IMG/VR virus record: IMGVR_UViG_2744054895_000001
Span: 1 to 64,000 of that record
Direction: 5' to 3' (one strand)
Source of the DNA: a virus
Taxonomy: Duplodnaviria > Caudoviricetes
Length of the DNA: 64,000 bases
The notes below the pieces were generated by a model. That model was given only the letters and a program-made list of their open reading frames with translations. It did not search any database and was not told the origin of the DNA. The stretch's first letter is position 1, and every line of letters starts with the position of its first letter. This document shows positions 1-64,000 of the stretch, piece after piece. The position numbers and the translations under genes are program-made.

Positions 1-462
1 ATGGCTCGCATCGCCTACAGCCACACCGACGGGGCCGGTTTCACCACGGGCGGCCTGTTCGAGACGGACACCGCCGAGAAGTTCGGGGGGCTGGACGTGG
101 AAGACGAGTACTCGCCGTTCCTGTCGGAGGAGCTGTACTGCACAGATCTGGGGTACTGGATTCTCAACCGCGTTCGTGCGGGCAACCCGGACACCAGCAC
201 ATACGAGAAGATCAGCGACGAACTGGCCCGCCAATGGCTACTCGACAACGAGTACCCGGAGGAGGCCAAGCGGCGCTTCGACCGCAGCAAAGGCGGACGG
301 CCGTCGAAGGGAGACAAGGTCGAGGCGCGCGTCCCCGCGAAGACCTTGAGCCGCATCGACGACATGGCCGCAGCGGCTGGGGTCGATCGGCCGGAGATGA
401 TCCGGCGGCTGCTGGTGGTGGCCGTGGGGATGGAGCGGGCCCTCGCCGCGGCGCTGGACTAG
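1..462 (+). CDS. Protein with C-terminal ribbon-helix-helix (CopG-like) DNA-binding domain
   Basis: C-terminal GGRPSKG..VEARVPAKTLSRIDDMAAAAGVDRPEMIRRLL has an RHH pattern; followed by a hairpin. Confidence 0.6.
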   Translation: MARIAYSHTDGAGFTTGGLFETDTAEKFGGLDVEDEYSPFLSEELYCTDLGYWILNRVRAGNPDTSTYEKISDELARQWLLDNEYPEEAKRRFDRSKGGRPSKGDKVEARVPAKTLSRIDDMAAAAGVDRPEMIRRLLVVAVGMERALAAALD

Positions 463-484
463 CAGCGATGAATGGTGCATCAAG

Positions 485-513
485 AACGCCCCGACCGGGA
501 TGGTCGGGGCGTT
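485..513. terminator. Probable bidirectional intrinsic terminator
   Basis: Perfect 12-bp inverted repeat aacgccccgacc/ggtcggggcgtt between convergent genes. Confidence 0.7.
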
Positions 514-526
514 TCGCGTGGGCGGG

Positions 527-676
527 TCAGACGATGACGACGGTGCCGTCTCCCTCACAGACGACGCAGGCGTCCATCTCGGGCCAGCGCCCCTTGCACT
601 GCGGACAGGGGCGCTCGGTCGTACGACCCTCGTTTCTGGTGTCGTGCATGTCGGTCCAGTTACTCCTGTGGTTCAT
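527..676 (-). CDS. Small zinc-finger protein (DnaJ-like CxxCxG motifs), 49 aa
   Basis: Hand translation MNHRS...CPQCKGRWPEMDACVVCEGDGTVVIV; ATGA overlap with upstream gene. Confidence 0.6.
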   Translation of the reverse strand: MNHRSNWTDMHDTRNEGRTTERPCPQCKGRWPEMDACVVCEGDGTVVIV

Positions 677-2145
677 GCGGCCTTGTCCTCGATCACCTCG
701 GCGTCTACGAATCCCGTCTCGATGGCGGCGTGCTCGACGGTGATGGGGTCGGGAAGGGAACGGGCTTGCTCGCCTTCGTCGCGACCGAACAGCCGGCTGA
801 TGAGGCCGGTCTCGGCGGCGCCCTTCTGCGTGGCGGTGATCTTCACGGAGAAGGAGTTCTCCTCGGAGTCCTCGACCGTTTTGGCCATCTTCATGTAGCG
901 GTCGAGCTCACCAGAGAGGACGGGATTGGTGATCCCGCCTTCCAGTTCTTCGGCGAACCGCAGGCTGAACACGCGACCTGCCTGCATTTCCAAGAGCGCT
1001 GCGTTGACGTCGGCACGCTGCTCCTTGGTGCGGATCTCGACGGGGAGGCTGAAGGCGCAGGCTGATCCGGACTCGGCTGCGGGGCAACTGCTGGAGAGGT
1101 AGCAGCGGTCGCAGTTGCGGACGCCGGGGTCGACGGTCTTGAGGATGGGCCGACTGGCGGTTCCGTCTTCGGCTGTCTCCTGGACCACTGCGAGGCCGGG
1201 GAAGGGCTGTCGCTCGCGCTGCTTCACGGTGACTGGAGTTACTCCTGCGTGCCGCACCTCTTGGGGCAGTCGATCAACTGCTTCGGGGGGCGGATCCGCG
1301 TTTTCCTCTGTCGGTGGTTTTTCGTGGGCAGTTACTCCTCTGCCGTTGATGTGCTTGGTGAACTGCTGCCAGGACCAGAGGGACAGCCGCAGGACCTCGG
1401 TGGGGTCGTCGGCGAGGACGGCGTCGGCATCGAAGCCGGCGTCGGTAATGGTGTGTTTGTGCCGGGTGCGGGCCATGTCCTTGTAGCGGCGGGGGTATCG
1501 GTGCAGCTCCTTTCCCGCCCAGACGATGGTGTCGCCGAACTGGCTCGGGGACAGCCAGGAGGTGGATGCGGCGCCGTACCAGTGGCCGTGTTCCAGGGCC
1601 GCCGTCTTGGTCATGCCGAGGCCGAAGAGCTTGGTGTTGGTGGTCTTGGACAGGTGGGGCAGCAGGTATGCGATATCGAGCTGGTCGAGACCTGACTGGG
1701 TGATGCCGACGTGGGGCCAGCCCTGGCAGAGTTGTTCCAGACCTTCGCGGCCGGTCTCCGGGCGCCACACGACGATGGCCTTGTCCTGAGGCAGGCGCTG
1801 GCGCTGCTCGCTGATCCAGGCGTCGCCGAGTTGATGGGCGTCGAACTCGACGAAGTAGGCCAGCCGTTCGGCGTTGGGAGTGACGAAGGCTTCGTAGTAG
1901 TGCTCGGCGATGTCGCGCAACTCGGCATCGGTCAGATCGCTGTTCGGCTTGCTGTTGATGGAGTGGCAGCCGGAGTCGACGAGGATCTCTGCCGTGTCCC
2001 CGAACTTCTCGGCCAGTTCGTAGGGCTTGGTGAACTTGGTGCGCCTGCGCAGTCCCCAGTAAGAGAGGGCGACGGTGATGTAGCCCTCCCGATCGAGCAG
2101 GCTGCGGTAGGACGGGATCTCGGTCCCGGCCAGGTAGAGCTTCAA
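673..2145 (-). CDS. TGT/DpdA-like TIM-barrel protein with C-terminal Cys cluster and helical domain
   Basis: TTG start with AGGAGA RBS; MKLYLAG..LSYW..ILVDSGCHS..EFD..LFGLG..ASTSWL resembles phage TGT-like proteins; CDRCYLSSSCP..C cluster. Confidence 0.5.
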   Translation of the reverse strand: MKLYLAGTEIPSYRSLLDREGYITVALSYWGLRRRTKFTKPYELAEKFGDTAEILVDSGCHSINSKPNSDLTDAELRDIAEHYYEAFVTPNAERLAYFVEFDAHQLGDAWISEQRQRLPQDKAIVVWRPETGREGLEQLCQGWPHVGITQSGLDQLDIAYLLPHLSKTTNTKLFGLGMTKTAALEHGHWYGAASTSWLSPSQFGDTIVWAGKELHRYPRRYKDMARTRHKHTITDAGFDADAVLADDPTEVLRLSLWSWQQFTKHINGRGVTAHEKPPTEENADPPPEAVDRLPQEVRHAGVTPVTVKQRERQPFPGLAVVQETAEDGTASRPILKTVDPGVRNCDRCYLSSSCPAAESGSACAFSLPVEIRTKEQRADVNAALLEMQAGRVFSLRFAEELEGGITNPVLSGELDRYMKMAKTVEDSEENSFSVKITATQKGAAETGLISRLFGRDEGEQARSLPDPITVEHAAIETGFVDAEVIEDKAA

Positions 2146-2156
2146 AGGGGTGTCTC

Positions 2157-2654
2157 CTACAGGGGGCCGGTCGTACGCCGGGCGTCCTGGGCGTAGTGCC
2201 GGTCCTGTTCCTCGATCTCGGTGACGAGGTCGTCCCAGGCCCTGGGCTGGCCGCGGTAGTCGGGCTTCCATTGCGGACGGCTGTAGCGGGGGTGGCAGAA
2301 CAAGACGGTGCTGTATCCAGCGGCGAGTAGATCGCCGGCGACAGTGGGGTCAGCGACGACCACCAGGTCGACGTGCAGGTCAGGGCGCAGCGACTTCAGT
2401 CCGCCGATGAGGGCGTGGCGGTCGCTGGCGTAGGGCTTGATCAGGCGGATGTGCTTGGTGAAGCCGCTTCGCCTGAGCCAGTTCTCCGCGAGGAGCTTGG
2501 AGGAGTTGAAGGTGTCGGAGTCGTCGACCAGGTGCACGACGTGGGTCTCGGCGAGTCCGTGGTAGAGGAGTTGGCCAGCGGGGACGACCGCGTCGCTGTC
2601 GGGGCGTTTGAGGACGCCGTCGATGTTGATGACGACGTTCACCGGGACCGCCAT
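2157..2654 (-). CDS. HAD-fold-like protein with degenerate motif I
   Basis: N-terminal VVINIDGVL resembles DxDGVL, but the first Asp is Asn. Confidence 0.45.
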   Translation of the reverse strand: MAVPVNVVINIDGVLKRPDSDAVVPAGQLLYHGLAETHVVHLVDDSDTFNSSKLLAENWLRRSGFTKHIRLIKPYASDRHALIGGLKSLRPDLHVDLVVVADPTVAGDLLAAGYSTVLFCHPRYSRPQWKPDYRGQPRAWDDLVTEIEEQDRHYAQDARRTTGPL

Positions 2655-3622
2655 AGGGCTGCGTTGCGGAGAGCGAATTGTGCGTCGGTGATGGGCTGGC
2701 CCCAGGTGTCGGTCTCTACCTGGTTGAGGGTGTCGACCTGGACGTCCTTCATGGAGCGGAGCGTCTCGACGGCCCCGGACTCCTTGGCAGCCTGCCAGCG
2801 GTAGTTGGCGAAGTCGCCGTAACCGCTGCCGCCGGGGCTGAAGGCTGCGCGTCGGCCGAGATGGATGTCGTCGAAGAGCTGAGCGGCCTGGGCGACGATG
2901 GTCTTGAGCTGGGATCCGAGGGTGACCCAGTGTCCTCCGCTCTGCGGTGAGCTGTGCATCTCCTGGGTGAGGGCGTTGTAGGCGGTGACGAGTCGGTGGG
3001 CCTCGGCGGTGTCGCGGGCGGCGGCATCCTTGAAGTCCTGCGGGTACAGGTCTCGGGGGTTTGCCGGCAGCTCGGGCGGGCGGACAGTCCACTCGTTCTT
3101 GGTCAGGGAGTAGGCCGCGTACGGATGGATATTGCGGATGTCGCGGCTGCTGGGGTTGACGTAGTAGGTGACCTCATACACTCGGTCCCCGATTCGCGTG
3201 GTGGCGGTGTCGGGCCAGAGTTCTGCCTTGAGTTCCTCGTCGAAAAGGTCGGCGATTTCCTGGCTGGTCATTCCTGCGTAGTCAGGGTTGTACCAGCCGA
3301 AGGAAGAGAAGTCGACACCGACGAGTACGTCGAGATCCCCGTTGCCTCGGTCGGCGGCCCACTGGTAGCTGATACCGGAGCCGGCGAGCCACACTTCACT
3401 CCACTGACCTGGGGCGTTGTAGCGGGTGTCCCAGAACTTGTAGAGGGTTCGGAGGAGCCAGTCGCGGACGTCGGGAATGATGCGGTCGTCGGTGAAAAGG
3501 TTCGGGTCAAGGTGGTCAGCCGGGCTGGAGAAATAGCCGGAGGCGCCGACGGCAGCCTCCCTGATGGGCTGAGCGTTGTTCCCGAGACGACGATAGAAAG
3601 AGTTCGTCTCCATATCCGGCAC
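2639..3622 (-). CDS. Pol-beta superfamily nucleotidyltransferase
   Basis: WLAGSGISYQW...GDLDVLV matches the hG[GS]x9-13DhDh signature. Confidence 0.65.
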   Translation of the reverse strand: MPDMETNSFYRRLGNNAQPIREAAVGASGYFSSPADHLDPNLFTDDRIIPDVRDWLLRTLYKFWDTRYNAPGQWSEVWLAGSGISYQWAADRGNGDLDVLVGVDFSSFGWYNPDYAGMTSQEIADLFDEELKAELWPDTATTRIGDRVYEVTYYVNPSSRDIRNIHPYAAYSLTKNEWTVRPPELPANPRDLYPQDFKDAAARDTAEAHRLVTAYNALTQEMHSSPQSGGHWVTLGSQLKTIVAQAAQLFDDIHLGRRAAFSPGGSGYGDFANYRWQAAKESGAVETLRSMKDVQVDTLNQVETDTWGQPITDAQFALRNAALWRSR

Positions 3623-3787
3623 TCTACCGGCGATATACAGAATTCAAAGGGGCTGGATTCTTCGCCCAGGAAAAGGCGAAGGCCCCCCTGTTTGTGGAGA
3701 TTGGTGGTCTCCGGAGGGCCTTCCCTTGAGAGGAGAGAGCATCACCTGGAAGGGTCAGCTCTGCTCACCTGCCAGGCTACATCATGA

Positions 3788-4165
3788 TCACAGCTTCAGG
3801 CTGCTCACGAGGGCCTGGGTCCGCTGCTGCTCGACCATGGCCGCGGTCATCTGCATCATCTGCTGGCCGGTGATCGAGGCGGTCTTGATCGCGATGGCGT
3901 CGTCGACCAAGACGTGGCCGGCGCGCTGGAAGTCGTCCAGGTTGGCTGGCCTGCGGGTGCGGAGCTTGGTGTTCAGGTTGGCCTCGGCGAGCACCTGGCC
4001 GTCTGGCGTGACGACGACGAGGAATGCGGTCTCGGCGAGCGTGCCTGGCTCCTCGGTGATGCCGGCCTCCTCCCCCATCTTCTTGAGCTGCTCGCGCTGG
4101 TCGTCGGTCAGCTCCTCGACGGTCTCGGCGGCGGTGTCGGCGAGGGTGGACAGATCGATGGTCAC
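3788..4165 (-). CDS. Hypothetical protein
   Basis: 125-aa ORF with AGGAG RBS, in the same orientation as its neighbours. Confidence 0.65.
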   Translation of the reverse strand: MTIDLSTLADTAAETVEELTDDQREQLKKMGEEAGITEEPGTLAETAFLVVVTPDGQVLAEANLNTKLRTRRPANLDDFQRAGHVLVDDAIAIKTASITGQQMMQMTAAMVEQQRTQALVSSLKL

Positions 4166-4187
4166 TGTGGTGCTCCTGGTAGTGGGG

Positions 4188-4679
4188 TTATGCGGTCTTG
4201 TCGTAGGCGGCCCGGCGCACGGCGTTGGCGACCGGGCAGAAGTGGCAGAGGTAGACGTCCTTGGAGGAGCGGTACCTGGGCAGGCCCGCGGCCTTGCGCT
4301 CGGCGGCGGTGTCGGGGGTGAGCCGCTTCTTGTCAGTGCACCAGTCGGAGCAGGTGATGGACCGGTTGTGCGCCTGCCAGCACGCGAGGGCGTCCTCTTG
4401 GAAGGTGTTCTTCGCGGCGTAGAAGGCCGGGGCGAGGCCGGTGTGCCCGGTCTGCTCCCGAATACGTTTGATGATCTCCTCGCGGGTGGAGGTGCTGTCC
4501 CAGTGGCGCTTCTCGACCTTCATCAGCGGATGCGCGATGTGGGGGGTACCGTCCGGGTTGCGGTGCCGCTTGACGAGGGTGTCGAGGAGGAAGTCCTGAC
4601 GGGGGTCGCCCTCGTAATCGGGCAGCTCCTCCATTGACCCGCAGTCCTTGCAGAGCAGCAGGCGGATGTAGTCGGCCAT
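4188..4679 (-). CDS. Hypothetical zinc-binding protein
   Basis: MADYIRLLLCKDCG...CSDWC...LCHFCPV; AAGGAA RBS. Confidence 0.65.
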   Translation of the reverse strand: MADYIRLLLCKDCGSMEELPDYEGDPRQDFLLDTLVKRHRNPDGTPHIAHPLMKVEKRHWDSTSTREEIIKRIREQTGHTGLAPAFYAAKNTFQEDALACWQAHNRSITCSDWCTDKKRLTPDTAAERKAAGLPRYRSSKDVYLCHFCPVANAVRRAAYDKTA

Positions 4680-4750
4680 GTGGTGTTCCTTGCGCAGTAC
4701 CAGTGGTGGGATTGCGAATGCCCTGAGATTGCGTTTCTCGGGGCTCGCTG

Positions 4751-5539
4751 TCAGCCGTAGGCGAGGGTGAACAGAAGTGCCCAGCCATTCGGGCCAATTG
4801 CCGGGTCGTAGGAGACCCCGGCGTCGTTCAGGCCGTGCTTCTTGTTGAATCCGGCGACGGCCTTCTGGGTTCGCGGCCCGTAGTTGTCGGACAGTTCGAC
4901 GTCGTTGGCGAGCCAGCCGGTGGCCTTGAGCGCCTTCTGGAGGGGCTTGGCCGAGGGCTTGGCGTGGTTGGGGGACAGGCCCTTGGGGAATGCCGGCGGT
5001 ACGTACTTCGACGGAGCCGGCTTGGGGTTCGTTTCCGGAGTTGAGCCGAGCAGCTTCTTCGCCGCAGCGATGATGTCCTTGCGCTGCGCCTTGCGCAGGC
5101 TGCCGGGGCAGCCGGTGTGGCCTCCCCATGCGCTACCACCGGCACCGTGGTAGGTGAGGCCCTGCGCCGTGGTGGAGTCGACGATCGCCAGCGGCCAGCC
5201 GAACTCCTTGTGGCCCCAGGCGTAGATCTTCGCGACTCCCTTGACCTGGGCGTCGGTCAGCTTCTCTCCGGGATAGCCCTCGGTTTCGACGCTGGCGTAG
5301 AACGGGTTGCCGCCGCCCTGGGCCCAGGCGTAGTCCACGCCCGTGTTGACGTACTGCTCGACCTCGCCGGTCTTGCTGACCCAGAAGTCGCTGGACGCCT
5401 GGGAGATGGGGTTGTTGAACCAACCGAAGGGGCTGTTGTTTCCGGCCTGGACGTGGAGCACCAGGCCGCGGTGCGCACGGCACCCGTTCTTGCGGACGTT
5501 GACGACGGGTCGGTACTTCGCACCCGGCATACGTGCCAT
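4751..5539 (-). CDS. N-acetylmuramoyl-L-alanine amidase (endolysin) with C-terminal peptidoglycan-binding domain
   Basis: LVLHV, SDFWV, SVETEG, GHTGCPG amidase_2 motifs; LQKAL..DNYGPRTQKAVAGF..DPAIGP PG-binding domain. Confidence 0.8.
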   Translation of the reverse strand: MARMPGAKYRPVVNVRKNGCRAHRGLVLHVQAGNNSPFGWFNNPISQASSDFWVSKTGEVEQYVNTGVDYAWAQGGGNPFYASVETEGYPGEKLTDAQVKGVAKIYAWGHKEFGWPLAIVDSTTAQGLTYHGAGGSAWGGHTGCPGSLRKAQRKDIIAAAKKLLGSTPETNPKPAPSKYVPPAFPKGLSPNHAKPSAKPLQKALKATGWLANDVELSDNYGPRTQKAVAGFNKKHGLNDAGVSYDPAIGPNGWALLFTLAYG

Positions 5540-5620
5540 TTCCTGCTCCTGAAGCGTCAGTGCTTCTGGTGTTGGCACGGGTGATTGGTCCAAGTGGTGA
5601 TGCGGGAGTGAGTGTCGTGG

Positions 5621-5809
5621 TCAGTAGAGCTGTGCAGTGCCTCGGCGGCCTGGCACGGGCGAGTAGCCGTGCAGGGCGTTCCAGGTGCGGTCCATGTCGC
5701 GGTCGTCGAGGGTGACGCCGCCCCAGTTGGGGTGAGGTCGGCGCGTGCGGCCGTCGCCGAGGCCGGAGTCGAGGTCGGTGTTGAGGCTGCGCTGGGTGGG
5801 CAGGCCCAT
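5621..5809 (-). CDS. Hypothetical protein
   Basis: 62-aa ORF translationally coupled to the upstream ORF. Confidence 0.5.
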   Translation of the reverse strand: MGLPTQRSLNTDLDSGLGDGRTRRPHPNWGGVTLDDRDMDRTWNALHGYSPVPGRRGTAQLY

Positions 5810-6003
5810 CAGATCAGTGCCTTTCCGCCGAGCTGCATGGACTTGCCACCGAGCTTCGAGCTGCGGTCGTTGAAGAGTGACGAGAAGCGGTCCGCGGGCG
5901 AGGGGCCGGCGAGGTTGCCGGACTCCCCCACCGTGAACTTGACGTTGTCGCCGCGTCCGGCGCGTCGCCGGTCGAACATGCTCATGGGCTGCTTGTCAGC
6001 CAC
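5809..6003 (-). CDS. Hypothetical protein
   Basis: 64-aa ORF in a tightly packed cluster. Confidence 0.5.
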   Translation of the reverse strand: MADKQPMSMFDRRRAGRGDNVKFTVGESGNLAGPSPADRFSSLFNDRSSKLGGKSMQLGGKALI

Positions 6004-6196
6004 GCGCTTCTCCCTTGCTCAGGCCGAGCACGTCGTAGATGGTCGGCTGCTGCGTGTGGGTCTTCGGGGCCGGCCTGGGCGGGGTCCAGCAGGCGGGTGT
6101 CTGTCTGGCAAGGTAGGCGAGTACATCGCTGACCTGGCGTTCGGGAAGACTGGCCCAGGGCTTGGTGCGGTCGTAGACGCCGTCTTGGTTTTGCAT
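5996..6196 (-). CDS. Hypothetical protein
   Basis: 66-aa ORF with GGAGG RBS. Confidence 0.55.
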   Translation of the reverse strand: MQNQDGVYDRTKPWASLPERQVSDVLAYLARQTPACWTPPRPAPKTHTQQPTIYDVLGLSKGEARG

Positions 6197-6197
6197 G

Positions 6198-6671
6198 TCA
6201 CCTCCACTGGGGGCGAAGGTTGCGCAGGGCGGCGAGGCGGTCGGGGTCGGTCTTCTGCATGGCCCCGGTTCCGACGAGGCGGGTGTCAGCCGGCTGCTCG
6301 CCGTGCTGCGTCCACTTCTTGCCTCGGGCTTGGTACTCCAGGGCGGTCATCGGGTTGAAGTCGGCCGGCCACAGGTAGTCGCTCGAATCGGCGCGCTCGC
6401 CCTTGTGGACGCCGCGGGTGTAGTTCTTCTGCGCGCTGCGCATCGGCCGGCTGTTCAGGGACTGGTCGCCGAGGCGGTCACTGCGGCGGGTGTTGAGGGT
6501 GCCGAGGTAGCCGTCGGGGTATTCGGCCGTCGGTGTCCGGCCGGTGGCCATCATTCGCTTGGCGTCGAGGATGCTGCGGGCGCCAACCAGGTCGGTGCGT
6601 CCGCCTCCGCCGTAGGTGGGCGTGCCCGGCTGGGGGACGCCCATGGGCGCCACGTACTGTACGTTGCTCAC
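6198..6671 (-). CDS. Hypothetical protein
   Basis: 157-aa ORF with phage-like codon usage. Confidence 0.65.
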   Translation of the reverse strand: MSNVQYVAPMGVPQPGTPTYGGGGRTDLVGARSILDAKRMMATGRTPTAEYPDGYLGTLNTRRSDRLGDQSLNSRPMRSAQKNYTRGVHKGERADSSDYLWPADFNPMTALEYQARGKKWTQHGEQPADTRLVGTGAMQKTDPDRLAALRNLRPQWR

Positions 6672-6689
6672 TTCGCGTCCCCCGCAGGG

Positions 6690-6932
6690 TTAGTTGAAGA
6701 CGGGGTTGGTCGGGGTGGCAGCTCCGGGGGCGGCCGGGGCCGCCTCGCCACGGGACTCGCTGTGACCGCCTGCGAAGTGGGAGGCGAAGCCAGTGGTGAA
6801 AGTGCGGGCGGCGCCCCCGGCCGTAGCTCCGCCGGCAGCAGTGCCTCCAGCGGTACCTGCGGCAGCGGCACCTTCAGCGGCAGCCCCGCCCGCGACGGCT
6901 TCGACCAGTGGGGCGGCGAACGCGAACGCCAT
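6690..6932 (-). CDS. Ala/Gly-rich small hypothetical protein
   Basis: 80-aa ORF starting 3 nt after the upstream stop. Confidence 0.5.
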   Translation of the reverse strand: MAFAFAAPLVEAVAGGAAAEGAAAAGTAGGTAAGGATAGGAARTFTTGFASHFAGGHSESRGEAAPAAPGAATPTNPVFN

Positions 6933-6935
6933 GGC

Positions 6936-7229
6936 TCACCGCCCGTCCGTGGTGAACTTCGAAGGCAGCCGCTTGACGTTGCGGCCGGTGGCGTTTGACT
7001 CAGCGGCGTTCGTGAAGGTGCGGTACACCTTCACGCCCTGGCCGCCGAGCGCGTCGCGGTTCAGGACGCCGCTGCGGTGGTTGGCGGTGTCCGGTTCGCC
7101 GGAGCCGCCCTTGGAGTTGCCGGACTTGCTCACGAGCGTGCCGGCCTCGGGCCTGCGGACGCGGAAAGTGGTCGCGGCAGACGTTCCCATGGTCGGGAAC
7201 TCTCCGCTGGAGAGGACATTCTCAGACAC
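6936..7229 (-). CDS. Hypothetical protein
   Basis: 97-aa ORF with GAGGAG RBS. Confidence 0.6.
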   Translation of the reverse strand: MSENVLSSGEFPTMGTSAATTFRVRRPEAGTLVSKSGNSKGGSGEPDTANHRSGVLNRDALGGQGVKVYRTFTNAAESNATGRNVKRLPSKFTTDGR

Positions 7230-7333
7230 TGTGCTCCTCGCGAGATGCCGTGTGGTGCAGTCCGGGCAGAGTGCGAGTGAGCTACGAGTGGTGGAACTGC
7301 CTCACCAGTTTATGGGCGATTCCGTGCCGAGTG

Positions 7334-7630
7334 TTATGCGGCCTCGTCGAAAATGACGAAGGAGAGGCCGGACACTTCTCCCTCGGGAACGGTGGCGGTG
7401 AAGAATGCCGGGCGCATGGCGAGGCGGTGCCCTCGGGAGCCGGCGTAGCCCTGAGCGATCGGCACCGACTTGACGGCCTGGTTGATGGCGCCGGCACCGA
7501 TGGCACGCAGGGTCACGTGCTTGCGGGCGTAGATGGCGTGAGCGACTGCGGCACCTAGGTCGGTGGCACTGGTTGAGCTCTTGACGAAAAACACGGCGTC
7601 GTCGGCGCCGGTCTCCTTCTTGTTGTCCAT
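7334..7630 (-). CDS. spoVS: SpoVS family (Alba-like) nucleic-acid-binding protein
   Basis: LRAIGAGAINQAVKSVPIAQGY...PAF is the SpoVS signature. Confidence 0.85.
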   Translation of the reverse strand: MDNKKETGADDAVFFVKSSTSATDLGAAVAHAIYARKHVTLRAIGAGAINQAVKSVPIAQGYAGSRGHRLAMRPAFFTATVPEGEVSGLSFVIFDEAA

Positions 7631-7732
7631 ATTCGGTTCTCCTCGAATTGATCTCCTTTCGCAAGGTTAAGGGGGTATATCCGTATTGTGTTAATGCGCG
7701 AGAAAGCCCCGCCGGAATGACGGGGTCTTCTC

Positions 7733-8293
7733 TTAGACGAGATGGGTCTCGCCTTTGAACCGTTTGAGGTCCTTCAGGGTTTCCATTTCCGTCTTGGTCC
7801 CGGTCCTGCTGAACCATGTGTCGGCGGCTCTGGCGAGGCTGTAAGCGTCGGCCAGGTTGTCGTCGGAGTAGGTGACGCCCCACTTCTTGTAGACCGCGAG
7901 CAGCATCTCGGCCTTGGCCGCAGTGCCTTTGCCGGTGGTGTACTTCTTGAGCTTAGTCGGGGCGACGATGAGCGGGTAGCAGGCAGGATTGTTCAGGACG
8001 TCCAGGAGTGCGAGCTTCACCGCTCCCCCGAGTTCGCCTGCCAACTCTCGCCCGAACTTGGCGCCAGGCGCGTAGCCCTCCATGGCGACGACGTCGATGC
8101 GGCCGAGGGTGTTCTCAACGTCGCGCACGTTGAGGCCGACGCGGACCTGGACCGCGTCGAGGCGGTCAGACTGGCTGACGTACCGGTCGGCGGGGAAGGC
8201 GTTGAGGCTGTCCTTCCATACAGTCGTCTCGCTGTCGTACGCCACCATCGCCAGGCCGGAATAGGACTGGTCGATGCCGAGGCAGACGGTCAC
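7733..8293 (-). CDS. RuvC-like Holliday junction resolvase
   Basis: LGIDQS, VAMEGY, PTKLKKYTTGKG.A.K, DNLADAY; GTG start with GGAGG RBS. Confidence 0.8.
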   Translation of the reverse strand: MTVCLGIDQSYSGLAMVAYDSETTVWKDSLNAFPADRYVSQSDRLDAVQVRVGLNVRDVENTLGRIDVVAMEGYAPGAKFGRELAGELGGAVKLALLDVLNNPACYPLIVAPTKLKKYTTGKGTAAKAEMLLAVYKKWGVTYSDDNLADAYSLARAADTWFSRTGTKTEMETLKDLKRFKGETHLV

Positions 8294-8345
8294 GCTGCTG
8301 CCTCCCATACCGTGTGGGCTACGTGGTCGTTGCCGTTTCCTTCGC

Positions 8346-8837
8346 TCATGCAGCAAGGTCTCCGGGGGCGGTCGGCGTCGGGATGCGCTGGGAGTTGAAC
8401 TCGGTGTGCGCCCAGCATTTTGGGCAGACAGCGAGGACCACGTGGTCACTGGACGGTCGGACGACGAACGGGTGCGCGCCACGCTTGTGGGTGACGGTGA
8501 CCGGGACCCATCGGTGCTTGGTGAGGTCGGTGCAGGCACTCGGCAGCCGGCTGACGTTGCGGTAGTGGGCGACGCTCATGGCCTGGAGGTCGGTGGGGTC
8601 GCACAGGCGGTACTTCTCGTCGTAGAAGCGGGCCAGGCCGATGCGGGTGGTGGTGCCGCGACGGTCGACGGCGGCGCCGAAGCCGTAGGTGTCGATCTTC
8701 GACTGGACGTCGTAGGTGTTGTGCAGGACGGTGCAGAACGCGAAGTTGGCCTTGACGTCGTCGATGCGTATCTTGCGGCCGGCGCGTCGGTGGTCGTTGT
8801 CGGCCCAGATCTGGCCGGGTTCAACTCGCTGGGTCAT
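8346..8837 (-). CDS. Hypothetical protein
   Basis: MTQRVEPGQIWADND...; N-terminus resembles that of 13968..14162. Confidence 0.55.
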   Translation of the reverse strand: MTQRVEPGQIWADNDHRRAGRKIRIDDVKANFAFCTVLHNTYDVQSKIDTYGFGAAVDRRGTTTRIGLARFYDEKYRLCDPTDLQAMSVAHYRNVSRLPSACTDLTKHRWVPVTVTHKRGAHPFVVRPSSDHVVLAVCPKCWAHTEFNSQRIPTPTAPGDLAA

Positions 8838-9054
8838 GTGCGGTCTTTCTGAGTCGCTGGACCTCGTCCAGCAGGGCACGGATGTCGATGGGCGCCTGGG
8901 CGGTGAGCCAGTAGGCGCCGTGGACGATGGCGATGCGCCGGTTGTCCTCGGTGTAGACGTCGGCCATAGATCCCTCGTCCAGGCGGAACTCCCACGGGCC
9001 CGGCGGAGCCTTGGCCCACCTCTCCTCAATCGCCTCCAGGTCGGGGCCAGGAAC
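8821..9054 (-). pseudogene. Reading frame lacking a 5' start codon, resembling phage Ead/Ea22-like proteins
   Basis: VPGPDLEAIEERWAKAPPGPWE...IDIRALLDEVQRLR, in frame directly after the TAG of the lipoprotein gene; the only ATG is internal (8967). Confidence 0.4.
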
Positions 9055-9333
9055 CTACTTGCAGGCGGGGTCGAGGACCGTCGAGACGCTGCCGTAGGGG
9101 CCGTCCTGGTGGTACAAGGTGGTGACGCGGACCCCGGTACCAGCCAGGCACTTGGTGGCGCCGTTACCGAAGCCGTCGGGCATCGTGAACACCAGTGCCG
9201 AGCTGTTGTCGGTGCCCGAGCGGGGGGCGTCGCGCCACGGCTCGGTGTACTTCTCACCGGGGTCGCACGCGGTGAGCGCTGTGCCGAGCAGGACGGCGGC
9301 GAGGGCGATGACGGTGGTTCTGCGGCGGATCAT
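9055..9333 (-). CDS. Putative lipoprotein
   Basis: Basic N-terminus, hydrophobic stretch and lipobox LTAC. Confidence 0.7.
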   Translation of the reverse strand: MIRRRTTVIALAAVLLGTALTACDPGEKYTEPWRDAPRSGTDNSSALVFTMPDGFGNGATKCLAGTGVRVTTLYHQDGPYGSVSTVLDPACK

Positions 9334-10109
9334 GCTGCTTGCTCCAGGCGGTAGACGGGGTTGTTAGCGCGTGCTTCGTCGATGGCTGCGAGCGGCTTCT
9401 GGCGCCAGCGCAGGGCGTACCGGCGGCAGTTGGCGCAGGTCTTGTGGGTGCAGCCGAGCAGTGGTGGCCGATGGCGGGCGTGGAAGCTCCAGGCCATGGA
9501 GTCCGACGAGGTAAGCAGGTGACCTACTCGCCTGAGGCCCGTGATCTTGAAGCCGAATCCGTGGACGCGGATGCCTCTATCGGTGGCGTCCGTGATGATG
9601 TCGGCGGCTTCCTCCATGTGCTGGCGTCGGCAGACGGAGCCGACACCAACGATCGGTTCGGCGGCCAGGTCGACGCCAGCCTTCTCGTACAGGTCGGCGC
9701 AGTGCTGGTAGTCGGCGCGTTCCCAACCTTGTAGGACAGGGATGAAGGGGAGGTCGGGAGCCGCGGCTTTGAGTTCGAGGTAGTTGTTGACGGTGCGGTG
9801 CTGGTGCTCGGTGACGGTCAGCCCGGTCTTCTGGGTGATCCACGGCTCGCACATCCAGTCCTGGGGGCTTGCCCACTGGAGCTGGCCGATCTCTTCGCTG
9901 TAACGGCGTACCGCTGCGATGTACGTGGCGAGGCTGATGGTCCACTCGCCGTGCATGGAGATCTCGGTGAAGCCTCCGCTGTCAAGGGCCCACCTGGTGA
10001 GGGCTCTGGGAAAGGTCTTGCGACCAATGAGGCGGCGGTGCGAGACGAACAGTGGGACGTTGGCGTTGCCGAGCCAGGAAGGAATGTGCGTTCCGAGGAA
10101 GAACGTCAC
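9330..10109 (-). CDS. dpdA: DpdA-like 7-deazaguanine DNA transglycosylase (TGT fold)
   Basis: [43 protein letters not shown] motifs; coupled to a YhhQ-like gene. Confidence 0.75.
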
Positions 10110-10615
10110 CTAGCGGCGCGGCGCCACAGCGCCACGACGAGGGAGCCAAGCAGGACTCCGTAGAGCTTGCCGATGAGTTGTCCGCCCAGGAAGCTGAGCG
10201 AGCCGAAGGCGATCGACAGGAACAGCAGGGAGTCGAGGAGGATGCCGACGACTCCCCCGACAAGGACGGCGCGGACCCAGCGGGGGGACAGCCGACTGAA
10301 GACGGCCATGTCGGCAGCTTCGCTGATCCCGAATGCTACGGCGCTGGCCAGGGCGACGGAGGGGTCGGCGGCGACGAAGGACAGCACGACACCGAAGACG
10401 AGGGCGATGACGGCGGCCCGGCGGCCGAGGGTCCACTGCACCAGGTCACGCAGGACCAGGGCGGGTCCGGCCAGGAAGACAGCGGCCGGCGCGGTGTAAG
10501 CGAAGCCGACGGAGACGGTGCCGTAGTGCTGGAAGACGAGGTTGGCCGCCGGGATGGTGGCCATGTAGGCGGCGGCACCGAGGTAGCCGAGGGCTCTGTT
10601 GGAGTCCTCAGTCAT
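10106..10615 (-). CDS. VUT/YhhQ family queuosine-precursor transporter
   Basis: Multi-TM protein with [35 protein letters not shown] motifs. Confidence 0.8.
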
Positions 10616-11150
10616 GCGAGTACTCCTCGACCTCGATCTTGTCCTTGGTGACCTCGATCCGGCAGTGATCGCCGAACAGACCGAGCAGGACTGCGTCCGC
10701 GGAGCCGTTGTTGATGGCACCGGACAGTTCCATGGCGGACTCGTACAGCGCCTTGTCAGGGCCCTCGTAGTCGCCGTAGGAACCCTTGCGCGTGGTGTCG
10801 TCCCAGTTCCACGGCCGGCCACCGAGAGTGGGGTGATCCGAGTCGGGGCTGAAGACTTCCTCGACCATGTACGGATCGTTTTCCTTGAGGTCCTCGTGCT
10901 GCTCGGCGTCGGCCTTGGTGATCAGGTAGAAGCCGCAGGCGGAGAACTCGCAGACGTCGCCGTCATTGAAGTAAGGCGTGTACTGCTTCCAACCGAACAG
11001 GTGGACGTCCGGGTGGTCCAGGAGGGGCTTGACCAGGGCGGCGAACTCCTCCTTCGTGATCTGCGCGACACGGCTGGAGCCGGCGCTGCCCTCGCCGATG
11101 ATCGGGATGCCGAGGAAGTTCTTCTGGTCGGTCTTGGTCAGGTCGGTCAC
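10608..11150 (-). CDS. Hypothetical phage protein
   Basis: [14 protein letters not shown] motif; coupled to both neighbours. Confidence 0.65.
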
Positions 11151-11509
11151 TGGGTTGCTGCTCCGAGAATGTGAGAGAGGGATACTTCCTTGCGCTTCGC
11201 CCCGGACATCCACGACGCGATGGGCATGCCATCGATGTAGTCCTTCGGGCTGGGAAGCCAGCCGAGGTCCTCGATGATGTGGCGCTCGGCGATGAGGCGG
11301 ACGGGGATCTCCTTGCGGCCGACCTTCAGCGTCTTGCCGAAAATCCGCTCGCAGAGGTAGACCCCGAGCGTGTGGTGGTAGAGGGCGCGGTGGCGGACGT
11401 CGCCGATGACCTGCTTGCTGCTGTCGATGAACTCGCTGATGGGCAGGTAGTCATCGGGGCTGCCACCCCACTTCCTGGCCGCCGACTGGGCGTGGTACCA
11501 GGAGTTCAC
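11147..11509 (-). CDS. DUF6915-like protein
   Basis: HA.S.ARKWGG..DY..I..F.D.SK...D.RHRAL.HH..G...CE.IFG..VR.IAE.H..ED pattern. Confidence 0.7.
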   Translation of the reverse strand: MNSWYHAQSAARKWGGSPDDYLPISEFIDSSKQVIGDVRHRALYHHTLGVYLCERIFGKTLKVGRKEIPVRLIAERHIIEDLGWLPSPKDYIDGMPIASWMSGAKRKEVSLSHILGAATQ

Positions 11510-12171
11510 GCGGCCATCCCCTTGGGGATGTCGTCGTTCTCCAGCAGGACCTTGTAGCACTGCCCGGTTTCGACGCTGTAGACGACGATGCCTTCGGCCT
11601 TGAACCCCGGTTCAGCGACGGAGCCGAGAGTGCGCAGCAGGCGCAGGGAGTCGCGGATGGACTCGTTCAGCAGGTGGCCGCGGACGCGGGCCAGTTCAGG
11701 GACGACGGTCAGTTCAGCCGGTGCGCCGTCAGGAAGGCCCTGCCCGCTGGTGCCCCATCGGGTGGTGTTGAACAGGGCGAACTTTCGGCCGACCATTCCG
11801 TAGCCGTGCTGGATGCCGCGGCCGTACCACTCGCCGTAATGCGTTCCCTCGCCGAGGTGGGCCAAGGCGCTGGCGTTGTCGGCGACCCAGGCGGCGAAGC
11901 CGAAGTTGTCGAGGGCCTGGGTGCCGTCGAGCTTCTGCCGGTTGGGGGCGATCCACCGCTTGCGGCTGCCGGCGCGCAGGACGTACAGGCCGTCCTCCTT
12001 GGATACGACGCTGTAGCCGTGCTCGTTGAGGTAGCGGGTGGCGTTCTCGTCGTCGGCCAGGCGCTTGATGGCGACCTGTGCGTTGGTGCCGTCGATCTTC
12101 TCGGTGAGGACGAACTCGCGGTTGAAGCGCGGGGTCTTCCGCCACGGATGGAAGTCGGTGACGTTGGTCAA
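11506..12171 (-). CDS. RNA ligase (Rnl2-like)
   Basis: TEKIDGTN (motif I), GEWYG, FALFN, EGIVV motifs. Confidence 0.8.
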   Translation of the reverse strand: MTNVTDFHPWRKTPRFNREFVLTEKIDGTNAQVAIKRLADDENATRYLNEHGYSVVSKEDGLYVLRAGSRKRWIAPNRQKLDGTQALDNFGFAAWVADNASALAHLGEGTHYGEWYGRGIQHGYGMVGRKFALFNTTRWGTSGQGLPDGAPAELTVVPELARVRGHLLNESIRDSLRLLRTLGSVAEPGFKAEGIVVYSVETGQCYKVLLENDDIPKGMAA

Positions 12172-12347
12172 GTCGATGCTCCGGATAGGGGCGTCATAGG
12201 TGGGGTGGTGGCGTAGTCGTCGTCCCAGTCAGGGGCGGCGCAGACTTCGCACACGGCCTGGCCGTCGATGTGGCCGGCGTACTCGTCGGCTTCGATCAGC
12301 CGGCCGCAGACGCATCGTGTTGCGTGTGGGGCGGGGCTGAGGGTCAT
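12168..12347 (-). CDS. Small zinc-ribbon protein
   Basis: CVCG...CEVC; overlaps both neighbours. Confidence 0.5.
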   Translation of the reverse strand: MTLSPAPHATRCVCGRLIEADEYAGHIDGQAVCEVCAAPDWDDDYATTPPMTPLSGAST

Positions 12348-12811
12348 TTCGTCAGCCGGTCCAGCAGACCGTTGTAGAGCTCGGTCATCTGGGCGAGGCG
12401 GGCCTCGGCGTCTCGCCACGAGTTTTTGTGCTGACCGGCTTCCTGCCGGAGGCGGGCGTTGACCTTGACGGCGTCCTCACGGGCCAGCTTCTCGTGGGTC
12501 AGCTCGTGCCTGGCAGCGGTCAGTTGGTCGGTGAGAGTCTTGCTGGGCGTCTTGCCGAGGACGGTGGCCAGCTCTTCGTGGAGGGCGGAGCACTCCACTC
12601 GTGTGAGGTTGAGGATTGCCTCGTGGGCGAAGTGCGGTGCGTCGTAACTGAGCTTGCGGCTGAGCTGGTTGAGGCGGGCCTGGTTGATGGCGGCCTTGCT
12701 GGAGGGGTCGATCTTGGCGAAGTGCACCTGGTAGCGGTCGCTGCGCAGGTCCGTGACGACGCGGGCCTTGGTGGGCAGGACGTCGGTGATGGCATCGAAG
12801 AGGCCGGGCAT
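12344..12811 (-). CDS. Hypothetical coiled-coil protein
   Basis: 155-aa ORF with GAAAGG RBS. Confidence 0.6.
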   Translation of the reverse strand: MPGLFDAITDVLPTKARVVTDLRSDRYQVHFAKIDPSSKAAINQARLNQLSRKLSYDAPHFAHEAILNLTRVECSALHEELATVLGKTPSKTLTDQLTAARHELTHEKLAREDAVKVNARLRQEAGQHKNSWRDAEARLAQMTELYNGLLDRLTK

Positions 12812-12851
12812 GGGCTGCCTTTCGTAGGGCGGCGGGTGCGGCTGCTGGGAG

Positions 12852-12968
12852 TCAGACCTTGCGGTGGGGGGTGGTCCAGGCGCCTGCGTGGTTGATCGCG
12901 TAGTAGCTGAAGAGGGCAGGGGCTTCGGCCGCCATCAGTTCGCCAATCTGGTTGGCGACTATGGGCAC
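12852..12968 (-). pseudogene. Short ORF, possible gene remnant (ThyX C-terminus-like)
   Basis: VANQIGELMAAEAPALFSYYAINHAGAWTTPHRKV; similarity recalled from memory, not verified. Confidence 0.25.
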
Positions 12969-12987
12969 GAGTTGTTGCTCCGGGGGT

Positions 12988-13947
12988 TCAGGCGGCTCGG
13001 CGGGTGATGGATGGGTTGGCTGCCCACTCCGCGATCGAGGGGCCGGGGTCGGCGCCTTCCTCGGCCCACTCGCAGGTGGTGCACAGGCGGCCGGCGGTTG
13101 AGGCTCGCTGCTTGGGTGGGCGTTCGCCCCACTTGCAGGCGGTGATTCCTCGGGCCTTGACCTGTTCTTCTAGGGCCCGGATGTGCTGGGCGGTCTCGGG
13201 GAACCAGAAGGCGATCTCGTCGAGTTCACCGGGCTTGGCGAAGGCTCCGCACAGGCACTCGCCGGACATGTGGATCAGGTCGCTCACTTCGTTGCGGGGG
13301 ACCTGGTGCAGTGCGCGGTAGTCGCGCATGTGGTCGTTGGTCCAGTGCACGATGGGCGAGGCCCAGACGATGCTTCCTTCGCGGTCGATCTCGTTGGCGT
13401 TGCGCCAGCGTCGGGACGACTCGAAGACGCGCATGCCGGCGAGGAAGATGACGCGCTGTCGGAAGGGGTTGCTGACGAACTGGTTGCGGACCTTGCGGAG
13501 TGCCCGTTCCTTCAAGCGGGTGTACATCATCTGGTGTCCGGCAGGGCCGGGGAAGCCCTTCCAGACGGGCTCGCCTTCGTGCTTGCCCTTGCTGGCGATG
13601 ACCTCGCCGCGGACGAGCTCGTCGTAGCTGTGGGGTGGGAAGGCTTCGATCAGCGGGACGTTCAGGTCGTCGGCGGTGGTGCGGACGAACTCGCGGGTCT
13701 TCTCGATGCCGATCGTGGTGTTGACGTGTACGGCGTGGGTGATGCGGTCGCGGACCAGGTGCAGCATGGTGGTGGAGTCGTTGCCGCCCGAGAACAGGGC
13801 GCAGATGGCGGTGACTTCCTTGCTGTCGGCTTCGGTCTCGGCGACGGCGCGGTCGATGATTGCGTGGGACCGCTCGATGGCCTGGTCGAGGGTAAGGGCG
13901 GCTAGCGCCTCGCCGTCGTCGTCCATCTTGGCTGGCGTGGTGGCCAT
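12988..13947 (-). CDS. PAPS reductase family (PP-loop) protein
   Basis: FSGGNDS, NTTIG, GFPGP, GMR..ES..R, SPI..W, SGECLCG. Confidence 0.8.
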   Translation of the reverse strand: MATTPAKMDDDGEALAALTLDQAIERSHAIIDRAVAETEADSKEVTAICALFSGGNDSTTMLHLVRDRITHAVHVNTTIGIEKTREFVRTTADDLNVPLIEAFPPHSYDELVRGEVIASKGKHEGEPVWKGFPGPAGHQMMYTRLKERALRKVRNQFVSNPFRQRVIFLAGMRVFESSRRWRNANEIDREGSIVWASPIVHWTNDHMRDYRALHQVPRNEVSDLIHMSGECLCGAFAKPGELDEIAFWFPETAQHIRALEEQVKARGITACKWGERPPKQRASTAGRLCTTCEWAEEGADPGPSIAEWAANPSITRRAA

Positions 13948-13967
13948 GTGAAGTTGTCTCCGGTTGG

Positions 13968-14162
13968 TCAGGTGGCGAGACAGCGGAACTGCTGGTGGAA
14001 GCCGGCGAGCTTGATCTGCGTGTACCTGCGTGTGTTCTTCGCGAAGTTGTAGGAGATGCAGTTCGCGTAGCCGCCGAAGTTCTGGGTGACGGACTGGATG
14101 TAGACGACGCGCTCGCCCTTGCTGTGCTTGTCGAGCCAGAGCTGGCCCTGGTCAACGCGCAT
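13968..14162 (-). CDS. Small hypothetical protein
   Basis: MRVDQGQLWLD...; 64 aa. Confidence 0.55.
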   Translation of the reverse strand: MRVDQGQLWLDKHSKGERVVYIQSVTQNFGGYANCISYNFAKNTRRYTQIKLAGFHQQFRCLAT

Positions 14163-14370
14163 GCTTGGGGCCCTTCTTCGGGTACTCGATGACTTCGGCG
14201 GCGATGGTGGAGGAGACGGCGGTGGTGGCGAGGAGCGTGAGGAGGATGGGCGACCAGGTGATGGCGCCGACGGTGCTGAGGGTCATGAGTGCTCCGGTGC
14301 CGGCCGCGCTTCCGTATGCGGTGACGCTCAGTACGGCGGTGGCTGCTCGGTGAAGCGTCAGGCGGACCAT
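14152..14370 (-). CDS. Small membrane protein
   Basis: Two hydrophobic segments. Confidence 0.5.
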   Translation of the reverse strand: MVRLTLHRAATAVLSVTAYGSAAGTGALMTLSTVGAITWSPILLTLLATTAVSSTIAAEVIEYPKKGPKHAR

Positions 14371-14858
14371 CGTGTTGCCCTGCTTTCTCTGTCGTTTCGG
14401 CCTACGCGTCGGGTGAGTTCTCGGGAGACGACGGCGGCTTTCCGTTCGGCGCCCTTGTGGATGGCCTCGGTCAGCTTTCGAACGGCGTACGCTTCGCGGT
14501 ACTCGGCGTCGACTTCGAGGACGTCGTCGTCTGAGGCGGCTGCCGCCTTCTGAGCGGTCACTGACTTCTCGTTCTTGGCCTTGACCGCGGCTAGGGCCTT
14601 GCAGCGTTCGAGGGCGGATTCAGCGTCCTTTTCGTCGATCGCTGCTGCCGCGAGCTGTGTTCCGGCGTATTCCTCCCACCGGGTCAACTCGACGAACAGC
14701 TCCATCAGCCTGTCGTCCAGCAGCTCCGTCAGGTTGGCTGGCAGATCGGGCATGTCGTCCTCGGGCCGGCTTCTGACCTTCAGCCCTTTGCGGCCGAGCT
14801 TCTGCATCGTCCTCGCCGAGAGCTTGTCGTCGTCCTCGTCGAGGGGCTTCCTCGCCAT
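14358..14858 (-). CDS. Helical protein, possibly a UvsY-like recombination mediator
   Basis: Coiled-coil character, VSRELTRR C-terminal motif, in the recA operon. Confidence 0.45.
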   Translation of the reverse strand: MARKPLDEDDDKLSARTMQKLGRKGLKVRSRPEDDMPDLPANLTELLDDRLMELFVELTRWEEYAGTQLAAAAIDEKDAESALERCKALAAVKAKNEKSVTAQKAAAASDDDVLEVDAEYREAYAVRKLTEAIHKGAERKAAVVSRELTRRVGRNDRESRATRWSA

Positions 14859-15786
14859 CGGTCTCGGTCTCCTGGTAGGGCTTGCACTGCTTGCAGACAT
14901 CGCCATCGACGCAGTCGGGGGCGGGCTCGCCGGTTGAGATGCGGTCCTTGATGTCTTTGGCGGCCGTCAGCAGCGGAGCGATGATGTCGGGGTTGGACCG
15001 GACGACGAACTGCTTGACGCCCTGGTTGAATTTCGACTCGTAGACGAAGGTCATCCGGTCGACGTCGAGTCCGCGTCGCTGTGCCAGCCAGAGGTAGATC
15101 TGGCCTTGGCGGATGTGGCTCGGGAAGGGGACCTTGATGGAGCCCCACATGGCCGGCAGGTCGACCATCTTGTGGCCGTCTGGGAGCGTGACCAGGTACT
15201 TGGAGAGCCGCTCGGGCTCCTCGAACCGGACCGTCCCTTCACCCACCGTTTTGATTTCCAGCAGGCTCCGGGCCGGGGCGAGCATCCCGTCGCTGTGGCC
15301 GGCGATCAGGTGGGTCCCCTCGGCGGAGAGCGGTACCTCGGCGTATTCGAGAGCCGTGCTCTTGCAGTACGTGCACTGCTTGGGGCTGGTTCCCCACCAC
15401 TTGTCGTAGCAGTGCGAGCACTTGAACATGCCCTCCAGCCAGCCGATATCCCAGGCTCGGTTCTGCCACTTGCGGTGGGATTCATGTCCGGTGTCGAAGA
15501 TGTTGAGCGACTGGAACCCGAAACTGGGCTTGTGATACACGCCCGTCGTGATGCGCAGGAACGTGGCCTTGGGGCACCAGTCGTCCTTGACCATCTCCGA
15601 GGGGTGGATGATGTCCTGTCGGCGGGAGTTGTCGTCCTTGTTCTTCTCGACGATGTGCGTTCGGACGGTGCCGAGGAAGTTCGCTTCGCCGGCCCCGCGC
15701 TTCTCAGTGAGGAAGTCGGACAGAGAGGTGGGTATGGGCGCCCTACGCTTTACGGCTCGGGGAGCCTTTCGCTTGGGGGCTGCCAT
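14620..15786 (-). CDS. Cas4-like PD-(D/E)XK exonuclease
   Basis: HPSE..WCP, GHSDG, LEIKT, Q.QIY, C..C..C Fe-S-type cysteines. Confidence 0.75.
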   Translation of the reverse strand: MAAPKRKAPRAVKRRAPIPTSLSDFLTEKRGAGEANFLGTVRTHIVEKNKDDNSRRQDIIHPSEMVKDDWCPKATFLRITTGVYHKPSFGFQSLNIFDTGHESHRKWQNRAWDIGWLEGMFKCSHCYDKWWGTSPKQCTYCKSTALEYAEVPLSAEGTHLIAGHSDGMLAPARSLLEIKTVGEGTVRFEEPERLSKYLVTLPDGHKMVDLPAMWGSIKVPFPSHIRQGQIYLWLAQRRGLDVDRMTFVYESKFNQGVKQFVVRSNPDIIAPLLTAAKDIKDRISTGEPAPDCVDGDVCKQCKPYQETETDGEEAPRRGRRQALGEDDAEARPQRAEGQKPARGRHARSASQPDGAAGRQADGAVRRVDPVGGIRRNTARGSSDRRKGR

Positions 15787-16091
15787 GGCCACGTCTCCGG
15801 TTTCTTCTGGTTCCTGTACTTCTTGCGCAGCTTGGCGCGATCATTGGGGAGCATTCCGCCCCAGACGCCGTAGCGTTCGCAGTTCTTCATGGCCCAGTCG
15901 AGGCAGCGTTGCCGCATTGGGCAGACTTTTCCGTCGGTGTCCCCGTTGCAGATCGCTGCCGCTTCCCGCATGTCGTCGAACCACGGGTCGTTGGCGCGGG
16001 AGGGGGTTTGGTACTTGCGGCACTTGGCTTCCACTTCTGGGGCGTCTCCGCCGGTCCAGTCGGGGGCCGAGCATCGGGAGAACAGTGCCAC
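15750..16091 (-). CDS. WhiB family transcriptional regulator
   Basis: C..A.AIC..CP.R..CL..A....YGVWGG. Confidence 0.85.
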   Translation of the reverse strand: MALFSRCSAPDWTGGDAPEVEAKCRKYQTPSRANDPWFDDMREAAAICNGDTDGKVCPMRQRCLDWAMKNCERYGVWGGMLPNDRAKLRKKYRNQKKPETWPWQPPSERLPEP

Positions 16092-16396
16092 TAGATCTCC
16101 AGGATGGTGTCGAAGGTTTCCTGGGAGAGCACCATCCAGTTCCTCCCTCCCATCTCGATTACGAAGACCATTTCTCTCCCGGAGAGCAGTGCGTTGCGTT
16201 CTGCGGTTCTCAACTCATCGAGCTTGAGGGTGTACTGACGCTTCTCGGTGGTCTTGGCTTCGAAGGAGAACTCGTCGTTTCGGACGTCGTTCTTGTGAAT
16301 CCAGCCGTTTCCCGATCCGGGGCTGACCTTGCCGTCGTATTTCTGGGCAAGTCCCTTTTCCTGCTTCTGGGATCTCTTAAGGACGCGGTTGGTCAC
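16091..16396 (-). CDS. Small PD-(D/E)XK nuclease (Hjc-like resolvase)
   Basis: QE..LA..PGSG..KNDV..FEAKTT. Confidence 0.65.
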   Translation of the reverse strand: MTNRVLKRSQKQEKGLAQKYDGKVSPGSGNGWIHKNDVRNDEFSFEAKTTEKRQYTLKLDELRTAERNALLSGREMVFVIEMGGRNWMVLSQETFDTILEI

Positions 16397-16535
16397 CTGC
16401 GAGCCTCTTTCGGATCATGTCCAGGAGCTGGTCGATCTCGTCGGACTTGCGTTTGAGGAAGCGGCTGGCTCGCCAGGAGACGAAGACGATGTAGATCGCC
16501 TCGGCCAAGGCCAAGGCCGTGAGGGCTTCCGTCAC
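16377..16535 (-). CDS. Small membrane protein
   Basis: Hand translation MTEALTALALAEAIYIVFVSWR...; GTGA overlap with recA. Confidence 0.5.
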   Translation of the reverse strand: MTEALTALALAEAIYIVFVSWRASRFLKRKSDEIDQLLDMIRKRLAGDQPRP

Positions 16536-17593
16536 GCTGCGGCCTCCAGCTCTTCGGGGTGGAAGGCCGTCTGGAGGACGGCGGCGGCCACTTCGTCCTG
16601 GAGGTCGAGTTCGGCGCGGAGGGAGTCGATGATCCCGTCCTTGGTGTCCCAGGTGCGCTTGGCAAAGTCGAAGTACCGGCCACGGCGGCGGATGACGTCG
16701 TAGTAGACGCCCCAGGTCATGAGGTCGCGCACCATGTCCCAGTTGCCGGCGGTGATACCGCGGCTGGGTGAGTCGTCCCAGTAGAAGTGCGTCTCGGCGG
16801 TCTTCTGCGGGCCACTGGACTTGTGCTTGATCGTCTTGAACTTCATGGCCTGGCCGACGCGGCTCTTGCCCTTGCCGGGGATCGGCTCGTCGAGGAACTC
16901 CGCGCGGGAGACCTCAAGCCTTGTCCAGTACGCAAAGTTCTTCCCAAGTCCGCCGGGGGTGGTCTTGGGCGTGCCCTGCGGGCTGAAGCCTCCGATCTTC
17001 TCTCGCCACTGGTTGATGACGATGCCCATGACGGGGCGATCTTCGGTGAGGTGACTGCGCTTGGTCGCCTTACCGGCCTTCCGGAAGAACTTGTTGGTTA
17101 CGCGGGCGCCGAGGGACACGGACAACTCGTCCATGGCCTTGGCGGCTTCCTCGTCCGCCACCAGGGCCGGGTAGCTGTCGAGGACGATGGCGTCGACCGA
17201 GCGGGAGGAGGCGAAGTCCAGCATGACCTCGTACGCCTCTTCCATGGCGTTGGTCTCCGCGACGATCACCTGGTCGGTGTTGACGCCGAGCTTCTGCGCC
17301 CAGTCGAAGTCGTAGTCCTCGGCCGCGACCCACAGGGTGCTGAAGTCTGGGTCCTTGGCCTGCTGGTTGGCGATGGTCTTGTGGACGACGGTCGTCTTGC
17401 CGGACGATTCGAAGCCGATGATCTCGGTCCACTTATTCGCCGCGAACCCACCCCCGAGGATGATGTCGAGCGGCAGATTGCCGGCGGCGAACGGCGGAGC
17501 GATCCGCATGTCGGAGGCCATGATCATGGTCTCGGGCCCGTACTTCTTGTTCAACTGGGCAACGAGTGCGAGTGCCTCTGCCGACAGCGCCAC
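16532..17593 (-). CDS. recA: RecA-like recombinase
   Basis: LDIILGGG, EIIGFESSGKTT (Walker A), IVLDS, INQWREKIG, TPGG. Confidence 0.9.
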   Translation of the reverse strand: MALSAEALALVAQLNKKYGPETMIMASDMRIAPPFAAGNLPLDIILGGGFAANKWTEIIGFESSGKTTVVHKTIANQQAKDPDFSTLWVAAEDYDFDWAQKLGVNTDQVIVAETNAMEEAYEVMLDFASSRSVDAIVLDSYPALVADEEAAKAMDELSVSLGARVTNKFFRKAGKATKRSHLTEDRPVMGIVINQWREKIGGFSPQGTPKTTPGGLGKNFAYWTRLEVSRAEFLDEPIPGKGKSRVGQAMKFKTIKHKSSGPQKTAETHFYWDDSPSRGITAGNWDMVRDLMTWGVYYDVIRRRGRYFDFAKRTWDTKDGIIDSLRAELDLQDEVAAAVLQTAFHPEELEAAA

Positions 17594-17607
17594 ACCGACC
17601 CCCTTTC

Positions 17608-17643
17608 TTGTTCTACAAGTTGTTCCTCAACTTGTTGCTCAAG
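17608..17643. promoter_or_regulatory. Tandem 12-bp palindromic motif array (3 units) upstream of recA
   Basis: TTGTTCTACAAG TTGTTCCTCAAC TTGTTGCTCAAG; minus-strand TAGTCT at 17647-17652. Confidence 0.65.
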
Positions 17644-17722
17644 AGGAGACTATGTCGGAGGTGACTCTCGCAGGGGAAGCCGAGTTAGTACTCAGCATCA
17701 CGGATCGATCACGAGTGTGGGC

Positions 17723-17751
17723 AAAGAAAATGGGCCCCCTCTCGGGGGCCC
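17723..17751 (-). terminator. Intrinsic terminator
   Basis: gggccccc/gggggccc stem followed by a U-rich tract on the minus strand. Confidence 0.65.
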
Positions 17752-17766
17752 CGCGAAAGGCGAAAA

Positions 17767-17958
17767 CTACGCCGCCGACAGGTCGGGCGCGCGAAGCAGT
17801 ACTTCACCAGTCACCAGATTCACCATCATCCGCATCCATCCGGCCTCGACCTGCTCGGCGATGACTTCGTCAATCAGACCGCCCCCCGGCCGAGTCGACC
17901 CGACGTCAGCGTCCGTACCTACAGACGCAACGACTCCCGAGCCCAGTACGACATCCAC
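17767..17958 (-). CDS. Small hypothetical protein, divergent from the XRE regulator
   Basis: GTG start with GGAG RBS; terminator downstream. Confidence 0.4.
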   Translation of the reverse strand: MDVVLGSGVVASVGTDADVGSTRPGGGLIDEVIAEQVEAGWMRMMVNLVTGEVLLRAPDLSAA

Positions 17959-18187
17959 AGCAGTGCTCCATCCCCGCGGAGCGGACCAACCGCTCCCGCC
18001 CTCGCCCCAAAAAGGACAAGATGTGGCATAGCAAAACACACCAGACTTGCGTCACAGGAGGACACAACTGGTCTAACGTCGACAATGTTCAGCAACAGCA
18101 TGGCCTCTTGTCAACTAAAGTGGCATCCTCGCACGTCAGAGGGCTGACCACCTCTGTCGTTACGTGCAACAATGGGGACGGAGAGCA

Positions 18188-18667
18188 ATGAGCAGGCCAC
18201 GATCGCTCGCCGAGAAGCTGAAAAGGCTCATGGCGAGCAGGCAGGAAAATGCATCCAGTCTGGCCACCCGGCTCGCCGACATCCCAGGAGCGGGCAAGCC
18301 GCTGTCCCGCCAGGCAGTTGACAAGATCGCCAAGGGGTCGACACCAAGCCCTGGGGTTGAGAGCATCGTCGCCCTGTCGCGAGCACTCGGCGTACCGCCG
18401 GCACACCTACTGCCTCATGAGCCCTACGACGACCTGGCCGCTCTCAACGCCTTCGAGGACCCCGGCGCCCGAAGAGTGATCGAGTTGGTCGCGGATCTAC
18501 CCGAAGGTGTCAAGGACGAGGTCGTCCAGTTGATCTTGCAACGGAGGATGGAACTAGGGTTGCCGGAACCGCCTACAGGGCAGGCGCTACCAGAGTCGGC
18601 ACCGCGATCTAGGCGGAAGCGCTCACCAGACGAAGTCGCGGGCCGGGCAGCCGATCTGATGGAGTAA
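18188..18667 (+). CDS. XRE-family HTH transcriptional regulator
   Basis: LAEKLKRL..LSRQAVDKIAKGSTPSPGVESIVALSRALGVPPAHLL. Confidence 0.8.
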   Translation: MSRPRSLAEKLKRLMASRQENASSLATRLADIPGAGKPLSRQAVDKIAKGSTPSPGVESIVALSRALGVPPAHLLPHEPYDDLAALNAFEDPGARRVIELVADLPEGVKDEVVQLILQRRMELGLPEPPTGQALPESAPRSRRKRSPDEVAGRAADLME

Positions 18668-18672
18668 CTGCC

Positions 18673-19452
18673 TTGCGAGATACGCTCATCTGGGCAATAT
18701 GCACCGCTGTAGGACTGCTGGGTGCTTTCTGGTCCTGGAGACGCGCCCTCACTCTCCGCTCAGTCGCCGCGTGGTCGGTCACCGCAGCAATCGCAGTCTT
18801 CACAGTCGGTGTCCTGTTCGCCGTGCCTTCAGTCGCCGACACAGTCGACACGCTGACAGGCACCAACAACACCGGAAAGATCGTTTCTCACGTCTGCGCG
18901 GTGGCGTGGAGCCTGTGCCTACAACTGATGCTCGTCGACTGGGCCTACACCGAGGATTACCTCCTGCCCGGCGTCCTCGGCCGGCTAGTCCTGGCCGTCA
19001 TGGTGCTGGGAGCCATGCTCGTGCTCTTCGTCAAGACCAGTACGCCGGAGGTCGAGTTCACGACCCAGTACGCCGACAACACGGCCGTCTACGTCTACCT
19101 GCTGATCTACCTGGGCTACGTCGCCTTCACCTGCTCCGAGATCACCTTCATGTGCGTACGGCTGACACAGATGAACTGGGAGGCGCGGCGACGGGCAAGC
19201 TGGGGCTTCGCGTTCGCGGCCCTGGGCGGGGTGCTCGGCATTGCCTACGCCGTCAGCAAGGGCGGTTACCTCATCAGTTACCGCATCGGCCGACCATGGA
19301 GCCTGACGGTGGAGGAGAGCGTTTCCCCCAGTCTGGCGGGACTGGCCTCCTTGGCGCTGATCGGCGGAATCACCGTGCCATCTGTCATCGGTCGGCTCAA
19401 GCGGCGCCAGTCGGATCGCTCGACGTTAGGATCGTCAGCCCGCAGTGACTAG
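18673..19452 (+). CDS. Multi-TM membrane protein (MAB_1171c-like)
   Basis: About seven hydrophobic helices; follows the XRE gene, as in actinobacterial XRE/MAB_1171c loci. Confidence 0.65.
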   Translation: MRDTLIWAICTAVGLLGAFWSWRRALTLRSVAAWSVTAAIAVFTVGVLFAVPSVADTVDTLTGTNNTGKIVSHVCAVAWSLCLQLMLVDWAYTEDYLLPGVLGRLVLAVMVLGAMLVLFVKTSTPEVEFTTQYADNTAVYVYLLIYLGYVAFTCSEITFMCVRLTQMNWEARRRASWGFAFAALGGVLGIAYAVSKGGYLISYRIGRPWSLTVEESVSPSLAGLASLALIGGITVPSVIGRLKRRQSDRSTLGSSARSD

Positions 19453-21390
19453 ATCGACGACTTCGCATGCGCCAGCCGTGCAGGCGAGTTCCTGGCTGCC
19501 AACTGTGGAATCCTCCGTCTCCCAGAACGGGAGGTCGTGCCAGTGGATACTCGTCGGCAGCCGTGCCAGCAGCTCCTCGTACCGCTCGCGCGAGCACGCC
19601 TCGTACGGAGCCTGGCGGTAGGTGTGGTCGCTGTGCGGCAGGAAGGCCACACCTGAGATCTCGTCCAGGTGCTCCCAGACCCACTCCCCGACTTCGTCCC
19701 ACTCGTCGTTGCGCACCGAGATGGTGACCGAGGGCTTGTGGTCGCACCAGTGCCGCTGAACATCGAGCCACAGCGCCAGGTGGTCGACCGCGGTGACCTG
19801 GTCGCGCGTAATGGCCCCGGACGGCGCCTTGATCGGGAAGGAGAAGACGTTGTTGCTCGGGCTCATGACGTCGTCCTCGCACGGCACGCCGTACGTCTGC
19901 ATGAGCTGGGACAGCGGGTCCTTCTTGTCGGCACGGACCCGGCGGATGTAGTACTCGCTGTGCCACGTGTGCAGTCCCGAGGAGACACCTGCGAGCTGAC
20001 TGACCGTTCCCGACGGCTTGACGCAGGTGATCGCGTGAGAGTGACTGATGCCCAACTCGTCGGCGCAGGCCGCGTTGACCTGGGTCGCCAGTTCGCGCAG
20101 GTCGTCAAGGAGCGCGTTGCGCTTGTCCGCCGGCTGGGTAACAAGCAGCTCAGAGCCGAAGAAGCCGGTGAGAGAGACGCCCAGGAGGCGCTCCTCCTCG
20201 GCATTACGGCGCCACTCCTCCCGCAGGAAGGGGTAGTCCGTCAGCGTGCTCTGCCACGTCCCCAGAATCGTCGCCAGTTCGACCTTGCGGGCGAGCGTGT
20301 CCTCCGTGTCGTCCTCGCGAACGACAACCTCGGAGAGATTGCAGAAACTGAACGGGCGCAAAATGATCTCGCTGCACGGGTTGGTCCCGTACACGACATC
20401 GGCGTCACGGCGTCCGTACTTGGCAGCCTGCCGCTGCGCCGCCCCGCGGTGGAAGATGCCGCGCTCACCGGAACCCGAGGTAACAACGTTGGCCCACTCG
20501 ACGTCGAACGCCTCCCGCGTCATGCCGTCGTGGTAGACGGCGCTGTTGTTCGCGAGAGCCCGGTACGGGTGATCCTTCCACCACTCCCCCGACTTCGCGC
20601 CGGCCATCTCCTGGTCGTCGAGGTCGGACAGCGAGATCATCGCGCTGCGCCGGACGCCACCTACCACGATCACACTCGCGATCTTGCACGCCAGGTCGTG
20701 GGCCTCGATCGGCTTCAGCCGGCGACCCGACGCTCCCTTGAGCAGGTCGATGGTGAAGTTGAACAGATCCATCAGCGGCTCGGGACCGCTGGCCCGCCCG
20801 CCGAAGGTACGCAGCCGCGCGCCGGCCGGCCGCACCCGCGACAGGTCGATTGAGGGCACCACGCCGTCCATCCAGACCAGTTCGAGCAGGCTGAGGAACG
20901 CCTCGGCCCAGCCGAACTTGCTGTCCTGGACGTCGATGAAGATGTGCGGATGTTGCCTGATCTCCTTGTGGACGACGGGAAGCTGGTTGACGTAGTCCCG
21001 CTCGACGCTGTATCCGGTCCCTGTTCCGTTCATCAGGATGTAGAGCAGTTCGGCGAAGGCGCGGATGTCCTGCATCGGGATGTAGGAGCAGTTGAAGCCA
21101 GCGATGTGGGATAGCTCCAACGCCTTGCCAGCCGTCATGATGGCACGCATGCTCGGCATGACCTCGTGGTGGAGCACGGCATCACGAAGGGCGTACAACT
21201 CGTCCTTGTCCGGGCGGTAGTCGAACTTCTCGGCCATGTGCTGGATCATGAAGGCGAAGTAGCGGTCGACCGTCTCCGCCCAGGTTTCCCGGCGCTGCTC
21301 GGCCTCCATATAACGCGCGTATCGGGACAGCGCGATGTAGTTCCGGTAGGGATCCTGGAGGGTCCCGTCCGGGTTCAGGATGGTGCTCAA
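19435..21390 (-). CDS. nrdJ: Class II (B12-dependent) ribonucleotide reductase
   Basis: RRETW.E.V.R, PSMR, FNCS, GGVRRSA, GTNPCSEI, TCVKPSGT, C-terminal CTAGAC. Confidence 0.9.
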   Translation of the reverse strand: MSTILNPDGTLQDPYRNYIALSRYARYMEAEQRRETWAETVDRYFAFMIQHMAEKFDYRPDKDELYALRDAVLHHEVMPSMRAIMTAGKALELSHIAGFNCSYIPMQDIRAFAELLYILMNGTGTGYSVERDYVNQLPVVHKEIRQHPHIFIDVQDSKFGWAEAFLSLLELVWMDGVVPSIDLSRVRPAGARLRTFGGRASGPEPLMDLFNFTIDLLKGASGRRLKPIEAHDLACKIASVIVVGGVRRSAMISLSDLDDQEMAGAKSGEWWKDHPYRALANNSAVYHDGMTREAFDVEWANVVTSGSGERGIFHRGAAQRQAAKYGRRDADVVYGTNPCSEIILRPFSFCNLSEVVVREDDTEDTLARKVELATILGTWQSTLTDYPFLREEWRRNAEEERLLGVSLTGFFGSELLVTQPADKRNALLDDLRELATQVNAACADELGISHSHAITCVKPSGTVSQLAGVSSGLHTWHSEYYIRRVRADKKDPLSQLMQTYGVPCEDDVMSPSNNVFSFPIKAPSGAITRDQVTAVDHLALWLDVQRHWCDHKPSVTISVRNDEWDEVGEWVWEHLDEISGVAFLPHSDHTYRQAPYEACSRERYEELLARLPTSIHWHDLPFWETEDSTVGSQELACTAGACEVVDLVTAG

Positions 21391-21401
21391 TTGCCCTCCG
21401 G

Positions 21402-21755
21402 CTATCCGAGGCGGCCGACTACTGTCATCGAGAAGCCGCCTTGCTTGTTGGCCACCGTCTGGCGCGCGGGAGTCGCCTTTCCCTCGGACTTGATGGTGAG
21501 TCCGGAGGTGCTGTGGAGCTTGGGATATCCGCACTCGTAGCAGCGCTTACCGGCCCGAGGTTCTGTGGGGATGGCGAAGTAATTGCTGCCGCCACATTCC
21601 GGACACATTTCCGAGTCCCTGGCGTGTGCGGCCTGTCGTGGCGCTGGGTGCTCGTATTGAGGCGGGTACTGGGGCATCGGCTGCTGGTACGTCGGCGCCG
21701 GAGGCCGATAACCCGGCGCGGGGGCGCCGAGGTGATTACTCCAGAAGTTGCTCAC
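21402..21755 (-). CDS. Zinc-ribbon hypothetical protein
   Basis: CPECGGSNY...CYECGYP. Confidence 0.65.
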   Translation of the reverse strand: MSNFWSNHLGAPAPGYRPPAPTYQQPMPQYPPQYEHPAPRQAAHARDSEMCPECGGSNYFAIPTEPRAGKRCYECGYPKLHSTSGLTIKSEGKATPARQTVANKQGGFSMTVVGRLG

Positions 21756-22123
21756 TACGCTACTCCGCTTTGGATGAGGCCCTTGTCGATGAGGTTGGAA
21801 AGCACCGCGATGACGGAGGCGGTCAGAATGGCTTGGTAGTCCGAGCGGAACTCCGAATGACCAACCGGGTCGTCTTCCAAATCAGAGGTTTCAAGGATAC
21901 CTCCGAAAAGGACGTCGGTGGTGAGGGCCCCATACACCGCGAGCAAGGGGATCAGCGGTTCGATTGCCGCCAGGCGCTCGGCCGATTCGAGCTGCTCCAT
22001 TTCGAGCACGTCTTCGCTGCGCCCGACCTGGCCGCTCTTGACGAGCAGTTCGTTCTCTGCTCGGCCGGCATTGAGGTCCTGTGCCAGTTCGGCCTTGAGG
22101 ACCTCGAAGGGAATCGTTCTCAT
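21755..22123 (-). CDS. Hypothetical protein
   Basis: 122-aa ORF between polA and the Zn-ribbon gene. Confidence 0.6.
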   Translation of the reverse strand: MRTIPFEVLKAELAQDLNAGRAENELLVKSGQVGRSEDVLEMEQLESAERLAAIEPLIPLLAVYGALTTDVLFGGILETSDLEDDPVGHSEFRSDYQAILTASVIAVLSNLIDKGLIQSGVA

Positions 22124-22126
22124 TGC

Positions 22127-24073
22127 TCAATCCTTGGCGTCGGACCAGCGGTCGCAGACGACCACGTCGGCGGTGAGTGGGACGTTGATGAGGTGCTGGA
22201 TTCCCTCGCCGATCATGGCGTCCTGGAGGATCTTGGAGCCGACGTCGACCAGGTCGTCCGGGCAGATGACGACGAGTTCGTCGTGGACTGTGAGGGAGAG
22301 CTTGATGCCGTCGTGGCCGCTCTCCTTGATGGCCTTGTGGAGGCGGACCATGGCGAGCTTGATCAGGTCGGCCGAGGAGCCCTGGATGAGGCTGTTGACC
22401 GCCCGTCGCTCGCCCTTGGCGCGCAGCCAGCCCTGGCTGGAGGCGATCTCGGGCAGTCGGCGCTTGCGGCCGAGCAGCGTGGTGAGATCGCGGGTCTTGC
22501 GCTTGCGGACGGTCTCGATGACGGACCGCCGGAAGGCGTAGATCTCGGGGAACTGCTCCTCGTGGACGGCCATGATGCGCTTGGCTTCGTTCACCGAGAT
22601 GCCGGCCATGGCCGCGACGGTCTCGGGGCCGGCCATGTAGACGATGGCGAAGTTGAGGCCCTTGGCGACCTGGCGCATGGCCTTGGTGACGTCTTCCCAG
22701 GCGACACCGAACACGAGGGCCGCAGTGGCGGTGTGGGCGTCCACGCCGGCGAGGAAGCCCTCGTACAGGGCGCCGCGGCCGAGGTAGTGCGCAAGGACGC
22801 GCAGTTCAATCTGGCCCCAGTCGGCGACCAGGAGCTTGTAGCCCTTGGGTGCAACAAACAGGGAACGGACCTTGGTGCCCAGCTCCGTGCCCGGTCTGGG
22901 GACGTTCTGAAGGTTGGGGGCGGAGCAGGAGAAGCGGCCGGTGCGGGCGCCGTACTGCTTGAAGATGGGGTGGATGCGGCCGTTGAAGATGCGCTTGGGC
23001 TGGCTGGCCTTGCCGAGGTAGCCGTAGACGTACGTCGACAGCAGCTTGTCGACCTCGGCGTACTCCAGGAGGATCCGGCAGACCTCGTTCTCCGGGCACG
23101 CCTCCAGCGTCTCCGCGTCGGTGCTCCAGTCGCGGAAGTCGATCTTCTCGCCGTTGCGCTTCTTGGCTTTGCCGCCGTCGGTGAGCTTGATGGGCTTGAG
23201 GCCCTGGCCGCCCTTCGACTTGGACAGGAAGAGGATGTCCTGGCGCTGCTGGGGGGAGCCGACGTTGAAGACCTTGCCAGCGGTCCGGAAGAGCCTGGTC
23301 TTGATCTCCTCCAGCTTGATGACGAGTTCGTGCTCCAGCTCCAGGAGCCGGTCCTCGTCGACACAGGCGCCCGTGGGGTGCATGTCGAGGAGAACCTCGG
23401 TGACGGCGAGTTCGAGCGACATGATGCGGGAGAGGTCTTGCTCGACCAGGTCGCCGCACATCGCGCGCCACAGCAGCCAGGTGTACTTGGCGTCCAGGTA
23501 GGCGTAGCGGGCGACCGTGGTGAAGCCGTACTTCTCGACTTCCTTGCCGACGTTCTCGGTGTCGTACTTGTGCTTGTAGCGCTTCTCGACGAGGTTCTTC
23601 AGGCCGTTGAGGCGGTTCTCGTCGAGGAGCCAGGAGCCGACGAGAGTGCATCCGAAAGGCTTGGGCGGGATCCGGCCGCCGTAGTACTTCGCGAGGGAGC
23701 CGAGGTCGAAGGTGGCGCTGTGGGCGACCTTTCGCCGACTGGAGAAGATCAGGGGCTCCAGGGCCTTGAACACCTGGCTCGGGCGGAGCTGCTTGGGCGG
23801 AGCGGTCCACACCGCAGGGACGGTCTCCCGCTCCCCCGTCTGCTTGTTCTTGCGCCAGGTCGCCTTGCTGATCAGATGGTCACCGTTGGGGTGTCCCATC
23901 GGGATGACGACCGCGCGACCGTGGGTGGCCAGAGCGACCCATAGGATCTCATTGGCGACCGGGACGCCACGGTGCTCGCCGACGGTCTCAATGTCGATCA
24001 CGAACTCGTCGTGCCGCTCGAAGTGCGCGACAGCCTCTTCGAGGTCAGCCATCGTCAGGATGACGTCGCGCAC
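22127..24073 (-). CDS. polA: Family A DNA polymerase with 3'-5' exonuclease domain
   Basis: DIET (ExoI), YAYLD, TGRFS..PNLQN, ADWGQIELR, R..AK.LNF..VY, VHDEL. Confidence 0.92.
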   Translation of the reverse strand: MRDVILTMADLEEAVAHFERHDEFVIDIETVGEHRGVPVANEILWVALATHGRAVVIPMGHPNGDHLISKATWRKNKQTGERETVPAVWTAPPKQLRPSQVFKALEPLIFSSRRKVAHSATFDLGSLAKYYGGRIPPKPFGCTLVGSWLLDENRLNGLKNLVEKRYKHKYDTENVGKEVEKYGFTTVARYAYLDAKYTWLLWRAMCGDLVEQDLSRIMSLELAVTEVLLDMHPTGACVDEDRLLELEHELVIKLEEIKTRLFRTAGKVFNVGSPQQRQDILFLSKSKGGQGLKPIKLTDGGKAKKRNGEKIDFRDWSTDAETLEACPENEVCRILLEYAEVDKLLSTYVYGYLGKASQPKRIFNGRIHPIFKQYGARTGRFSCSAPNLQNVPRPGTELGTKVRSLFVAPKGYKLLVADWGQIELRVLAHYLGRGALYEGFLAGVDAHTATAALVFGVAWEDVTKAMRQVAKGLNFAIVYMAGPETVAAMAGISVNEAKRIMAVHEEQFPEIYAFRRSVIETVRKRKTRDLTTLLGRKRRLPEIASSQGWLRAKGERRAVNSLIQGSSADLIKLAMVRLHKAIKESGHDGIKLSLTVHDELVVICPDDLVDVGSKILQDAMIGEGIQHLINVPLTADVVVCDRWSDAKD

Positions 24074-24090
24074 TGTGGTTCCTTCCGTGT

Positions 24091-25173
24091 TCAGGCTGCG
24101 AGTTCGAGCCGCTCGGCGAGCAGAAGCTCAAGGAGGATCAGGCGGTAGGCCGCGTAAGCCTGGTGGGGCACCACTCCGTTGCCCACCTTGTGGAGCTGCT
24201 GAGATCGGCTGAGGTCGGGGACGCTGGTGACGCGGTCGGGGATGCCCATCAACCACTCGGAGAAGGCCGCACTCAGGCGGCGTCCGCCTCGGGGCCCAAT
24301 TTGAGTCGGGTACGGCGCCGGGACTCCGAGGACGCATTCCCACCGGTAAATGGCCGACCTGTACTCTCCCCACCACTTGGAAGGAGAGTGACCGCCGTCC
24401 GAAGGTTCATCCCGCCAGCCCTTCCGGAGTTCCCCGGACCGCCGGTCCCATCGGAGGCCGTTGGAGTCGGCAGGAGATGCACCACGGCCGCTGGCAAGTG
24501 CGTGTAGTTGCCGTTGCTGTCCCGCTGGTTGGGCGCCCCCTTCGGGCCGTCGCTTGCCCTCGGGGTCGGAAGGAGCGGTGACGCCTGGGCTTGCGCCGGC
24601 AGGAGTAGCGCCACCTCGCTGAGGGGCCGTTTCGCCGCCACTCCACGATTCCCCGTTCCCGCCTTCCAGTCTCTCGCCAGTGGTGTCGGCAGCAGGGAAG
24701 GCGACGCAGAACCATCGGTCTCGATGGTGTGCAGCTCCAACTTCGGAAGCTCGAAAGCACATCCAGCGCGCGTCGTACCCGATCGAGGCCAGGTCCCCGA
24801 GTACTCGGTCGAGTCCGCGTCTGGCGATGGCGGAGACGTTCTCCAGGAAGACGAGGCGCGGTCGAAGTATGCGAATGGCTTCGGCGACGTCCCGCCAGAC
24901 TCCCGACTTCTCGCCATCGATGCCCTTTCGGTGACCTGCGTTGGAGATGTCCTGGCACGGGAAGCCCGCGCAGATGATGTCGACCAGGCCGATGAGTTCG
25001 GTCCAGTCGATGGATGTGATGTCCCCGAGGTTCGGAACGTCGGGGTGGTAATGCGCAAGGATCTTGGCGGCGTGCGGGTCGATCTCGGCTACGTAGGCGA
25101 CCTCTTCGCCTGTGAGTTCGTTGACCGCGATTTCCAGGCCACCGAAGCCCGCGCACAGGCCGAGGATCGGCAT
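24091..25173 (-). CDS. DNA (cytosine-5) methyltransferase
   Basis: LCAGFGG, AGFPCQD, LENV, H.R.R and C-terminal GNGV motifs. Confidence 0.85.
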   Translation of the reverse strand: MPILGLCAGFGGLEIAVNELTGEEVAYVAEIDPHAAKILAHYHPDVPNLGDITSIDWTELIGLVDIICAGFPCQDISNAGHRKGIDGEKSGVWRDVAEAIRILRPRLVFLENVSAIARRGLDRVLGDLASIGYDARWMCFRASEVGAAHHRDRWFCVAFPAADTTGERLEGGNGESWSGGETAPQRGGATPAGASPGVTAPSDPEGKRRPEGGAQPAGQQRQLHALASGRGASPADSNGLRWDRRSGELRKGWRDEPSDGGHSPSKWWGEYRSAIYRWECVLGVPAPYPTQIGPRGGRRLSAAFSEWLMGIPDRVTSVPDLSRSQQLHKVGNGVVPHQAYAAYRLILLELLLAERLELAA

Positions 25174-25197
25174 GTGTGTGTCCTTCTGGAGCGCGGT

Positions 25198-25242
25198 GGC
25201 CGCTCCCCACCCAGAGGGGAGGGGTACAGGTGGGGAGCGGCC
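25198..25242 (-). terminator. Hairpin/terminator downstream of the SSB gene
   Basis: 14-bp inverted repeat ggccgctccccacc/ggtggggagcggcc. Confidence 0.55.
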
Positions 25243-25253
25243 GGTCAGGTGGT

Positions 25254-26108
25254 CTAGTCGTCGTCCTCGTCGTCGTCCGCGCCGTTCAGTACTTTCTGTA
25301 CGGCGGCCTCCAGCTCGGCGCGGGTGCAGTGGCGCTCCCAGGCGTCCGAGTAGAGGGACTTGGACAGGCGCTCGTAGTCGTCGTCGGTCAGCTCGTCGGC
25401 GTCCCAGTCGGACTCGACGTCGCGAGCCTTGACTGCCTCGACGTGGTACTCGGTCTTGGTGCCCTTGCCGGTCTTGTGCACGGCGATGTAGAGCTGAGGC
25501 GAGGTGAGGTCGCCGACGTTGTCCTTGCCGACCTTCTTGGGGTCCTTGGCGACGGCCTGGAGGGTGCGGGCGGCGCGGATGCCGACCTCCCAGACCTTGT
25601 GGACCCACTTCTGGTCGTCCTCGTCCCACAGGGCCACGTTGAAGGCGGCGACCTTGCGGCCGTAGTGGTCGAGGTCGTCGCAGAGCGGGCAGTCCTCGGC
25701 GGGCGCGAGCCCCCGGAAGGAGCGCTTGCCGGAGGTGATCTCCCGGACGTAGTGGTACTCGTAGGAGTCGAACGGCTCGGGCTGCATGAGCCGGATGAGC
25801 TGGGGATCCTTGGTGATCTCCAGGCGCATCTCGTTCTTGGCCTCGAAGTCCTGGCCGCCGCTGCTGGCCATTTCGTCGAAGGCGTCCCAGCCGGCGGAGG
25901 CCCCCTGCTTGCGGGCCGAGTTGGTGCGCTGGAATCCCCTGCTCAACGTCTCGACGTCCTCGTCGAACGCGTCGCGGCCCTGAGCCTGTCGACCACGGCG
26001 CGTCTTGGGGGCGTCGTCCTCATCGAGCGAGTTCCGCCGGCTGCGGCCGGCTCGCCTGGTGGCGGGTGCGTCTTCCTCGAAGATGTCGTCGAGATTGCCT
26101 CGGGCCAT
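25254..26108 (-). CDS. Putative single-stranded DNA-binding protein (gp32-like)
   Basis: DCPLC motif, K.G.G..T.Y motif, acidic tail DDDEDDD; replication context. Confidence 0.6.
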   Translation of the reverse strand: MARGNLDDIFEEDAPATRRAGRSRRNSLDEDDAPKTRRGRQAQGRDAFDEDVETLSRGFQRTNSARKQGASAGWDAFDEMASSGGQDFEAKNEMRLEITKDPQLIRLMQPEPFDSYEYHYVREITSGKRSFRGLAPAEDCPLCDDLDHYGRKVAAFNVALWDEDDQKWVHKVWEVGIRAARTLQAVAKDPKKVGKDNVGDLTSPQLYIAVHKTGKGTKTEYHVEAVKARDVESDWDADELTDDDYERLSKSLYSDAWERHCTRAELEAAVQKVLNGADDDEDDD

Positions 26109-26111
26109 AGA

Positions 26112-26336
26112 TCAGTCCTCGTCGTTGATGGCGGGGTGCTCGTGCACGAAGGAGTTGTCCTCGGTGGTCAGGTCGGCCGCCATCTTTCGCTCACGCGCGA
26201 GCAGGTCGTCGATGGCGTCGTCGAGGACTCGCGGATCGGTGGCTCGGACGCGCGCCGTCACCTTGATCTGCTCGTAGGAGCCCAGGTTGAAGGTCTCCTG
26301 GACTTCCTTCTCGTAGAACTCCACGACCTGCTTCAC
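26112..26336 (-). CDS. Hypothetical protein
   Basis: MKQVVE..TFNLGSYEQIKV; GTGA coupling. Confidence 0.55.
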   Translation of the reverse strand: MKQVVEFYEKEVQETFNLGSYEQIKVTARVRATDPRVLDDAIDDLLARERKMAADLTTEDNSFVHEHPAINDED

Positions 26337-26824
26337 GCTGCCGCCTCCTTCTGCCTGAGCTGCTCGAATGCTTCCTTGACCCGTTCGGTGAAGCGGGTGT
26401 CGGTGATGCGGATGCCGCGGGGGTCGCCGTCGAACAGCCCTTCCTCTTCCGCGATGCGGACCATGGCTTCGATCTGCTCGCGGGTGTAGAGGCGGCGGTT
26501 GCCGTTGGCTGTCTTTCCGCTGATCACGTAGGTGGCCTTGGGGATGACCCCGCCGGACTCCCACTTCCGCATGGTCACGGCGTCACGTCGCAGTGCCTTG
26601 GCGAGATCCCCGATGCCGAAGAATTCGCGGTAGCCGCCGTTGAAGGGCTTGACCTGGGGCTTGGTGTCCCACCGATCCGGGTCGTAATACGCCTCCTGCG
26701 CCACTGGCCGAAGCTCGGCTTGCGTGCGCACCGGACGGCGCGAGATGCGCCGGGTGGATCCGGGGTAGAACTGCGTCGGTGGCGAGTCCGCGATGTTGGC
26801 GAACTCGGTGTCCCAGTCCCTCAT
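26333..26824 (-). CDS. MerR-like HTH DNA-binding protein
   Basis: IGDLAKAL.RD.VTMRKWE..G.IP...RRLYT. Confidence 0.7.
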   Translation of the reverse strand: MRDWDTEFANIADSPPTQFYPGSTRRISRRPVRTQAELRPVAQEAYYDPDRWDTKPQVKPFNGGYREFFGIGDLAKALRRDAVTMRKWESGGVIPKATYVISGKTANGNRRLYTREQIEAMVRIAEEEGLFDGDPRGIRITDTRFTERVKEAFEQLRQKEAAA

Positions 26825-27318
26825 GCGGCCACCCGCACGAATCGGAAGCCTTCCTTCTCCGGGAAGATCCGGTCGAGGTGGTCTTCCGTCAGCCGTCCCT
26901 CCTGGTAGAGGACGTACGCCTCCTGAGGGTCGAACTGCCGCACCAAGGGGAAGAGCCGGTCGTAGATGACGGCGTCGTTGCCCTTCCCCGTGGCTTCCGA
27001 GTCGAGGTCGCGGGCGATGGCCTCAGCCTCGTCCTCGTCCATCCCTTGGGTGGTATACCGCTCCAACTTCATGCCCTTGAACTTCTTGTCGGCGACCGAG
27101 AGCGGGCGCGGCAGCTCGATGATGTAGCTGCCCTTCTCGTCTTGGACCCCGAACTCACGAAGATCCACGGTCATGTCGTCGCGGAGCTTGTTGAGCAGGC
27201 TGGTCTGGGTGTCGACGCGGGCTTTGATGAGGGCCCACTGGGCGGCCTTGCGTTCGAATGCGGATTCCGGCGTGTTCGCAGTCAGGACCGACTCTGCCGG
27301 GGCGTCAGAGAAATCCAC
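26821..27318 (-). CDS. Hypothetical protein
   Basis: 165-aa ORF with GAGGAG RBS. Confidence 0.65.
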   Translation of the reverse strand: MDFSDAPAESVLTANTPESAFERKAAQWALIKARVDTQTSLLNKLRDDMTVDLREFGVQDEKGSYIIELPRPLSVADKKFKGMKLERYTTQGMDEDEAEAIARDLDSEATGKGNDAVIYDRLFPLVRQFDPQEAYVLYQEGRLTEDHLDRIFPEKEGFRFVRVAA

Positions 27319-27433
27319 GCCGTTCTCCTCAAGTACGTGTAGGGAAACAGTCGCCAGGGCGGCTGACTGCGCGGTAACAGCAGACCGCCGCAGTTCGGGA
27401 CTCGCCCTGGCGACTGATCACAGACTAGCACTC

Positions 27434-27469
27434 TTGTGGAACAAGTTGAACAACAACTTGAGCAACAAA
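27434..27469. promoter_or_regulatory. Tandem 12-bp palindromic motif array (3 units)
   Basis: TTGTGGAACAAG TTGAACAACAAC TTGAGCAACAAA; minus-strand TAGTCT at 27422-27427. Confidence 0.65.
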
Positions 27470-27482
27470 TTCCGAGGCAGCA

Positions 27483-27519
27483 GAGAGCCCCGGTGGCACG
27501 TGCGTCCACCGGGGCTCTC
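27483..27519 (-). terminator. Intrinsic terminator hairpin
   Basis: 14-bp perfect inverted repeat gagagccccggtgg/ccaccggggctctc. Confidence 0.65.
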
Positions 27520-27527
27520 GCTCTGGG

Positions 27528-28475
27528 TCAGGCGTTCAGCGCCTCCATCTGCTCGATGCGCTGGTCGGCCTCAGCCTTGGCCTTCTGGGCGGCCTGCCAC
27601 TGCTCCTCGATCGCCGGGAACTCGTCGCGCATCAGGGCACGGCACCACTCGACGGTCGGCGCTTCGGCGCCCATGTTCACGACCAGTTCCTTGTGCCAGG
27701 CAGCCGCCGGCCAGTCCGCGTAGGTCTTGCCGGCCTCCAGCCAGTTCCACACGAACTCACGGCAGGTGGGCCGCAGCGGGGACTCCGGGCGTCGGCCGGC
27801 TTTGCGGTCCTCCTCCGGCTCCTCGTAGTCCTTGGCCCACATCTCGCCCCGGAGTTCCTCGATCGCCTGCGTGAGGGTTTCGACGGTCTCGGCGTGCTCG
27901 GCGTCCTTGGCGAGCAGCTCTTGGCGCATGCGCTCCACCTCGCGGCCGAGTTCGTCAAGCTGAGGGTCCGGCTCAGCGGCAGCCGGCGACTCGGCGGCCG
28001 GCGTCTCGTGGAACTCGGTACGGGCGAAGTGCACCTGCCTCATCAGCCAGGGTCCGATCTCACCCCAGATCAGCAGGAGGGTGGGCATCACCATGTCGAA
28101 GAGGCCCTCACCGATGGCACCGCGCATGAAGGCGTCGGCGCAGTTGAGGCCGTAGGTCATGACGCCCATGAGGCCGAGCCAGATACGGGGCCGGCGAAGT
28201 TCGGCGTCACTCCAACCGCGAAGCCCGAGGTACTGCTGGCCGACCATGAGGCCGAGGTAGGAGAGGCTCACCGCGGGGGCGACTAGGGCCTGGACGTGCT
28301 CGGGGACGCCGAGCCGGGCCGCGAGTGCCCAGACGTTGCCGAAGTCGAAGAGGAAGGCCAGGAGGATGGCCGCGACGGTCATCGTCATGACGAAGTACAC
28401 CGTGAAGCGCTCGCCGGGGACGCGCTCCTGCTGCTTGGCCTCCGGCTTCGGCCGGCGCCGGATAGGGTTCTCCAT
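27528..28475 (-). CDS. SpdA/DUF2637-like membrane protein with coiled coil
   Basis: F.F.FGNV.AL..RLGVP..V..LVAPAV.L, four TM segments, coiled-coil C-terminus; resembles Streptomyces plasmid spread proteins. Confidence 0.55.
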   Translation of the reverse strand: MENPIRRRPKPEAKQQERVPGERFTVYFVMTMTVAAILLAFLFDFGNVWALAARLGVPEHVQALVAPAVSLSYLGLMVGQQYLGLRGWSDAELRRPRIWLGLMGVMTYGLNCADAFMRGAIGEGLFDMVMPTLLLIWGEIGPWLMRQVHFARTEFHETPAAESPAAAEPDPQLDELGREVERMRQELLAKDAEHAETVETLTQAIEELRGEMWAKDYEEPEEDRKAGRRPESPLRPTCREFVWNWLEAGKTYADWPAAAWHKELVVNMGAEAPTVEWCRALMRDEFPAIEEQWQAAQKAKAEADQRIEQMEALNA

Positions 28476-28545
28476 GGGAGTTATGGCTCCTGTTTCCGAC
28501 GGCTCTGGGTGCGCGCCCAGGGCCGTCTTTCGTTTGGTGATCTCT

Positions 28546-28565
28546 ATTGTGTACACAATGTACTC
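28546..28565. promoter_or_regulatory. Phd/YefM-type operator palindrome
   Basis: Perfect 14-bp palindrome ATTGTGTACACAAT (GTGTACAC core) plus a second TGTAC site, upstream of the phd-like gene. Confidence 0.6.
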
Positions 28566-28590
28566 TGTGTGCGCTAGGTACGCTGCTCGA

Positions 28591-28797
28591 ATGAAGGAAA
28601 TTGGGGTCAGGGATCTTCGGCAAGACCTCGCCGACCACCTCGACCAGACTCAGTGGAACGGCCAGTTCGTCCGGATCACGCGCAACGGCAAGACAGCCGG
28701 CTTCCTCGTCCCGCCGCAGTTCGCCGACCAGGTCGAGGCGTTGGCGGCTACGCAGCCATCGGAAGCTGACGCAGAGAGCGCTCCAGGTTCTCCCTGA
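28591..28797 (+). CDS. Phd/YefM family antitoxin-like DNA-binding protein
   Basis: MKEIGVRDLRQDL..L......ITRNGK.AGFLVP. Confidence 0.75.
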   Translation: MKEIGVRDLRQDLADHLDQTQWNGQFVRITRNGKTAGFLVPPQFADQVEALAATQPSEADAESAPGSP

Positions 28798-30385
28798 GCG
28801 TCTCCACGTCGTTGACGACCCGGCCATCTTCGTCGGCGCCGCGTCCGTCGAGGATGGCGGCGGCGGTGCGGGTCTTGAACTGCCGGCGCTGGCTGCGCCG
28901 CTCCTCGACCGTGCCGACCGCCATGAGGTCGATGACCTGGACGGTGTCGTGCTGGCTGGAGGCTCGCACGTGTCGGGTGTCCTGCTGGTCCTGCGCGCCC
29001 GCGCTGTCCCTCTGGTCGAAGTTGATGAGGATGCGGGCTTCCGGAAGGTCGAGACCGTACCCGCCGGCACCGGAAGCCAGGAAGAGTCGCACGTCCTTCT
29101 CGTAGGAGAAGAGGGCCTTTGCTTCTGCCTTCTGGAGAGCGCTGTGGTCTCCGGTGAAGGCAACCGAGCGGTACTGGGGCATGGCCTCGGCGATGATCCG
29201 GAGCACGCCCTTGAAGAACGAGAAGACCACCACCTTCAGGTCGGGATCCCGCATCAGTTCCTTCCGGAGAAGCCGGCTGAGTTCCTCCAGCTTGGGCGAG
29301 TGGTCCAGGCCGTCGAGGATCCCCGACTCCGTGAGCGTCAGGCAGTACTTGCTGCCGCCCTTGCCGGCCACGTATCGCGTCGCCGAGTCCCGGATCAGGG
29401 CGGGGTGGTCGACGAGCATGTGCAGGGCCAGCAGTCGGCCCATCACGCGCCCCTGCGCGGTGTCCTCGGTGGGCTTGGCCTTGCCCGAGTAGAGCGCGGC
29501 CAGGTCGATGCTGCCGGAGCCGTGGCCGGCCGCCTTGGACAGCTCGAACAGTGTGTCCTTGGCGATGCGGCGATAGACCTTCGCGGTGGCCTGGTCGAGG
29601 TCGACGAGGACGCTGCTGCGCTCCAAGCGCGGCATGTACTTGGCCACTTCGGGGTCCTCGCGCGTCTTCCTGACCATGGCGACGGAGACCTTCTGGTGCA
29701 GAAGGGGAAGGTTCTTGTACGCCACGGGGAAGCCTGCTCTGCCCTTCCCCTTGCTGCGGACGATGAAGGCGGGGTCGAAGTACTCCCAGGGCCCCAGGAC
29801 TTCCGGGTCGACCCACTGGAAGACAGAGAAGAGTTCTTCCGGGTTTCCGTTGTCCATGACCGTTCCGGTCAGCCCGATGCGGTGGTCGGCCTTGATCCGC
29901 TTGATCTTCCGGGTGCGCTCGGCGTTGAACGTCTTGATGAGGGACGCCTCGTCAGCCACCACGATGCCCGGCTTGATCTTCCGAACGTCGGTCCAGTCGT
30001 GGACGAGATTCTCGTAGGCGGTGACGACGTAGTCCGGCTGGTGGTCCTGGATGTAGTCGAACTGCTTCCTCTTCTGCTGCGGGGTGCCGTCGATGACGGT
30101 GCAGTGATGGTCGGTCGGCACGACGATGTGCGCCTTGCCGACCTTGCGCTGCTTGGTGTCGACGTCGGTGAACTGGGCGATTCGCTCGGCCCACTGCCAC
30201 TTCAGTGCGGCCGGCACGACGACCATGCAGGTGATGTGCTTGTCGGTGTCCATGAGCATCTCGGCGGCGGCGATGGCCATTACGGTCTTGCCGGTGCCCA
30301 TGCCGTAGGCGGCGAGCATGGATCCGCGGTCGACGATGCGGTCGACGTCGTCGGCCTGGTAGGGGTGCAGGAGTCCCACGAACAT
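28748..30385 (-). CDS. SNF2-family helicase
   Basis: LHPYQ, MGTGKT, DEAS, LTGT, SPKL, GLDL motifs. Confidence 0.85.
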   Translation of the reverse strand: MFVGLLHPYQADDVDRIVDRGSMLAAYGMGTGKTVMAIAAAEMLMDTDKHITCMVVVPAALKWQWAERIAQFTDVDTKQRKVGKAHIVVPTDHHCTVIDGTPQQKRKQFDYIQDHQPDYVVTAYENLVHDWTDVRKIKPGIVVADEASLIKTFNAERTRKIKRIKADHRIGLTGTVMDNGNPEELFSVFQWVDPEVLGPWEYFDPAFIVRSKGKGRAGFPVAYKNLPLLHQKVSVAMVRKTREDPEVAKYMPRLERSSVLVDLDQATAKVYRRIAKDTLFELSKAAGHGSGSIDLAALYSGKAKPTEDTAQGRVMGRLLALHMLVDHPALIRDSATRYVAGKGGSKYCLTLTESGILDGLDHSPKLEELSRLLRKELMRDPDLKVVVFSFFKGVLRIIAEAMPQYRSVAFTGDHSALQKAEAKALFSYEKDVRLFLASGAGGYGLDLPEARILINFDQRDSAGAQDQQDTRHVRASSQHDTVQVIDLMAVGTVEERRSQRRQFKTRTAAAILDGRGADEDGRVVNDVETLRENLERSLRQLPMAA

Positions 30386-31362
30386 CAGCGCCTCCCGAAG
30401 GCGGACAGTCGGCGCATCATCGGGTGGTAGGCGCCCTCGTACGCGGCCCGGTTCTGCTCGGGTGTCATCTCGCCGGGGTCCTTCACGGCCAGGTCGCCGT
30501 AGTCGAAGTAGCGGACGAGTAGGCCGGTGCCGTGGAAGTGGTCGAAGACCTTCCTGCGCTCGCGCTTGCCGTCGTGGTCGTTGTCGTGGGCGTCGACCAG
30601 TCGGCTGAGGCGTCCGCCGAGGATGTGGAACTGCTTGGGCGTGAGGATGGCACCGTAGCTCGCGAGCCCGCCGGCTATGCCGGCCGCCCACAGAACGGCG
30701 ATGTCGATGGGCGATTCCACGAGGACGCCTTCCTCGCCGTCGAGGGCTTGGAGACCGAAGAGGGAGTCGCCCTTCTGCATGCCTTCCGGGAAGTTGAGGA
30801 AGTGCCCCTTCCCCTTCTCCTGCCAGCCCAGAAGCTTCCCCTTCTCGTCGCGGACGGGGAAGATCCAGAGCCGCCGCTTCGGGTCCCAGAGGATCTCGAA
30901 ACGGTCCGCTGCCTCGGCGGTGATGCCCTTGGAGGCGAGGGCCTTGGCCGGCGGCTCAGTGAACAGGGCGAGGTGTGCTTCCGTGACCTCTTCCGTCTCC
31001 CGCTTCTTGGCGTAGGTTTCGCCGGCTAGGAGGCGTACCGCCCGGTCGATGACGCCCTGGTCGCTCACCCACTGGACGGCGTCGTCCTCGCCCTGACCGC
31101 GGGTCTCCTCGGCGAGCCGGACGAAGGGGCCCTTGAAGGCGCAGGAGAAGCAGAGGAAGACTCCGGTGTCCTTGTGCACGTAGCAGGAAGGGTTCCGGTC
31201 TTCCTTCCCCTTCCGCCGCAGGTGTGCCGGGCAGGGGATCCGCCAGTTCTCGGAGTCTTCCCCCACGATCTCGATGCCCAGCTTCCCGAGGGCCGAGAGG
31301 ACGTCGCCGGGGATCGGCGCGTCGAAGAGGTCCTGGTTACCAGCCCGCGTACGCCGGGACAT
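30385..31362 (-). CDS. DNA primase (Zn finger + Toprim)
   Basis: CPAH...CFSC; VESPID; DNDHDG; KDPGE. Confidence 0.85.
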   Translation of the reverse strand: MSRRTRAGNQDLFDAPIPGDVLSALGKLGIEIVGEDSENWRIPCPAHLRRKGKEDRNPSCYVHKDTGVFLCFSCAFKGPFVRLAEETRGQGEDDAVQWVSDQGVIDRAVRLLAGETYAKKRETEEVTEAHLALFTEPPAKALASKGITAEAADRFEILWDPKRRLWIFPVRDEKGKLLGWQEKGKGHFLNFPEGMQKGDSLFGLQALDGEEGVLVESPIDIAVLWAAGIAGGLASYGAILTPKQFHILGGRLSRLVDAHDNDHDGKRERRKVFDHFHGTGLLVRYFDYGDLAVKDPGEMTPEQNRAAYEGAYHPMMRRLSAFGRR

Positions 31363-32614
31363 CGTCGTCCGCCTCCTCACCGAAGGGGTCGCCCTGCTGC
31401 TCGATCAGCGAGCCGGAGTCCCAGTCGAGCTTCACGAACCACTCGTCCTTGGGGACGTTGCGGCCGGCCAGCACCTTGAGCTTGTAGAACATGGGATCGT
31501 CGGTCTGCTCGACGCCGAGCGCGAGGGTGGCGTCCTGAGCGAACGCGCTGGTGTAGCCCATGGAGCCGGAGTTGAGGCCGTTGGAGCCGAGCTTGCTGCG
31601 CAGGGCCTGCGTGGTGACGACGAACGGGAGGGCGTTGCGGGCCGCCATGCGCTTGATGCCACGGGAGATGTTGGTCATGGCCAGCGGGGTCTGCTGCTCA
31701 CCGGAGACGGCGTCCACGAAAAAGTACGCACCGTCGATGATCACCGCGTCGGGCTTGTACTCGTCGATCTTGGCCTGGACGTTGTCGAGGGTCATCCGGG
31801 CGGAAGGGTCCTCGGCGATGATGTAGTCGCCCATTCCTTCCAGCTTCCGCATGGCCTTCTCCAGCCGCTTCCACTCCAGCTCGTTGAGTTCGCCGGCTCG
31901 GAGCTTGCGCTGGCTGATGCCGGCCAGGAAGGCGTCCAGGCGCTCGGAGATCTCCATGGCGGACATCTCGAAGGAGAAGAGCAGGGGGCGGGCGCCGACA
32001 GCGTGCATGGCTCGGGTGATGGCCAGAAGGGTTGTGGTCTTGTTCGACTTCTCCAGGCCGGTGAGGGTGACCATCTGGCCAGCCTGGAGGCCGAGGGTGA
32101 GCCGGTCGAGGGAGGGGAAGCCGGTCGGAAGACCTATCAGCTCCCCTTCCTCCCGCTCCGCGTACGAGCGGTAGGTGGCGAGACGGTCATCGACGGTCTT
32201 GGCCCAGTTGAAGTCGTTGCCGACGGGGGTGTCTTCGGCGACCTTGCTGATCAGGGCGCGGACGATGTCGAGGGCGTGGTCGGTGTCGCCCTGGGCGACG
32301 AGTGCCTCGACCGCGGCATTGAGACCGCGCTCGGTCAGCGCCGTGCGGCGCCGGTCGCGGATCCGGTCGATGAGGTACTCGATCGGCTCTTCGACCTCGG
32401 CGACCTCGAACGTCGGGTGGTCGGCGCGCACCGCGTCGAGGGTCGGCGCCATGCCGTACTCGGCGTTGTAGGCGATCATGTCCTCGAACACGCGCCGGAT
32501 CTCACTGTTGGTGATGTGCCGGGGCTTGATCTTGGCGTTGAGAACCGAGGTGATGTCACCTGTCTGGATGATCTTGCACAGCAGCTTGTGCTCGTGCGAC
32601 AGGACCGCCGTCAC
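31337..32614 (-). CDS. DnaB-like replicative helicase
   Basis: PTGFPSLD..T.GL..G, GLEKSNKTT, FSFEM, IIDG, TTQ, QDA. Confidence 0.85.
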   Translation of the reverse strand: MTAVLSHEHKLLCKIIQTGDITSVLNAKIKPRHITNSEIRRVFEDMIAYNAEYGMAPTLDAVRADHPTFEVAEVEEPIEYLIDRIRDRRRTALTERGLNAAVEALVAQGDTDHALDIVRALISKVAEDTPVGNDFNWAKTVDDRLATYRSYAEREEGELIGLPTGFPSLDRLTLGLQAGQMVTLTGLEKSNKTTTLLAITRAMHAVGARPLLFSFEMSAMEISERLDAFLAGISQRKLRAGELNELEWKRLEKAMRKLEGMGDYIIAEDPSARMTLDNVQAKIDEYKPDAVIIDGAYFFVDAVSGEQQTPLAMTNISRGIKRMAARNALPFVVTTQALRSKLGSNGLNSGSMGYTSAFAQDATLALGVEQTDDPMFYKLKVLAGRNVPKDEWFVKLDWDSGSLIEQQGDPFGEEADDDVPAYAGW

Positions 32615-32841
32615 TGCTCTCCCTTCAGGGCCGCGATGGTGGTGTTGATCAGGACCGTCTTGCCGGTGCGCCTGGGCCGCTCGACGTGGAGCCGGAAGGT
32701 CGACCAGTCGGGATCGACACCGTCAAGGCGCATCTGCGCGAGGATCGCGACCAGGCCGGAGCGTTCAATGCGACGCACTTGGTGGCGTGGAAGCCATGCC
32801 GGCAGCTCGAAGCTGTGCTCGTAGGTGCAGGCGTGCGTCAC
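32611..32841 (-). CDS. Hypothetical protein
   Basis: GTGA-coupled at both ends. Confidence 0.55.
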   Translation of the reverse strand: MTHACTYEHSFELPAWLPRHQVRRIERSGLVAILAQMRLDGVDPDWSTFRLHVERPRRTGKTVLINTTIAALKGEQ

Positions 32842-33653
32842 GCGGCGCTCTCCTCCTCGACGAAGCAGCCGCAGCCGCCGATGTCGTACGGATCGACGTT
32901 GATCTGCTCGGCCTCGACGCGCTCGCGGAAATCCTGAAGCGTCATGGGCTTGGTGATGCCGCCGCGTCGGTCCCGGAGAATGGCGATGTCCTTGCCGAGG
33001 TAGTTCCGCAGGTCTTGCTCCTGTTGCTCGTGGTAGGCGTAGCGGTCGGGCATGACCTTCAGGAGGTTCTTGAACTGGGCCTGGCCGCTACGGACGCAGA
33101 ACCCGCCACAGTTGGCGTGGGCAAAGCCGAGGCTGTAAAGCCGGGGAGGTTTGATGCCCCGCTGCTGGAGCTGCTCCAGAATGTCGTCCTTGTCGAGGTA
33201 GGGCGGCTCGCACAGCGGCGCTACAGCCGTGTAGGGCAGGTAGGCCCGCTGGATGGCCGGCAGGCGGTGCGCCTCGCTCCAGTCGATGCCGACGTAGACG
33301 GTGGTCTCCGCCGGGTCGCAGTTGGCCTCCAGCCACTTGCGCGCCGGCCGCTGCTTGAGGAGCTTGGAGCAGTTCGACAGGCGGGTGTTGCCGAGGAATC
33401 GGTCGTCCCGGAAGACCTGCCATATGTCGCGTCCCTCGGTCAGCCAGACCAGTTGTCCGCCGAGGTCCCAGGCGGCCTGTCGCAGGAAGCGGTAGTTGTC
33501 CTTGTCTTCGCCGGCGTGCGGGCTGAGGTTGGTTCCCTTGACGTCGGAGAAAACGAGGTAGAGGTTCTCGTTGTCGTGCTGCTCGACAACGCGCCGGGCC
33601 GCAGCCCAGGACCCTGCTCCGCTGCTGAACATGACCACGTGCTTATGCGGCAC
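32838..33653 (-). CDS. PP-loop/PAPS-reductase-like protein with Cys motifs
   Basis: VMFSSGAGSW, ED.D.YRF, CS..LK, PRLY.LGF.HANCGGFCV, GGCGCF. Confidence 0.7.
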   Translation of the reverse strand: MPHKHVVMFSSGAGSWAAARRVVEQHDNENLYLVFSDVKGTNLSPHAGEDKDNYRFLRQAAWDLGGQLVWLTEGRDIWQVFRDDRFLGNTRLSNCSKLLKQRPARKWLEANCDPAETTVYVGIDWSEAHRLPAIQRAYLPYTAVAPLCEPPYLDKDDILEQLQQRGIKPPRLYSLGFAHANCGGFCVRSGQAQFKNLLKVMPDRYAYHEQQEQDLRNYLGKDIAILRDRRGGITKPMTLQDFRERVEAEQINVDPYDIGGCGCFVEEESAA

Positions 33654-34341
33654 GGCGGAGGTCCTCTCCGGTCATCGGGACGACCTCGCAGGCTTCCGAC
33701 AGGAAGCTCTGCATGGAGGGGTTGTAGACCTTGTCCCAGTCGCCGGGCTTGTTGTTGCTGGTGAGGATGGTCGGCAGGGCGTTGCGGTACCGGCCGCGGA
33801 TGAGGGCGTCGAAGACATCGGCCGCGTATCCGGAGGCGGTGTGGTGCTCCTTACCCATGTCGTCGAGGACGACCAATGGCCAGGTGAGGACCTTGTCCAG
33901 GAGTTTCTGGAGGGCCATGAACTTCTCGCGGGCGAACTCGTCGCCGGTCGCCTGGTAGAGATCCCGCCAGTTGCGGTGCTCGATCAGGGCCTGGACGTAG
34001 TCAGCGAACGGGACGAACAGGATGCGGCCGGCCCCGCCTGGGTGTCGCTGTCGGATGGTGGCGAGTACCGCGCACGCCGTTGTCGTCTTGCCCGTGCCGG
34101 CGTTGCCAAAGAGCAGCAGCCCCTTGCCGATGTGGCAGCGATCCTCAGGTATGTCGGCCATCGTCGCGTCGGCCGGGATGTGGCGCTCACGCCAAGTTGC
34201 GACGAAGTCTTCGACGGCCTTGCGGACGTGGGGCTGGAGCCGGGTCAGGGACTCGATCCCAAGGCCCCAGTGCTGCACGGGGATCCTGGCCGTCTTCCAG
34301 ACCAGGCTCGTGTCTCTGTCTGGCGCTTCGGCTGTCTGCAC
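33643..34341 (-). CDS. DnaC/IstB-like AAA+ helicase loader
   Basis: GLLLFGNAGTGKT, VVLDDMGKE, PTILTSN, GEDLR. Confidence 0.85.
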   Translation of the reverse strand: MQTAEAPDRDTSLVWKTARIPVQHWGLGIESLTRLQPHVRKAVEDFVATWRERHIPADATMADIPEDRCHIGKGLLLFGNAGTGKTTTACAVLATIRQRHPGGAGRILFVPFADYVQALIEHRNWRDLYQATGDEFAREKFMALQKLLDKVLTWPLVVLDDMGKEHHTASGYAADVFDALIRGRYRNALPTILTSNNKPGDWDKVYNPSMQSFLSEACEVVPMTGEDLRRAA

Positions 34342-34374
34342 GGTCCTCCTCCTTGCGGTAACGCGAGGAGCACA

Positions 34375-34422
34375 TTGAACCACAACTTGTGGAACAACTT
34401 AACGTGCAAGTTGTTGGTCACC
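34375..34422. promoter_or_regulatory. Tandem 12-bp palindromic motif array (4 units) between the initiator and loader genes
   Basis: TTGAACCACAAC TTGTGGAACAAC TTAACGTGCAAG TTGTTGGTCACC. Confidence 0.65.
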
Positions 34423-35365
34423 ATGCCCAGTCGCCAGCCGGTTGGTCCCCGGAAGGCCCATCCCAGCCTTGGTAGACCGCGTCCGGGTGCTCCTTCAGCG
34501 CCTCCACCTCGCGCCCCTTGCGGATCGCGTCGATCAGCAGGGCGCGCTTGCCGATGAAGTCCTGCCACGCGAGCGCACGCGGGTTCCGCAGTCCCTCCGT
34601 GGTCGCGTAAAGCGCGCTCATCTCGCGCAGTTCGTCCGGCGTCAGACCGGCGCCCTTGAGCTTCACGAAGTGGCTGGCCAACGCTCTGAGGTTGCTCTCC
34701 AGCCCGAACGCCCACGGCTGCTCCTCGACGGTTTCCCGCCAGTGCCGAGCCAGGCCAGGTCCGGTGTCCGGCCCAGGCTGGCGGCGCCCAGTGACCTTCT
34801 GCCGACGGTCGGCGCCCCAGCCACCTCGGGGCTGTTCCTGGGGCTCCTGAGCTGCTTTCTCGTCGTCCCACAAGCCCATGGACTTCGCCGGGTCGTAGGC
34901 ATCCTCCTCGGCCGCCCGCCGCTTCTCCTCGGCTCGCCGGGAGGCCCTGCGCGGAGCCGTGCGCGAAGCGTGCGGGCCTTCCGAAGGAAGGAGATTCTTT
35001 GAATCTCCTTCTTGTTGCGCCACTTTTGGCGTGACCCCTACGCCACATCTGGCGTAGCCCATCTCCTCGGGTGTGGCCAGGTAGTAGTTGCACGGACCGC
35101 CAGCCCAGCGCCGCTCGGTGCGCAGCCAGCCGCTCTCTCGCAGCTCGGTGATGCGTCGCGAGACGGTTCGCAAGGACCAGTTGAGGTCCTTGGCCAGGCG
35201 CTGTTGCTTCGGGAAGGCGCAGCCGTTGCGGCCGGCGTACTTGGCCAGCAGGCACCCGAGCCGGAACGCTGCATCGGAGATCTTGTTGTCGAGGATGAAG
35301 ACGTGCGGGGTCTGGACCCACAGTTCGTGGGCCATGAGGCGGTCCTGCTCCTGGTCCTTGGTCAC
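34418..35365 (-). CDS. wHTH replication initiator-like protein
   Basis: AFRL...L..YA....AFPKQQRLA.DL..S.RTV.R.I.EL..GWL; directly upstream of the DnaC-like gene. Confidence 0.7.
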   Translation of the reverse strand: MTKDQEQDRLMAHELWVQTPHVFILDNKISDAAFRLGCLLAKYAGRNGCAFPKQQRLAKDLNWSLRTVSRRITELRESGWLRTERRWAGGPCNYYLATPEEMGYARCGVGVTPKVAQQEGDSKNLLPSEGPHASRTAPRRASRRAEEKRRAAEEDAYDPAKSMGLWDDEKAAQEPQEQPRGGWGADRRQKVTGRRQPGPDTGPGLARHWRETVEEQPWAFGLESNLRALASHFVKLKGAGLTPDELREMSALYATTEGLRNPRALAWQDFIGKRALLIDAIRKGREVEALKEHPDAVYQGWDGPSGDQPAGDWAW

Positions 35366-35622
35366 CGGCCGCCCTCGGGGGTGATCAGGCCGACAGACTT
35401 CAGCTCGGTCCACCAGCCGTTGATCTTGGGCAGGCTGTCGGGCAGTTCCTCGGCGAGGGCGACGGGCGTCATTTCGGCGCCCTCGCCGCGGGTCAGCAGG
35501 TACAGGTAGAGGCCGCGTGCTCCGCTGGATATGCGGGTGTCGGTGGCGATCTCGCGCGGGACGCTCACGGGCGCGTTGGCCCAGCCCTGGAGGGGGCCTG
35601 CCGGGTAGTCCTCGTGGCTCAT
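35362..35622 (-). CDS. Small wHTH-like protein
   Basis: D.RIS..ARGLY.YLL...LA...EL..GLI. Confidence 0.55.
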   Translation of the reverse strand: MSHEDYPAGPLQGWANAPVSVPREIATDTRISSGARGLYLYLLTRGEGAEMTPVALAEELPDSLPKINGWWTELKSVGLITPEGGR

Positions 35623-35646
35623 CTGGTCACCTCGGAAGCGTGGGAA

Positions 35647-35672
35647 GGCGGGGTGGCCGTGGCCGCCCCGCC
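35647..35672 (-). terminator. Hairpin downstream of 35684..36688
   Basis: ggcggggtggcc/ggccgccccgcc inverted repeat. Confidence 0.45.
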
Positions 35673-35683
35673 GTTGTGCCGGG

Positions 35684-36688
35684 TCAGGCAGCGACCTCGC
35701 GGATCTGGACGTTTCTGCGTGGACGGCCGCGCAGCGGTTCCCACTCGTTCGTCTTCGGGTTCAGCCACTCCTTGCGGACCTTGCCGGTCGTAGGCCGCTT
35801 CGCCGGCTTCTCTGCTGCCGGGGCCGATTCCTCGTCTGCCAGCGCGTTGGTTCGCTGCGCACCGCGTACGGCCTGCTTGGCCTTCTCCAGGCCCTTCATG
35901 GCGAGGGCGGTGATGGGGCGATAGCGGATCTCGGCAAGGTTGGCCGCGGCGTTGGACTCGTCGACCAGGCGAAGGTGTGCGACGACGGCTTCCAGAACGT
36001 CGACCACATCCCCCGCATCGGCAGCCTGAGTGGTCGTCATTTGACGGTGGGCTGCGGCGACTTCGTCCTCCAGCGTTTCCGCCGGTTCGTCGGCCGCCGG
36101 CTGCTCGGGGAGCGGGACGAGGGTCTGGGTGCCGCCCTTGCAGGGCTCCTCGGCGTCCTCCGCCGCCGCGCCCTCTTCCGGCTCGTCCTCCTGCTGGGTT
36201 TCCTCGGGCTCGGGCTCCGGCGGCGTGATCTGCTTCAGCGCGTCGCGCAGGTCCAGGACGGTGATGTCCTCGTCGAGGGCGTAGTCGACCAGGTCGCGGA
36301 GTTCGTCGTCGCCCTCGTCACCGGCCACGAGCAGGTATCGGCCGCCGTCGCGCTCGGCGAGGGTGCGGCCGAGGACGGTGTAGAGCTCGTCGTCCCGAGC
36401 GGGGACGGCGTCCTCGGCGTTGTCGCGGATGACCTTGGACGCCTTGTCGAGGGTCTGGGCGACGATCGCGGTGTAGGGCACCTCGGGGTTGACGTTGCCG
36501 GACCAGTTGTAGACGACCTTGACGGCGGGCGTTACACGCTCGGCAGCGGCCGGGATGACGAGGAGGACTTCGTTGTCCGTGGTGGGCTTGCCGTTGGCGT
36601 CGATGCCGAGCCAGTCGTCGAGCAGTTCGTAGACGGTGTCCCTGTTGACGGGGCCAGCCCCGGCGACAGCGATGTGGGTGGTGGCCAA
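35684..36688 (-). CDS. Hypothetical protein with acidic linker and C-terminal RGRPR motif
   Basis: TTG start with AAGGAG RBS; first gene of the replication block. Confidence 0.6.
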   Translation of the reverse strand: MATTHIAVAGAGPVNRDTVYELLDDWLGIDANGKPTTDNEVLLVIPAAAERVTPAVKVVYNWSGNVNPEVPYTAIVAQTLDKASKVIRDNAEDAVPARDDELYTVLGRTLAERDGGRYLLVAGDEGDDELRDLVDYALDEDITVLDLRDALKQITPPEPEPEETQQEDEPEEGAAAEDAEEPCKGGTQTLVPLPEQPAADEPAETLEDEVAAAHRQMTTTQAADAGDVVDVLEAVVAHLRLVDESNAAANLAEIRYRPITALAMKGLEKAKQAVRGAQRTNALADEESAPAAEKPAKRPTTGKVRKEWLNPKTNEWEPLRGRPRRNVQIREVAA

Positions 36689-36747
36689 ATGTGCTCCTTG
36701 TGCGGGCACGTCGCGCCCTCCGGGCGGACGCGCCGGATGATCAAGAC

Positions 36748-36795
36748 TTGTTGGACATCTTAACGCACAAGTTGTGGAACAAGTTGGCAGACAAG
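36748..36795. promoter_or_regulatory. Tandem 12-bp palindromic motif array (4 units)
   Basis: TTGTTGGACATC TTAACGCACAAG TTGTGGAACAAG TTGGCAGACAAG. Confidence 0.65.
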
Positions 36796-36798
36796 CGG

Positions 36799-36830
36799 CG
36801 AGCCCGCCCCTTGAGCTCGGGACGGGCTCG
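36799..36830 (-). terminator. Terminator at the end of the structural operon
   Basis: cgagcccg/cgggctcg stem just after the holin stop. Confidence 0.55.
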
Positions 36831-36845
36831 TAGCGAGCGGCTCGG

Positions 36846-37160
36846 TCAGCCTTCGGCGTCGGCCGTCGCTGGGGCCTTGTAGAGCGCCTTGGCGAGCAGC
36901 TCCTGGAGCGTGGTGCCCTTGTAGATGCCGTAGTGTGCGGCGACGCCGAACACGAAGGCGGTAGCCGCGCTCCAGCCGGCGACGCCCAGGTTGAAGGTGG
37001 CAGGGTCCGAGACGTACTCGGTGCCCAGACCGCCCGCTGCGGACAGCGCGGCGAGGATGGTGCCCTTGACCCAACCGGCCCAGGTCTCCTTGGAAACCAC
37101 AGCGACCAGCAGGGGAAGCCCGGCGCCTACCAGCAGATTGACAATGCTTACTCGGTCCAT
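36846..37160 (-). CDS. Putative holin
   Basis: 104 aa with three TM segments, at the end of the tail operon. Confidence 0.65.
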   Translation of the reverse strand: MDRVSIVNLLVGAGLPLLVAVVSKETWAGWVKGTILAALSAAGGLGTEYVSDPATFNLGVAGWSAATAFVFGVAAHYGIYKGTTLQELLAKALYKAPATADAEG

Positions 37161-37176
37161 TGACACTCCAAAATTC

Positions 37177-38859
37177 CTAGGAGAAGACGAGACTGAACGT
37201 TGTCCCCCAAGGAACATTCTCCCGGAGAATCTCCGTAAGTCGTTGTGCGTGCCTTGCCCTTCCGGGGAAGTAGAGGCTTTTTGAGGAGTCGTTCGACCCT
37301 TGCCACAGGTAATCGGCGGAAGGATCTGAGCCGTCGAAGTACTCCCCCAGTTCCGAGCCCTCTTCCACGAGAATGTCGTCCGCCCAGAAAGCGATGCCGT
37401 TATTGCTGGCCGCGTATGTGGCTTTGGGTGCCAGAATGCCTGCGTATACCTGGCGTGTGCTGGTGGCAGGTGGTGTCCAGGTGTAGTAGACGCGCACCCA
37501 GTCACCGTCAACCAACTCGGGACGGTTCGCCTTGATCCAGTCTGTGTCTGGGCCGTAGCGGTACGTGGTGCCGAGTGGGTCCCAGGCTGCTGCGCTGAGG
37601 GCTGGATAGCCAGATGGGACGTTCACCCACGCCGATATGGTGTGGGGGACGCCCGTCTTCAGCAGGTCGCCGCCCTTGGTACCGGGGTTGATGCCGCCCA
37701 GAGTGGCAATTCCGACCTGTGCAGGAGCAGTTCCCCCGCTGGGAACCTGAAATTTCAAAGAGCCGGGCTTGGTTCTTCCCTCGACGCTGTCCCAGGTGAA
37801 TGTGTTGGTAACGCCTGAGACGCCGTGATATCCCCAGCGTGCGGTACCCGAGTTCATTCCAGGGTTGTTGACAAGGTTGACTCGCTTGGGTTTAACCCGG
37901 ATTTGCAGGTCCCGCGGCGCCTGCCAATCGGGCACTCGGTATGCCGGATCCTGTGACTCGTAGGCGAGGTAGTGTGCGTCGGAGTAGAAGTACCAACCGA
38001 TCTGCGGCGACGTATTTCCGTAGTAAACGAACGGCGTCACGCACGCGTACCGGGCGGTGCTCGGCGCGGTCACGCTGACCTGTGCGGTGGACCAGTAGCC
38101 GTTGGGCTGGCTGGTGTTGTCGCTGGCCGAGGACAGCCCGTCGTAGACCAGCTTGTAGTTGGCGTCGTAGCAGCGAACCCAGACCCGCCAGCGTCGGGAG
38201 ATGTCGGTGGATACAGAGACGCGGGCGGTGATTCGGCCGCCACCGGCCTTCAGCGGCGCGAGGGCGTCGGTGTGCGGCTCCAGTGCCCAGCCGGTTGAGC
38301 CGCTGGGAATGTAGATGGTCGTCGCCTTGGCCGAGTATTCGCCGACCAGGGCTCGCTCTTTGGTGCGCGTCGCGACGGTGCCGTTGTACGACTCGTAACA
38401 CATGTGGTCGTCGTGGAAGGCTGCCGACCGGTCCAGCAGGTTGCCCGAGGCCGCCTTGGCGAACTGGACGCGGTCGAATGCGACCGTTGCATTCGTCGGC
38501 AGGTTGTCGTAACGCAGCCCGACGCTGGCGTAGGCGGCCCCGTTCCACAGCTTCCCAGCTTCGCCGCGGTTGTAGTCGATGGGCACAGCCGCGGTAATGC
38601 TCGTGCGTTGCCACGTGGAGCTCAAGGTGGCGAGCAGGTCCGAGCCGCCGACCCAGGACATCGCCGGATCGGCCGAGGAGGGGTTGGCGATGCCGAGGTC
38701 GGCGAATCCGCCAGCCGGGTGCAGCGTCGTCATCGCAGCGGTGCCGCTGGTGCTGCTGGTGGCCGATCCGGCGATGAGGAGCGAGTACTGAGTGATGGGG
38801 TCGCTGCCCGTCGTCTCGACGATCGCCTGTATCGGCTGGGTGGAGAGAACCGGCATCAC
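37177..38859 (-). CDS. Tail/baseplate protein with carbohydrate-binding-like domains
   Basis: R.NLV.NP, YFDGS, W.G....S.S.Y motifs; position in the tail operon. Confidence 0.7.
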   Translation of the reverse strand: MMPVLSTQPIQAIVETTGSDPITQYSLLIAGSATSSTSGTAAMTTLHPAGGFADLGIANPSSADPAMSWVGGSDLLATLSSTWQRTSITAAVPIDYNRGEAGKLWNGAAYASVGLRYDNLPTNATVAFDRVQFAKAASGNLLDRSAAFHDDHMCYESYNGTVATRTKERALVGEYSAKATTIYIPSGSTGWALEPHTDALAPLKAGGGRITARVSVSTDISRRWRVWVRCYDANYKLVYDGLSSASDNTSQPNGYWSTAQVSVTAPSTARYACVTPFVYYGNTSPQIGWYFYSDAHYLAYESQDPAYRVPDWQAPRDLQIRVKPKRVNLVNNPGMNSGTARWGYHGVSGVTNTFTWDSVEGRTKPGSLKFQVPSGGTAPAQVGIATLGGINPGTKGGDLLKTGVPHTISAWVNVPSGYPALSAAAWDPLGTTYRYGPDTDWIKANRPELVDGDWVRVYYTWTPPATSTRQVYAGILAPKATYAASNNGIAFWADDILVEEGSELGEYFDGSDPSADYLWQGSNDSSKSLYFPGRARHAQRLTEILRENVPWGTTFSLVFS

Positions 38860-41618
38860 AGGCTCCGTTCGAGCAGGCCGAAGTACGTTCCGTCAGGCGT
38901 GGTCTGGGAGATCGAGGCCAGCCTTTTGGGAGCAATGCCTGGGGCGGTGTACTGGTAGACCTCGACCAGGTTCGAGGCGTGGTTGACGTAGATGCGTCCG
39001 CCGTCTGGGATTTCCGGCCAGGTCGCCATGACGGTGACGGTGCCGCTGACGGTCTTGGTAAGTCGGGTTCGGGATGCCATCCAGAAGCTGGTGGCGTTGC
39101 TGTTGGAGCGGAAGACGATCCCGTGCTCTGCGGCGGAACCTCGTCGTGGCCTGCTCATGAACGTGATGTAGAAGCGCCAGTCGCCGATAGGGGCAGCCCC
39201 CGGCATCTGATTCAGCGCCCAGATGGTGTATGGAGTGCTGCTTGGGGTGACCGGGGACAACATGCCGTCCGAGACGACCCACGTACCGCTCGTCGTCCAG
39301 GCGGATGGGCTTGACCACCGCGTGGAGTAGCTGCGGTCACCGCTGAAGTTGGAGTTGGGCTCGTTGAAGCGTTGGAAGAACGTCTGGGAGTACACAGCCC
39401 CGTCGTTGACGGTGGTGACGAGGTTGCCCTGCTCGTCGTACCAGTCGATGAAGGGGCGCGCGAGACTGCTGGTGGCGCCGGCGAGCAGCTTGGTGTACGC
39501 GGATGCTGTCCAGCTCTGCTGCGCTGAGCCTGCAAAGGACCAGTGGGTGTTGTCCGCCGCGTCTCCGTCCGGCTGCTTGTTACGGGAGTCGACGCGGGCG
39601 ACGTAGGCGAAGTTGTTGAACGCTACTCGCTCGCCGGCTATGTAGCTGACCTGGGGGCTCCACTGCGGGATGCGGTTCAGAGGCACGCCCCAATGCCTGA
39701 CCATGGTCGGCATGGGCAAGGGGGTGATTCCCTGGGTGTCGGAGACCTCCCACACGTTGCGGTCCGTGCCCGGTTCGACATCCTGGTTCTTGACGAGCGC
39801 TCGCCACACTGTGCCGCTGGTGTCACGGACTAGATTGTCCAGGACGTAGGTGGTGTCGGCTGACCAGGTCCGAGCGGTGGGTGTGCCGACCGAGCGCACG
39901 CCGAGGGATGCGGCCGCGGTTCCCTGATTGGTGACGGTGGCGGCGTTGTTGTCGGTGTCGGTTCCTGTGACCGCGGTGAGGCCGGCGGCCACGCTCAGAC
40001 CGCTGGGGTAGGCGCCTGTCGACAGGTTTCGCAGGCTCCAGGTCGAGGGTGACAGGGTGGTGGGGTTGGTCAGGCGGTCGCCGACGTCGATTCGAGTGGC
40101 TTCGGTGACCTTGCTCCACCAGCCGCTGCCGTTCACTGGTTCCTGGCCGCGCGAGGGGTCGACGGTGCCGGTGACGACGAAATAGTTGAAGCCGGCGTTG
40201 TCGTCGGTGGCTGCGGCGTTCTTGCCCACGATCTTGGTCGTGAAGGTGTGGGTGCCGGCCGTAAGTGTGTACCGCCCCAGGTAGCGGGTCTTGGGGGAGG
40301 TACGAGGCTTTCCGGCGATGGGGCTCAGGTAGTGGTCGACGGTTCCGATGCTGCTGAGTGCCCCGTCGATGGCGTAGGTCGTCTTGCCGTAGGCGGTCCC
40401 GTCGGTGGCGGTGACGGACAGGTCGTAGACGCCGTCGGCGGCGATCGTGAAGTTGACGGTGACGTAGGAATTCGTAGTGCCGCTGAGTACGAGGAACGGC
40501 GTGGTGCCGTAGACGAGTGTGCTCCCGCTGGTGCTGCCCGAGCTGGGTGGAGTCTTCTTTACCGTGCCCGAGCTTGCGGCGACCGGCATGGTGTCGGCCC
40601 GCGTCGAGGTGGTGACCGACTTGATCGCGGTCCACAGAGCACCTTCGTGATCGACGACTTCGCCGCCCTGGTAGGTCAGGTTCGCGTCCCAGGCGGGGAA
40701 CTTGGGGTTGGCCCAGTTCGCCTGGTCTTGGTTGAGCATGAGGTTGCCGCTGCCGACGATCTCGACATCCCATCCGGTGAGGATGTTGATGAGGTTGGCG
40801 ATGCCGTCGTCGGTCCCTCGGCTACGGGCCAGAGCGACGGCCTTGTGGGTGTGGACCCGGCGACGGAGGGGCTCGTCGCTGGCCTCGGTTGAGACCCCGA
40901 ACTGGTGGGCCAGGCTGTTGATGGCGCTGCTCGGTGCGGTGTCGATGCGGCGGAGGTCCCGCAGGATGCCAGTTTCAGTCGCAATCGTGTCGAGTTGGTG
41001 GCCGAAGACGCTGAGGAACTGAAACAGCTCCGGGTTGGTGACGCCGACTTCGTATCCGGTGACCTCAGTGGTGTCGAGCCTGTAGGCGCGTGGGATGGAC
41101 TCGTACAACCGCAGGGCGTAGCCGTGGTCGAGGATGGACAGGCCGGCGGCGGCGCCAGCCCGCACCCAGTTCTCGGTCAGGGTGGTGTGCTGCCAGTATT
41201 CGGTGCTGCTTCCTGGTGTGATGCCGATGCTGCCTGCCACGGCGGCGTAGTTGACGCCGTTGTAGCTGACGACGTCGCCGGTCGTATACGTGATGGTGCT
41301 CGCCCAGGCCGTGACGCCGAGGAAGATGCCGTAGTAGTAGACGCGGCCCTGGGGCAGGCCGATGTCGTCCCAGGTGCGGCCTGGAGCGCTCTGCGGAATC
41401 TCGGCGATCACTGTGCCGTCGTCTCCGTGCGTGGGCACGCCGAAGGCGTTGCGGACGATCCGTAGGACGCTCCAGGTGTTCTGCGACGCGGCTCCCCAGG
41501 CAAGCTGGATATGGCGGGGGGCAACGGACGTTGCGGTGACCGGCTCGACGCTGTACTGGACCGCGGTGTCGGCGCCGTAGAGGCTCTTGCCGTAGTAGTC
41601 GTAGCCGTACACGGCCAT
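38856..41618 (-). CDS. Baseplate wedge/tail protein with CBM5/12-like repeats
   Basis: Four W....TY..G..V...G..Y/W.A repeats; P2 gpI-like region (LAHQFG..RGT..GI). Confidence 0.7.
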   Translation of the reverse strand: MAVYGYDYYGKSLYGADTAVQYSVEPVTATSVAPRHIQLAWGAASQNTWSVLRIVRNAFGVPTHGDDGTVIAEIPQSAPGRTWDDIGLPQGRVYYYGIFLGVTAWASTITYTTGDVVSYNGVNYAAVAGSIGITPGSSTEYWQHTTLTENWVRAGAAAGLSILDHGYALRLYESIPRAYRLDTTEVTGYEVGVTNPELFQFLSVFGHQLDTIATETGILRDLRRIDTAPSSAINSLAHQFGVSTEASDEPLRRRVHTHKAVALARSRGTDDGIANLINILTGWDVEIVGSGNLMLNQDQANWANPKFPAWDANLTYQGGEVVDHEGALWTAIKSVTTSTRADTMPVAASSGTVKKTPPSSGSTSGSTLVYGTTPFLVLSGTTNSYVTVNFTIAADGVYDLSVTATDGTAYGKTTYAIDGALSSIGTVDHYLSPIAGKPRTSPKTRYLGRYTLTAGTHTFTTKIVGKNAAATDDNAGFNYFVVTGTVDPSRGQEPVNGSGWWSKVTEATRIDVGDRLTNPTTLSPSTWSLRNLSTGAYPSGLSVAAGLTAVTGTDTDNNAATVTNQGTAAASLGVRSVGTPTARTWSADTTYVLDNLVRDTSGTVWRALVKNQDVEPGTDRNVWEVSDTQGITPLPMPTMVRHWGVPLNRIPQWSPQVSYIAGERVAFNNFAYVARVDSRNKQPDGDAADNTHWSFAGSAQQSWTASAYTKLLAGATSSLARPFIDWYDEQGNLVTTVNDGAVYSQTFFQRFNEPNSNFSGDRSYSTRWSSPSAWTTSGTWVVSDGMLSPVTPSSTPYTIWALNQMPGAAPIGDWRFYITFMSRPRRGSAAEHGIVFRSNSNATSFWMASRTRLTKTVSGTVTVMATWPEIPDGGRIYVNHASNLVEVYQYTAPGIAPKRLASISQTTPDGTYFGLLERSL

Positions 41619-41646
41619 GAGGTTGTCTCCCGGGGGTGAGCCGTGT

Positions 41647-42480
41647 TCAGCCCGGCAGCGCCGGATCGAGGTCGTCAATGGGACGGCTGGTCATGTCCTT
41701 GGGCAGCGCGCGGATGTAGGTCAAACCGCACCAGCCCCATGCCGTGAGGTTGCCGACCGGGTTGGGGTAGCTCTTGCGGTTGTGGACGCGCATGGAGTCC
41801 ATGTGGCGGATCTGGAGCTGGAGGCGCTCCCCCTGGAACCACTCGCCGGCATAGGTCAGGTCGGCTCGGTGGTAGCCGTGGGTACCGCGGGGGTTGGTCG
41901 ACGAGCCGGTGGCAACATCGGTGTCGTGGTCGGAGAGGTACATGCGCGCGTAGCACATGTGGTCCAGCGAGTTGGGGCCCTTGGCGATGGTGGCGATCAG
42001 CCGCGTAGTGATGATCCACCAGCCGGTCTGCGGGCAGGTGAGTGTCGGGCTGGAGTTCCAGGGGAAGAACTTGCCGCCCCGGATGCCGCTGTCGGTGTAC
42101 TTCCGGTTCCAGATCACGGGGTGCCAGTCTTTGGTGATGTCCACGTCGAGCTGGTCGACGGTCGGAGGGATGCTGGTGCCGGAGGCCCTGACCGTGCCGA
42201 CGGGCAGGTTCCATCCCGTGTGGCTGGCGTCGGCCAGCGCGTTCACGGTGTCGGCGACCTGGTCGTCGTAGCGCTGCATGGCGTCCAGGCGCGAGGCGAC
42301 ATCCTTGTACTCGTGCTTCTTGCCAGCCGCATCGGTGTAGACCTGCGGCTTGGTGCCGACGACCGTTTCGACACCGGTCAGTTCGTCCTGAATCTCGTTG
42401 ACGTCGGCGGCTAGGACGAAGTCCCGGCCGTCCTGGTGAGTTGGGAACGTACGGATCGCGTTGGGGTAGACCTTGCTCAT
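41647..42480 (-). CDS. Putative virion protein
   Basis: YP..I..F...D..D.V.A..VN.IQ.E...E..G..P motif; follows baseplate J. Confidence 0.6.
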   Translation of the reverse strand: MSKVYPNAIRTFPTHQDGRDFVLAADVNEIQDELTGVETVVGTKPQVYTDAAGKKHEYKDVASRLDAMQRYDDQVADTVNALADASHTGWNLPVGTVRASGTSIPPTVDQLDVDITKDWHPVIWNRKYTDSGIRGGKFFPWNSSPTLTCPQTGWWIITTRLIATIAKGPNSLDHMCYARMYLSDHDTDVATGSSTNPRGTHGYHRADLTYAGEWFQGERLQLQIRHMDSMRVHNRKSYPNPVGNLTAWGWCGLTYIRALPKDMTSRPIDDLDPALPG

Positions 42481-42489
42481 CTGGTGTCC

Positions 42490-43995
42490 TTACTGGCCGC
42501 CGTCTGCGGTGATGTAGATCTGGCCGGCCACGGGGATCTCCCAGTCGCGGCAGATGATGTCCTGGGCGCCGGTCTGCTGTCCGTCGGCTCGGGCCAGGAG
42601 CGGGATGGTCACGTACTCGACACCGGGAATTCCGTCGAGCAACGCGAAGATCTTGGATGCGGGGATGCGCTGGCCGAATGAGGAACGCTGGCTGGAGAGG
42701 AGGTCCTGCAACGCCTTCTGGGCGGCCAAGACGACGTCTGCGGCTCGGAAGTTGCTGTAGACGCCGAGGACCAGGGGGCTGCTGGCCGAGCCGATGTTGA
42801 CGCCGACCAGCGTGCCGGGGACGACATCGACGTAGACCCCGGTCAGGGTGCGGTCCTGGACATAGCGGGCGGTGGCGGTGAGTTGGTCGTCGGAGGGTAC
42901 GGCGTTGTCCGCCCCGACGGTGGCGATGGTGATGGAGCTGTAGTGGGCGCCGATCGCCTTCGCCTTGGAGTTGCCTGGCACGGCGAGGGCCAGGTCCTCG
43001 AAGTCGCGCAGGCTCACCGCCCGGTCCTGGGCACGGAATGTTTTGGGCGCGTTGGTGCGGATGGATTCGGTGCTCTCGACTTCTCTGCCGCCGGTCATGG
43101 CGGAGGAGCTGGCGATGTAGACGCCGGCGAGGCCGACGGTGACGTCGATGATCTGATTGGCGTCGATGTTGCCGCGTGCTCCCCCACCGACGCGATAGGC
43201 GGCGTACACGGGGACGTCGAGGTCAGGGACGGCCCCGAGGGTGCCGTCTCCGAAGGTGACGGTGACCACGCCTGTGTCAGAGCTGGTGATGGTGAACACC
43301 TGGTCGCTCCCTGTGGTGGTGAGCCGGTCGTTGGTGACCTGCCACTCCACTGGGGAATCGCTGCCGACGAAGACGCGGACGCTGTCGACCAGCACCGGGG
43401 AGGACGGCAGGGTGAACGCCTGATTCTCCGTCCCGTCGGATGTGCCCAGACTCTCCACCAGGATGAGCGTCTCGGTCGCGGTGCCCGCGCCGATCGTGAT
43501 GGTCTGCGAGCCGGCAGTTGCTCCTTCGGTGACGCGTGCTGTGACGGACCCGCTTTGTCCCGGCACCGTGACTGCATCGTCGAGCTCGAACGTGAGTGGG
43601 GCGTCCAGGCTCTCAATGAAGGCGGTGGTCACCTGCGTTCCGGCGGGGATGAAGACGTCTGTGGTCTGCGTGGCCTCGGTGGCGAAGGTGACTGTGCCGG
43701 TGGCGGGTGCCGCTGCGGCCGGTGTGTAGCCGATGATCGCGGCATGCGCGAGGACGGAGGACCGCTGCGTCGCGGTTTCCAGGAAGGCTTCTCGTGCCGC
43801 GGCGTCTTGGTAGTAGCTCAGGACGTCGCCCATGTACGCGAAGAGGTTGACGAGCAGAACGCCGAAGTCTGACGTGTTCCGGCCGGACCATTCCGGGTAC
43901 ACACGTGCGGCGTGGTCGAGCATGGCCTGCCGGAAGCCCTCGAAGTCTTTCGAGGTGTAATCGATAGCCGGCGAGCTGGAAGTCAGATCCGCCAC
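42490..43995 (-). CDS. Baseplate J/gp47-like wedge protein
   Basis: IDYTSKDF, PEW..DFG, E.FL.TA..R.S, GG...ES.E.IR..AP, RAVS..DFE. Confidence 0.9.
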   Translation of the reverse strand: MADLTSSSPAIDYTSKDFEGFRQAMLDHAARVYPEWSGRNTSDFGVLLVNLFAYMGDVLSYYQDAAAREAFLETATQRSSVLAHAAIIGYTPAAAAPATGTVTFATEATQTTDVFIPAGTQVTTAFIESLDAPLTFELDDAVTVPGQSGSVTARVTEGATAGSQTITIGAGTATETLILVESLGTSDGTENQAFTLPSSPVLVDSVRVFVGSDSPVEWQVTNDRLTTTGSDQVFTITSSDTGVVTVTFGDGTLGAVPDLDVPVYAAYRVGGGARGNIDANQIIDVTVGLAGVYIASSSAMTGGREVESTESIRTNAPKTFRAQDRAVSLRDFEDLALAVPGNSKAKAIGAHYSSITIATVGADNAVPSDDQLTATARYVQDRTLTGVYVDVVPGTLVGVNIGSASSPLVLGVYSNFRAADVVLAAQKALQDLLSSQRSSFGQRIPASKIFALLDGIPGVEYVTIPLLARADGQQTGAQDIICRDWEIPVAGQIYITADGGQ

Positions 43996-44084
43996 GGTGC
44001 GTTACTCCTGAATTGGGACAGGGGAATGGGTCCCAATTAGTGCACCGTATGGAGATCAGTTTATGAGGCGAGGAATCCCGAGTG

Positions 44085-45203
44085 TTAGAGGGTGCCGCCG
44101 ACCACGTGCCCGCCGGGCATGATGTGTACGCTTTCGGTCTGCTCCACGTCTGTCCCCGGCGTGGTGGTCAGGGCGACGTCGACTTCGACGTCCACGATGC
44201 CCTCCTGGTCGTCGTTGACGACCGGCCGGATGCCTGTGATGACGGCGTCCGGCTCCCACCGTGCCATGGCGTCGCGTACCGCGTCGTTGATGATGGCTGC
44301 GGCGATCGGATCGCTGGGACGGAACAGAGCAGCGGATATGTTGGAGCCGAACGCGGGCTCGCCTACGTACTCACCGGGCACGGTGGCCACCACGGCGCGT
44401 GAGCGCTGGACGAGCATCTTGTCGGGATCGGTAAGGACGGCCACCCTGCCCATGGCGTCGAGCTGGAACGGCATGCGCATTTGAACGGTGCCGCCGCCGG
44501 GGTAGCCGGCGACACTGGTGACTGTTGAAGGGTCCGCGACGGGCTGGAGCATCGAGCTACTGGTGGGACGTCCTTGCGGCCACGTCTCGGCGATGGCGGC
44601 CATGACCGCTGAGGCGTAGGTGTAGAAGGCGTCGGTACGCCGGGAGGCGTCAGCGATCGACGCGATCTTCAAGTCTCCGCCGAGGTAGAAGCTCTCCCGC
44701 AGGCTCTGGCTCAGTTCGAGCTGGACGCCTTGGCCGCGAAGGTTGCGGTTGGCGATGTTCAGGGGGTCGTTGCCGTCGAGCTCTTGCGGGGCCGCGGACA
44801 CCGTGAAGCCTGCCGCCGTGAGTCGCTGCGCTATCGCGTCCCCGAGTTCTGTGTCGCGTCCGCCGAGATAGGTAACCGGGTCGGTACCGCTGGCCCCGTG
44901 CCAGGCCACCGTCCATTCGGCGGCGCGAAGGACCCGGAAGACCGTCGGCTCATCGAATCGGGTGCTGGTGATGTGCAGCGCTGTATTACCGCTGCTCATG
45001 AGGCCCTGGAACGAGTAGAACGCGTTGTTGCTGGTGGAGGCGCAGTAGTCGGCGAGTTGCGTGGTGGGGGCCTCTATCGCACCGCCGTGGATGGCGATGT
45101 GCGCGCCACGCGCTCCGCTGACGATCCGCGACGATATGAGGTAGTCCGTGCCGAGGGCCTTGTTCGCGGCCAGGTCAGGGTAATTGGAGTAGGTGTCGGC
45201 CAA
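44085..45203 (-). CDS. Poly-gamma-glutamate hydrolase (PghP/DUF867) domain fused to gp25-like baseplate wedge domain
   Basis: AIHGGAIE, LHITSTRFDEP, HG, NIANR..GVQLELS; C-terminal PF..T.PGE...P.FGS...RWEP. Confidence 0.8.
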   Translation of the reverse strand: MADTYSNYPDLAANKALGTDYLISSRIVSGARGAHIAIHGGAIEAPTTQLADYCASTSNNAFYSFQGLMSSGNTALHITSTRFDEPTVFRVLRAAEWTVAWHGASGTDPVTYLGGRDTELGDAIAQRLTAAGFTVSAAPQELDGNDPLNIANRNLRGQGVQLELSQSLRESFYLGGDLKIASIADASRRTDAFYTYASAVMAAIAETWPQGRPTSSSMLQPVADPSTVTSVAGYPGGGTVQMRMPFQLDAMGRVAVLTDPDKMLVQRSRAVVATVPGEYVGEPAFGSNISAALFRPSDPIAAAIINDAVRDAMARWEPDAVITGIRPVVNDDQEGIVDVEVDVALTTTPGTDVEQTESVHIMPGGHVVGGTL

Positions 45204-45214
45204 GGGGCTGGTCC

Positions 45215-45895
45215 TTAAGTGATGATGCCCAGGTGTACCCGCGCGTTGACGTAAAAGGCGTCCCCTGCGTTTCGGGTGAAGCCGACGGGCTTGTCGAAGT
45301 GCACATCGCCGACGGTGTTCACGTAGCCCAAGCTGGTGACGTACGTGCCGTCAGCCTGTATCTCTATGGCTGGGTAGCAGACCCGGTAGTTGGGGTTGTA
45401 GAAGCCATCGGGCAGGGTGAACGCTGTTGCCGCCGCTGCTGGGTCGGTGACGGTAAGGGCACCGCACAGGTGCAGGTTGCCCCAGGCATCCCGGCGGAAC
45501 TGGATGGGCTGGACTCCTGTGACTCCGGCGAACGCGGTGGTCGTTGCCCAGTTCGCTTCCATGACCGGGTTCGTCCAGTGATCACTGCTGAGCAGTGGGT
45601 TGGCGGCCGACACGGTCATGCCGTCGACGGCACCTGCGGCAATCTGAGCCCCTGCGATCAGGCCGGGTTCGGCCGTCCAGTACACCAGCCGGGCGCCTCC
45701 GCCATCGAACGCTGTCCAGACTCGTTCTCCCACGGCCGCCTGCCGGGTGACAGCCCCTGTGGGGTGGGCCCATCCGGTAACCGATTCACCGGAGACCTGC
45801 GGGACACGCAGACGCACTCGTCCCAGCCCCTGCGGATCCTGGGCGTGCGTGACGACGGCTGCATAGACGTCGCTACCCTTTGAGGTCAGCGCCAT
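45215..45895 (-). CDS. Baseplate spike/assembly protein V (OB-fold)
   Basis: Y.AVV...DP..LGRVRLRVP...GWA...VGE.VW..F.GG. Confidence 0.8.
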   Translation of the reverse strand: MALTSKGSDVYAAVVTHAQDPQGLGRVRLRVPQVSGESVTGWAHPTGAVTRQAAVGERVWTAFDGGGARLVYWTAEPGLIAGAQIAAGAVDGMTVSAANPLLSSDHWTNPVMEANWATTTAFAGVTGVQPIQFRRDAWGNLHLCGALTVTDPAAAATAFTLPDGFYNPNYRVCYPAIEIQADGTYVTSLGYVNTVGDVHFDKPVGFTRNAGDAFYVNARVHLGIIT

Positions 45896-45897
45896 GG

Positions 45898-47067
45898 TTA
45901 CGCCCTTCCCACGTGCTGAGCGCGCCAGCGGCCATCGATCAGAGTGGTGCCTGGTGGGATTTCGCCGACCCGACCAGCCTTGAGGATCGAGTCGAGTCCG
46001 TCGATGCGGTTGCGACCGAGGGTGGTATCGGTCCAGTACACCCCAGACGCTGGCTGGTTCGGGGTGACGGAGATGCGGTGCGTGGTTGAGCGCACCATCC
46101 ACAGCCCCGAGTCGTTGGGCCCGAGCGCGCTGCCAGCCACTTCCAGCTCCGTGCCGGGACGCACACGCGCGTCTCCGAGCACCGTGGCCTCTGCGTGCAC
46201 CCACAAGCGCTCGCGGCGGACTTCGGCGGCGAGGATCTCGGATGCCTCTGCCTGGGTGGTGAAGGGCCGCCCGGTGCTGTACTGGGTCACCGTGGCGTCT
46301 TGTGTGCCTTCAGCCACGACACGGACGAGCGCTCCCGTAGCGCTGTTGAATGAGTAGCCCTCGCGCCGGGTGCGCATACCGCCGAGTGGATCCAACTGCC
46401 CAGCGGTGGACTTCCAGGTCTTGACTGTGTCGCCCCGGTGCCTGGCGTACTGAAATGCCGGAAGGTCCTCCCCTGTCTCGCGGAGGGACACCAGGGGATC
46501 TGTGAACGCGATGGTCGTGCCGCGGGGCGTCATCCGGTAGCCGACCTCGTCGGCCAGGTCTCGCAGGAAGGTGAAGTCGGAGGTGGCGCGCTGTGGGATG
46601 GTTTCGAACAACCGGCTTCCCTGCTGCACTTGTGGCCGCAGGCCAGCACTGCGGGTGATCGTTCGCGCGATATATGAGGCGGTTGCCGACGACCACAGAC
46701 GGTTGACCTGCGACTGCATGTGGTACGTCGGACCGATGCAGGTGTAGACGACGGGCACCTGCACAGACGAGGTGGCCGACTGGTGGAAGTCGCTGCCCTT
46801 CACCGAGACCGAGGTCACATAGCCGTAGTACAGGGCAGCATTGACCGAGTCGCCGAAGCTCAGCGCTACGGGTGTGCCCTCGGGCATGACGCCTGCCGCG
46901 TCCAGGGACCAGCCCGACATGCTGGAGCCACGCTGCACCTCGTGAATCACCGTGATCTGCGCAACCTCGTGGAGTGACTCTCCCTGGCTGATCACGGCAT
47001 CGGTGACCCACTTCCTCCCGCTCAGCGCCGGAGTTGCCAGGGATATGCTCGGCCACTTGCTAGACAA
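45898..47067 (-). CDS. Baseplate hub (gpD/gp27-like)
   Basis: Q...SD..FL..LA..GY; GD.R..PG..V.G...G.W.V....H. Confidence 0.75.
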   Translation of the reverse strand: MSSKWPSISLATPALSGRKWVTDAVISQGESLHEVAQITVIHEVQRGSSMSGWSLDAAGVMPEGTPVALSFGDSVNAALYYGYVTSVSVKGSDFHQSATSSVQVPVVYTCIGPTYHMQSQVNRLWSSATASYIARTITRSAGLRPQVQQGSRLFETIPQRATSDFTFLRDLADEVGYRMTPRGTTIAFTDPLVSLRETGEDLPAFQYARHRGDTVKTWKSTAGQLDPLGGMRTRREGYSFNSATGALVRVVAEGTQDATVTQYSTGRPFTTQAEASEILAAEVRRERLWVHAEATVLGDARVRPGTELEVAGSALGPNDSGLWMVRSTTHRISVTPNQPASGVYWTDTTLGRNRIDGLDSILKAGRVGEIPPGTTLIDGRWRAQHVGRA

Positions 47068-47335
47068 TCGGGATCCTAATTCTTGTGCCGACGGCTACTT
47101 TCGTCCAGTTCAGAACCTGCGGGTTGACGTCTGCTATTCGCCACCACTGGGAGGCATCGCCGTAGTTGCGGTACGACACCAGATCCGCTCGGTCGCCTTC
47201 AGCCCATGCGTAGATCCGTACGGTCGCGGAAACCACACCTGCACTCTTTGGAAGAATCACGTTACGGGATTTGCCGTCACTTCCGGTAATAATGGTGGTC
47301 ACGCTGGATGCGTAACGCGAATTCGCGGAAATCAC
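47060..47335 (-). CDS. LysM/gpX-like baseplate protein
   Basis: GDR.D.VS...YGD...WW.IAD.NP...G..IRIP. Confidence 0.8.
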   Translation of the reverse strand: MISANSRYASSVTTIITGSDGKSRNVILPKSAGVVSATVRIYAWAEGDRADLVSYRNYGDASQWWRIADVNPQVLNWTKVAVGTRIRIPIV

Positions 47336-47952
47336 GATCCCTCCTTGAGCTGCAACTCCACCGACACGGTCATCGCGCACCGCTGAGGAACCATCTGGCT
47401 GGTGAAGTGCGTGTATTCGATGGACAACGACGACACGTACCCGTAGTAGGAAAGGGCAGCATTCGACGTCGGGCCACCGAAGTAGAACATGCACGGAAGC
47501 GACTGCATCGGCTGGATCTTCTTCGCGTTCGCGCCCTTCGCTGTGTCGTCGTACACGCCCGTGACGTAGTAGAACGCGTCCACGTCGGCGAGGACGCCAC
47601 GGACTTCCGCGCCCTCACTGGAAACACCGTTCTTCCCGAAGCCCCCCGTCAGCTCGTACGTGCGGTCGTAGAGCAGGCTGAACGAGAGCTGCCCGATCCC
47701 GGAGGCCCCGAGATAGTTGCCGTCTGTGGAACGCTGGTCCGCCGAGAGGACCGCGCTGGCACTGTGGCTGACGCTGATCGTGGTCGGGTTGAAGAGGAAG
47801 TCCACACGGCGCCCGCTCTTGGCGGACGGGCCGACAAGCGGCGCGCCTTGCAGGATAGCTCCGCGCCAGTATGTCTGCGGGTGCCGCTGGAGGCCGAGCC
47901 GCGGAACGGATGTCATGCGGCTGTCGAACTTCGGATTGCCTTTGACTGCCAT
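47332..47952 (-). CDS. Tube initiator-like protein (contractile tail)
   Basis: F.FNP..I..S, LL.DRT.E, GY..S.S..YT.F...MVP.R motifs; between tape measure and LysM genes. Confidence 0.7.
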   Translation of the reverse strand: MAVKGNPKFDSRMTSVPRLGLQRHPQTYWRGAILQGAPLVGPSAKSGRRVDFLFNPTTISVSHSASAVLSADQRSTDGNYLGASGIGQLSFSLLYDRTYELTGGFGKNGVSSEGAEVRGVLADVDAFYYVTGVYDDTAKGANAKKIQPMQSLPCMFYFGGPTSNAALSYYGYVSSLSIEYTHFTSQMVPQRCAMTVSVELQLKEGS

Positions 47953-50900
47953 CAGACACCCACTCCCAACTGCTTGATCCGGTTGTCTGCTGCGATGTAG
48001 TCAACGACCTTCTTGGCGGCGTCAGACGCTGCCCGATCGGACATCGAGCCGTTGACGTTGATCTGAATGGCGCCCTGGGCGAAGGAGAGCGACACGCCGC
48101 CGCCGGTTCCAACGCCGCCGGAAGCGGCGGACGCTCCGGCCGGCGAGACGACGTTGACTGAGTCCTTGATGAGCGCCTGACGGATCGTTTCGGCTTTGGC
48201 TGCCGGAATGATCATCTCACCCTTGTGGACCCGGGCGTCGAGGTCCTGAGGGATCTCCCAGGCGCCGGAGGCGTACCAGTGGGGATTGCGCTTTTGCCAC
48301 AGCTCCCACGCCTTGGACGGCTTACCGTAGTCCGGCCGGCCGGCAATGTAGTCCAGACCCCATTCGATCTGTGTTGCAGGGTTGGTCCGCCAGTCCTTGC
48401 CCTTGGAGGCCATTTTCTCGGCAGGGAGGCTCTGCGCAATTCCGTACGCGCCGGAACTGGGGTTCTTCGCCTTATGGTTCCAGTTCGACTCGTGCTCCCA
48501 CAGTTGAAAGAGGGCGTCCCATTCCTTCCCTGTCCAGCCCCTCTGGGCCGCGAGCTTCTTGCCCAGAGCGACGTTGCCCTTGGGATTCGAGGGCGCGCTG
48601 GAGACGGCAGTGGAACTCTCGGCGTTGGTCGACTCCCCCGTACCACTGGTGCGTGGTCCCATCGAGTAGCCGGATCCGCGGGCCAGTGCCGCGGTTAGGG
48701 CGTCGATCTCGTTCTGGCCGATGCTGCTGCCACTGCCGCCGTACCAGCCAGCGTTCCCGGCGCCGGCCTCGTCGTCGGTCTGCTTGGTGTCCGTGTTGTA
48801 GCTGGACAGCGCGCCGACCCCGCTGGCCACCCGGCGGACCTCCTTGATCTCGCCCAAGGTGAACGACCGCACACGAACGTCCAGGCCGGTGCGCGGCGCC
48901 TCGACGAGCTTGCCGCTGCCGATCGCCATCATCACGTGGCCAGGTTCGGGGAAGAGCAGGTCACCGGGCTGGATATGCTGCTTGTCGACCTCGACGCCCA
49001 CCTTCATCTGCTGCTGCGAGGTACGCGGCAGGTTGATGCCGGCCTGCCGATAGGCCCACGAAGTCAGGCCCGAGCAGTCGAAGCCGTGCTTGGGGTCCTC
49101 GGCACCCCACACGTAGGGGACACCGACCTGACCGAGCGCAGCCTGGATCGCCGACGACGCGTTGCCGTTCGCGACGTGGCCAGCCGTGGCGCTGGACGAC
49201 TTCTCGCCGCTGGAAGACGACGATGCCGTTGCGCCGCCGGCACCACCGCCGATGTTGATGGGGAGCAGGCTCTTGCCGAGGTTCCAGAGCGACTTGATCT
49301 TGTTGATCGGCCCCTTCGTGGCGGTCGCCCATGCTCCCGAGGCGCCCACGATCTGCTTAACACCAGGCAGTTCGAGGAAGCCGTTGATCGCTGCCTCGAA
49401 CTTCTGCACCGCCTTGGTGGCGGTCTCCAGGTTGTGGGCGAAGGAGTCACCCATGACGGCGTCGTGCTGCCGTTCCTGGGCTTCGAAGGTCTTCCGTGTC
49501 TGTCCCAGGCTTTCCGAGACGCCGTACTTGGTCAGCTTCTTGCGGGCCGCGTCGCCCTTGCTGCCGGTCTGGGCAGCCTGCGCGATGAGCTCGTCGGCCG
49601 ATCCGGAGGTCATGCCAGAGTTCTTGAGGAGTGTGTTCCTCCCCCGCATGTACTCCTTCAGGTTGTCGACCGTCTCGGCGTCCCACCCGGACGCCTGTCC
49701 GAGCTGGTCGATGTTGTAGTCGAGCGCCTGGCCGCTGGCGGTGGCTGCCGCGAACTTCTTGGACGAGATGGACGTCGTTCCGAAGGTCCGCTTCATGATG
49801 CTGTCAGCGAGCGTGCCGATTCCTGCCGCCTTGCCGCCCGCACCGATGGTGCGTCCGTATCCGAGACGCTGAGCCGCCAATGATGCCTGCGGGTTGTAGA
49901 CGCCGGAGTACAGCTTGGCGCCGGTCTCGGCATCCAAGCCGGCGACGTAGGAGGCACCGAAGGCTCTCCCGCGGACAGCAGCCTGCGCAGAAGTGCCATA
50001 GGTCAGGCCGAAGTTTTTGTCCAACAGGAAGTTAGCGTTGCTCGCATCCTCTGTGGACTTCGCGACGACCATGCCGTAGCTGTGGTCGCGAATCTGGTTC
50101 TTCCAGCCCCACTTGTCGTAGCTGTTCGGGGCGCCGCCGGAAGCGATATAAGCCCAGTTGGTGTACCGGTCCATCTCTTCCATCTGCGGGCGCATGCGGT
50201 CGCCGTACTTGACCGCCTGCCCGTAGACCGCGCCCAGTGGTCCCTTGAAGTCTGCGGCCTTCTGGCTGGCGACCATGGCCGCGGCGTTCTGGCTCTCGCC
50301 AGCCGGCACCGTGGCGCCGAACCCTCCAGGGGGCGGAACAGACGAACCGTTCCCAGAGCTTCCACCTCCGCCTCGGCCACGTCCGCCGGAGTTTCCGCCT
50401 CCGAGATTGAAGACGGTGCCGTTACGGGAGGCGTAGAAGCCACTGCCGGCGACGTAGGCGCTCGACAGGCCGGTCGCCCGGTTGTAGGCCCACATCCGTT
50501 GACCGGCACGCAGACCCCACGTCGTGTGGTCCGCGGCGTCCTGCCTGCGTATCGCTTCGTCGAACAGTGACCCGTAGTAGGCGTCAGCGTTGGCCTGTCG
50601 CGCCTGAGCGACTCGGTCAGGCGTCATACGAGCCATCAGGTCCGGGTTTATCCCTGGTGTGCGGCGCTGGTGACGGGCCTGACGAGCGGCTGCACGGGCC
50701 TGGGCAGCGGCTTGCGACGCGGACATGTTCTGCGTGTACTGCTGGCTCGCTTGCGCCCCGTACGTGCTCGCCCACGCCTGCTGGGCGTCCAAACCCTGCT
50801 GGTACACCGACTGCTGCCGCTGTGCCCGAGTCTGCGCGGCCTGCTGCTGCATCTGCGCACGCATCTGTGCCCGCGCCTGGCGGGCAGCCTCACGTGCGTC

Positions 50901-51410
50901 TGCCGCTGCCCGCGACGCGGACAGATGTCCGGAAACAGCGTCGCCGTGACCGCCCCATGTCGGCTGCGCGTTGAGGATGCGCTGGGTGAACGCTTCCTGC
51001 CGAGCCGCCCGCGATGCGCCGATGCTCCGGGTGGCGTCCATCTGCGCCTGGTGGCGAGCCGCCAGACGGTCGGCGAGAGGGCCTGTGTAGACGCGGCCGG
51101 TGGTGGGATGCGTGAAGACACCGCCGGTCTGGGTGACGGTGTTCGCCGGCGGGTGGGAGATCGGTGCCGGGTTGATGCGCGTGGTTTGGTTGGCCGCTGG
51201 GAACGCCTGCGCGGGCAGTCCTCGGAAGGCCGCGCCTCGGGTGGCCGAGTTGATCGCGCCCTGGAGGGCCCGGTTGAGGGCGGTGATGTTGGCACCGAGC
51301 TTGCCGATGTCGCTGGCGACCTTGTCGGCCGCGCGCTGCATCCCATTGGTGCCAAGGAGGCGACCCCCGAAGGTGGGCTCTCCGCGGTTGATCTCGTTGT
51401 CTTCAGCCAC
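47952..51410 (-). CDS. Tape measure protein with NlpC/P60 and lytic transglycosylase domains
   Basis: Long helical protein; G.PYVWG..FDCSGL..LPRTS..PGDLLF..GHV; ES.W...A.NP.SGAYG.AQ.LP. Confidence 0.85.
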   Translation of the reverse strand: MAEDNEINRGEPTFGGRLLGTNGMQRAADKVASDIGKLGANITALNRALQGAINSATRGAAFRGLPAQAFPAANQTTRINPAPISHPPANTVTQTGGVFTHPTTGRVYTGPLADRLAARHQAQMDATRSIGASRAARQEAFTQRILNAQPTWGGHGDAVSGHLSASRAAADAREAARQARAQMRAQMQQQAAQTRAQRQQSVYQQGLDAQQAWASTYGAQASQQYTQNMSASQAAAQARAAARQARHQRRTPGINPDLMARMTPDRVAQARQANADAYYGSLFDEAIRRQDAADHTTWGLRAGQRMWAYNRATGLSSAYVAGSGFYASRNGTVFNLGGGNSGGRGRGGGGSSGNGSSVPPPGGFGATVPAGESQNAAAMVASQKAADFKGPLGAVYGQAVKYGDRMRPQMEEMDRYTNWAYIASGGAPNSYDKWGWKNQIRDHSYGMVVAKSTEDASNANFLLDKNFGLTYGTSAQAAVRGRAFGASYVAGLDAETGAKLYSGVYNPQASLAAQRLGYGRTIGAGGKAAGIGTLADSIMKRTFGTTSISSKKFAAATASGQALDYNIDQLGQASGWDAETVDNLKEYMRGRNTLLKNSGMTSGSADELIAQAAQTGSKGDAARKKLTKYGVSESLGQTRKTFEAQERQHDAVMGDSFAHNLETATKAVQKFEAAINGFLELPGVKQIVGASGAWATATKGPINKIKSLWNLGKSLLPINIGGGAGGATASSSSSGEKSSSATAGHVANGNASSAIQAALGQVGVPYVWGAEDPKHGFDCSGLTSWAYRQAGINLPRTSQQQMKVGVEVDKQHIQPGDLLFPEPGHVMMAIGSGKLVEAPRTGLDVRVRSFTLGEIKEVRRVASGVGALSSYNTDTKQTDDEAGAGNAGWYGGSGSSIGQNEIDALTAALARGSGYSMGPRTSGTGESTNAESSTAVSSAPSNPKGNVALGKKLAAQRGWTGKEWDALFQLWEHESNWNHKAKNPSSGAYGIAQSLPAEKMASKGKDWRTNPATQIEWGLDYIAGRPDYGKPSKAWELWQKRNPHWYASGAWEIPQDLDARVHKGEMIIPAAKAETIRQALIKDSVNVVSPAGASAASGGVGTGGGVSLSFAQGAIQINVNGSMSDRAASDAAKKVVDYIAADNRIKQLGVGV

Positions 51411-51576
51411 TGGAAGCCGCCGCCTCCCTTCTTCCCTTGACCCAGACCGCCAGGTCGCGCCAGTACTCACGCTCCTGGACGGTCAGGTTCTTGATCTCGC
51501 TGAGTTGCCACTCGGGGTGGGCGTAGGCGAGCGTGGTGTAGTCAGCCCGTGCTGCTCGGGCGTCAGAAATCGCGAA
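51403..51576 (-). CDS. Tail chaperone C-terminal extension (no start codon; likely reached by +1 frameshift)
   Basis: DYTTLAYAHPEWQLSEIKNLTVQEREYW frame is bounded by an upstream TAG and contains no ATG/GTG/TTG. Confidence 0.6.
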   Translation of the reverse strand, partial: FAISDARAARADYTTLAYAHPEWQLSEIKNLTVQEREYWRDLAVWVKGRREAAASSG

Positions 51577-52417
51577 AGATGTCCGCTACCGAGAGCGGCA
51601 GCGGAACCTCCCCTCCGCACGCCTCGTGCTCGATGGACACCTCCAACAGCCGGGGGCCGGGCTGGGTTGCGGCGAGCTGACTGAGGATGTTCCGGATGTC
51701 GCCCATGCCGAGGGATTTGGCCAGGTCCGCGCTGCCGGGCGTGACCTTGCCCTGTGCGTCTCGGACCTCGACCAGGCAGCACCCCAGCATGTAGGTGTTG
51801 CGCTCGGCGTCCGTTGCCTTGGGGAGCGCGAGCATGGCCGCCTGGTCAGCGCCGGTCGGGTAGCGCACGATCGCGCAGCCGCCTTTGCGCATCGGGACCG
51901 TCAGCTTGGTGGAGGTCGCCGTCTGGGGCTGGATGTCGGCAAGGGAGATGGTGGCCGCGAAGTCCTCGCCGCAGTTGGGGCAGCGTATTTCGGAGAACTC
52001 CATCTCGTCGCCGAAGGTGACCCGGCGGATGGCGATGACCAGCGCATCGCGGTCGCCGAGCAGAAGCTGCGGGAGAACGTCGGAGGTAGCCGGTACGTCA
52101 CCGATGCGGACGGTGCCCAGCTCCAGGAGCGTCTCCAGTAGGCGGAGCGGGTTGGACCGTACGCGGGCCAGGGCCTCCTCGTCGGCGCCGGTCAGCTCGC
52201 GTACTTCCGCCTCGGTGATGACGTGGTCCTCGCGGACCAGGCCAGCGGGGAGGGTGATCAGGCAGTCTGCGGGCACCGGTATGACCGGAGGCTCCCCGAC
52301 GGAGTCGGAGATGAGTGACTGGATGGCGGCGGTCGCGCCCTGGGTGTCGCCGAGAACGTCGACCTGCCGACCACCAGCCGGAGAATCGAAGGTCCAGTCG
52401 TACTGCATGTCAGACAT
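51563..52417 (-). CDS. Tail assembly chaperone/baseplate hub assembly protein (T4 gp26-like)
   Basis: VRELTG.DEE, L..GDRD.L...IR..TFG, CP.C; between tube and tape measure genes. Confidence 0.75.
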   Translation of the reverse strand: MSDMQYDWTFDSPAGGRQVDVLGDTQGATAAIQSLISDSVGEPPVIPVPADCLITLPAGLVREDHVITEAEVRELTGADEEALARVRSNPLRLLETLLELGTVRIGDVPATSDVLPQLLLGDRDALVIAIRRVTFGDEMEFSEIRCPNCGEDFAATISLADIQPQTATSTKLTVPMRKGGCAIVRYPTGADQAAMLALPKATDAERNTYMLGCCLVEVRDAQGKVTPGSADLAKSLGMGDIRNILSQLAATQPGPRLLEVSIEHEACGGEVPLPLSVADIFRDF

Positions 52418-52439
52418 GAATTGTTCCTTGTTTCGGGGA

Positions 52440-52802
52440 TTACTTTATGACTGCGTAGGAATTCGGACCGTAACTGTCCGCGACCTTGAAGTCCCATCCC
52501 TCGTGCGCGAACGTGAGCTGGGAAACGGCGAATGTATTGCTTCCAGCGTCGAGGTCACCAAAGGCAACCGAGGTGGGCCAAGCGTTGTAGAGGCGCCATA
52601 CCGCCTTTACTGCTGCCTTGCTCTTGGTAACCGGGTGGTCGATGAGCATGATGTCGATCGTGGCCCGGAATTCTGAGCCGGTATCGGATCCGGATCCGTT
52701 GCCCTGCATGACGTCGAAGAGCTGGTACATCCAGTTCACGAGTTTCTGGTCGCCCGGCATCATTCCCTTGGAAAGGGTGACGGGGCTGAAGTCGCTCTGA
52801 CC
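52440..52802 (-). CDS. Tail tube protein (gp19-like), exon 2
   Basis: GQSDFSPVTLSKG...LYNAWP...DLDA...L.FAHEG; joins exon 1 to give 194 aa. Confidence 0.85.
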   Translation of the reverse strand, partial: GQSDFSPVTLSKGMMPGDQKLVNWMYQLFDVMQGNGSGSDTGSEFRATIDIMLIDHPVTKSKAAVKAVWRLYNAWPTSVAFGDLDAGSNTFAVSQLTFAHEGWDFKVADSYGPNSYAVIK

Positions 52803-53100
52803 CAGAGGCTGTTACCTCTCCGGTTTCCCGGAGCGGGCTGGTCATTTCTGCCAGCCTCTCGCATTCTCATGCGAGTTCGGACTCTATCTTCACCCCAGAG
52901 GGGTGTCCCGTACATAGTCTCTGGACCTTCCCGTCGGTTTCCCAGGCGGGCTCGGCTGCTGATTTTCCCTACCCTCGGACTTCTCAAGCCGTCGCGCTCA
53001 GGCTTTCGCCCCACGCTGTGGCGCCGAGGTCTAACAGGACGTTCCAGCAATTCTCGGGATTTTCACTCGCTACTTACGCAGCGAGGGCCCAGTCAAGTTG
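52803..53100 (-). ncRNA. Group I intron (298 nt, no homing endonuclease) in the tail tube gene
   Basis: Exon-terminal U with P1 GCCU/GGGC; P AAUUGCUGGAA, Q AAUCAGCAG, R CAGAGACUA, S AAGAUAGAGUC; terminal G; removal restores KMP|GQSDF. Confidence 0.88.
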
Positions 53101-53322
53101 AGGCATTTTCTGAGTGGTCGTGTTCATGCCGCCGGCCCTGTATGCGATGACGTCAGTCGTCACGGAAAGGCCGGAAACCGACATGAAGCCGAGCTTTGGA
53201 TAGGCAGAGGACAGCTTGCCGACCTGGCTGATCTGGACGTGGAACTTGAACGAGCGAAGGGGGTCCGTCTGTCGCGAGGCCAGGCTCTGGCTTTGCGAGA
53301 CGGTCTTGAGGGTGGATGCCAT
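53101..53322 (-). CDS. Tail tube protein (gp19-like), exon 1
   Basis: DPLRSFKF.V..GF..VSGL...YR.GG.N....KMP. Confidence 0.85.
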
Positions 53323-53434
53323 TCTCTACTCCCGTAGCACGAGGTGCGCCGGGTAGTTCTGCGTGTGAATTCCGAGTGGTGTTCGAAGGGGTTTACGACA
53401 GGGCCGCACTACTTCGATCCGGGCCCCGACCTCC

Positions 53435-54985
53435 TTATGAGGATTCGGTGACCGTCGCGCCACCGTCGTACTGGCTGATGTGGATTGCGACGTACTCGGC
53501 CGGCCGCGCCACAGCAATGCCCACGTCGATGTGGACCTCTCCGTTGTCGACGGTGGTCGCGGTGTTGTTGGTGTCGTCACAGATCACCTGGAACGCGGTG
53601 TCGGGCGTCGAGCTGGCGAACATCCCCGCCTGCGCCTGGGTGGTGAGCTGCTGGCTGAGGGTGGCCGAGATGGAGTGCCACAGCTCGGGGGTGTTGGGTG
53701 CGAACACCGCGCTGCGGGTGAGGTCCACGAGGATCTTGCGGGTGTACGTGAGCAGCCGGCGGACGGCGACGTACCGGTCTGGGTAGCCCGACTTCAAGGT
53801 CCTGGCGCCCATGATGCAGATGCCCGCCTGGGGGATCTGCCTGATGATGTTGATACCCCACGCGTTGAGGTTGTCGAGCTGAGAGTTCGTGAACCGCAGC
53901 TCGGTGGAGTAAACCCCGACGAGACGGCTGAGCGTGCCTGCCGCCGACTGGTGTGGGCCGTAGAGCGTGTCGGTCTGGGCGAACCTGCCGAGCACTGCAC
54001 CACCGGGCGGCAGAGTGCGGGTGGCACCAGCGGCGATGGAGGACGGGTCTGCGGACACCAGCCACGGACCGTAGACGGCTGCGTAGGAGCTGGCCTTCAG
54101 TGGCGGCGGGCTGGTGCTGGAGTTGGCAGCCGGCGAGAGCTTGGCGTAGGCGGTGACGGCGGAAGGCACGTCCAATGACGGCGTCTGTGGTGCGTCGACT
54201 ACGACGAAGGCGTATCCGTAGTCCTCCGCCCAGGTGATGACGGCGTTGAGGATGGAAGTGTCGGTGACGCCCGGCAGGTTGATATTGACGATCTCACCTG
54301 TTGATTCGAGCTGCTTGGTCGCGGCGACCAGGTCGGGGGTGGCGCTGCCGTCGATGCCGCCAGTCAGGGGCGTACCGGTCTGCACGGCGGGCGTGATCGG
54401 TGTGCTCCATGCGTCGGTGGCGATGTAGTCGGCTTTGACGAATGCCGAGCCGTTGACTGGGGAGTTGATCATCGCGACCAGGTTCCGGGAGTCCGCCGGG
54501 TCGAGGCTGACGTCGTTGTATCGGTCGGCGATGTAGGTGTCCGTGGTCCCGCCGACCTTGACAGCCAGGTTGAAGCGGCCGGCACCTGTGTTGGCGTCGG
54601 TGACGTCGATGTAGACCTTGTTGCCGAACGCGCCGGCTGCCCTGGCCGTGAGGGTCAGGAGGGGCTCGGGGGTGGCCTGGCGGTCGTTGAGGGTGACCGC
54701 CGCGGCGACCGAGTCGGCAGGTACGGCACGGCAGATGTACGCCTTGCCGCCGCCGTTGGAGAAGTAGGAGTACACCGCGTAAGGCAGCAGGTCTGTGCCG
54801 GTTCCCCAGCCGCCGTAGACGAGGTTGAACTGCGACCAGGAGGTGATCAGCGTGGGCACGGCCGGACCGAAGTTGTGGGCGCCGACGAACGCTGCGATGG
54901 CCTCGCCGGGGTTGGCGGTGACCGGGTTGGAGATCGCATCCAGTGTCTCGTCCACGTAGATGCCGGGGCGCAGGAAAGTCGCCAT
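53435..54985 (-). CDS. Tail sheath protein
   Basis: RPGIYV.E, P.LITSW, AAVY.PW, PP.G...G, LN..GIN.IR, GARTL, YV.VRR, P.EY. Confidence 0.92.
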   Translation of the reverse strand: MATFLRPGIYVDETLDAISNPVTANPGEAIAAFVGAHNFGPAVPTLITSWSQFNLVYGGWGTGTDLLPYAVYSYFSNGGGKAYICRAVPADSVAAAVTLNDRQATPEPLLTLTARAAGAFGNKVYIDVTDANTGAGRFNLAVKVGGTTDTYIADRYNDVSLDPADSRNLVAMINSPVNGSAFVKADYIATDAWSTPITPAVQTGTPLTGGIDGSATPDLVAATKQLESTGEIVNINLPGVTDTSILNAVITWAEDYGYAFVVVDAPQTPSLDVPSAVTAYAKLSPAANSSTSPPPLKASSYAAVYGPWLVSADPSSIAAGATRTLPPGGAVLGRFAQTDTLYGPHQSAAGTLSRLVGVYSTELRFTNSQLDNLNAWGINIIRQIPQAGICIMGARTLKSGYPDRYVAVRRLLTYTRKILVDLTRSAVFAPNTPELWHSISATLSQQLTTQAQAGMFASSTPDTAFQVICDDTNNTATTVDNGEVHIDVGIAVARPAEYVAIHISQYDGGATVTESS

Positions 54986-55006
54986 AGAGAGAAGCTCCTT
55001 CAGGGC

Positions 55007-55591
55007 CTACTGGCCGAGGGGATGAGTGGTGAGTTCGACCGTTTGGACGGGCTTGATTTCAGCGATCTCGTCGAGCAGCTCGGCGCTGAGGTGGAGCAGA
55101 TAGTCGACCTGCCACAGGCGCTTTCCCTGGGAGTCGCGGCCCTCGTTGAATTCAGGTCCGCCAGCGACTTCGAGGCGTCGCACGGTTCCGTCCTGCGGTA
55201 CTTCCAGGTAGGCCCAGCGCGGGTGGAGGTAGTCTCTGACGGAAAGCATCTGGGCGATGTTGGCGGCGTGCCGCTGCTTTCGTGCGTAGACGGTGACCTG
55301 GTACTCGAACAGGTACGGGATGGGGTCAGCCGTCAAGTAGGACTTAGCGGTGTCGTACCCCTCTGGGGTGTAGCCGAGTTCGACCGTTCCGCGATGTTCC
55401 CGTTGGTGGTCGGGCTCGACTCGGGTGCGCTCGATGACGATGATTGGGAATGTCGATGTCGCCAACTCGTTTTCAGGGAGACGGAATCGGACGTCGACCG
55501 GAAGGCCCTCGGCAGGTGTGTTGGTGTCCTTGACAACCAAACCCTGGAGCTTCGCCTTGATGGCGGCATCCTCATTGGCTATCCAGGACAT
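55007..55591 (-). CDS. Putative tail terminator/neck protein
   Basis: V.F..PE.E....FP.I.I; P.P....YQV; upstream of the sheath gene. Confidence 0.6.
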   Translation of the reverse strand: MSWIANEDAAIKAKLQGLVVKDTNTPAEGLPVDVRFRLPENELATSTFPIIVIERTRVEPDHQREHRGTVELGYTPEGYDTAKSYLTADPIPYLFEYQVTVYARKQRHAANIAQMLSVRDYLHPRWAYLEVPQDGTVRRLEVAGGPEFNEGRDSQGKRLWQVDYLLHLSAELLDEIAEIKPVQTVELTTHPLGQ

Positions 55592-55675
55592 TACTCGGGG
55601 CCTTCCGGTGCTTACGTCACGATTTCTCCGAATTCAGGATTGCAGGATTCATAGGAATCTGTTACAGGCCCGGAT

Positions 55676-57187
55676 TTAGGCGACGGCGGCCCAAACGTTG
55701 GTCGCATCCGGCGTGGCGCTGGTCATCGTGTAGCTGGCCGGAAGTGCGGTCTGGCCGGAGGCGGAGCGGCAGAACCGGTAATTGCCGGGGGTGAGGTGGG
55801 CGTTGCCGGGGGTGAAGTTGCCCATGGTGCTGCCGCATGCGAACGTCGGGCTCGTCGGTCCGTTCACGAGGAGGCCGACGTAGTACTTGCCCGCTGCTGC
55901 CGAGTACGAGGACATGAGCGCCATCGTCTTGTCGCCGGCGGTGCCCCACGCCGTCGACTGGTCGTTGGTGACGGCGACGCGGGTACCGCTGGTGGTGTAG
56001 AGACCCGCCAGGCACTGTCCCGAGGTGAGGCCCGATCCGCCAGCGCCGAGGTTGACGCACAGGCTGCTGATCGTGGCCGCGTTGCGCAGCACGATCTCAA
56101 CAAAGTAGATGTAGCCGGTGTTGAGCGTGGTGCCGGTTGTTGAGCAGCACGCTGGGTCAAACGTCCAGGCCGTCAGGCCGTGGTCGGTGGGGCGCCACTC
56201 GTTTCGCGGGACAGTGGACAGGTCGACGACGATGCCAGTCGAGGTGCGCAGCTTCAGGACGCCGGCCTCGGAGTACAGCAGCGAGCCGCCAGTCGGGTTG
56301 GCCGTCGGGACGGTGGCGGCGTCCTTGATGCTGACGATCGCTCCAGCCCCGCCTCCTAGGTCAGCGGTGGTGGATCCGAGTTGGAGCGCTCCGGTGGTGA
56401 AGTGCGTCAGCTTGCTGATGGGGTTGCCTGCGGCGGTCACCTCGAAGCCGATGTTTCCGTTGACGTCCTTGAACCGGGCGATCGACGGTGCCGTCGAGGA
56501 AGCCGCGGTCACCTCGAACGCCACGGTGCTGGCATCGTTCTGCTGGATACAGAGTCGGCCGGCATAGACGGGACCATCGATGGCGAGGCTGCCGGTGACG
56601 AGGTTGTCCACCATCCAGGCGCCCTGGCGCAGCGTGGCCGGGCCGGGACCGGTGTGGGAAGTGGTGTAGGCGTACCCCGCAAGGCCCTTCAGCGACGGGT
56701 CGGCCGTGATAATGCCCTCTGCGTACTGCGGGAGTCCATAGCCGTAAACGATGGAATCCGAGCGCTTCCGCTTTCGCAGGTAGACGCCGTCGCCTTCGGT
56801 GCTGCCGTTGACGCTGGTGTTGGCCTCGATCGACCAGATGTAAACCGAATCGAACGCGTAGCAAATGCCGGTGTGCTCACTGCCTCCGTCCCCATAGAAG
56901 ATTTGACTGCCCACCGCGGGATACCAACTCCAGCGACTTGCCGCCTGGAACCAGGCGACGCCGGTCGAGCAGTCTGCGGTACGCGGGAAAAGATTCGCGA
57001 CACCAGCTCTCATGGCGACCCACGAGGTGAACGTCGCGCACCATGACTGTCCATCGGCCCAGGAAAGCCCGGGGACTTCGGCGGCGTAACGAGTGAGATT
57101 GTTCCAGCCGCCCTCGCTGTAACCTTCACGGACGCCGACCTGGCTCTTGGCTACCGCGATGACGAGCGGCATCTGGGGAATGACCAT
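55676..57187 (-). CDS. CHAP-domain protein with beta-rich virion-like C-terminus
   Basis: A.SQVG.RE, WCA.F.SW, HTGI, IE.NT, YGYG.P. Confidence 0.7.
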   Translation of the reverse strand: MVIPQMPLVIAVAKSQVGVREGYSEGGWNNLTRYAAEVPGLSWADGQSWCATFTSWVAMRAGVANLFPRTADCSTGVAWFQAASRWSWYPAVGSQIFYGDGGSEHTGICYAFDSVYIWSIEANTSVNGSTEGDGVYLRKRKRSDSIVYGYGLPQYAEGIITADPSLKGLAGYAYTTSHTGPGPATLRQGAWMVDNLVTGSLAIDGPVYAGRLCIQQNDASTVAFEVTAASSTAPSIARFKDVNGNIGFEVTAAGNPISKLTHFTTGALQLGSTTADLGGGAGAIVSIKDAATVPTANPTGGSLLYSEAGVLKLRTSTGIVVDLSTVPRNEWRPTDHGLTAWTFDPACCSTTGTTLNTGYIYFVEIVLRNAATISSLCVNLGAGGSGLTSGQCLAGLYTTSGTRVAVTNDQSTAWGTAGDKTMALMSSYSAAAGKYYVGLLVNGPTSPTFACGSTMGNFTPGNAHLTPGNYRFCRSASGQTALPASYTMTSATPDATNVWAAVA

Positions 57188-57199
57188 GGGGGCTCCTTG

Positions 57200-58804
57200 T
57201 CAGCTCTGGAGGAGCGCGTTGATGACTCCTGCGACGTAGGAGTGGCCGGCGTCGGACATGAGGACGGAATCCGTTCCTGCGGCTCCCGCATTTGCTGGGT
57301 CAGCCCAGTAGCCCAGCGAGTTCCAGTGGTTCCAGGAGTTGCGTCCCATGGCCCACAGGTTGATGACTGCTGCGTCGAAGGCGCGGGCGAGTCCGTCTGC
57401 GCGGTCGATGAAGTCCTGGTAGCAGAAGGTGGCCGTGTCGGCTGTGCCGACGTGTGGGAGCAGGATGACGATGTCAGTGGCCCCGGTTGCGGCACCGCCG
57501 TCGCGGATGTTCGACAGGTGCTGGCGTACGGATGTGGCCCATGCGTCAGCGTCGATTCCGCTGATGATGTCGTCGGCGCTGACCGCATAGATGACGAGGT
57601 CGCACGGGTAGTTGGGGCCGCCGTTCCAGGGCAGCTTCAGCGTCGGTAGGTACTCGCTCGCGACGGCGTTGCGACGGGCAAAGTTGTTGAGCACGATGCC
57701 GGTCGAGTTCTCGCCGGCGACGCCGAAAACGGAGAGGTACTGGCTGCTGGTGCCCGTGTGGGTCAGCTTGACCGTGTGGGTGCCTGCGGACAGGCCGGTG
57801 ACCTTGGTGGCGATGACGGCGCGACCGGTGGTGGCAGTGTCGGCGACAGCGACCGCGGTGCCGCTGTCGATGGTGTAGCTCCACGGCGAGTGCTGGCCGT
57901 CCGCGCCGAGGGTAAAGATCGTGACGCTGGTGCCCCTCACAGTGAAGGTGAGGGTGTGGCCGTTGGTCGAGCTGTAGAGATAGCCCCAGCCGGGACCTGC
58001 GGAGTAACCGCCGATGTTCCACGTGCCGGTTTGGCCGATCAGCTCACCGGAGCTGGTCCAGGTCGTGATGGCGGTGCTCTCCTGGCCGGCGATGCCCTGC
58101 GTGCTCAGCAGGGAGGTGTAGAAGCCGGTGCCTCCGTCGCCGTGGGTGCTCTGAAGTGAAGCGGCCAGCAGGCCGGGCCATGCCTTGGAGCGGAGCCTTG
58201 ATGCGAGGAAGCCGACGGTGGAGGAGCCGCCGATGACGGCGATGGTCGCCTTGCCGGCGCCGGCCTTCGCCGCGTCTCGCTTCGGGCGCCAGAACTCTCC
58301 CCAGGTGGAGGGGAGGGTGTAACCCTTCGTGCCCTGGAGCGTGGTGTTCGGGTTCGACGAGCCGCCGCCCGCGTCCGACGGGAGCTGGCTTGCGGTCAGT
58401 TTGCCGTCCGGGCCTAGGGACGCGATGCCGCCTGCTATGCCGACCTGGGAGACGTCGAGGACCGTGTGGCCGCCCTGCGTGAAGGTGCCGTCGGTGCCGA
58501 GTAGGGCAGGCCCGACACGCTTCAGGGTCACGTCAGGATCCTCAGCACCGGTCCCGAACCCGACGACACCATCCGGGGCGACCTGGAAGCGGGGCATAGT
58601 GTCGGTGTCCGTCTGTACGGTCAAGGCTGGCCCATGGTCTGCGGGCAGCGCCAGGTTCACGGGCTGGCGAAGGCGCTGGTAGCGGGCGTCGGCCTGCTCG
58701 TTGGTGATGTAGTCGGTGGACGTGGTGGTGCCAACGGTGGCGGTGTCCTCGTAGGTGGTCAGATTCTCTTCCACAAAGGCGTCAGGGTGTTCGTAGGTGG
58801 CCAT
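57200..58804 (-). CDS. Virion protein with SGNH/GDSL hydrolase-like domain
   Basis: IAVIGGSSTVG block I; C-terminal D...MSD.GH; fibre-like GIASL..DGK....QLP. Confidence 0.6.
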   Translation of the reverse strand: MATYEHPDAFVEENLTTYEDTATVGTTTSTDYITNEQADARYQRLRQPVNLALPADHGPALTVQTDTDTMPRFQVAPDGVVGFGTGAEDPDVTLKRVGPALLGTDGTFTQGGHTVLDVSQVGIAGGIASLGPDGKLTASQLPSDAGGGSSNPNTTLQGTKGYTLPSTWGEFWRPKRDAAKAGAGKATIAVIGGSSTVGFLASRLRSKAWPGLLAASLQSTHGDGGTGFYTSLLSTQGIAGQESTAITTWTSSGELIGQTGTWNIGGYSAGPGWGYLYSSTNGHTLTFTVRGTSVTIFTLGADGQHSPWSYTIDSGTAVAVADTATTGRAVIATKVTGLSAGTHTVKLTHTGTSSQYLSVFGVAGENSTGIVLNNFARRNAVASEYLPTLKLPWNGGPNYPCDLVIYAVSADDIISGIDADAWATSVRQHLSNIRDGGAATGATDIVILLPHVGTADTATFCYQDFIDRADGLARAFDAAVINLWAMGRNSWNHWNSLGYWADPANAGAAGTDSVLMSDAGHSYVAGVINALLQS

Positions 58805-58828
58805 GGGGCTCCTTGATGTGCCGGGCGC

Positions 58829-59359
58829 TCAGCGCTCGCCGGCTCCCGCTGCGGGGATGTACTGGGCGAAGACGGCGTCCGCAGTCAGCTCGTCGGGCTT
58901 GACCTCGACGGCGGTGATGGAGACGAGGACGTCCTGCCTGCGGATCTGTCCGAGGATGGACATTTGGGTGATGCGGAAGAGCCGGCCGTCGTAGGCGATG
59001 CGGTCCCGCAGGTACCAGTCGTTGTGGATGTCGGCTTGAGTGATGCCGATCTTTTGGATCTGGGCGAAGGCGGCGCTGACCTCCAGCGTGTCGACGGTGT
59101 AGAAACCGCGGTCGCCCTCCTGGTCACCCATCTCGGTGTGCGTCGCGTGCAGCACTGGCACGGCCCAGGGACCGTCGTAGGCCAGGCCGCCCTCATCGCC
59201 TTCGTCGTAGATGTCGTGGGATACGGAGCGGGTGTGGCTGTATCGCCAGTAGGCGATGACGTCGCCCGCGTGGCGCTGCCAGGCGCGCAGTCCCCGGTCA
59301 ATGCGCTCGCTCTCCTCGGTGGCGGAGAAGCGTCCGCGCTTCCAGTCGGCTCTGCTCAT
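58829..59359 (-). CDS. Putative head closure/neck protein
   Basis: D.IYDE, RGFY.VD.L, DRI.Y.G..F; head-tail region. Confidence 0.55.
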   Translation of the reverse strand: MSRADWKRGRFSATEESERIDRGLRAWQRHAGDVIAYWRYSHTRSVSHDIYDEGDEGGLAYDGPWAVPVLHATHTEMGDQEGDRGFYTVDTLEVSAAFAQIQKIGITQADIHNDWYLRDRIAYDGRLFRITQMSILGQIRRQDVLVSITAVEVKPDELTADAVFAQYIPAAGAGER

Positions 59360-60174
59360 GCAGCCCACCCGTTGTAGGTCGGGTTGGGGATGCCGGACGG
59401 GTCGACGTCGTGCTTGTCGATGTGCGGCAGGACGCGCTCGGGGTAGGCGTTGTCGTCGTACTCGCGGTCGACGTAGATCGGCACGTACCGGCCAGTGGTG
59501 CGCGATACGCGGCGCAGGGTGACCATCTCGATGCGGAAGAGCCCGATGTTGAGTTGCCGGCACAGCTCCTCGTAGCGGTCGGTCATCACCGATATCTGGT
59601 GCAGGACCTGGGTGTAGCGCTGTCCGCGGTTGACGTGGGTGCCCTCGCCCGTGGAGATGTCGACGTCCGAGGAGGCGTCGGTGGCGACGGCCCACAGCGC
59701 GTTGACGACGGCGAGGAGTACCAGGGGCAGTTCTTCGACGTCGGGCAGGTTCTCCAGCGTGAGCGGCTCGTCGGCGTAGCGGATGAAGCCGTTGGCTGAC
59801 CTGTACCGCACGGTGACGTGCCGGTTGTGGCAGTGCTGTAGCTCGGCATCCCGCAGGTGCTGAGCCAACTCCTCGTCCGTGAACATGCCGGCCGCCTGAC
59901 CCTCGACAATCAGCGTCTGGCCGAGCGGGAGCGGGGCGTGCTGGCCAAGAAGAGTGATGCGTCCCTCGCGGCCATCGACCTGGTAATCGGTGCCCGCGGC
60001 CAGGTCGGTGAGCACCTGGCCGCCCAGGAGGCTGACTCGGTTGAGGGTGACGTTGACCGAGCTGAGGTCGTAGTCGGTAAGTTCTCCCGTACCGGCAAGG
60101 ACGTCGCGGAAGGCACTTCCGAAGTCCCCGAGTTCGGAGCGTATGCGGGTGAGGATTCGGGTCAGCTCTGCCAT
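59356..60174 (-). CDS. Putative head-tail adaptor
   Basis: R.R.ELGD, FTDEEL, ID.....G..V.R.QRY. Confidence 0.6.
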   Translation of the reverse strand: MAELTRILTRIRSELGDFGSAFRDVLAGTGELTDYDLSSVNVTLNRVSLLGGQVLTDLAAGTDYQVDGREGRITLLGQHAPLPLGQTLIVEGQAAGMFTDEELAQHLRDAELQHCHNRHVTVRYRSANGFIRYADEPLTLENLPDVEELPLVLLAVVNALWAVATDASSDVDISTGEGTHVNRGQRYTQVLHQISVMTDRYEELCRQLNIGLFRIEMVTLRRVSRTTGRYVPIYVDREYDDNAYPERVLPHIDKHDVDPSGIPNPTYNGWAA

Positions 60175-60782
60175 GCGTCGAGCCCAACTGTCAGACCGCC
60201 AGTGTTGACCATGAGGGTCTCGTTCTGGCTCGCGGACACGGGGGTGTCGAGTTGCCAGACGACGTTGACGGCCCCGTCCGTGCCGCTGGCCGCAGTGACC
60301 AACGCAGCATGCGTCGCTACGACTCCCATGCCACCGGACGCCGTGAAGGGCCCGAAGAAGAGCGGGGTGGAGTTCAGTACCGCTGAGCCGCCTGAGCTGG
60401 GCGAGGTGGCGAGGTTGAAAGGCATCGCCTGTCGGCTGTAGCCCGTGGCTGCCACCTCCATCGTCGCCAAGTTCTCGAAACTGGTCTGCCGGCCGGGATC
60501 CCCGGTCAGCAGGGCGAGATAGGAGGTGCTGGGACCGTCGGTACGCGTGCCGATTAGACCGCTCAGCCAAGAGCCGCTTGTGTCCGCCTTGGCCTGGGTG
60601 GCGAAGGAGTTCAAGAAAGCCACCGGGAGGTAGCCGGCGAGTCCCGAAAAACCCTGCTGCTGGTACAGCTTGAGCAGGTAGCCGCGGATGGTCGTCGCCG
60701 TGGGCGGGCTGGCGGTCGTCGAGGTCGACGTCAGGAACTGGAGGGCCGCGCGCTCTCCGACCTGAGTGATGTATCCGGGCAT
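60162..60782 (-). CDS. Putative virion protein (paralog of 60782..61417)
   Basis: YLAL.T.DPG..GY.RQ..FGPFT..TH.ALVTAA.G shared with the neighbour. Confidence 0.6.
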   Translation of the reverse strand: MPGYITQVGERAALQFLTSTSTTASPPTATTIRGYLLKLYQQQGFSGLAGYLPVAFLNSFATQAKADTSGSWLSGLIGTRTDGPSTSYLALLTGDPGRQTSFENLATMEVAATGYSRQAMPFNLATSPSSGGSAVLNSTPLFFGPFTASGGMGVVATHAALVTAASGTDGAVNVVWQLDTPVSASQNETLMVNTGGLTVGLDAWQS

Positions 60783-61417
60783 CAGGCCACCTTGATCGTC
60801 AGCGAGCCGGCTTGAGCCAGCAGAGACTCGCCCTGGCTGGCGGTCACAGGAACGTCGAGCGTCCACACAGCGAGCACGGAGTAGTCGATCCCAGTCGCTG
60901 CTGTCACCAGAGCCATGTGCGTAACGGCAACCGCCGACCCGTTCGAATCAGTGAAGGGCCCGAAAACCGCGCTGCTGGAGAGGCTCACCTGCGACGGCAC
61001 ACCTGACTCAACGAGGAACTGGCCAGACAGCTTGGGAGCTGACAAAGACACGCTCTGCCGCTGGTACCCGGCCGCCTGAACCTCGTCCGGCAAACTGGTC
61101 GCGATATCCCCCGGATCAGCCGTGCACAACGCGAGATAGACAGCACCGCTTGGGTCGTCCGGGAGCGTCTCGATGGCGGCACGGACCGCAGCGGATCCCT
61201 GTGCCTCGACCTGGTCCAGGAAGTTGAGCAGGTATGCCTTGGGCACCCATGCGCCCGGAGCACTCAGGGCACCCCCACCCCAGTGACGCACCTGGTGCGC
61301 CTTCAGCATGCGGTCGGCCGCCACATCGGTGCCGGACGTGCTGTCCTCGCCTCCCCCAGTCATGAGCGTCAGGAGGGCATGGGATGCGAGTCGGGTGAGG
61401 TATCCGCCGGCCATCAT
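60782..61417 (-). CDS. Putative virion protein (paralog of 60162..60782)
   Basis: Same motif series as the neighbour. Confidence 0.6.
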   Translation of the reverse strand: MMAGGYLTRLASHALLTLMTGGGEDSTSGTDVAADRMLKAHQVRHWGGGALSAPGAWVPKAYLLNFLDQVEAQGSAAVRAAIETLPDDPSGAVYLALCTADPGDIATSLPDEVQAAGYQRQSVSLSAPKLSGQFLVESGVPSQVSLSSSAVFGPFTDSNGSAVAVTHMALVTAATGIDYSVLAVWTLDVPVTASQGESLLAQAGSLTIKVA

Positions 61418-61746
61418 GCACCGCCCGTCGGCGCCGGATCCGGGGTAGACGGGATAGCGGGCTGATCAGCCAGTAGTTCCTCGGGGGCCTCGTACAGGGT
61501 GAAGGCTCCCTCGAATGTGCTGAGCGCAATGGCCAGGGTGCGGTCCACGGTCGTGCCGGGGAAGGTCACTGTGTCGAGGTAGTTGGCGAGGACCACGTCC
61601 TCAACGGCAAAGCCGACGCCTGCCGTACCGGGCGGGACGATTTCGAACGGCGTCACCACAGCGCCCTGCGGGACCGAGCCCACACCGCTGCCGTATCCGC
61701 CTTCAGCCGTCAGCTCGAAGGGCTGGCCGAGCTGGATGTCAGTCAC
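61414..61746 (-). CDS. Hypothetical protein
   Basis: 110-aa ORF with AGGAG RBS. Confidence 0.55.
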   Translation of the reverse strand: MTDIQLGQPFELTAEGGYGSGVGSVPQGAVVTPFEIVPPGTAGVGFAVEDVVLANYLDTVTFPGTTVDRTLAIALSTFEGAFTLYEAPEELLADQPAIPSTPDPAPTGGA

Positions 61747-61773
61747 GAGATATCTCCTGGGAGGGCGCAGAGG

Positions 61774-61803
61774 AAAAGGGGAGAGAGCAGCACCCCTCTC
61801 CCC
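61774..61803 (-). terminator. Intrinsic terminator
   Basis: ggggagag/ctctcccc stem with UUUU on the minus strand. Confidence 0.55.
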
Positions 61804-61821
61804 CGCGGGCTCGGGGCTGGC

Positions 61822-62175
61822 TCAGTGCCAGACCAGGCCCTTCTCCTCCAGGTGGTTCGCGACGAACGCCGGCACCCGGTACGGAACACCGACCTCGAAG
61901 GTGAAGTAGTTGCCCTGGCCGATGACGACGTCGGTGAGGTTGGCGTTCACGCGGATCTCTCGCGGAGCCTCCTCGACGACGACCGGCTGCTCCTCGACCT
62001 CGGGCTTGGGGTTCTCGACCAGGTCGACGACGACGTCCGACTTCTCCGACTCCGCGACGATCGTGGCCGTCGCCATGGACTTCGCGCGCTCCTTGGCCTC
62101 GGCGTCACGCGCCTGCGCGAGCTTCTCCGCCTGGCGGCCGGTGAGGTCTCCGGCGGGCTTGCGGGCAGTCGTCAT
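61822..62175 (-). CDS. Hypothetical (capsid-associated) protein
   Basis: 117-aa ORF after the capsid gene, AGGAG RBS. Confidence 0.65.
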   Translation of the reverse strand: MTTARKPAGDLTGRQAEKLAQARDAEAKERAKSMATATIVAESEKSDVVVDLVENPKPEVEEQPVVVEEAPREIRVNANLTDVVIGQGNYFTFEVGVPYRVPAFVANHLEEKGLVWH

Positions 62176-62215
62176 GTGGTTCTCCTACTCAGGGAAGTTT
62201 TGTGAGGTTCCCACA

Positions 62216-62240
62216 GGCAGGCTCCGAGATGGAGCCTGCC
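62216..62240 (-). terminator. Hairpin downstream of the major capsid gene
   Basis: ggcaggctcc/ggagcctgcc perfect stem. Confidence 0.55.
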
Positions 62241-62285
62241 CGTAGAAGGTGAACGCGAAGGATGAAATTCGCATTCGTGAACGTT

Positions 62286-63129
62286 CTAGTTCGTCTCGGC
62301 GATGACGACCGAAGCGTCGGTGATCAAGCCGAGCCCGAAGATCGAATACCAGCTCAGCAGGTGTTCACGACCGAAGTCCTGGACGCCGCCGTCCCTCAAC
62401 TCGACCGGCAGGGAGATCGCATGACCGAAGGCATTGTCACCAATGCAAATACTCTGGTAGACGTCGGCAGGGGTCGCCCCGTTGCCGTTTCCGATCTTCT
62501 TGGTTTGGGTGGTCTCGATGAAGATCACGTCATCGATCCTGCCGATCTCGCCGAGGCTGAAGGCCCCCGGCTGCGCGTACTTCGAGGACTCGATCCAGGT
62601 CGGGTCCTCACGCAGCCAGCGCGATTGATGCGGATGCACGAAACACACGTAAACATCGCCCAATCGCGGGATGTTTCGGGTCGCGAGGGTCTCGACCATG
62701 TCCTTGACCAGGGCGGAGGTGAACCGGTGGTTGCCGGTCAGGCCGGCGCGGTTCGGGGCCGGGGCGCCCTTGTCGTAGGGGGAGATGCGGGTAATCGCGT
62801 TACCCGTGGTGGCGAACTTGTCGTAGCCGTAGAGCACGGAGGTGGCCTGGAGGAGCGTGTCCCGCGCCTGCTCGTCAAGGTACTTCGCCATGTTCCGCCC
62901 CAGGAGGCGAGAGCCGGACGCGAGCACGTCATCGAAGGACGAGTTGAGCAGGAGCTCGGAGACGGCGATGGCGTAGCCGTGCTCACTGACAGTAATCGAG
63001 AACTGACTGGCCGTCAGGGCATGGGTTTCCATGCGGACACCTTCGACGAGCTGCGAGGCGTCGCCGAGGTTGTCGTAACGCATGAAGTGGATCACGAGGC
63101 CGGGGCTGACCCCCAGCTCAGTCTTCTTG
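62286..63129 (-). CDS. Major capsid protein (N4-gp56-like), exon 2
   Basis: KKTELGVSPG..FMRY..L.EG..EHG..HP.Q...LR.D..GEIG..V.FIET..DFGR. Confidence 0.88.
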
Positions 63130-63417
63130 CAGCTCTGTTACCTCTCCCCTCAGGGAGCGGGCTGGTCATTTCTGCCAGCCTCTGCATCTTTCCCATTGAT
63201 GCAGGCCAGACTATATCTTCATCTCCAGTTCCAGTGGGCCGAAGCACCTAGCCACTGGGCCTGTTGGAGATGCCACCCGTGTAGTCGTTACGGAGTCCCA
63301 GGTGTTGGGTTCCCTCGGTATTCCCCGTGGTGACGAATGAGTGCTACGAGGAGGAGGGGTTCACCGATACAGGGCGGTTTTCACTGACAGGTCGCCCTGT
63401 CAGGCGGCCAATATCAA
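63130..63417 (-). ncRNA. Group I intron (288 nt, no homing endonuclease) in the major capsid gene
   Basis: P1 GCGGU/GCCGC; P AUCGGUGAA, Q AAUACCGAG, R GUAACGACUA, S AAGAUAUAGUC; P3 CCGCCC/GGGUGG; terminal G; removal restores FAV-KKTE. Confidence 0.9.
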
Positions 63418-63572
63418 ACCGCGAACTGCTCGAAGCGCAGGATCGGCATCGACTGGAACAGAATTTCCTTCGACCAGAGTTCCTGGATGGCCGGGGAAAG
63501 CTGCGAGTTCGCGCCGGCGTAGTTGGTCGGAGACGCCGACAGACGCGGCGTACCGGTGATGGCAGAAGCCAT
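63418..63572 (-). CDS. Major capsid protein, exon 1
   Basis: MASAITGTP...IQELWSKEILFQSMPILRFEQFA; joined product 332 aa. Confidence 0.85.
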
Positions 63573-63600
63573 GCTTTACATCCCTTACTGATGCGGCGGG

Positions 63601-64000
63601 TTAACCGAACATACCCTGACGCGCCGCGTTGCCAGCGGCCGGCAGGAGCTGGCCGCGGAGCTTGGCGTACTCGGACATGGGCATGTTCTTGATGTCGCCA
63701 GCGGAATACTGGCGGTAGCCGGCGTTCGTGTCGGCGGGACCGACGCCGTAACCGGTGGGAGCGGTGCCGCGCATCGAGGCCCGCGCAGCGACCTGGGTCT
63801 GCTGGATCTGGGCGACGATGGCAGCGCTCTTCTGCTTCATCAGCTCGACGCTGGCGCGCAGCTCGTCCTCGGTGTTGCCCTGGACGAGGTCGACCAGCTC
63901 GGGGGCGATGTCGTCGGCGGCCTGCGAGAGCAGTTCACCGCGGACGTTCTGGAGGCGCGTGTACTCCTGCTCGCGCGAGAACAACTCGCGGTCGGCCTCG
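63601..64000 (-). CDS. Capsid scaffolding protein (5' end outside the window)
   Basis: Helical protein; I..M.M.EYAK.R..LL C-terminus; directly upstream of the capsid gene. Confidence 0.65.
   Translation of the reverse strand, partial: EADRELFSREQEYTRLQNVRGELLSQAADDIAPELVDLVQGNTEDELRASVELMKQKSAAIVAQIQQTQVAARASMRGTAPTGYGVGPADTNAGYRQYSAGDIKNMPMSEYAKLRGQLLPAAGNAARQGMFG

Follow-up and report, generated by a model that had tools for sequence, protein, structure and literature searches.

Group I introns that interrupt virion genes are described for the Cluster J mycobacteriophages, in which LittleE carries one in its capsid gene and BAKA and Optimus carry one in a minor tail protein gene (Pope et al. 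2013, PMC3706429). Splicing of these capsid and tail introns is reported to be efficient in late expression and to have been confirmed by RT-PCR (PMC3706429). The tail intron there is ORF-less and only 265 bp long, its 5′ exon ends in U and the intron itself in G, and the introns are present in only some close relatives (PMC3706429); the tail tube intron described here resembles it in these points. The present case differs from the published description in that both introns share one genome and neither carries an endonuclease gene. Furthermore, the tail host gene here encodes the tube of a contractile tail (T4 gp19 family), whereas theirs encodes a siphovirus minor tail protein. The introns are not close in sequence either, with no mycobacteriophage among the blastn matches of the tube intron in GenBank phages.

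Introns in tail tube genes have also been published, in orf142 of Twort (PMC11878797) and in prophages of the Bacillus cereus group (PMC2504315), and the host gene in both is of the same kind as here. Early stop codons in the B. cereus-group introns are described as ending translation in P1/P2, ahead of the core (PMC2504315), and such an early stop is likewise found in the tube intron. The hosts in those cases, however, are low-GC Firmicutes, and Twort is described as having three introns in one gene. No sequence relationship of the tube intron to the Twort and Bacillus introns is found by blastn against GenBank phages. Many small ORF-less group I introns of about 200 nt are reported for the huge gut phages named 'Jug' (PMC12880540). 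They are distributed over essential genes with several in one gene, and their splicing is backed by metatranscriptome reads, according to the same report (PMC12880540). The 'Jug' phages are Bacteroidota phages with introns mainly in terL, nrdD and polymerase genes (PMC12880540). The family described here differs from them in that its members are concentrated in the capsid and portal genes of viral contigs from soil and have a 21-nt P9.1 hairpin of their own.

Roman and Woodson reportedly carried out experimental work on the reverse splicing of group I introns into new sites. For the nuclear rDNA of fungi and protists, group I introns are described as spreading by reverse splicing, with guide-exon pairing taking them to new sites (PMC1299323). 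The introns treated here are similar to that case in that related introns are found at different sites sharing only a few guide-complementary nucleotides, and different in that the sites lie in protein-coding phage genes. Judging from five sites and two guide classes, a reverse-splicing route may have been taken here as well.

Group I introns in capsid, tail and tail tube genes are thus already known, and the tube intron is a real and fairly ordinary feature. We found no published report of an intron in a Streptomyces phage in the literature searched, and three genome announcements of Streptomyces phages each state that no intron was found. With the present introns, Streptomyces phages join the short list of high-GC-host phages with virion-gene introns.

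Gene order and host

The stretch of DNA analyzed here (the window) comprises the first 64 kb of an IMG/VR record of 94,789 nt, which is classed as a provirus by IMG/VR and has a CheckV completeness of 96%. Nearly all genes of the window, and all the features whose coordinates are given below, are on the minus strand. The phage is of the contractile-tailed type, judging from a Pfam scan for gene content (42/97 candidate ORFs) and from the sheath and tube matches. Its virion block includes baseplate J, a gp25-like protein, a tape measure with NlpC/P60, and the capsid, while PolA, class II RNR, RecA, DnaB and primase are found in the replication block. The tail sheath gene (53435–54985; PF04984 and PF17482) is positioned directly upstream of the tube gene. 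RF00028 matches only two places in the entire record, the tube intron and an intron in the capsid gene. An earlier note on this DNA, made from the sequence alone, had described polA, nrdJ, recA and dnaB as uninterrupted, and PolA, class II RNR, RecA and DnaB are indeed each encoded by a single ORF.

A scan of one genome per prokaryote species gives eight related loci, all of them in Streptomyces genomes, which settles the host genus of the phage as Streptomyces.

Interruption of the tail tube gene

Two short ORFs in different frames (53322–53074 and 52763–52440) follow the sheath gene. The earlier note read them as a tail tube gene split by a second group I intron at 52803–53100, the excision of which restores the reading frame. 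Both the coordinates and the junction are exactly as it claimed, and the spliced product is 194 aa in length. Exon 1 (53101–53322) supplies 74 codons and ends in QKMP with U as its last base, and exon 2 (52440–52802) supplies 120 codons and a stop, starting with GQSDF. The intron is ORF-less and 298 nt long, that is, 3 × 99 + 1, so that the exons fall in different frames.

The matches to PF06841 (T4 gp19 tail tube) are divided between the exons. Exon 1 covers profile positions 1–45 with 31.0 bits (cut-off 28.2) and exon 2 covers positions 46–133 of 134 with 62.6 bits, so that positions 45 and 46 abut at the exon join; both exons are intact. The product of the spliced gene is a T4 gp19-family tail tube protein. 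It shows 56–58% identity with the uninterrupted tube proteins of Streptomyces phages Alone3, pSt2308 and GiJojo, and in the alignment with these proteins the join is gap-free and lies inside an identical 16-residue block.

The intron matches RF00028 with 68.5 bits (E 2.9e-15) at 52858–53110 on the minus strand over the full model (1–253). The gathering cut-off of this family is 50 bits, and a scan of the window at the gathering threshold yields this single match. The 5′ exon ends in GCCU, with its last base at 53101, and the terminal G of the intron is at 52803; the junction given in the earlier note therefore obeys the group I rules of a U at the end of the 5′ exon and a G at the end of the intron. 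An RF00028 score above the cut-off, the core helices, the U-G pair of P1 together with the terminal G, and the restoration of the gene are all found in the tube intron.

The limits of the intron are fixed by the empty sites of relatives. The DNA at the site is continuous in all 10 related IMG/VR tube loci (exon 2 identity, 63–99%), and none of the 10 has an Rfam group I match. At three of these loci (L008–L010), the 12 bases on each side of the empty site are the same as the ends of exon 1 and exon 2 in the window. Because the first and last bases of the intron differ from the adjoining exon bases, the insertion is exactly 52803–53100. Public sequencing runs give the same picture: one contig of run X10 skips precisely 52803–53100 (298 bases), contigs of runs X2 and X7, about 90% identical, have the intron at the same place, and both intron-plus and intron-minus forms are present in soil metagenome X1. 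X2, X7 and X10 may be the genomes of the Streptomyces loci L094–L096, and they are not counted as independent support.

Fold and splice-site pairings of the tube intron

We aligned 11 related introns to derive a common fold with RNAalifold. P2, P3, P4, P5 with its three-helix extension, P6, P8, P9, P9.1 and P9.2 are recovered unprompted, and 44 of the 85 predicted pairs are compensated by changes on both sides. The P7 pseudoknot was placed by hand, by analogy with the canonical group I fold. Its strands (within 52879–52921) pair 52921–52916 with 52883–52879 as G:C, a bulged A (52920), and then G:C, A:U, C:G and U:A, with P3′ and P8 lying between them. None of the 11 sequences lacks any of the five pairs (100% paired), and three of the five covary. 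The pair G52919:C52880 is the equivalent of the canonical guanosine-binding pair.

When P7 is included, the fold comprises 13 helices and 84 pairs, and 98.3% of the 917 cells are standard pairs. Changes on both sides are found in 45 of the 84 pairs, a number reached by none of 500 shuffles. Sliding the 3′ partners by 1–3 columns lowers the paired fraction from 98.3% to 31.8–44.0%, though the covariation test is partly circular, since the alignment had also served to predict the nested helices, and the slid control favors them for that reason.

The catalytic core (52858–53059) consists of P3, P4, P5 with the three-helix extension capped by a GAAA loop, P6, P7, P8 and P9. No helix is found between P3′ and P8 or between P8 and P7′ in the tube intron, that is, P7.1 and P7.2 are missing. 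Downstream of the core, the P9.1 hairpin (52836–52856) has 8 bp with one bulged A and a GAAA loop and shows compensatory changes; its 21-nt sequence, GGCTGGCAGAAATGACCAGCC, is the signature of the intron family described below. The P9.2 hairpin (52818–52833), which also has a GAAA loop, is followed by GGUAACAG and the 3′ splice site, and six of its six pairs change on both sides.

The internal guide (53087–53096), as read from the sequence, has UUGACU at intron nt 5–10 and GGGC at nt 11–14. Both splice-site pairings named in the earlier note are present: P1 joins GCCU of the 5′ exon with GGGC of nt 11–14, leaving a U-G wobble at the splice site, and P10 joins GGUCAG of the 3′ exon with UUGACU of nt 5–10. 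These pairings, the U of the 5′ exon and the terminal G are all preserved in the copies of L094 and L096. The P2 hairpin (53066–53085) has 8 bp, six of which change on both sides, and its GUAA loop contains a UAA stop (53074–53076; nt 25–27) in frame with exon 1. Ribosomes entering from exon 1 would be halted at this stop, ahead of the catalytic core.

These elements suggest how splicing would proceed in the cell. The pre-mRNA would fold into a ribozyme inside the essential tail tube gene of this contractile-tailed Streptomyces prophage. An exogenous guanosine bound in the P7 pocket would attack after the U of GCCU, which the guide GGGC would hold in P1. P10, formed by UUGACU and GGUCAG, would then align the 3′ exon, and the exons would be ligated after the terminal G to restore the reading frame of the 194-aa tube protein.

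The intron in the major capsid gene

The earlier note placed an intron in a head gene as well, and this intron is real. It occupies 63130–63417 of the major capsid gene, between exon 1 (63418–63572) and exon 2 (62286–63129), the latter being assigned by Pfam (PF25209 and PF13252) and by tblastn against the BRock and Alone3 capsid genes. The intron is 288 nt long, has the guide GGCCG and the target CGGU/ (in junction sequences the slash marks the splice site), and meets a UGA stop at nt 2–4. The join FAV/KKTELG matches the uninterrupted 340-aa capsid protein of Alone3, and the capsid CDS of BRock is annotated as uninterrupted with the same length as that of Alone3. A valine codon is split as GU/C at the junction, which puts a U at the end of the 5′ exon; the last base of the intron is G.

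The score of the capsid intron against RF00028 (44.4 bits, E 4.6e-8) is below the Rfam cut-off of 50. This bears on annotation, in which the tube and capsid genes of this phage group would each be taken for two broken ORFs if the introns went unrecognized. The two introns of the window share a 3′ block, only the last 56 nt of the tube intron matching the capsid intron, and the hairpin of the family occurs only twice in the record when up to 3 mismatches are allowed.

Distribution among related tube genes

Relatives were surveyed for intron positions, and the site is empty in 15 of 18 related tube loci (10 from IMG/VR and 5 of the 8 from Streptomyces). The tube gene is likewise uninterrupted in the GenBank relatives Alone3, pSt2308 and GiJojo. 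Two of the remaining Streptomyces loci, L094 and L096, share both the intron and its site with the window (RF00028, 63.9 and 62.5 bits, respectively). Their introns are 95.5% and 94.9% identical to that of the window, while the exons are 87–91% identical. The higher conservation of the intron than of the exons between genomes fits purifying selection on the ribozyme.

The third locus, L097, has a different intron in its tube gene, 3 nt downstream of the site in the window. Rfam gives no match for this insert at E up to 0.01. We call it an intron from its 76.6% identity with nt 8–268 of the tube intron, the hairpin motif, the pairing between guide and target, and the restored frame.

The number of introns in each genome also varies. 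A scan for the hairpin word with up to 2 mismatches finds a single copy, that of the tube intron, in the L094 and L096 genomes, and two copies in the L097 genome. The word is absent at the same stringency from the L095 genome, from four IMG/VR records (three of them 98–100% complete), and from Alone3 and BRock. The capsid gene of the L097 prophage is in three pieces, corresponding to two introns, one of which lacks the exact word, in addition to the intron in the tube gene. That this genome has a head intron together with a tail intron is accidental and does not reflect a conserved design.

In a tree of the tube genes, the close relatives form a polytomy and the maximum-likelihood tree needs three changes. 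A tree that unites the three intron-bearing alleles in one clade is not rejected (p-AU 0.19), so that the distribution is accounted for equally well by one gain followed by vertical inheritance and by repeated transfer; with this polytomy and this p-AU, repeated transfer is not claimed from the tree.

No close relative of the tube intron is found in cultured phages by blastn against GenBank phages. With the whole intron as query, the matches are only weak and partial (E about 0.3) and belong to Vibrio, Pseudomonas and Lactococcus phages. With its 3′ block as query, partial matches are obtained to Lactococcus AM phages (E 4e-4, 78% over 59 nt), as well as to Brochothrix phages and others.

A wider family of related introns

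The exact 21-nt signature of P9.1 occurs 79 times in 74 IMG/VR stretches belonging to 64 contigs, corresponding to about 77 distinct copies since two loci overlap. This census counts the exact word, so that diverged members are missed; one capsid intron in L105, for instance, does not have the word. The 3′ layout is common to every copy and runs from a J8/7-like AAGAUAUAGUC through the P9 hairpin, the signature hairpin and another hairpin to GUAACA(G/A) and the exon.

The host genes were examined through the longest open frame after each copy, with a minimum of 75 aa, which leaves 53 distinct ORFs. Pfam names 27 of them: 23 capsid proteins, 2 portal proteins and 2 GIY-YIG endonucleases. The capsid ORFs fall into four families, with 13 in PF05065, 8 in PF25209/PF13252, and one each in P22 coat and SU10. 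Both GIY-YIG ORFs come from one contig (L027 and L055), in which a GIY-YIG/NUMOD3 ORF is found downstream of a family member. The other 26 ORFs have no Pfam match; in several of these, the frame is visibly wrong or the exon is a short terminal one. Host genes to which Pfam gives a name are nearly all virion genes (capsid and portal). No tube gene is found as a host among the signature copies in IMG/VR.

Fourteen of the 79 downstream ORFs are of the same capsid type as that of the window and start at capsid residues 33/34, 52, 71, 130 or 306, showing that one capsid family has been invaded at several positions. The family is sizeable, ORF-less and apparently undescribed. The closest relatives of the tube intron are found within it: over nt 8 or 34 to 293, the tube intron is 78–88% identical to capsid-gene introns in other viral contigs (87.7% for L031). 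Its first ~33 nt, which contain the guide, match only the copies with the guide ACUGGGC (L031, L032 and L053).

Guides and target sites

The guide ACUGGGC and the target GCCU/GGU are common to the tube intron and the capsid introns of L031, L032, L053 and L105. The site of these capsid introns, at the C-terminal REHALA/WY, belongs to another protein and another codon phase than the tube site. The second guide, GGCCG with the target CGGU/, is used at the capsid site of the window, at the same site in L073, at a second capsid site in L025, and in the tube gene of L097. The CGGU/ junctions of L025 and L073 were verified against the capsid protein. In the tube gene of L097, synonymous codons (CCC GGU/CAG) make a CGGU/ target 3 nt from the site used in the window.

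Two fixed guides are therefore reused over five checked sites, three with CGGU/ and two with GCCU/. This reuse is the pattern expected if the target is chosen by RNA pairing, as in reverse splicing, and is unlike that expected of a long endonuclease site. The argument is suggestive rather than decisive, because P1 pairing is required for splicing by any route of insertion. The coding strand of the window has 10 further copies of the 7-mer GCCUGGU, none of which is accompanied by an intron, indicating that matching to the guide alone does not decide the insertion site.

No ORF of at least 30 aa on the intron strand lies wholly within the tube intron. Four families of homing endonucleases, HNH (PF01844), HNH_3 (PF13392), GIY-YIG (PF01541) and LAGLIDADG_3 (PF14528), give no match in the 94,789-nt record. 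From the ORF scan and these four families, the tube intron does not have the features of an endonuclease-mobilized intron.

Discussion

The tube intron is very probably a functional ORF-less self-splicing group I intron that is spliced constitutively, a selfish mobile element tolerated because it is spliced out. A checkpoint role was proposed for it in the earlier note, according to which a head gene and a tail gene are each gated by splicing so as to control virion assembly post-transcriptionally. The introns are present in both genes as stated; the gating is unsupported, and the pairing of a head intron with a tail intron varies among relatives. Such a role would require tube and capsid splicing to be rate-limiting and responsive to GTP, Mg2+ or stress. 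The location of both introns in late, highly expressed virion genes is in line with it, as is the near restriction of the family to capsid and portal genes (23 + 2 of 27 named ORFs), and the general, unproven hypothesis that phage introns act as sensors is in print (PMC11878797, citing Belfort 2017). The structural-gene bias, however, is equally expected from spread among homologous capsid genes or via abundant late transcripts. Simpler causes of the concentration in virion genes are at hand, namely spread among homologous capsid genes, insertion in the most conserved stretches and, if an RNA route is used, the abundance of late transcripts. Moreover, 15 of the 18 related loci as well as Alone3, pSt2308 and GiJojo do without the tube intron. 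In the motif scan, the L094 and L096 genomes show no copy besides that of the tube intron, and no copy is found in the records of five relatives, Alone3 and BRock. The tube intron itself is a compact standard ribozyme, with no adjacent coupled aptamer of the kind found in ligand-gated ribozymes. A whole-window Rfam scan at E up to 1 finds only the two introns, with no riboswitch, aptamer or other element near them, and nothing beyond the standard group I helices is present in the intron or in the 112-nt spacer that precedes the tube gene. The capsid and tail introns of actinophages are, in addition, published as efficiently spliced (PMC3706429). With most relatives intron-less, the pairing not conserved and no sensor element, we consider the checkpoint very improbable, and this finding gives no evidence for a new regulatory layer. 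It is still less probable that the intron is a decaying relic, with a ribozyme that has lost its splicing activity and a tube pseudogene in a defective prophage. The provirus class of the record and a 1-nt frameshift in exon 2 of the intron-bearing L096, possibly an assembly error, would agree with decay, but the exons of the window are intact and the exon 2 protein is 93–99% identical to those of intron-less relatives. No damage is seen in any of the core helices, in the P7 pocket, in the terminal G or in the U-G pair at the splice site; the intron is 95% conserved between genomes against 87–91% for exon DNA, and the CheckV completeness is 96%. To our knowledge, no endonuclease targets the insertion site of the tube intron. 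This is relevant to another very unlikely reading, though one slightly less remote than the checkpoint, in which the intron interrupts a conserved DNA site and thereby gives immunity to the site-specific endonuclease of a competitor phage. The insertion does lie in the most conserved stretch of the tube gene (the identical 16-residue block), the same stretch has been invaded twice by different introns, and the idea of an 'anti-competitor weapon' is discussed in PMC11878797. Most relatives nevertheless do without the intron, and no endonuclease for this site is found in the record among the four families searched.

As to how the selfish, spliced intron came to the tube gene, a rare guide-matched ectopic insertion is the most likely event, since its core is closest to capsid-gene introns and it shares the same 7-nt guide and target with the capsid C-terminal site. 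After the insertion it would have been inherited, or passed by recombination among related Streptomyces phages. Spread at the DNA level only, with no reverse splicing, has in our estimate somewhat less than an even chance. The carrier would then be a trans-acting homing endonuclease of a co-infecting phage, or homologous recombination between intron-plus and intron-minus genomes, and the ectopic insertion in the tube gene would be due to illegitimate repair of a double-strand break, with the ability to splice being proved later. Homing is described as the principal way, and an established one, in which group I introns of phages spread (PMC11878797, PMC3984707). Endonucleases do occur in association with the family, as shown by the GIY-YIG/NUMOD3 ORF after the member of L027 and L055, and the flanking exon DNA is 84–91% similar among relatives, enough for recombination. 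On the other hand, the record has none of the four endonuclease families tested, and the recurrence of two short guides at several unrelated sites, which a long endonuclease target would not predict, is suggestive of another route. That route may be RNA-guided retargeting, by reverse splicing or an equivalent, with a late-gene family of soil actinophages hopping between guide-complementary sites of 4–7 nt; we hold this tentatively, as a little less probable still.

The pattern at the level of the family and the reuse of guides are the part of these results that deserves a second look, and two guides reused at unrelated sites offer a tractable natural system for endonuclease-free spread of introns. 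If RNA-guided retargeting takes place, the late-gene bias would follow from the mechanism itself, with intron RNA being released at the time when the tube, portal and capsid mRNAs peak. Two guide classes would then have independently struck the same codon block of the tube gene, 3 nt apart, in two Streptomyces prophages.

Hairpin-marked group I introns and their host genes

Group I introns that have no ORF and carry the 21-nt P9.1 hairpin form a large family (IMG/VR loci L018-L091). The hairpin occurs 79 times on 64 viral contigs in IMG/VR, often two or three times on one contig. Where the host gene could be named by Pfam, it encodes the major capsid protein in 23 of 27 cases and the portal protein in two of the 27. 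Within one capsid family alone, the introns of this family in IMG/VR occupy at least five different insertion positions.

On one IMG/VR contig, an ORF for a GIY-YIG/NUMOD3 endonuclease (L027:804-1421 / L055:1093-1419) is located 3' of one intron of the family, and a second intron of the family lies 289 nt away. No other endonuclease was observed together with these introns.

Introns in the tail tube and capsid genes of Streptomyces prophages

In a more distant prophage, that of Streptomyces sp. NPDC020379, the tail tube gene contains a 360-nt intron (L097:1141-1500). This intron has the guide GGCCG and the target CGGU|, a guide class other than that of the tube intron in the window, and is inserted 3 nt downstream of the site of the latter. 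The 360-nt intron was not detected with Rfam at E-values up to 0.01. Approximately 13 kb from this tube gene in the same genome, the capsid gene (L105) is divided into three pieces (residues 1-38, 39-312, and 313-332), indicating the presence of two introns. The C-terminal one is identical to the window tube intron in its guide (ACUGGGC) and its target (GCCU|GGU), and the other does not possess the exact hairpin word.

The tube gene of Streptomyces diastatochromogenes ATCC 21481, which also carries an intron, has lost 1 nt in exon 2 (L096:1501-1600), by which the frame is shifted 13 codons past the splice junction. Either the prophage is truly decaying, or the long-read assembly contains an error at this point.

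At window 63182-63425 (-), the Rfam group I intron model (RF00028) gives the capsid intron 44.4 bits, whereas the gathering cut-off is 50. A pipeline using the gathering threshold would therefore miss this intron, and the capsid gene would stay annotated as two fragments.

Other genes in the window

A DpdA homologue (PF23859, E = 6e-100) is found near a protein with a PAPS-reductase domain (window 9330-10109 and 12988-13947, both (-)), suggesting that the pair is a 7-deazaguanine-type DNA modification module of the phage. The protein encoded at 44085-45203 (-) combines a poly-gamma-glutamate hydrolase domain (PF05908, E = 8e-53) with a gp25-like baseplate wedge domain, and this fusion would be a capsule or polymer depolymerase borne on the baseplate. 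In a tape-measure-like protein of 1172 amino acids (47952-51470 (-)), an NlpC/P60 peptidase domain is accompanied by long Gln/Ala repeats of low complexity.

Follow-up and report, generated by a model that had tools for sequence, protein, structure and literature searches.

A group I intron in an actinophage tail-tube gene reads in frame into the end of the host-genus ssrA tag: a candidate degradation signal on the unspliced product

The interrupted tail-tube gene and its intron

The DNA analyzed here, referred to below as the window, makes up the initial 64 kb of a provirus record that is 94.8 kb long (IMG/VR IMGVR_UViG_2744054895_000001; Caudoviricetes), and the structural genes of this prophage lie on the minus strand. 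The gene of interest has the sheath gene directly upstream and is annotated as tail tube protein in related Streptomyces phages. Pfam profile PF06841 (T4 gp19-type tail tube) recognizes its product in two pieces, split between profile positions 45 and 46, with 31.0 bits for exon 1 and 62.6 bits for exon 2 (cut-off 28.2). The two exons and the insert that separates them are listed in Table 1, together with the other features of the locus.

In 10/10 related IMG/VR loci, whose exon 2 is 63–99% identical to that of the window, the residues QKMP and GQSDF follow one another without interruption, and the 12-nt DNA junction is identical in eight of these ten intron-less relatives. Rfam finds no intron at any of the ten tail-tube loci. 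Because these homologues read across the junction, the exon/intron limits of the window gene are fixed, at 53101/53100 for the 5' splice site and at 52803/52802 for the 3' splice site. The insert matches Rfam family RF00028 over the full model (1–253) at 52858..53110, with 68.5 bits, a gathering score of 50 and E = 2.9e-15. The last intron base, just before the 3' splice site, is G (52803), and at the 5' splice site P1 contains a U-G wobble, a combination that characterizes group I introns. Thus, by every criterion tested, the 298-nt insert is a group I intron, and its sequence predicts self-splicing.

Table 1. Positions of the exons, introns and RNA elements within the window
Feature	Position	Strand	Description
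Exon 1, tail-tube gene	53101..53322	-	74 codons, ends ...TTTQKMP; from the ORF list, PF06841 positions 1-45, collinear with intron-less loci L001-L010
Exon 2, tail-tube gene	52440..52802	-	120 codons + stop; PF06841 positions 46-133
Group I intron (predicted self-splicing)	52803..53100	-	298 nt, without internal ORF; RF00028, ends set by intron-less alleles
Read-through tail QLDWALAA + TAA stop	53074..53100	-	first 27 nt of the intron, in frame with exon 1
P10 guide TTGACT	53091..53096	-	pairs with first six bases of exon 2; encodes part of L-D; our own reading
P1 internal guide GGGC	53087..53090	-	pairs with exon 1 end GCCT, T-G wobble at splice site; within W and A codons
P2 hairpin	53066..53085	-	8-bp stem, GTAA tetraloop 53077..53074; 5' arm 53085..53078 encodes L-A-A
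tmRNA-like 23-nt stretch	53066..53088	-	near-identical to Streptomyces tmRNA tag end, stop and hairpin
J2/3 TGAAAA	53060..53065	-	contains back-up stop codon for another frame
Group I intron, major capsid gene	63182..63425	-	Rfam 44.4 bits, E = 4.6e-8, below gathering score

The ORF at 53322..53074 (minus strand) runs from exon 1 through the 5' splice site and encodes 82 aa, with the C-terminus ...TTTQKMPQLDWALAA. An earlier reading of this DNA, made from its sequence alone, had pointed to the tail QLDWALAA followed by a stop; the tail is found exactly as described, at 53100..53074 of the minus strand and in the frame of this ORF. In our assignment, which fits both the Rfam alignment and folding, intron bases 1–4 form the L1 loop, bases 5–10 belong to P10, bases 11–14 to P1 and bases 16–35 to P2. 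It follows that guide sequences encode the residues D-W-A and the 5' arm of P2 encodes L-A-A, while the P2 tetraloop GTAA supplies the stop codon with its last three bases. Folding of P2 yields -13.6 kcal/mol (z = -5.8), a value that none of 200 shuffles matched. The guide pairings, computed with duplexfold, are not better than shuffles: P10 gives -6.0 kcal/mol, its TTGACT being invariant in the 3 orthologues, and P1 gives -5.2 kcal/mol, in agreement with the Rfam alignment.

The same prophage carries a second group I intron in its major capsid gene (Table 1), which has a 21-nt P9 motif in common with the tail-tube intron. Here TGA follows the splice site directly and no tail is added; the immediate stop was also part of the sequence-only reading and is confirmed.

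Correspondence with the Streptomyces tmRNA tag and conservation of the tail

The tmRNA tags of the host genus end as the read-through tail does. ARAGORN identifies the tags ANSKSDSRAFALAA, ANTKRDSFALAA and ANTKSDNSRFALAA in the intron-carrying Streptomyces genomes G002, G079 and G001, respectively, and the ending is FALAA in 3/3, in agreement with the FALAA that the sequence-only reading gave for Streptomyces. With thirty more tmRNAs added, [FY]ALAA ends the tag in 33/33, and an identical 15-nt tag end is present in 27 of the 33. Thus, the ALAA at the free C-terminus of the exon-1 read-through product corresponds to the last residues of the host-genus tag.

The correspondence is also found in the nucleotides. 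When the whole intron is compared with the whole G079 tmRNA, the best local alignment falls on the tag end, the stop codon and the hairpin, with 21/22 positions identical and a score of 19.5 (300 shuffles: mean 9.2, sd 1.2, maximum 15). Analogously, the window 23-mer GCCCTCGCTGCGTAAGTAGCGAG agrees at 22/23 positions with GCCCTCGCTGCCTAAGTAGCGAG of the tmRNA at locus L122. The sole difference is a synonymous change of GCC to GCG, through which the loop CTAA becomes the GNRA loop GTAA. Both RNAs fold alike, into the same stem with the stop codon in a 4-nt loop. Given the peptide, the probability of obtaining the same four codons by chance is about 3.5e-3. A degenerate 22-mer occurs at 3 sites in the ~30 Mb of genomes G001, G002 and G079, namely two tail-tube introns and one tmRNA, and the reversed 22-mer used as a control has no site in the same DNA. 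A tmRNA gene (RF00023) is found neither in the window nor in the 94.8-kb record. Since only 22–23 nt are common to intron and tmRNA and there is no RF00023 match, the intron is to be seen as a mimic or a captured fragment and not as a tmRNA; the 23-nt stretch, judged by this alignment, may be either a captured or a convergent copy of the tag-end hairpin.

Orthologues of the read-through product were collected by looking up the 82-residue product by exact sequence, which led to its 90% cluster and one neighbouring cluster. Besides full-length intron-less forms of 193–198 residues, these contain nine distinct exon-1 products of 81–82 residues, which stem from IMG contigs and from genomes of Streptomyces. 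An 8-residue tail is present in 9/9 of the exon-1 products: RIDWALAA in five, QLDWALAA in two and RIDWALTA in two, so that ALAA ends 7/9 and ALTA 2/9. The orthologous intron DNA compared is that of G001 and G002 only, in which the gene is 92% and 90% identical to that of the window; the two ALTA orthologues are known as protein only. Relative to the window, the tails of G001 and G002 differ at two L1 positions (QL or RI) and, in one of them, by a synonymous change of GCT to GCC.

The distribution of the tail-tube intron is sporadic. It is missing from all ten IMG/VR relatives described above. Of 401 sampled Streptomyces genomes, one (G001) was found to have it, and one more, G079, contains related introns without the P1–P2 part. 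Among GenBank phages there is no sequence like the intron (best E-value 0.3), and for the tail-tube gene itself the only matches are in three Streptomyces phages, where about 70% identity extends over 7% of the query. The tail-tube intron was looked for in metagenomes by two scans, and a viral scan was made with the guide-plus-J2/3 pattern; each returned 0 stretches.

Related introns in actinophage structural genes

A search pattern that fixed the guide and J2/3-P3 but left P2 free identified eight capsid-gene introns with the same guide. All eight are inserted after ...REHALA, where the exon ends in ...TGCCT as it does in the tail-tube gene. The tail reads WALAA in 7/8 of these loci and WALTA in 1/8. 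Among the homologous introns of both genes, synonymous variation affects the codons of the penultimate Ala (GCT, GCC, GCA) and of Leu (CTC, CTT). When the 8 capsid and 3 tail-tube introns are aligned, 97.2% of the P2 cells are paired, and two pairs are compensatory (columns 10-25 and 13-22), corresponding to the third positions of the Leu and penultimate Ala codons. The sequence-only reading had named conservation of ALAA-stop with synonymous variation as a check on its proposal, and such conservation is indeed observed, in 7/9 orthologues and 7/8 capsid paralogues, with third-position variation and compensated P2 changes. It should be noted that all codons of the tail overlap P10, P1 or P2, elements under constraints of their own, by which the peptide's conservation is confounded. 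The Thr replacement in L043, a G to A change at the first codon position, pairs A-U in P2, and the two tail-tube ALTA products presumably retain the same pairing. That the Thr codon keeps P2 paired favors RNA pairing over tag quality at this position.

The frame of the tag is maintained across both genes. Splice site and guide are 8 or 11 nt apart where the exon ends in phase 1; in the tail-tube gene, whose exon ends in phase 0, they are 9 nt apart. The guide is thereby placed in the tag frame in 11/11 cases. Moreover, 8/9 distinct sequences of this same-guide clade have stops before P3 in all three frames; therefore, a need for an early stop would not by itself require the tag frame.

The 21-nt P9 motif opens a wider family, occurring at 77 places in 67 IMG/VR stretches. 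Rfam at its gathering score recovers only 15 introns in 32 loci and misses many members with the P9 motif. A census was based on two core landmarks, which define 79 sites and cover introns without these landmarks only in part. The coding frame was considered resolved when there was no stop in 150 nt upstream, GC3 was at least 0.7 and GC3 exceeded that of the other frames by at least 0.1; 30 sites without a resolved frame were dropped. Among the resulting 37 distinct junctions, which overstate the number of independent events because family members are related by descent, the read-through product ends in AA in 26, in another residue followed by A in 5 and otherwise in 5, while 1 has no early stop. 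The intron of L032 seems to lack an early stop altogether. Counted by hand, the insertion contexts number about 12 with AA and about 8 without. Thus, ends other than AA account for 11/37 junctions, and several other introns have an immediate stop and thus no tail. In tentatively assigned frames, the ends are FAA (L022), KAA (L063) and LAA (L076), with non-AA ends in L023, L030, L036, L052, L058 and L059. An AA tail was not found in the 4 non-actinobacterial relatives that were examined (0/4).

These frequencies can be set against the background of the same DNA. Among stop-to-stop ORFs of at least 30 codons in the window and the viral loci, 1.7% (215/12525, a count that includes intron-adjacent ORFs) end in AA and 9.9% in A. 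When intron-adjacent ORFs are separated from the others, an AA end is seen in 11/27 gene-like ORFs adjoining an intron core, compared with 10/269 of the rest (Fisher p = 8.5e-8).

The commonest type within the family has the guide GGCCGCC followed by a stop, TGA or TAG, that opens P2. In a frame-blind scan of the GGCCGCC-TGA type, the frame that reads Ala-Ala-stop is the coding frame in 13/14 distinct sequences, with one ambiguous, and a second frame also stops early in 14/14. Where the L1 length can be read by hand in GGCCGCC-type introns, it is 6, 9, 18, 24 or 33 nt, all multiples of three. The GCCGCC Ala codons of this type are invariant even at their wobble positions across many insertion sites, which points to an RNA-level constraint from the guide sequence.

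Some members of the family resemble the host tag over a longer stretch. At the capsid site after ...LDFG, the tail is FSAKRQDSFALAA in L060 and L083; at the capsid site after ...KYAAPG, it is LQRDTFALAA or LRRDTFALAA (L043 and L210); and in a different capsid type, it is RRDFALAA (L212). The L083 intron lies within genome G079, whose own tag is ANTKRDSFALAA, so that tail and tag can be compared in one genome: 9/10 aligned residues are the same, with one inserted Q. The codons, in contrast, differ at most third positions, Ser being AGC in the tail and TCC in the tag. RNA structure alone does not predict longer mimics of this kind, in which a host-like tail is spelled in different codons.

Interpretation and comparison with known systems

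The first 27 nt of the tail-tube intron appear to be dual-coded. As RNA they would provide L1, the P10 and P1 guides, and two parts of P2, its 5' arm and its GNRA loop; read as message, they specify eight residues that end in Ala-Leu-Ala-Ala, the C-terminal determinant for recognition of the Streptomyces ssrA tag. Ribosomes following RNA polymerase would enter the unspliced transcript and stop at the TAA located 24 nt into the intron, before the catalytic core. The 82-residue N-terminal tail-tube fragment released in this way would resemble an ssrA-tagged protein and could be degraded by ClpXP or by any protease that clears such proteins, and the selfish intron would thereby spare the cell a truncated subunit of a polymerising structural protein. 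In E. coli, C-terminal LAA is the determinant read by ClpX, and Ala tails act as degrons in E. coli and B. subtilis. The analysis shows the tail sequence, the splice junction, the hairpin, the tag match in both peptide and nucleotides, and the recurrence in relatives; we infer that unspliced RNA is translated, that Clp recognizes the tail, that the fragment is harmful and that the tag has been selected.

On these comparisons we put at roughly 60% the probability that the intron encodes, in cis, a mimic of the end of the ssrA tag and that the truncated product of its unspliced RNA falls to the proteases responsible for clearing tmRNA-tagged proteins. The idea of a built-in tag originated in the sequence-only reading, and each of the computational tests able to refute it (homologue conservation, synonymous variation and the host tag) came out in its favor. 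A broader proposition may be held at even odds: that a family of group I introns residing in the structural genes of actinobacteriophages, among them those for capsid, tail tube and minor tail, has evolved tails that mimic the ssrA tag of the host in cis, ranging from a bare Ala-Ala to 8–10 host-like residues, in frame before a stop in or at P2; that the P2 of one clade is a copy of the tmRNA hairpin; that truncated products are handed to ribosome-rescue proteolysis; and that such self-cleaning lets selfish ribozymes persist in highly expressed, assembly-sensitive genes.

ALAA could instead be a by-product of RNA structure and of selection for an early stop: a GC-rich guide and stem would read as Ala, and the tail would have no selected role, even if the fragment is still perhaps degraded. 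According to the available text of PMC3073962, an in-frame stop directly follows the 5' junction in most group I introns. Every codon of the tail lies inside P10, P1 or P2, the ALTA variants preserve pairing, the wobble positions of GCCGCC do not vary from one insertion site to the next, and immediate-stop introns occur in this prophage as well as elsewhere in the family. A by-product would leave without explanation, however, the 22/23 match to tmRNA and the choice of codons (3.5e-3), as well as the mimics of 8–10 residues spelled in other codons (AGC against TCC for Ser). Nor would it account for L1 lengths that are all multiples of three, or for the tag frame being kept in 13/14 and 11/11 cases when other frames also stop early. 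In our opinion, a pure by-product is unlikely, but it is the leading rival of the tag reading.

A related possibility is that the clade ancestor captured, or converged on, the tmRNA hairpin for RNA reasons, such as a stable P2, a stop in the loop or a termination context, and that the peptide came along. The similarity includes the 3' arm and not just the coding arm, the two RNAs have the same stem and place the stop in a 4-nt loop, and the single difference between them makes a GNRA loop, which is a typical tertiary-contact element of group I introns. Yet any stable hairpin would do, with no evident reason to copy that of tmRNA; the GGCCGCC-TGA introns have an unrelated P2 and still end in LAA, and some introns copy more of the tag at the peptide level only. 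We consider this origin improbable. Pure chance in GC-rich sequence, which the sequence-only reading had allowed for, can be given hardly any weight. Ala codons are common in such DNA, and 9.9% of random-frame ORFs end in A and 1.7% in AA, but those rates are far exceeded by the recurrence of the tail, by the nucleotide agreement of intron and tmRNA and by the longer mimics.

If the proposed tag mimic is a working degron, it would add a protein-level layer to the ways in which self-splicing introns limit their cost to the host, and it would explain the presence of such introns in the most highly expressed, polymerising phage proteins. One short sequence would then serve at once as ribozyme guide, helix and degradation signal, and it may represent the borrowing of a piece of host tmRNA by a mobile intron. 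It would also provide a rule for designing intron-based genetic switches whose OFF state has to be tight.

The proposed arrangement shares with tmRNA (ssrA) tagging the last four residues ALAA, an aromatic residue at position -5, and near-identical nucleotides with a hairpin around the stop. Whereas tmRNA tagging proceeds by trans-translation on a stalled ribosome, the tag here lies in cis in the mRNA, and ordinary translation that terminates normally would add it. RqcH also marks incomplete polypeptides for ClpXP with a C-terminal run of Ala, which is untemplated and is added on split 50S subunits; the tail considered here, in contrast, has the intron as its template. Conceptually, the nearest precedent comes from budding yeast, in which unspliced HAC1 carries a degron encoded by its intron; in the available text of the source (10.1101/066118), an intron-encoded tail marks the unspliced product for degradation as a fail-safe. 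HAC1 is eukaryotic, is spliced in the cytoplasm by Ire1 and depends on ubiquitin, whereas the present case would involve a predicted self-splicing ribozyme that mimics a ribosome-rescue tag.

Phage and bacterial group I introns such as T4 td resemble the tail-tube intron in that translation of the unspliced RNA ends within the first helices and gives a truncated exon-1 product, as described in the available portions of PMC3073962 and PMC8565351. The tail-tube intron differs from introns of the T4 td type in having eight codons before the stop, which spell the end of the host ssrA tag. The role described for the early in-frame stop in those portions of the two papers is only that of keeping ribosomes out of the ribozyme core, and no mention of a degradation signal on the truncated product occurs there. 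A full-text literature search likewise returned no description of a group I intron that encodes an ssrA-like or degron tail or that mimics tmRNA. Apparently, the group I intron with an early stop is known and the added protein-level function is undescribed.

The introns of Cluster J mycobacteriophages, in the capsid gene of LittleE and a minor tail gene of Baka, are similar in several respects: they have related cores, reside in structural genes of actinophages, and have Ala-rich tails and a stop in a GTAA loop. They differ in being located in different genes and in phages of a different host genus. Their splicing during late expression is efficient according to the available text of PMC3706429, in which the terms stop codon, truncated and unspliced have 0 occurrences each. 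The core of the window's capsid intron is 73–74% identical to those of Cluster J over about 160 nt. Read-through tails end in ...SVATAAA for the LittleE capsid gene and in ...SDDLAAAAA for the Baka minor tail gene, and in both, the TAA lies within the GTAA loop of an 8-bp P2. As a separate observation on the wider family, some capsid genes carry three to five such introns.

Intron family and possible core mobility

The 21-nt P9 motif, which occurs at 77 places in 67 IMG/VR stretches (L011-L077), is a marker of a large intron family. Several members can reside within a single capsid gene: at least five introns were found in that of L043, and three each in those of L049 and L062, and the tails in these multi-intron genes mostly end in AA. 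The Streptomyces genome G079 (stretches L083 and L084) carries two introns that are 80–83% identical to the core of the tail-tube intron (bases 34-292). Both are located in a capsid gene, and their P1-P2 regions differ from those of the tail-tube intron. Such a pair would be consistent with transfer of the core from one site to another while the guide and the tail are rebuilt. Within the window itself, the 3' part of the intron in the major capsid gene is near-identical to the 3' part of the tail-tube intron.

Features of the window and of compared stretches
Feature	Location	Strand	Remarks
1172-residue ORF, probable tape measure	window 47952-51470	-	downstream of tail-tube gene
Second group I intron, major capsid gene	window 63182-63425	-	Rfam 44.4 bits, below gathering score
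Exon 1 ORF of capsid gene	window 63414-63572	-	52-residue product
Group I intron	L032 6544-6798	-	56.2 bits
LittleE intron tail region	L091 about 1418-1456		tail ends TAAA
Baka intron tail region	L092 about 1417-1455		tail ends LAAAAA

Read-through tails at other sites

The exon-1 product of the window's capsid gene ends ...EQFAV and has no tag, because a TGA stop directly adjoins the splice site. In the introns of the Cluster J mycobacteriophages LittleE and Baka, for which efficient splicing is reported (PMC3706429), the P2 loop, GTAA, contains the stop. The L032 intron seems to break the rule of an early stop, unless its phase is different: the upstream coding frame (GC3 0.85, open stretch of 416 codons) meets its first stop only after 228 nt of intron. 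At the capsid site of L083 and L060, about 33 nt separate the splice site from the guide, and this L1 insertion codes for AKRQDSFA. A candidate 7-bp hairpin, GCGAAGC with GCTTCGC, was seen by eye in the same insertion; its complementary arms encode A-K-R and S-F-A.

Public annotation and the neighbouring ORF

In the intron-bearing Streptomyces genome that encodes protein P0026, each half of the interrupted gene has its own database entry as a “phage tail protein”; the intron is therefore unrecognised in public annotation. The annotated exon-2 protein, P0026, begins within the intron 3' end (MTSPLRETGEVTEL...). The 1172-residue ORF is probably the tape measure, since its sequence contains long Ala/Gln-rich repeats and its C-terminal part resembles a cell-wall hydrolase.

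Follow-up and report, generated by a model that had tools for sequence, protein, structure and literature searches.

Group I introns of classical phages lie mostly in nucleotide-metabolism or replication genes, and homing endonucleases are frequent in them. Introns in phage capsid genes, ORF-less introns in virion genes of actinophages (BAKA) and multi-intron major capsid protein (MCP) genes of crAss-like phages are nonetheless already published. The accessible text of Pope et al. (2013, PMC3706429) reports RT-PCR proof of splicing for the introns of the mycobacteriophages LittleE and BAKA, to which N-terminal sequencing across the junction was added for LittleE; the same text gives the BAKA intron as 265 bp without an endonuclease and cites a capsid intron in the lactococcal phage Tuc2009. 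In crAss-like Delta and Zeta phages, MCP genes with several group I introns were found via the endonuclease domains that these introns encode (accessible parts of Yutin et al. 2021, PMC7886860); these phages of Bacteroidetes parallel the multi-intron relatives described below, whereas the latter introns are ORF-less and belong to actinobacterial/soil phages. An earlier note on the DNA studied here had held that phage introns usually occur in DNA-metabolism, lysin or terminase genes and often carry homing endonucleases; a correction to this is that capsid introns have already been described in the accessible sources, for LittleE, Tuc2009 and crAss-like phages. A search of the full-text literature, with most subscription journals outside it, returned no published description of the Streptomyces-prophage intron reported here or of an ORF-less lineage specialised on capsid genes, and the lineage-wide pattern of capsid introns may be new.

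The window, that is the whole stretch of 64,000 nucleotides that was analysed, comes from a provirus whose source record has 94,789 bp and is rated 96% complete. In this Streptomyces-type prophage the major capsid gene is split by a small, protein-free group I intron, and the split is a genuine feature of the gene. Its parts are the following.

Positions 63418 to 63572, minus strand: capsid exon 1, from ATG 63572, 155 nt, 51 codons plus 2 nt, ending ..GCG GU.
Positions 63130 to 63417, minus strand: group I intron in the capsid gene, 288 nt, without an ORF; first nucleotide U63417, last nucleotide G63130.
Positions 63414 to 63416, minus strand: in-frame TGA, intron nucleotides 2-4, which would halt ribosomes arriving from exon 1.
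Positions 62286 to 63129, minus strand: capsid exon 2, 841 coding nt plus the stop, starting C AAG AAG.

In the ORF list the exon-1 frame gives 52 residues (MASAITG...ILRFEQFAV) from ATG 63572 and then meets TGA 63416-63414, and the exon-2 frame is open from 63137 to the stop 62288-62286 and encodes the rest of the capsid protein. Excision of 63417-63130 joins 155+841 coding nt at GCG GT|C AAG into 332 aa with no internal stop. The earlier note had described just this arrangement, with the frame stopping after codon 52, resuming about 290 nt later, and yielding a continuous 332-aa protein once 63130-63417 is removed, and our reconstruction agrees with it. Judged from the window alone, a cut at GTT|..C|AAG would give the same protein; since the introns of four same-site relatives (L034, L035, L056 and L058) begin with C, only the ..GGU|...G|CAAG junction remains, and the coordinates given in that note are thus exact.

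The identity of the gene is given by both exons. The profile phrog_1357 ('major head protein') matches exon 2 with an E of 1.7e-52 (aa 8-279 on profile 63-344) and exon 1 with an E of 0.012 (aa 16-51 on profile 20-55), so that the two exons are collinear on it and none of it is missing beyond the positions encoded at the junction. This match of the whole protein, with its two collinear exons, places the host gene in the N4-gp56 / phrog_1357 family. The Pfam profile PF25209 (Phage_capsid_4) reaches 27.9 bits on exon 2, barely over its 27-bit cut-off, and of 6542 candidates from a database search with exon 2, 5341 proteins reached E<=0.001, the named ones being called 'N4-gp56 family major capsid protein'. 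The junction ..FEQFAV|KKTELG.. is contiguous, as ..(F/Y)EQF(A/M)(V/I)KKTELG.., in all 13 of 13 full-length homologues (325-341 aa; alignment A1); this is the alignment to intron-less capsids that the earlier note had proposed as a check. Exon 1 is 90% identical to the N-terminus of the intron-less homologue P0010, exon-1 aa 52 abuts exon-2 aa 1 in 16 of 20 loci from species-representative genomes, and in Streptomyces phage LuckySocke (66% identical) the capsid gene is an unbroken CDS of 1023 nt. A megablast of 62000-64000 against the phage collection gave no match.

The two open frames might also be expressed with no RNA splicing at all, by a translational bypass or as two polypeptides. Beyond the existence of the two ORFs nothing speaks for this, and we give it a practically negligible probability: the 288-nt gap contains stops in all frames, the first start in the exon-2 frame, GTG 63095, comes 11 codons into conserved sequence, and the insert has the structure of a group I intron. 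To our knowledge, a gap of 288 nt with stops far exceeds the known ribosomal hops. An intein, a group II intron and translational bypass were ruled out by the stops in all frames together with the group I core.

The intron was analysed by a covariance-model search and by a helix map made by hand and checked by script. The Rfam model RF00028 matches the insert locally with 44.4 bits and an E of 5.5e-10 (full-length model, 1-253, over 63425-63182; E 1.6e-11 in the whole 94,789-bp record), a score below the 50-bit gathering score of the family, so that by the Rfam cut-off the capsid intron is not a member and we class it by structure and homology instead. For the same reason the default gathering scan missed it and reported only a second intron, at 52858-53110; an E-value threshold was needed to see the one in the capsid gene. 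The helices and joining elements, all on the minus strand, are the following.

Positions 63404 to 63422: P1, exon GCGGU (63422-63418) with guide GCCGC (63408-63404), U63418.G63408 at the cleavage site.
Positions 63411-63409 and 63129-63127: possible P10, P1-loop UUG with exon-2 CAA, 3 bp.
Positions 63384 to 63403: P2, CUGACAGG-GCGA-CCUGUCAG, a GNRA-capped stem.
Positions 63377-63372 and 63278-63273: P3, CCGCCC/GGGUGG, enclosing P4, P5, P6-P6a and the P7 5' strand.
Positions 63367-63362 and 63320-63315: P4, UCGGUG/UACCGA.
Positions 63359-63356 and 63326-63323: P5, CCCC/GGGG, with a loop of ~29 nt.
Positions 63314-63306 and 63300-63292: P6-P6a, located by hand and script.
Positions 63286-63282 (5' strand) and 63213-63209 (3' strand): P7, GACUA/UAGUC, pseudoknotted with P3.
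Positions 63272-63265 and 63227-63220: P8, by hand and script.
Positions 63258-63252 and 63237-63231: P8a, by hand and script.
Positions 63219-63214: J8/7, AAGAUA.
The 'S element' of the capsid intron: AAGAUAUAGUC.
Positions 63204-63198 and 63188-63182: P9, by hand and script.
Positions 63180-63175 and 63165-63160: P9.1, by hand and script.
Positions 63157-63153 and 63148-63144: P9.2, by hand and script.
The 3' tail of the capsid intron, ending at G63130: GUAACAGAGCUG.

The insert thus has the features of a group I intron: exon U63418 lies opposite guide G63408 as a U.G pair and is followed by four Watson-Crick pairs, the core P3-P4-P5-P6-P7-P8 is present with its P3/P7 pseudoknot and J8/7, and the intron ends in the omega-G at G63130. 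A terminal G is found in 37 of 37 confidently mapped relatives; the finder required a G, so that only the four same-site relatives are independent in this respect. Between P3' and P8 a P7.1/P7.2 insert is lacking, and the ~29-nt loop L5 shows no evident structure. The unconstrained minimum free energy fold has a z of -2.95 (1 of 100 shuffles was as good) and recovers P1, P2, P8, P9 and P9.1; it pairs P5/P6 otherwise than the group I fold and was left unused for the core. Four ORFs of 51-121 aa overlap the intron, mostly antisense or running into the exons, and Pfam matched none of them; an endonuclease ORF, the mark of a mobile intron, is absent from the 288 nt. The earlier note had called the insert a group I intron that lacks an ORF and named the U.G pair of P1, P3, the GACUA/UAGUC P7, the S element and the terminal G, all of which we located by sequence and coordinates; the class assignment and the lack of an ORF hold as well, and the covariance-model search that it proposed gave the match reported above.

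The structure was then evaluated on an alignment (A3) of 16 intron copies from capsid genes (14 distinct rows), in which 12 of the 16, closely related copies inserted after nt 139, predominate. P9.2 was left out of the count on account of alignment indels, and 63 pairs were scored. Of 879 cells 96.8% are paired, against 30-42% with slid partners; changes on both sides that compensate each other occur in 24 of 63 pairs, and none of 500 shuffles reached any of five covariation measures. The compensatory pairs fall in P2 (5/8, with 100% of its cells paired), P8a (7/7), P9 (6/7), P9.1 (2/6), P8 (2/8), P3 (1/6) and P7 (1/5), the last being one swap of A-U to G-C. P4, P5 and P6 do not vary among the 14 distinct rows and are uninformative either way. 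At position 3 of P3 the window has G.U and 13 of the 14 distinct rows have an A.A mismatch.

These data also bear on the idea that the insert is a dead intron, or some other insertion that is no longer spliced, and that the capsid gene is a pseudogene in a decaying prophage. The element is indeed a provirus, and two relatives have imperfect capsid matches: that of Streptomyces diastatochromogenes (L014:3001-3839) runs in two frames that meet near aa 188-191, suggesting a frameshift or an assembly error, and that of L005:3001-3759 ends at aa 253. Decay is nevertheless very unlikely, given that the two exons have kept their open frames, with 75-90% identity to intact homologues, that all core helices are kept with compensatory changes, that an intron of the same lineage sits at the same site in a locus whose capsid gene is only 70% identical (L032), and that the record is 96% complete. 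The intron of L014 carries, besides, a tandem expansion of 14-15 nt within its P8a loop.

A blastn search of the capsid intron against 50,697 phage records gave 30 matches, 30/30 of them in Cluster J mycobacteriophages, with 73-74% identity over intron nt 89-254 (~160 nt) and E values of 3e-13 to 3e-14. They fall in the LittleE capsid intron, which has an endonuclease ORF and whose gene is annotated as 'containing a putative group I intron', and in the intron of the minor tail gene of BAKA/Optimus type, for which the annotation reads 'contains possible group 1 intron'. A homologous ribozyme core with a common layout of guide and helices (alignment A4) assigns the capsid intron to this Cluster J lineage. 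Among the closest counterparts is the BAKA/Optimus intron, which is likewise ORF-less, of similar length (265 bp vs 288 nt) and 74% identical in the core, shares the guide (GGCCGCC), the 5' exon end (GGCGGU), the P9 stem and the helix order, and resides in an actinobacterial phage (~110 kb), in one of its late virion genes. It differs in its minor tail gene, in its Mycobacterium host, in L5, which is short in BAKA and a loop of ~29 nt in the window, and in its detection, the RF00028 model at E<=1e-3 recovering the window copy and not BAKA. LittleE, an actinophage, resembles the window in having a group I-like intron in its major capsid gene, with 73% identity over nt 89-254 of the window intron; the LittleE intron is, however, ~820 bp long with an endonuclease ORF on the opposite strand (accessible text of PMC3706429), and it lies at another insertion site in an unrelated capsid family.

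The introns of T4 td, nrdB and nrdD, of the SPO1 DNA polymerase gene and of Twort orf142 belong to the same ribozyme class, and the window intron has in common with such classical introns a stop codon in frame shortly after the 5' splice site (a general point made in the accessible text of PMC3984707). It is unlike them in its host gene and in its lack of an endonuclease, the classical set being mostly found in nucleotide-metabolism or replication genes and often equipped with homing endonucleases (in part from the accessible text of PMC3706429). The blastn search against the 50,697 phage records revealed no sequence similarity to classical phage introns. RF00028 at E<=1e-3 matched neither the BAKA intron (L213, 28186-28450) nor a site-139 Streptomyces intron (L003:2702-2983); because BAKA is proven by RT-PCR and is also missed, the sub-threshold score of the window copy is no evidence against it. 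The curated RF00028 model and threshold under-detect the lineage related to the Cluster J introns.

Four lines of evidence, namely the intron-less homologues, the match to the covariance model, the covariation and the homology to the spliced introns of Cluster J, thus support the group I reading that the earlier note had given. On structure and homology the capsid insert is very probably a functional group I intron, and splicing of the window copy, and splicing without a protein, is what they predict. We propose that the late transcript would carry the capsid intron, that ribosomes entering from exon 1 would stop at the TGA at intron nt 2-4, and that the intron RNA would fold into a P1-P9.2 ribozyme. 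In this ribozyme the guide GCCGC would pair with the exon end ..GCGGU and guanosine would attack after U63418; the freed exon 1 would then attack after the terminal G63130, with the short UUG/CAA P10 assisting, and ligation of ..GCG GU to C AAG.. would produce an mRNA that encodes the capsid protein of 332 aa. A point against this mechanism is that P1 and P10 are short, with just 5 and 3 bp. When P1 pairing was searched for freely, the mean was 4.08 bp for cognate exons vs 3.12 bp for exons of the other class, a weak discriminator, and we preferred a table of guide class against exon class.

The shortness of P1 and P10, together with the large unstructured L5 loop, may alternatively be taken to mean that excision in vivo requires a protein cofactor from the host or the phage, or takes place under certain conditions only, and that the intron acts as a checkpoint on capsid synthesis and not as a neutral passenger. 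The accessible text of PMC3984707 states that splicing in vivo can need or gain from protein factors and that such introns are perhaps not neutral. We consider this reading improbable, since nothing in the data points to a cofactor, the capsid intron holds no maturase or endonuclease ORF, and of the HNH, HNH_3, GIY-YIG and RVT_1 domains, the four families searched, none occurs in the provirus record.

A second, related intron is present in the window, in the gene of a T4-gp19-like tail-tube protein.

Positions 52803 to 53100, minus strand: second, related group I intron, 298 nt, RF00028 68.5 bits.
Positions 53322-53101 and 52802-52440, minus strand: exons of the tail-tube gene, T4-gp19-like, just downstream of a 516-aa sheath gene.
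Predicted junction peptide of the tail-tube protein: ..MPGQSDFSPVTLSK.

The two halves of the tail-tube gene match the Pfam profile PF06841 at positions 1-46 and 60-133, and their join, ..TTQKMP|GQSDFSPVTLSKG, gives 194 aa with no stop. The exon ends in ..AUGCCU, the guide is GGGC and P10 is UGACU/GGUCA. An identical run of 30 nt, AGAGGCUGGCAGAAAUGACCAGCCCGCUCC, from the P9.1 region occurs in both introns (63183-63154 and 52859-52830, minus strand), while their 5' halves differ; the common run points to recombination or gene conversion among introns of the same genome.

Relatives of the capsid intron were retrieved with a 22-mer and a 17-mer of the core and with the capsid protein, and comprise at least the loci listed. 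The closest ones by capsid protein (95-98% identical; 4 genome and 8 IMG/VR loci) have the same intron after nt 139 of the gene, 16 nt upstream of the site in the window, with the junction ..CUC CGG U|..G|UC GAG; other relatives have it after nt 113 (..AUC CU|), and the window and L032 after nt 155. A nhmmer profile of alignment A3 scores 258 bits on the capsid intron and gives at least 226 matches in 212 sources (1.38 Mb), often several per locus. Junctions were mapped for 113 non-redundant full-length copies, 41 of which lie in N4-gp56-type capsid genes, 37 of these confidently. Rows with a junction score <64 (L078 nt129, L042 nt131 and nt178, L115 nt404) were excluded from the site counts, the tree and the guide table. 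The confident sites are nine (nt 100, 113, 139, 155, 208, 296, 717, 741 and 758), and mapping by exon HSPs adds about five (387, 414, about 701, 903 and 922-934), for a total of about 14.

A capsid gene may hold up to five introns. Within single capsid genes, RF00028 finds five in L066:5716-7903, four in L050:1719-4075 with one more by nhmmer, three in L062:4422-6375 with one more by nhmmer, and three in L047:2362-3933. In these multi-intron genes of related uncultured phages the exons between introns are as short as ~35-40 nt.

Nearly all sites follow NGGU or NCCU. The confident ones follow NGGU except nt 113 (UCCU), and GCCU precedes the sites at 922-934 as well as the tail-tube intron of the window. 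The guide corresponds to the exon: GGGGAC is found in 8/8 introns after ..UCCU and GGCC in 28/29 introns after ..GGU, the 29th having GCCGC, so that guide class tracks exon class in 36 of 37 relatives. As a separate observation, the site that each lineage leaves unoccupied is mismatched to the common guide. At the upstream site (nt 139, about 63434) the window reads CUGCGCU vs CUCCGGU in the site-139 phages, and at the downstream site (nt 155) the site-139 phages read GCAGU vs GCGGU in the window; the intron-less L013 has both CGGU targets. The mismatch may reflect selection against a competing 5' splice site, or chance.

In a tree of 37 intron cores the site-139 introns form one clade (support 93/80), for which inheritance at the same site is a sufficient explanation. 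The labels of sites 100, 113, 155 and 208 are no more clustered on the tree than shuffled labels, and introns from sites 100, 155 and 208 fall together in one clade with 100/100 support; elsewhere the resolution of the tree is poor, 4 of its 34 branches being starred. Outside the N4-gp56-type capsid family we sampled 37 further loci, selected through an intronic 17-mer and not through similarity of the capsid; the preference for long flanking frames favours well-assembled loci. A 'major head protein' PHROG is found on at least one flank in 33 of these 37, and the flanks represent at least five families (phrog_10, 2263, 752, 29 and 1357; secondary 617, 212 and 15928). In the other four loci (L114, L126, L181 and L074) the longest flanking open frames had no PHROG match.

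We tentatively suggest, as a possibility that we hold with some doubt, that the intron belongs to a large ORF-less lineage specialised on major capsid genes, which would move by guide-directed reverse splicing into the most abundant late mRNAs and not by endonuclease homing. Transposition by reverse splicing fits because many NGGU sites share a guide, the site labels are intermixed and the provirus record has no endonuclease or reverse transcriptase of the four families searched; the pattern is no proof of an RNA route, because any insertion must fit the guide to be spliced out. An RNA-level route, with transcript abundance as the cause of the capsid bias, could account for the distribution. 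According to the accessible text of PMC3984707, reverse splicing needs only 4-6 nt of P1 complementarity and lacks direct experimental proof, and as a route for the spread of group I introns it has circumstantial support only, from rDNA.

The intron has consequences for annotation. The earlier note expected standard gene callers to truncate the capsid gene, and this is what the databases contain: the closest proteins, 87-96% identical, have 268-308 aa and start at or inside the intron. The nearest public entries (P0001-P0004) have 287, 308, 268 and 291 aa instead of about 332, and at the N-terminus they are either cut short or include translated intron. NCBI and JGI entries thus mis-call the most abundant virion protein of this prophage group (268-308 aa vs ~332 aa), and because the curated Rfam threshold misses the intron and the capsid entries are mis-called, there are effects on the proteomics of these Streptomyces elements and on their classification by capsid.

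Furthermore, the window copy ties a Streptomyces prophage to the experimentally proven introns of the Cluster J mycobacteriophages and leads to a lineage whose members have settled at many NGGU sites in capsid genes. If the proposed specialisation is true, the bias towards capsid genes would have a parallel in nuclear group I introns, which are confined to rDNA. Many recent changes of site in a protein-coding gene, in culturable hosts, would make this a phage system in which spread by reverse splicing is testable.
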